A stretch of 10,052 bases of DNA, from assembly GCA_045105515.1 (NCBI GenBank), contig JBGCDR010000225.1, positions 1-10,052 on the forward strand, given 5' to 3'. Numbering within the stretch: position 1 is the stretch's first letter; each line of letters starts with the position of its first letter. The position numbers and the translations under genes were made by a program. This DNA comes from Oligoflexales bacterium (GTDB taxonomy: Bacteria; Bdellovibrionota_B; Oligoflexia; Oligoflexales; Bog-1112). The notes beneath the pieces were generated by a model. That model had not been told where the DNA came from. It did no database searches and worked only from the letters and a program-made list of their open reading frames with translations. Below, one piece after another: positions 1 through 10,052 of this stretch.

Positions 1-306
1 CGCAATGAAATCTTATTTTTTGCTGGGGTTCATCCTGATCCAACTATCTGCAGTTTAGACCAGGAAGCCATCTCAAAGCTAGCTCATGCTATTCGAGAAA
101 TACCAACCCGCTCCTATAAAAGTGGAGGTTTCACTCGACATGTATCTGAATATGGTGACCTAACTAAAGTAGAAGAACCAAAAAAGCATCGTTTCTATGT
201 ATATGGAAGGATGAATCTACCTTGTTATCGCTGTAAAACAAAAATCAAGCGAATTAGCGACTCTTCGCAACCACTCTATATTTGCCCTTCATGTCAGGGA
301 TTATGA
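1..306 (+). CDS. nei: Endonuclease VIII (Fpg/Nei DNA glycosylase), C-terminal part; 5' end lies outside the window and it is absent from the ORF track
   Basis: Frame 1 reads RNEILFFAGVHPD...KLAHAIREIPTRSY...RFYVYGRMNLPCYRCKTKIKRISDSSQPLYICPSCQGL*. This is the end of the H2TH motif plus the Fpg/Nei C4 zinc finger. It closely parallels E. coli Nei as I recall it (LAHALLEIPRFSY...CERC...SSRPFYWCPGCQ). TGA at 304-306. Confidence 0.9.
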   Translation, partial: RNEILFFAGVHPDPTICSLDQEAISKLAHAIREIPTRSYKSGGFTRHVSEYGDLTKVEEPKKHRFYVYGRMNLPCYRCKTKIKRISDSSQPLYICPSCQGL

Positions 307-371
307 CTCTCATTTTAATTGCGTTCTTGGAAAGTTCTCTTGATCTAAATCTAAATTTCTATAGGTGCTAA

Positions 372-1111
372 TTGATTGGAAAAATTTTCAGATCTGAAAA
401 AGATTTATCTCCCTTGTTAAGGGATTTCGGCATATGGTTGAACCCTAAAAGTCTCAGGGCTTTTCACGTGCGTGACATTTTTCTTGTAAGCCGTCAGCTT
501 CTAACTTCAAAGATAGAACTGATCCCAAAAGAGATACAGAGGGAACTTTCATTGAACCTTCAGGATACATCTAAATGTCTCGAAATGCCTTAAGAGTTTA
601 TTTTTATCAAATATTCAACTCTAATATTTTTAGCTTTGACCTGCGTAGTAGTAGGTTTTATTTCTCGGATAACTGGATGTTCAACGGACATGTTCTAGCT
701 GGTAACTTTGCTAAAACATTCATTGAATCGCTGAGAGAAACCTACGATGGCTATTATCTTGGACAAGATAATTTATTGAAAAAAAGCCTCATTGGTATGG
801 GGTTGATCGGCGATAATTGGTGCAAAGACGACTCTGAAGGACTTACTCTACTTGTCAAAAAGCACTTTGGTGGTGAAGATCGTATTCTCAGTAGATTTAG
901 GGTCAAAGAAATGATTCACTCATTTACTGAAATATTTGAGTTCATAAGAGACGGAAAACCCAAGCTTAATCCTTGCTTTCTTATGTTGGGGGTTTATCTT
1001 ACTAGTCTCTATATGACTCTTGATTCTATAGATGAAGATTTAGATCCGCATGATTGTTATGTTTATGCAAAGCAGATATCTGAAAAGGCCGGTCGCCAAT
1101 TAACCGTATAG
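372..1111 (+). CDS. Hypothetical protein, probably a single ~246-aa gene split by a 1-nt deletion near 583-585 (track ORFs 372..593 and 575..1111)
   Basis: TTG start with AGGTG upstream. Adding one A to 'cgaaatgcc' joins ...DTSKCLE to NALRVYFYQIF. The ATG at 575 is immediately preceded by an in-frame TAA. The stop overlaps the convergent gene by 12 bp. Confidence 0.6.
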
Positions 1112-1576
1112 ATATTGTCCGACTGAGGTGAGCAAATTTTGAGTTGACTCAAGATAACTCGCCGCTGTTCCCAATACACCTCCATAAACAATATGAGCGA
1201 ATAGGTGAGTCAAAGCTATCCCAAAGCCTACCTTTCTGAAACGTTCCGAAGGATGATGTTCGGCAACAAGAACAACTAATCCTAGACTCACAACAAGTCC
1301 TTGGGCAAAACCAGTTAATAAACCTACGCCGGGGAGATTCTGAGAGAAGTTAAAGCGGCTCCATACGGCTACATAGAAGAATGCAGTTGATAAGCCAATG
1401 GAGAAGTGTATTAGAGTTCCAATCAGTCTAGCTTTTAACAAATCAGAACTGATATAGCTGCCAAGAGCTCCTATCATATCAGCATTAGAGATCTTCGATA
1501 TGTGAATTAAATATATAAAAGTAGTCATCACTGAAGTTGCTACAAACCCTGACAAAACAATATTCGTTATTTCCAT
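1100..1576 (-). CDS. Four-TM membrane protein with His residues in or near helices (DUF6789/DUF1440-like; family call tentative)
   Basis: Four hydrophobic segments. Motifs GFVATSVMT, GTLIHFSIG, AEHHP and HLFAHIVYGGVLG. AAGGGA RBS-like sequence upstream of the ATG. Confidence 0.75.
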   Translation of the reverse strand: MEITNIVLSGFVATSVMTTFIYLIHISKISNADMIGALGSYISSDLLKARLIGTLIHFSIGLSTAFFYVAVWSRFNFSQNLPGVGLLTGFAQGLVVSLGLVVLVAEHHPSERFRKVGFGIALTHLFAHIVYGGVLGTAASYLESTQNLLTSVGQYLYG

Positions 1577-1887
1577 TATATTTCCCTTTCAGAAACGCTA
1601 GTATTAGCCATTACTTGAACATGTACGTATTTTCGATCTCGAATGGTTGGATTATTTTTGTTATGAAAGTTTATGAAGAGGCTTTTTAAAAATAGATGGC
1701 TTACTCTACTGAAAAAACAAAGGGATTCTTACTTCTCTCGGTTCGAAATAATCTATACCCTCAAGATCCTTATTGAAAGACCCAGCAAAGGGAACAACCG
1801 TTATAAGCACAATGGAAAAGATTTTTTGCAAACCACATAATGTCTTTATATTGATCTTACGACGAGTAAAAAAGGGCTGACAATTTG

Positions 1888-2352
1888 CTAACTCTTGAAT
1901 AAAAACTTAATTCCAAAATTTTTCCAAAAAAACTTGTTAGCAAATCGCCAAATAGGCCGAAAGAAAGGACGAACAAAACTCTTCAGTTTCATCCTAATAC
2001 CTGTATCCGTCTTGAAAAACTCAAGAAAGAGCGGACGAACCAAGCGAAAGCTAAGCACATAAATGCCATAATAATAAAACAAGGATCTATACGTATCAGT
2101 AATAGTTCCTATTTCTCCAGGCAAGTGAAGTAACGGGCCATGGTGGATGTTTTTCTCACCAGGAACAAAAGAGCCAGCAAGTTCACCGGAAATAAACTCC
2201 ACACTATAGGGAAATATTTGTCCGTGTGTAAAAGTTTCTCTAAGCTGAAGACAATCCCAAACACGATCTCTTGCCTTTTGTGGAAGTTCGAACTCTAACT
2301 CACAAACATCTTCTTCCATAAATGTGGGGCATGTTAGATCTTGATTATTCAT
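1888..2352 (-). CDS. Hypothetical protein, 154 aa (possible SRPBCC/START-like ligand-binding fold; weak)
   Basis: Clean ORF with GAGGGAG 8 nt upstream. The pattern of a beta strand, 'RDRVWDCL' helix, beta-rich core and C-terminal amphipathic aromatic helix is reminiscent of SRPBCC (inference). Confidence 0.7.
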   Translation of the reverse strand: MNNQDLTCPTFMEEDVCELEFELPQKARDRVWDCLQLRETFTHGQIFPYSVEFISGELAGSFVPGEKNIHHGPLLHLPGEIGTITDTYRSLFYYYGIYVLSFRLVRPLFLEFFKTDTGIRMKLKSFVRPFFRPIWRFANKFFWKNFGIKFLFKS

Positions 2353-2411
2353 AGCGATAACTCCCTCGATGAGAAAAGCAAAGGAAAAAAATCGAATATG
2401 GTTTTTACCAT
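2349..2411 (-). CDS. Possible 20-aa upstream ORF MVKTIFDFFPLLFSSRELSL, or a frameshifted N-terminus of the 1888..2352 gene
   Basis: Perfect AGGAGG (2423-2418) lies 6 nt before ATG 2411. Its TGA overlaps the downstream ATG (ATGA). Confidence 0.35.
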   Translation of the reverse strand: MVKTIFDFFPLLFSSRELSL

Positions 2412-2748
2412 CAGCTTCCTCCTGTATCCGAATTTCCTTTAAATTTCAGAGGTAATCCAACCTACATAAAAATCACCAACCTGTGCTTTCAGCTATATAA
2501 AGATAACAAAATTTTAAGGATACAAGGATATCAAGCTTTTTAGACTCTAGTATTCCAAAAAATAGGTTTTCATAGTACCACGCATCCCTGGCACCAGCAC
2601 GGTCTTTAGGAGCCAGCTCTGAAACTAGCGTTTCGATGGCGCTGCCCTTGATCGGCGTGGTAAGTTGGTCACTGGTATTCACACTTCGTGCTTGTGGTAG
2701 GCTTGGAAAAGATCTCAAGCTTTAACTCGCAGGATGACAAGGTAAGCG

Positions 2749-3423
2749 ATGGCAAGAATTCTCTACCTTCCCGGACTCGGTGCGGACCAGCGCCTGTTCT
2801 CCGAACTTGAACAACACCTTGCTGGCACCTGTCCGAAATGGCCGCAGCCAGGTGATTCTAACCTTGCGCAGTATGCTGAAAAATGCATCGAAGCCTGGGA
2901 AGTCAGTGCCGAGGACGTCTTGGTGGGCTTTTCCTTTGGTGCTCAAGTAGCGCTAGAGATCCAGCATAACTTCCAACAGAGCGGTGGGAATATGCCTTTT
3001 GTCGCGATGATCTCAGGGATTGGGACTTCGAGAGAGCTTGATCCTGAATTCAAGAATCGGGTCCGCATGATGGCCTTCTGTCCCGATCTGCTGCTGCGTT
3101 GGCTATTTGTTCTGCTTGGGCCATGGCACGCTTTAAGAGGCAGTAAGATAAACTCTTCCCAGAGGCATATGCTTAGTGCGATGGCGAAAAGCATGGATTT
3201 ATCGTTTTTTCGCTGGGCAGCTAACGCTTGCGCCAATTGGCAGTTCGAGCCACGACGGCTTAAGCTCCTGCGTATCAACGGCCGCAACGATACAGTTATT
3301 CCCTTCGAGGAAGACAGTGTCGACTGGATTGTTGAACACGGCGCCCACTTGATTGTCTATACCCACGCCGAGGCTATTGCGCAGAGGATTCTTGCAGCTC
3401 TGGGGGAAACAAACCATGGTTAA
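2749..3423 (+). CDS. Alpha/beta-fold hydrolase (esterase/thioesterase-like)
   Basis: LPGLGAD oxyanion loop, GFSFG nucleophile elbow, GRNDTVIP acid and GAHLI histidine give a complete Ser-Asp-His triad. Confidence 0.92.
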   Translation: MARILYLPGLGADQRLFSELEQHLAGTCPKWPQPGDSNLAQYAEKCIEAWEVSAEDVLVGFSFGAQVALEIQHNFQQSGGNMPFVAMISGIGTSRELDPEFKNRVRMMAFCPDLLLRWLFVLLGPWHALRGSKINSSQRHMLSAMAKSMDLSFFRWAANACANWQFEPRRLKLLRINGRNDTVIPFEEDSVDWIVEHGAHLIVYTHAEAIAQRILAALGETNHG

Positions 3424-4351
3424 AACCCCCTCCTGGATGTTTTATACGCTTGTCCTCGCTGGTGTCTATAATCTGCTCTGGGGTGCCTGGGTGGTGCTAT
3501 TTCCGGACCTGTCAATGACATTGCTAGGAGCTGAACCAGTTCAGCCGCGGGAGATCTGGCAGTGTGTTGGTATGATCGTCGGTGTTTACGGCGTGGGGTA
3601 TGTCGTCGCAGCAGCCGATCCCCTCAAACACTGGCTTATCGTGATGGTAGGTTTTCTTGGGAAGGTTTTCGGCCCGATCGGATTTGCCAAGGCATTATGG
3701 GATGGGATTTTTCCCCTAAGTTTCGCGTTGAACATTGTGTTTAACGATCTTATCTGGTGGTTGCCGTTTTTTTTGATCTTAAAAGCTACTTATCACAAAC
3801 TGGTTCGAGAGCTCGGTAAAAGTGCCATACTTGATGCTGCTGGAGTTTTTGCTAGCCTCTCGACACTTGGTATCGATAGCGAGCGCACGATCTTACTCGT
3901 GGCTCTGCGGCACACGGGTTGTACCTTCACGCGTGAGGCTATGAGTACCCTAGCACGGCAGCGTGAGGCGCTTAAGCAGAGCGGTTACCTGCTAGTGCTT
4001 ATTCATATGAGTGAAGAGTCTGAATTCGCAGCCTTCGCTGGACGCTATCTTGATACTGGTGACTACCTACAAATCTCTGATCCGCAATCCGCACTTTACC
4101 GCAAGCTCGGCCTCAAGCAGGGCCAACTGGGACAGGTGTTGGGGCCCAAAGAATGGTTGCGTGGCAGCGTCGGCCTACTTTGCGGATACGGGCTCGGTCC
4201 GCTTCGTGGTAATGGTTTCCAGCTCGCGGGCCTATTCTTAATTTATAGGCAACAGTTTCTGCGGGAGTTTCGTGCCAGGCATGCTAGCGAAGCCCTGCCG
4301 ATTGCTGCTTGGCTTAACCAAAGCAGCTTGGATACTTCTAATCGTTCCTAA
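3416..4351 (+). CDS. Membrane domain fused to a peroxiredoxin-like AhpC-TSA_2/PRXL2 (SelL-related) redox domain, 311 aa
   Basis: Start reassigned from 3353 to ATG 3416 (GGGGGA RBS, 8-bp overlap with the hydrolase stop). About 4 N-terminal TM helices (AGVYNLLWG, IWQCVGMIVGVYG, LGKVFGPIG, NDLIWWLPF). C-terminal LRHTGCTFTRE, ISDPQSALYRKLGL, GNGFQLAGLF and FRARHASE motifs. Confidence 0.85.
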   Translation: MVKTPSWMFYTLVLAGVYNLLWGAWVVLFPDLSMTLLGAEPVQPREIWQCVGMIVGVYGVGYVVAAADPLKHWLIVMVGFLGKVFGPIGFAKALWDGIFPLSFALNIVFNDLIWWLPFFLILKATYHKLVRELGKSAILDAAGVFASLSTLGIDSERTILLVALRHTGCTFTREAMSTLARQREALKQSGYLLVLIHMSEESEFAAFAGRYLDTGDYLQISDPQSALYRKLGLKQGQLGQVLGPKEWLRGSVGLLCGYGLGPLRGNGFQLAGLFLIYRQQFLREFRARHASEALPIAAWLNQSSLDTSNRS

Positions 4352-4418
4352 TCGCAGTGAGGTGATGTGTTTGGGTTTTTGAAAAGCGATGCGGTCAAGA
4401 AAATCCAGAAGCAAATCA

Positions 4419-4961
4419 TCACCACTCCTGACGTATCCTGACAATTTTTTCGCGCTCGTAGCCGGCAATAACTACTTTTTCAATCAGCCGTTCGTATACC
4501 TCTGGAGCAAGGTTTGGCTGGCGAGCCATCAACCACATATTCTCGCGCCCGGGACGACCCACAACAGTGTACTGATAGTCTCGTTCGTCCAATGCAATTA
4601 TCAGGTAGTCAAACAATAGCGGCCAAATCGGGCGGATTTTCCAGTGTGCTTTGGTCTTTTCGTCGACAATCCAAGCTTGCTGACTGACCTCGTTTTGCTC
4701 ACCCTGCGCTGAGTCCGAGCGGAATTTGAAACTGACGTAAATCGAGCCATCGCCTTCAAGCCGGTATTCTTCGATGCCGTTAACAGCACCTTCTTCAAAA
4801 GCTGTAGGGATCGACGCGAGGACGTACCATTTGCCCATAAAACGCGGGATGTCGACATCGGTAACGGTTAGATCTCGGTAATGAGAGCTGGAGCTGACGC
4901 AGGCGCTCAGGGGTATAAATAGCAGCGTAACAACAAGCATCAGTGAAGGGTTTTTTGGCAT
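4419..4961 (-). CDS. blc: Bacterial lipocalin (Blc-like) lipoprotein
   Basis: Signal peptide with lipobox LSAC. Lipocalin SCR1 DIPRFMGKWYVLA, SCR2-like DYQYTVVG and SCR3 WLMARQP. GGAG RBS and a TGATGA double stop. Confidence 0.93.
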   Translation of the reverse strand: MPKNPSLMLVVTLLFIPLSACVSSSSHYRDLTVTDVDIPRFMGKWYVLASIPTAFEEGAVNGIEEYRLEGDGSIYVSFKFRSDSAQGEQNEVSQQAWIVDEKTKAHWKIRPIWPLLFDYLIIALDERDYQYTVVGRPGRENMWLMARQPNLAPEVYERLIEKVVIAGYEREKIVRIRQEW

Positions 4962-4998
4962 TGAGAGTCTCCGCGGTGTCTAGCTAGTCGAGGCAACC

Positions 4999-5007
4999 AG
5001 TATAACA
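4999..5007 (-). promoter_or_regulatory. Candidate extended -10 sigma70 element (TGtTATACT) for the lipocalin gene
   Basis: TGn plus TATACT lies about 38 nt upstream of the ATG. No good -35. Confidence 0.35.
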
Positions 5008-5105
5008 CCAAAACCCACGCATCTGAGAGGTTGTTGCGGTCTTGATCTCCGAGATTATCGAGGAATATTTCGCAAAGAAGCTCCTGGGGTGGATAGAAAG
5101 CATGC

Positions 5106-7334
5106 CTAAACAGACCATTCGAGGTCGAATTCTGCATGACCAACGATGACGATTCCGAGATAGCCATCGACCGAAACATGGTCGCCATTTTGCACCTGAG
5201 ACATGATACCAGTAACTCCGTTAACGCAAGGCAAACCCAACTCACGGGCAATGATAGCTCCATGAATCAGCATCCCTCCGCGGCGCTCGACGATTGCACT
5301 GGCAAGAGGAACCAATTGGGTCATTGTTGGTTGAATCGCATCACATATCAAAACCTCACCTACACGAAATTCACCGAGATCTTTTACGGACCTAATCAGA
5401 CGAGCTGGCCCTTTTGCCAATCCAGCAGCAGCAGGCTGCCCGATGAGCTGCCTTCCCGTTTTCTCCTTTAGAGGCTGGGACACTACCGGTGTTTCAAGCC
5501 AAGAGAACGGAGGTGGTTTGCGCTGGGAGCATGGCAAGTTGAGAGAACTGATAATATAATCAACTAGTTTCCTCGGTTCTTTGACTTGACCCTTCGAGGT
5601 GTGATCAAGCCCGAGACGCTTGAGACCTTCATCGATAGCTTTAAGGAGTTGACTCTCGATGCGACCCACCAAGAGATTGTCATCATCTCGAATACGCCAA
5701 CTCTGACGGGCGAGCTCTAACAAGCTCTGCCCAGCTGACCTTTGCTCTGCAGAAAGCTTCTCAAAAAAGAGGTTTTCAAGATCATCCTTCAGCTTGTTGA
5801 CGGTTAGCTCTCGGTCGATCCGACTATACTCGAAGATGGTTTTTAGGAGACTGAGAGGTTTTGTTGCCAAACTCTCACCATTATACAAGACATCCATATA
5901 CAGTTTCATAAAGTTTTGAAAATCAATTAGAAACTCTGAACCCTGAGGAATCTTAATCAACAGGCTTTCATATATAGTCTGGTCAGTTTTCTCAGTTATG
6001 ATCATCATCTCGATTGCATTTTGTAAGGGCCTTGATTTTTTCAGCTGCTTAGCCAGGGTTACAAGGTGTCTATTGCGCTCAAACGCAATCATGGATTCAC
6101 CCTTGAGCAAATCCAAAAACTCAAAAGGATCATCTGGATTTAGGTGGTCGTTGTAGAAAACCCCAAATCGTCGAACGCCATGTGCAAAAGGAATAAATTC
6201 TTCAACGTAAACTTTTTTCCAAAATATATCTGCTTGAGTTCGAGATTCCAGTGTTTGAGCCAATTCCTTGTCACTGAACCCTTGAAGTTCTTCAGCAGCA
6301 AAATGGTCTCCTTCCTCCCTTAGTTGAGGAATGGAAACATTGACTACTTTCTTTGCCAACTTTTGTAACCTCTCATCTCCCGGTTTTAGAGTTAAATACC
6401 AGGGACGTTTGTCATTAGGCTTCTCTTCTAAAGTCGTGATTGGTCGCGATTGGAGAATCGTGAAAGAATCTGCTCGGCCGGTCCACTCGAGATCTTGCGG
6501 GTAACCCATGAGTCCCTCAAGCTGCATTAATATTTTGAGTAGATGTGTCAAGTCATGATCTTCAAGACTGAGCAAGCTCTTATTGAGCTGTTCAGAACTT
6601 TGCTGATAGCTGATTATTTCACCGTCTGTTTTATTAAGAACCCAGCGTTCAGGCTCTAATTCTCCATCCACCAGCTTGGCACAGCCACCTCGAACAGCTT
6701 CGATGATTGCACAAGAAAGATAACGGCCTCGGGGGTCCTCACTAAAAGCCACACCAGAAAAATCTTCATGGTGCATTTGCTGAATCAAAATGGCCATCTT
6801 AATCACTTGTGGATCTAAATTTAGCTCCTTGCGGTAAAGCAAAGCAGCATCGGACCACAATGAAGCCCAGACTGTTTTGATTGCATTCATGATCTCCTCA
6901 AGAGTTATTATTCCCAGCACCGTCTCGTGGAGTCCGGCAAAAGAACCACTTTTAGAGTCCTCACCTGGAGCTGAAGATCGGATGGCCCACTGTTTCCCGG
7001 ACGAGCTGGTCTTTAATTCTTGATAAATGGCATCAGTCACTGTAGGGGGAAAATGACTCCTCTGAAAAGCTAGCCTGATTCGTAAAGCAGAGTCCCAAAG
7101 TTCTTCCCATCGCATTTCCTCAAGGGGCTTACGTCCCATTTCTATTGCTATTAGCTCATCGAGCCGATTGAACTTGATAAAAAGATCATAGGCCACAACT
7201 GATAAGCAGAAACCTCTAGGAACTGGGAAACCATTCTTTTTTAGCTGGGCTACAACTGCTGCCTTAGAACCCACCCAATTAGGTCGACATTTATCGGTTT
7301 CTGACAATTTGATGATTATTGGGGTGGTATCCAC
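5106..7334 (-). CDS. PEP-utilizer-family dikinase with rifampin-phosphotransferase-like architecture (ATP-grasp, central domain, C-terminal phospho-His swivel domain), ~742 aa
   Basis: PPDK_N motifs GSKA, VPRGF, AIRSSAPGEDSKSGSFAG, MAILIQQM, QDLEW and LQSRPITT. C-terminal GGMLIHGAIIARELGLPCV...VDGYLG with the His codon at 5264-5262. No pyruvate-binding barrel follows. Start reassigned from 7463 to GTG 7334 (AAGAGGT RBS, overlaps the upstream gene's 3' end). Confidence 0.9.
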   Translation of the reverse strand: MDTTPIIIKLSETDKCRPNWVGSKAAVVAQLKKNGFPVPRGFCLSVVAYDLFIKFNRLDELIAIEMGRKPLEEMRWEELWDSALRIRLAFQRSHFPPTVTDAIYQELKTSSSGKQWAIRSSAPGEDSKSGSFAGLHETVLGIITLEEIMNAIKTVWASLWSDAALLYRKELNLDPQVIKMAILIQQMHHEDFSGVAFSEDPRGRYLSCAIIEAVRGGCAKLVDGELEPERWVLNKTDGEIISYQQSSEQLNKSLLSLEDHDLTHLLKILMQLEGLMGYPQDLEWTGRADSFTILQSRPITTLEEKPNDKRPWYLTLKPGDERLQKLAKKVVNVSIPQLREEGDHFAAEELQGFSDKELAQTLESRTQADIFWKKVYVEEFIPFAHGVRRFGVFYNDHLNPDDPFEFLDLLKGESMIAFERNRHLVTLAKQLKKSRPLQNAIEMMIITEKTDQTIYESLLIKIPQGSEFLIDFQNFMKLYMDVLYNGESLATKPLSLLKTIFEYSRIDRELTVNKLKDDLENLFFEKLSAEQRSAGQSLLELARQSWRIRDDDNLLVGRIESQLLKAIDEGLKRLGLDHTSKGQVKEPRKLVDYIISSLNLPCSQRKPPPFSWLETPVVSQPLKEKTGRQLIGQPAAAGLAKGPARLIRSVKDLGEFRVGEVLICDAIQPTMTQLVPLASAIVERRGGMLIHGAIIARELGLPCVNGVTGIMSQVQNGDHVSVDGYLGIVIVGHAEFDLEWSV

Positions 7335-7827
7335 TGACAAACCTCTTGAAATCTCATAACGTGAAAGAAACGAAAAAAATCGATCCTGAACAAAACACAG
7401 GACTCCACAGTGATGAATTTGCCCAAATAAGGATGTCGATTCCTCAACAGGTCCGCTAGCCAATCAAAATCCTCAGCAGATGACCGAGAGCAGCGTCCAG
7501 TTGCTGTGAATGACTCCACAGCCATTAAGTTGTCACCTATCGTTGAACGGTTGTCGACCGAAAGTGCCACCCGATCACATTCTTCGAGGAGCCGATACTT
7601 CCTTGTTTCAATATGCGTCGCAAAAGTTCCCACCTTCAGACTCTTGTCTATCGCATAAGCCATCAATGAACCATAGGGCTGCCCCCTCCCTTGAGTACTC
7701 AAATTCCGTATTGTTGCGCTGCCACAAGGTTTCTGATTCTATTTTCAATAGAAGTGGGATTATGCTCATCCTTGACTGGTTCTTGACTAAATGTTGGACC
7801 AAGAACCGGTTCATCTAAATTACTCAT
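7316..7827 (-). CDS. Pyridoxamine 5'-phosphate oxidase-like split-barrel flavin-binding protein, ~170 aa, with an apparent 1-nt deletion at 7701-7703
   Basis: ATG 7827 with AAGGA RBS gives MSNLDEPVLG...IENRIRNLVAAQQYGI*. Adding one T (att ttg) continues into LSTQGRGQPYGSLMAY...FATHIETRKYRLL...VALSVDNR...TATGR, restoring the typical 'xLST...PY.S' first strand. Confidence 0.85.
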
Positions 7828-7875
7828 ATGAAACCGTCCTTTAAAACTGATAGGTCTCCTTAGAGAACTCCCAAA

Positions 7876-7905
7876 TATCCTGTAGCCCCTAAAAAATTAA
7901 GTCAA
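7876..7905 (-). promoter_or_regulatory. Weak candidate sigma70 promoter for the PNPOx/dikinase pair
   Basis: TTGACT-N17-CAGGAT, about 50 nt upstream of ATG 7827. The -10 match is poor. Confidence 0.25.
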
Positions 7906-7973
7906 GTTACTATTGTGATTGAATAACCCCCTCCACACACTCCCTTTATTATTCTCTTCAATAAACAACTAAT

Positions 7974-8369
7974 TTACTTGAAGTCGCAGGCGTGTGAGTC
8001 ACAGGTTTTTTTGCGTGGAAGGTATGGGCGAACCCTTACGAAAATGTGATACCCCAAGTCAAAAAAGCGTCTTCCTACTGAATTTTCCGCTAGCATCTTT
8101 AGGGGAGAAAAAATTTCTAGCTCGGTCCAGATTTCAATGAAAGAATCGACACCTGTCAGTATTTCTCCATCCGAAGACTTAATGTGAAGGTACTTTTGCA
8201 CTAGTTTTGGATCTAAACCTTCCGATTCGGCTGAGAACTGGGGGTGAGAAATATCAATTAATTGTAGGCGGTTGTTTTTATCCCATTTGGAATATGCCTC
8301 GATCTCTGATGCACAGACAATGCATAGTCCGTCATAGTAAATCCTAAGTTTATTCTTTAATTCATTCAT
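7974..8369 (-). CDS. DUF393/DCC1-like thiol-disulfide oxidoreductase
   Basis: N-terminal IYYDGLCIVC (DxxCxxC), LQLIDI, LHIKSSDGEILTGVDSFIEIW, and a C-terminal CDSHAC. AGGA RBS. Confidence 0.92.
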   Translation of the reverse strand: MNELKNKLRIYYDGLCIVCASEIEAYSKWDKNNRLQLIDISHPQFSAESEGLDPKLVQKYLHIKSSDGEILTGVDSFIEIWTELEIFSPLKMLAENSVGRRFFDLGYHIFVRVRPYLPRKKTCDSHACDFK

Positions 8370-8602
8370 GTTATGTCCTGTATTTGATTAATTGTTGAAT
8401 CGATGGTACTCAAAACAATCAACCTCTCTTCCAACTGCATCAGTAAGGTATTACGCAGGCAATCCAACTAAAGTTGGCCAATGCTGCGAGAATAAGTGAT
8501 TTTCAGTGCATTGTGGAAGGTAGCAAAGCTAGAGCTAATGACCAGTGGAAACTACAATATTATCAGCATTATAGAGACAAACGGCCTAGTAATAGTAGTT
8601 GC

Positions 8603-9900
8603 TCAAGGGTTTGGATAACATTCGCCATCTGCACATATTATTCCATGGGCATGAAAAGGAATCACAAAATCTAGTGGTATTGAGTCCAATGTACCCAAGG
8701 TTTTACTATCTAGAAAATCTACAAAACTCTTGTCCAGCATTTGGTCGTAGACAATTGTTATTAGCACTCCTGTCTCTTGATTTGGAGTAGGAATAAAATC
8801 AGCTTCACTCACAAACTGATATTTTGGGTAATTTTTTTCGGCCACAATTTGCGCAGAAGCCACATCTACCTTAATGATCGAATCAAACCACCTCGAGGAA
8901 GTTGATTGAGGGGATATTGCGTAAAACTCTTTGTAACGAGGAGGTCCTTGAGTTTTTAGCCTAGGATCATATGTTGGATAATCGAAGTAGCGTTTTACAT
9001 TCAGTAAATCTGAACAGTGAACCTTTTTCTCTTTTGTTTTGATAATACACCTTTGAGGTGGTTTAAATAAATTTTCCCAATCAGTTATCATCCTATCCGT
9101 GTTATGCCTAAAGTACTGGAACAGATAGTCATGGGTTGAAGCAACACTATCTACGATAATATCTTCCTTCGACTGATAACAATTCCAGAAATGATTATTT
9201 ACAAATGATAGATTACTTTCTGATAAAAACGATTCATTGGTTTTACGATCAAGCACCATCCATAAATTATCTTCCTTTTGGCGTGAAGTTGTTAAAACCC
9301 CATTCACGTTTGGATTCCAGGAAAAATGCCCTTCGAAACTATCCAATTTTATGACCATATAGTCTTTCGTTAAACAAGGTGAATGACTGTGCGGAATCAT
9401 TTTTTTTCTGATAGACTAGTGCGGGCAATCTCCTTAGTTTTCATATCACCTGAACTTGTAACGAGCTCACTTACACAAGCTTGATCTGACAATATTTCTT
9501 TCTTGCAAGGATGCTCTACGTAACACTTCTTTGCTACAGGATCGCATGCGGGATGTGCGTTCAATACTAGGCTATCTACCTTGACTGAGTTTTCAATTGT
9601 GCTTAGATTTCCTGGATCAATTCGTCCCCATGATGATGTGTCTAGAGTGAGCCATAATTGATTATCTATCGGTAACAAATTCACAACAGGATTCTCGAAA
9701 CAGGGTCGAATACCGAAAGTAGGTCATGTACCACTTGCGAAAAAGATACATTGATCAAATGTTCTTGCAGCTTGGCTCATAAATCTAGAAACAGTATAAG
9801 AAATTGCTCCATCCTTGATTTGAAGCTTTAAAACTGATGCTAAGCCATCAAAATGGTATCCAATCTTACCGGATCAAAACTTCCCGGAAGCAATCGATAA
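8603..9900 (-). pseudogene. Carotenoid cleavage oxygenase (RPE65/CCO family), disrupted as sequenced; 5' end unresolved
   Basis: Reconstructed order: YRLLPGSFDP, frameshift at about 9870, GKIGYHFDGLASVLKLQIKDGAISYTVSRF...SGT, in-frame TGA at 9726-9724, PTFG...NPVVNL...NAHPACDP...SEKK, frameshift in the A8 run 9407-9400, MIPHSHS...NNHFWN...FDYP...VSEADF...IPFHAHG. All four iron-ligand His motifs are present. Confidence 0.85.
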
Positions 9901-9921
9901 TGCTCGATAACATCGAGCATT
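9899..9921. repeat. Perfect 10-bp inverted repeat AATGCTCGAT-aac-ATCGAGCATT
   Basis: Read directly from the sequence. It sits where recognisable CCO similarity ends. Function unknown. Confidence 0.6.
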
Positions 9922-10052
9922 GACCGAAATGCTTTTATTTCTTAATTGAGTCAGTATAACTACTTGTTTAAATTTTCCGACACATCAGTTAATTCAACTA
10001 TTTCGTACTAATTTATTTTTGTCCTATCAAGGCCAACTTGATGCTTTATAAA

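Follow-up and report, generated by a model that had tools for sequence, protein, structure and literature searches.

A conserved gene pair encoding a split-barrel protein and a candidate small-molecule dikinase, with a frameshifted partner gene in an Oligoflexales bacterium

Organization of the locus

The window analysed here comprises 10,052 nucleotides from an Oligoflexales bacterium (GenBank assembly GCA_045105515.1, contig JBGCDR010000225.1, positions 1 to 10,052). Two adjacent genes on its minus strand were followed up: one for a dikinase-like protein (hereafter the kinase) and, directly upstream, one for a PNPOx-like split-barrel protein (hereafter the partner). Their features are listed in Table 1. 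The kinase lies in an open frame of 785 codons (5106–7463), whose longest possible start is a TTG at 7463. The most likely start, as judged from the sequence, is the GTG at 7334 instead, because it is preceded by the AAGAGG element and the family consensus opens with 'MD' at this point. The first-pass annotation had described the two genes as overlapping; the overlap is real, but it measures 19 nt from the GTG and not the 148 nt implied by the TTG. The same annotation had read 7827–7316 as one split-barrel gene. The fold was borne out with the help of an intact ortholog, whereas the single open frame was not, since a one-base deletion had been missed. A scan for promoters and terminators over positions 4300–8700 yielded counts at the level of shuffled sequence (7 vs 5.7 and 3 vs 3.4).

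Table 1. Positions of the features in the window.
Feature	Positions	Strand	Basis and details
Kinase gene (single-chain dikinase-like, 742 aa)	5106–7334	-	ORF list and sequence; stop at 5106–5108
Shine-Dalgarno-like AAGAGG	7342–7347	-	7 nt 5' of GTG 7334; read from sequence
ATP-grasp (AMP/ATP-binding) domain, residues 1–305	6420–7334	-	Pfam PPDK_N, 188 bits
Central domain, residues ~317–615, presumed acceptor-substrate domain	5490–6386	-	AF2 model, DSSP
RDDDNLLVGR block, R549–R558, putative counterpart of RPH phosphotransfer block 9	5661–5690	-	Translation, hhalign
Phosphohistidine swivel domain, residues ~627–742	5109–5456	-	Pfam PEP-utilizers, 64 bits
GGMLIH motif	5262–5279	-	Translation; codon of presumed phospho-carrier His691 at 5262–5264
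C-terminal tail EFDLE, beyond the swivel fold	5118–5132	-	E739 invariant; E735, F736 and L738 at least 90% conserved
Partner N-terminal fragment, PNPOx-like, 42 codons then TGA	7699–7827	-	ORF list; aligns to residues 1–42 of intact ortholog
Partner C-terminal fragment, -1 frame, 128 codons, split-barrel core	7316–7702	-	80% identical to ortholog residues 43–170
One-base deletion in T run	7701–7704	-	DNA alignment with ortholog; sequence; contigs of runs X1 and X2
Overlap of partner 3' end and kinase start, 19 nt (translational coupling)	7316–7334	-	Sequence; partner stop at 7316

Domain architecture of the kinase

Pfam matches covered residues 63–352 (PPDK_N) and 702–770 (PEP-utilizers mobile domain) of the 785-aa frame, separated by about 300 residues, with neither a PEP/pyruvate-binding domain nor any other third domain detected by Pfam. 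The order of ATP-grasp domain, central region and C-terminal His swivel, without a pyruvate domain, is thus as first described, and the GGMLIH motif was found in the translation. In the AF2 model (pLDDT 84, pTM 0.83), confidence was low over the EFDLE tail. The ATP-grasp part was superimposed on the ATP domain of the rifampin phosphotransferase RPH-Lm (5hv6_A) with Z 26.9 and an rmsd of 3.0 over 284 aligned residues (VIA-align), and the swivel domain on those of pyruvate kinase, EI and PPDK with Z 14–17 and an rmsd of about 2 (VIA-align). In a profile search of the PDB, GGMLIH fell on the His motif found in RPH-Lm and in PEP synthase.

Homologs measured 739–777 aa among the 120 matches listed, and at least 803 bacterial and archaeal genomes at species level carry a gene for the kinase. 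The 742-aa protein belongs to an unnamed family that is characterized by a length of about 740–780 aa and invariant RRGGMLIHG and RDDDN blocks. Twenty-two members, 44–75% identical to the kinase of the window, have 164 invariant positions in common, among them R-R-G-G-M-L-I-H-G in the swivel domain (49 of 114 positions invariant) and, in the ATP-grasp domain, GGK24, R119-S-S and S131-F-A-G-L-H.

Relatives are named 'pyruvate, water dikinase' or 'PEP/pyruvate-binding domain-containing protein' in databases, and the best NCBIfam matches by E-value were PEP synthase models. A place for the protein in central metabolism, as PEP synthase or pyruvate phosphate dikinase, is nevertheless highly improbable: the PEP/pyruvate-binding domain was not detected by Pfam, the His domain sits at the C-terminus and not in the middle of the chain, the scores lay far from the model cut-offs (TIGR01418, 233.1 vs 739.75; NF005057, 234.8 vs 598; TIGR01828, 40 vs 843), and alignment to solved PEPS and PPDK was found over the ATP-grasp part and the swivel part only.

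Frameshift in the partner gene

The two partner fragments sum to the intact 170-aa ortholog of the same genus (L005:3702-4214), and the stop codon TGA of the first and the TTG of the second share bases (TTGA). Against the family profile, the fragment at 7316–7702 scored E 3e-50 (hmmsearch). Contigs from separate assemblies of two runs (depth 10.6 and 38) showed no differences to the window over 5000–8713. As both carry the deletion, an assembler slip is excluded. The deletion may still be a population-wide allele, since both runs may be source samples. Contigs of related strains in two other runs (X4 and X5) end at 7603 and 7625, short of the frameshift site. Programmed -1 frameshifting at 7701–7704 was considered and rejected, there being no X-XXY-YYZ heptamer in the zero frame as read from the sequence. 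Nor is a stretch of three T long enough for transcriptional slippage of the usual kind.

The module has probably been disabled recently in this genome, or is at best expressed as two pieces, with the kinase gene still intact. There is an even chance that it has become a decaying remnant, in which the partner gene has lately turned into a pseudogene while the kinase is intact but functionless. Several observations agree with this reading: the deletion was reproduced in both run assemblies, a second partner copy was not found in the genome, the contig also carries a carotenoid-oxygenase gene split into at least three frames, and a low-depth contig of a related strain has a 4-base deletion at 7379, likewise in the partner gene. 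Against it, the partner has a single lesion, its fragments still total the full 170 codons and its C-terminal 128 residues have kept 80% identity to the ortholog. Moreover, translation might conceivably restart at the frame-2 TTG, which overlaps the stop codon of the first fragment, the kinase has an uninterrupted frame with every family-invariant residue in place, and an intact partner allele may coexist, because contigs drop rare variants. The frameshift makes the copy in the window a poor experimental template, and an intact locus, such as that of the same genus, would serve better.

Conservation of the gene pair

Linkage of the two genes across genomes, on which the first-pass annotation had staked its proposal beforehand, was retained: of 80 related genome loci, 76 had the partner immediately upstream of the kinase and in the same orientation, intact as judged from ORF matches. 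One of the four exceptions had no room upstream; the others (L029, L070 and L075) had room but no partner. Pair-bearing loci span many bacterial phyla as well as methanogens and include strict anaerobes. Among 131 sampled genomes of the phylum to which the bacterium belongs, two had both genes and none had just one of them. The tblastn match of the partner ended between -12 and +66 nt from that of the kinase at 73 loci, and the ortholog pair of the same genus overlaps by up to 25 nt. In this family, the partner measures about 150–175 aa and its gene abuts or overlaps that of the kinase. The locus in the window conforms to this pattern, with the partner in the expected place and overlapping the kinase, but not intact. 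The dikinase and the split-barrel protein are therefore a conserved two-gene module. A literature search, including a term search within PMC11602992, retrieved no description of such a pair.

Central domain and relationship to rifampin phosphotransferases

The central domain consists of helices only, save for one two-residue bridge (DSSP on the AF2 model), and 39 of its 297 positions are invariant among the 22 sequences. A profile search of the PDB gave no significant sequence match to it (stretch score -0.2). RPH-Lm was the only solved protein aligned across this domain (5hv3; model residues 1–612 to chain residues -1 to 728; VIA-align of the whole model) and also the best full-length solved match (5hv1; Foldseek E 2e-33; VIA Z 28.6 with 663 residues aligned), with an rmsd of 24 because the domains sit differently. 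Alignment of the family to six RPH-like proteins with hhalign returned a probability of 100 and placed about 150 additional residues after the ATP-grasp domain of the latter. PF27448 (Rph_4th according to the Atlas) was present on about half of the homologs among the matches listed, and an Atlas search with the central part led to unnamed clusters with PF27448 Rph_4th only (score 0.94, few common features).

According to the accessible text of PMC4844700, the RIF-binding domain of RPH comprises about 430 aa and is divided into an apex, an alpha/beta arm 1 and an arm 2; the rifampin cleft is formed by arm 1 and the apex, with arm 1 making half of it. An alpha/beta arm 1 was not found in the central domain of the kinase, either in the AF2 model or by hhalign. 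On the alignments and the predicted structure, the central domain is related to the drug-binding domain of RPH but shortened. It contains a block with four invariant residues (R549, D550, D552 and N553) and two that are at least 90% conserved (D551 and R558); this block aligned with the invariant R-E-N..R block of RPH-like proteins in a single profile-profile alignment anchored by the flanking domains. The kinase block has Asp in place of the RPH Glu and Arg in place of the RPH Lys. The same source assigns the phosphotransfer roles in RPH to Arg666, Glu667 and Lys670 and describes distant RPH clades that have kept the Arg-Glu/Lys block and lost the rifampin-contacting residues.

Since its central domain is shorter and shows no alpha/beta arm 1, the substrate of the kinase is probably not rifampin. 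The protein is shorter than RPH, as had been noted (742 aa vs 878–933 aa for the RPH-like proteins compared), and the different substrate proposed from this length fits the absence of the arm-1 region. A rifamycin-inactivating phosphotransferase, and hence an antibiotic resistance gene, would share the three-domain order and would account for RPH-Lm as the best full-length structural match and for the match to the NCBIfam RPH models at E 2e-60. Their scores, however, were far under the cut-offs (205 vs 999 for NF041857; 130.5 vs 1700 for NF000283), with the matches extending over the ATP-grasp part and the swivel part only, whereas an RPH-like control from a related genome (G029) reached 1454 against the cut-off of 999. 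A quick tree, whose outgroup consisted of the six RPH-like proteins without PEPS or PigC sequences, split the 22 family members from that outgroup with 100 SH-aLRT, the true RPH-model member of the related genome falling on the opposite side of the branch. Furthermore, the central domain is 100–150 residues shorter, arm 1 as part of the rifampin cleft is absent from the model, and identity of about 45% across phyla together with an unchanging partner is not what a drug-specific resistance gene would show. A role in rifamycin inactivation is thus very unlikely, and the protein, as anticipated, did not group with bona fide RPH.

Fold and predicted cofactor of the partner

The intact ortholog scored 32.3 bits against Pfam PNPOx_N (PF01243; cut-off 28.1), while the 128-aa fragment in the window remained under the cut-off at 22.9 bits. 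The partner model (pLDDT 91) has a split-barrel fold and gave 215 PDB matches at E<=0.001 in Foldseek. The best of these were heme-binding or heme-degrading barrels and CREG (6vna, 1xhn, 5bnc, 2arz, 6m0a and 3gas), ahead of FMN proteins, with TM values of 0.70–0.75 to 6vna, 5bnc, 2arz and 3gas. A T-x3-T-R-K motif, in which T71 and K77 are invariant and conservation is at least 90% at T75 and R76, aligned with 'gsRK' in PdxH of E. coli and with 'qSkK' in GSP26. The R-K pair of PdxH binds the phosphate of FMN. A motif of this type was not seen at the aligned position in the heme-type proteins PA4388 and HOZ. The motif favours a flavin, which on the sequence evidence is most likely the ligand of the partner; a tetrapyrrole may also be bound, as the nearest solved folds are heme binders.

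Genomic neighbourhood and physiological context

No third gene was constant across the pair loci. At 40 of 80 loci, at least one of nine families was present (two amine-oxidase-like families, DPRP, photolyase FAD domain, GSHPx, DCC1-like, SDR, CIA30 and fasciclin), a count that stands without background control; these stress families were picked after the clusters had been seen. BLUF, rhodopsin, SOD and CMAS genes were also found downstream, where 61 of 67 neighbouring ORFs were scanned, the six left out being shorter than about 110 aa, and gene calls were noisy in GC-rich loci. Variable as they are, these neighbours suggest that the pair helps cells to withstand light or oxidative stress, a reading to be set beside the occurrence of the pair in strict anaerobes and methanogens.

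Two physiological links were considered. Deazaflavin (F0/F420) is not a requirement: CofH (TIGR03551) scored above cut-off in 8 of 49 pair-bearing genomes, five of them archaeal, and 23 had no match at E<=1e-30; the genome of the window has a CofH match of 344 bits, under the cut-off of 374. As to replacement of vitamin B6 salvage, true PdxH (TIGR00558) was above cut-off in 16 of 51 pair-bearing genomes, including one of the same genus, which without a background sample amounts to neither exclusion nor support. A search with PADLOC for anti-phage defence systems matched neither the kinase nor the partner.

Possible two-subunit enzyme

A less likely alternative is that the partner is a subunit of the kinase, docking on the shortened central domain in place of arm 1 and either holding the acceptor (for example a flavin-like cofactor in its barrel) or being phosphorylated itself. 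The fixed gene order with overlapping genes in nearly all loci and the central domain without an arm-1-type alpha/beta part are in keeping with this arrangement. So is the co-occurrence or joint absence of the (E/D)F-x-LE tail of the kinase and an N-terminal extension of about 35 residues in the partner, usually with a D-E-P start. By regular expression, 48 of 60 scored loci had both elements, 7 neither and 5 were mixed; by eye, two of the mixed loci do have the tail, one partner is cut by a contig end, and three unscored loci have neither. The EFDLE tail is absent from the subgroup whose partners have no N-terminal extension. These loci are, however, also the most divergent subgroup, so that the co-variation may reflect one evolutionary event.

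Co-folding, proposed in the first-pass annotation, set the pair apart from the controls to a limited extent: the score was 0.38 (runs 0.00, 0.38 and 0.49) against 0.00 for the best control, where the mark is reached by 116 of 157 solved complexes and 2 of 215 mismatched pairs, and scores at the mark but not above 0.60 come from 18 of the 157 solved complexes and both mismatches. The runs agreed in at least 0% of contacts, with a partner pLDDT of at least 77, and no contacts were returned. The three loci with a kinase but no upstream partner also speak against a subunit role, as does, weakly, the finding that fused partner-kinase proteins were not seen among proteins of 299–2000 aa.

Taken furthest, the pair would be a new kind of two-subunit dikinase, in which the partner docks through the EFDLE tail of the kinase and its own D-E-P extension and presents a flavin-like (or tetrapyrrole-like) cofactor held by the barrel for ATP-driven phosphorylation. 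Bacteria and archaea would use it to modify or repair a cofactor when exposed to light or oxidative stress. We regard this proposal as speculative and rather unlikely.

Proposed function

The reading we favour, at a probability of roughly 0.6, is that one copy of a module of two genes is present here, a split barrel of about 170 aa followed by an overlapping RPH-superfamily dikinase of about 745 aa, which phosphorylates a small molecule other than rifampin, with flavin redox chemistry by the partner in an adjacent step. By homology, ATP would be bound by the ATP-grasp domain, and His691 of the swivel domain would take the beta-phosphate with release of AMP and phosphate. The swivel domain would then ferry the phosphate to the helical central domain, where R549-D-D-D-N...R558, as counterpart of RPH Arg666-Glu667...Lys670, may position it for transfer to a hydroxyl of the small molecule. 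The partner, with its flavin, would oxidise or reduce the same compound in an adjacent step of the pathway.

Most members of the kinase family carry the label 'PEP synthase', 'pyruvate, water dikinase' or 'hypothetical', and none of these enzyme names fits. Coupling to the partner offers a handle on their function. Identification of the substrate would give His-swivel dikinases a new acceptor class, correct a large block of annotation together with resistome predictions, and might reveal a cofactor-handling step tied to light and oxidative stress.

Comparison with known systems

RPH-Lm (PDB 5HV1, 5FBS–5FBU; Stogios et al. 2016, PMC4844700) is likewise a single chain with an ATP-grasp domain, a helical acceptor domain and a C-terminal His swivel, and it shares the ATP-site residues and the carrier His with the kinase. 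It differs in its length of about 865 aa, with a central domain 100–150 residues longer than that of the kinase, and no partner is mentioned for RPH in the accessible parts of PMC4844700. The kinase family fits the distant clades of the RPH superfamily ('small molecule dikinases'), for which that paper predicted the conserved block and phosphotransferase activity with other substrates; its account of these clades, as far as accessible, mentions neither a partner gene nor the loss of arm 1.

PEP synthase and PPDK have the ATP-grasp and phosphohistidine swivel domains in common with the kinase, but a Thr-Ser-His form in place of GGMLIH. The prodiginine ligases PigC, RedH and HapC share the superfamily and the end domains (NCBIfam E 1e-56 to 4e-58); they are about 880 aa long, however, compared with 742 aa here, the kinase scored below the cut-offs of the PigC/RedH models (NF052631, 192.1 vs 1300; NF052632, 197 vs 1350), and pigment-pathway genes were not seen among the scanned neighbours of the pair. 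Enzymes of the HpeHI or phenylphosphate-synthase type, as described in the accessible text of PMC12167813, carry out RPH-like chemistry on small phenolics and consist of more than one polypeptide. The ATP-grasp domain of the kinase resembles HpeI (9GOJ; Foldseek E 2e-15, VIA Z 22.6). In HpeHI, the ATP-grasp domain is separate from the acceptor-plus-swivel protein, whereas here one chain holds all three parts and the additional protein, a split barrel, is unrelated.

The partner shares its fold with the PNPOx-like barrels PdxH and GSP26 (FMN type) and Pden_1323, HugZ, HOZ and PA4388 (heme type), as these are presented in the accessible sections of PMC8131568 and PMC11602992. Profile matches were weak (GSP26, E 3e-5; PA4388, HOZ and PdxH), identity to known barrels was 12–19%, and the partner has neither a DUF2470/DRI-type nor a PdxH C-terminal domain. 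Unlike the known PNPOx-like barrels, it combines a conserved N-terminal extension with pairing to a kinase.

Kinase gene and domain architecture

The window constitutes a complete contig of a metagenome-assembled genome (MAG; 6.29 Mb in 461 contigs, 90.9% completeness, 4.8% contamination). Its minus strand carries an open frame of 785 codons that opens with TTG 7463 and terminates at 5106. Pfam detected two domains in it, one at each end, PPDK_N (188 bits) and the PEP-utilizers mobile domain (64 bits), with no domain between them and none after the second. Translation likely starts at an internal GTG codon, giving a 742-aa product (hereafter the kinase, with residues numbered from this codon), because this codon is preceded by AAGAGG, marks the beginning of the family consensus 'MD...' and agrees with the lengths of the best 120 homologs (all 739–777 aa, 44–75% identity, many phyla). 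The closest named protein among the matches listed (64% identity) stems from an 'Oligoflexales bacterium' MAG.

The first-pass annotation had described a large gene with an ATP-grasp domain, a ~320-aa central region, a C-terminal His domain and a GGMLIH motif, lacking a pyruvate-binding domain. Pfam and the translation agreed with this domain content, and the AF2 model (pLDDT 84, pTM 0.83) predicted a purely helical central domain at residues ~317–615. Conservation was strong in all three parts of the protein (73/305, 39/297 and 49/114 invariant positions), which argues for a single conserved substrate rather than a variable xenobiotic.

Coordinates of features in and around the gene pair
Feature	Position (nt)	Strand	Basis or remark
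GGMLIH phospho-carrier motif	5262–5279	minus	translation
Likely kinase start (GTG)	7334	minus	AAGAGG 7 nt upstream; family consensus 'MD...' begins there; homolog lengths
Kinase C-terminal tail EFDLE	5118–5132	minus	translation
DCC1-like thiol-disulfide oxidoreductase gene	7974–8369	minus	146 nt upstream of the pair, same strand
Lipocalin (Blc-like) gene	4419–4961	minus	144 nt downstream of the pair, same strand

Distribution and pairing of the two genes

A search of 5.8 billion proteins yielded 3946 matches at E ≤ 1e-10 among 8000 scored candidates. When each prokaryotic species was represented by a single genome, at least 832 matching stretches were returned, with at least 803 of them confirmed relatives. 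The best 80 loci span Planctomycetota, Acidobacteriota, Gemmatimonadota, Nitrospirota, Gamma- and Deltaproteobacteria, Chloroflexota and Clostridia as well as Methanobacteriaceae, Methanomicrobiales, Methanolobus and others. Using the intact partner from a genome of the same genus (G001) as a tblastn query, a homolog of the PNPOx-like partner was found in 73 of these loci, always on the strand of the kinase and with its end at −12 to +66 nt relative to the match for the kinase. When ORFs were searched with phmmer and a family HMM, the count rose to 76, so that the gene linkage proposed by the first-pass annotation proved to be conserved across genomes, with the partner directly upstream and on the same strand. 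Among the four loci without a partner, L035 has just 98 nt of upstream sequence, and L029, L070 and L075 carry other ORFs in its place, the one in L070 being a possible integrase as judged by eye.

Within the phylum of the window (131 genomes), the partner and kinase profiles both matched only the window's genome and G001, which represent one genus and count as a single event; neither gene was found alone. Because both genes are confined to the same two genomes, this distribution suggests that they were acquired together in the genus. A search for a fused form of partner and kinase returned none, which is weak evidence, and a description of the pair was not found in the literature. The pair is a strictly coupled, cross-domain two-gene module within the superfamily of rifampin phosphotransferases (RPH). 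The first-pass observation holds, and its reach is wider than the sequence alone could reveal.

State of the partner gene in the window

The overlap of the two genes and the split-barrel homology of the upstream one, both noted previously, held up (19 nt overlap between the 3' end of the partner and the kinase start, up to 25 nt in G001), but the upstream gene itself was found to be frameshifted. In the window, the partner (7827–7316) is divided between a 42-codon ORF (ATG 7827 to TGA 7699–7701) and a 128-codon ORF in the −1 frame (TTG 7702 to 7316), whereas G001 contains a single intact 170-aa gene at the equivalent position. The fragments align with residues 1–42 and 43–170 of the G001 protein (80% identity for the second piece), and DNA alignment with this ortholog revealed that one base is absent in a T run at 7701–7704. 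The deletion is not a slip of the MAG assembler, because separately assembled contigs of two public sequencing runs (depth 10.6 and 38) reproduced positions 5000–8713 with 0 differences; these runs may be the source samples, and such contigs drop minority alleles. Two runs of related strains leave the frameshift site uncovered. The genome contains no further copy of the partner. Since the stop of fragment 1 overlaps the TTG of fragment 2 (TTGA), a translational restart at this site is conceivable. The window's copy of the module has a frameshifted partner, and the intact loci elsewhere, such as the same-genus pair (L005:3702–4214 and L005:1483–3726), are the ones for study.

In a low-depth contig (2.9) from a related strain (run X4), four bases are missing at 7379, within the 3' part of the partner gene and just upstream of the kinase start, which may reflect either an error or a further lesion that arose independently in this gene. 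On the window contig, an RPE65-type carotenoid oxygenase gene (8603–9873, minus strand) is broken into at least three frames (49, 108 and 270 codons), of which only the last matches Pfam RPE65 (profile positions 204–465); it has the appearance of a pseudogene and shares its contig with the frameshifted partner. At 8705–8713, the contigs of runs X1 and X2 both break, with loose ends of 20–21 nt on either side, and X1 also includes a 151-nt variant contig with 22 differences at 8742–8892. This break may represent a strain-variable or repeated junction within the broken RPE65 gene, or a weak contig join.

Partner fold, ligand and contact with the kinase

The intact G001 partner scored 32.3 on Pfam PNPOx_N (cut-off 28.1), and its model (pLDDT 91) showed a predicted split barrel that has two helices at its N-terminus and a disordered tip. 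The closest solved folds were heme-handling barrels and CREG (Pden_1323, MSMEG_6519, PA4388, HOZ, HugZ; TM 0.70–0.75), with FMN, FAD and F420 proteins ranking close behind. Profile matches comprised GSP26 as the best (E 3e-5), PA4388, two HOZ proteins and E. coli PdxH (E 0.01). The most conserved block of the partner, T71-x3-T75-R76-K77, in which T71 and K77 are invariant, aligns with 'gsRK' of PdxH and 'qSkK' of GSP26, whereas the heme-type proteins have no corresponding residues. In PdxH, this R-K pair holds the FMN phosphate. This alignment leads us to favour a flavin, or more broadly a phosphate-bearing compound, as the ligand of the partner; a tetrapyrrole would be a possible but less favoured one.

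Complex prediction for the matched G001 pair gave a score of 0.38 (runs 0.00, 0.38 and 0.49; best control 0.00), with a partner pLDDT of at least 77, agreement between runs in at least 0% of contacts and no individual contacts returned. Of 157 solved complexes, 116 attained the mark set for this score, as did 2 of 215 mismatched pairs; just 18 of the 157 and both mismatches attained it with values of ≤ 0.60. The prediction weakly supports a complex.

Most kinases carry a poorly ordered, conserved tail, (P/A)(E/D)F-x-LE, after the swivel fold, and the partners of tailed kinases have an N-terminal extension of ~35 residues that usually begins with D-E-P. Both elements are missing in a divergent subgroup (Desulfobacterota-type, Methanolobus, some Clostridia, Ancylomarina; loci L071, L079–L083 and L085–L091). 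Archaeal partners have two cysteines in that extension. When 60 loci were scored with regular expressions, 48 had both tail and extension, 7 had neither and 5 were mixed. Inspection by eye found the tail in two of the mixed loci and, in a third, a partner cut by the contig end, leaving L071 and L074 as true exceptions; three loci outside this scoring have neither element. The co-variation is a hint of contact between the two proteins, although the co-variation may reflect a single event, as the subgroup is possibly one clade.

Genomic neighbourhood

No constant third gene was found across the 80 loci. The commonest neighbour families, each in 4–10 of the 80, were two amine-oxidase-like flavoproteins, fasciclin, glutathione peroxidase, photolyase-related DPRP, photolyase FAD domain, SDR, CIA30 and DCC1-like proteins. 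At least one of these nine was present in 40 of the 80 loci, a count on a set picked after the clusters had been seen and made without background control. Downstream genes (61 of 67 ORFs scanned) include BLUF, rhodopsin, SOD, a cyclopropane-fatty-acid-synthase-like methyltransferase, FMN reductase, nitroreductase and a SOUL heme-binding protein. Genes of these kinds are generally known from singlet-oxygen and light regulons. In the window, the pair is flanked by the DCC1-like and lipocalin genes, with an AhpC/TSA_2 protein and the broken carotenoid oxygenase also nearby (Pfam), and in 4 of 80 other loci a DCC1-like gene also accompanies the pair; the window's neighbours fit the pattern of the other loci. 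The GC content is ~0.51 at ~2.5–5.5 kb (alpha/beta hydrolase, AhpC/TSA_2-like, lipocalin and kinase 3' end), compared with 0.36–0.39 at both contig ends.

Proposed reaction and candidate acceptors

Since all three of its parts are homologous to RPH, the kinase would be expected to follow RPH-type chemistry. Briefly, the ATP-grasp domain would consume ATP, His691 would become phosphorylated with release of AMP and phosphate, and the swivel domain would move so that a hydroxyl group near the R549 block could receive the phosphate. Two ideas on the acceptor gained no support, a link to F0/F420 (CofH above cut-off in only 8 of 49 pair-bearing genomes) and a replacement of B6 salvage (PdxH in 16 of 51). 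Neither protein is a known member of a defence system. The window's genome contains a CofH-like radical-SAM match (contig C68, 6330–7334; 344.5 bits, cut-off 374) within a 729-codon open frame, which may be an FbiC-like fusion or a relative of MqnE/MqnC.

Relation to RPH, PEP synthase and prodiginine ligases

All 25 NCBIfam matches listed were far below their cut-offs and covered the ATP-grasp and swivel parts alone. Identity with PEP synthase (234.8 vs 598), RPH (205 vs 999; 130.5 vs 1700), PigC (192 vs 1300) and RedH (197 vs 1350) was rejected on this basis. A 22-member family profile matched the rifampin phosphotransferase RPH-Lm and PEP synthases among PDB sequences only in these two parts, the central stretch scoring −0.2 bits. 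At the level of predicted structure, RPH-Lm was the best full-length match (Foldseek E 2e-33) and the sole solved protein aligned through the central domain. VIA-align superimposed 663 residues of the model on 5hv1 (Z 28.6), with an rmsd of 24 because the domains sit differently, and placed model residues 1–612 on chain residues up to 728 of 5hv3. Pfam PF27448 (Atlas name Rph_4th) is assigned to about half of the listed homologs; our Pfam scans of the window protein and its ortholog did not report it.

For comparison, six relatives of 878–933 aa from the same and related genomes were used, one of which passes the NCBIfam RPH model (1454 vs 999). The genome also encodes a 921-aa paralog with RPH architecture (contig C45, 68626–71391; L092:327–3092), which scored 872 on 'PRK06241.2-2' (cut-off 883) and just 311 on the RPH model. 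Profile-profile alignment of the kinase family with the six proteins (probability 100) located ~150 extra residues of the latter directly after the ATP-grasp domain and placed the family-invariant R549-D-D-D-N...R558 block on their invariant R-E-N..R block. In a quick maximum-likelihood tree confined to the 22 family rows and the 6 RPH-like rows, a branch with 100 SH-aLRT split the two sets. The central-domain comparison and phylogeny called for by the first-pass annotation thus set the family apart from RPH-like proteins, and its expectation of a substrate other than rifampin is favoured by the scores below the RPH cut-offs and the shortened central domain.

According to the RPH structure paper (PMC4844700), Arg666, Glu667 and Lys670 of the RPH block perform the second phosphotransfer, rifampin is bound with the apex on one side and the alpha/beta 'arm 1' subdomain (residues 314–413) on the other, and distant clades that keep the block and have lost the drug contacts are predicted to act on other small molecules. 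The kinase family agrees with that prediction, having a putative counterpart of the catalytic block but no recognisable arm 1. The kinase is a variant within the known RPH-superfamily enzymes rather than a separate kind.
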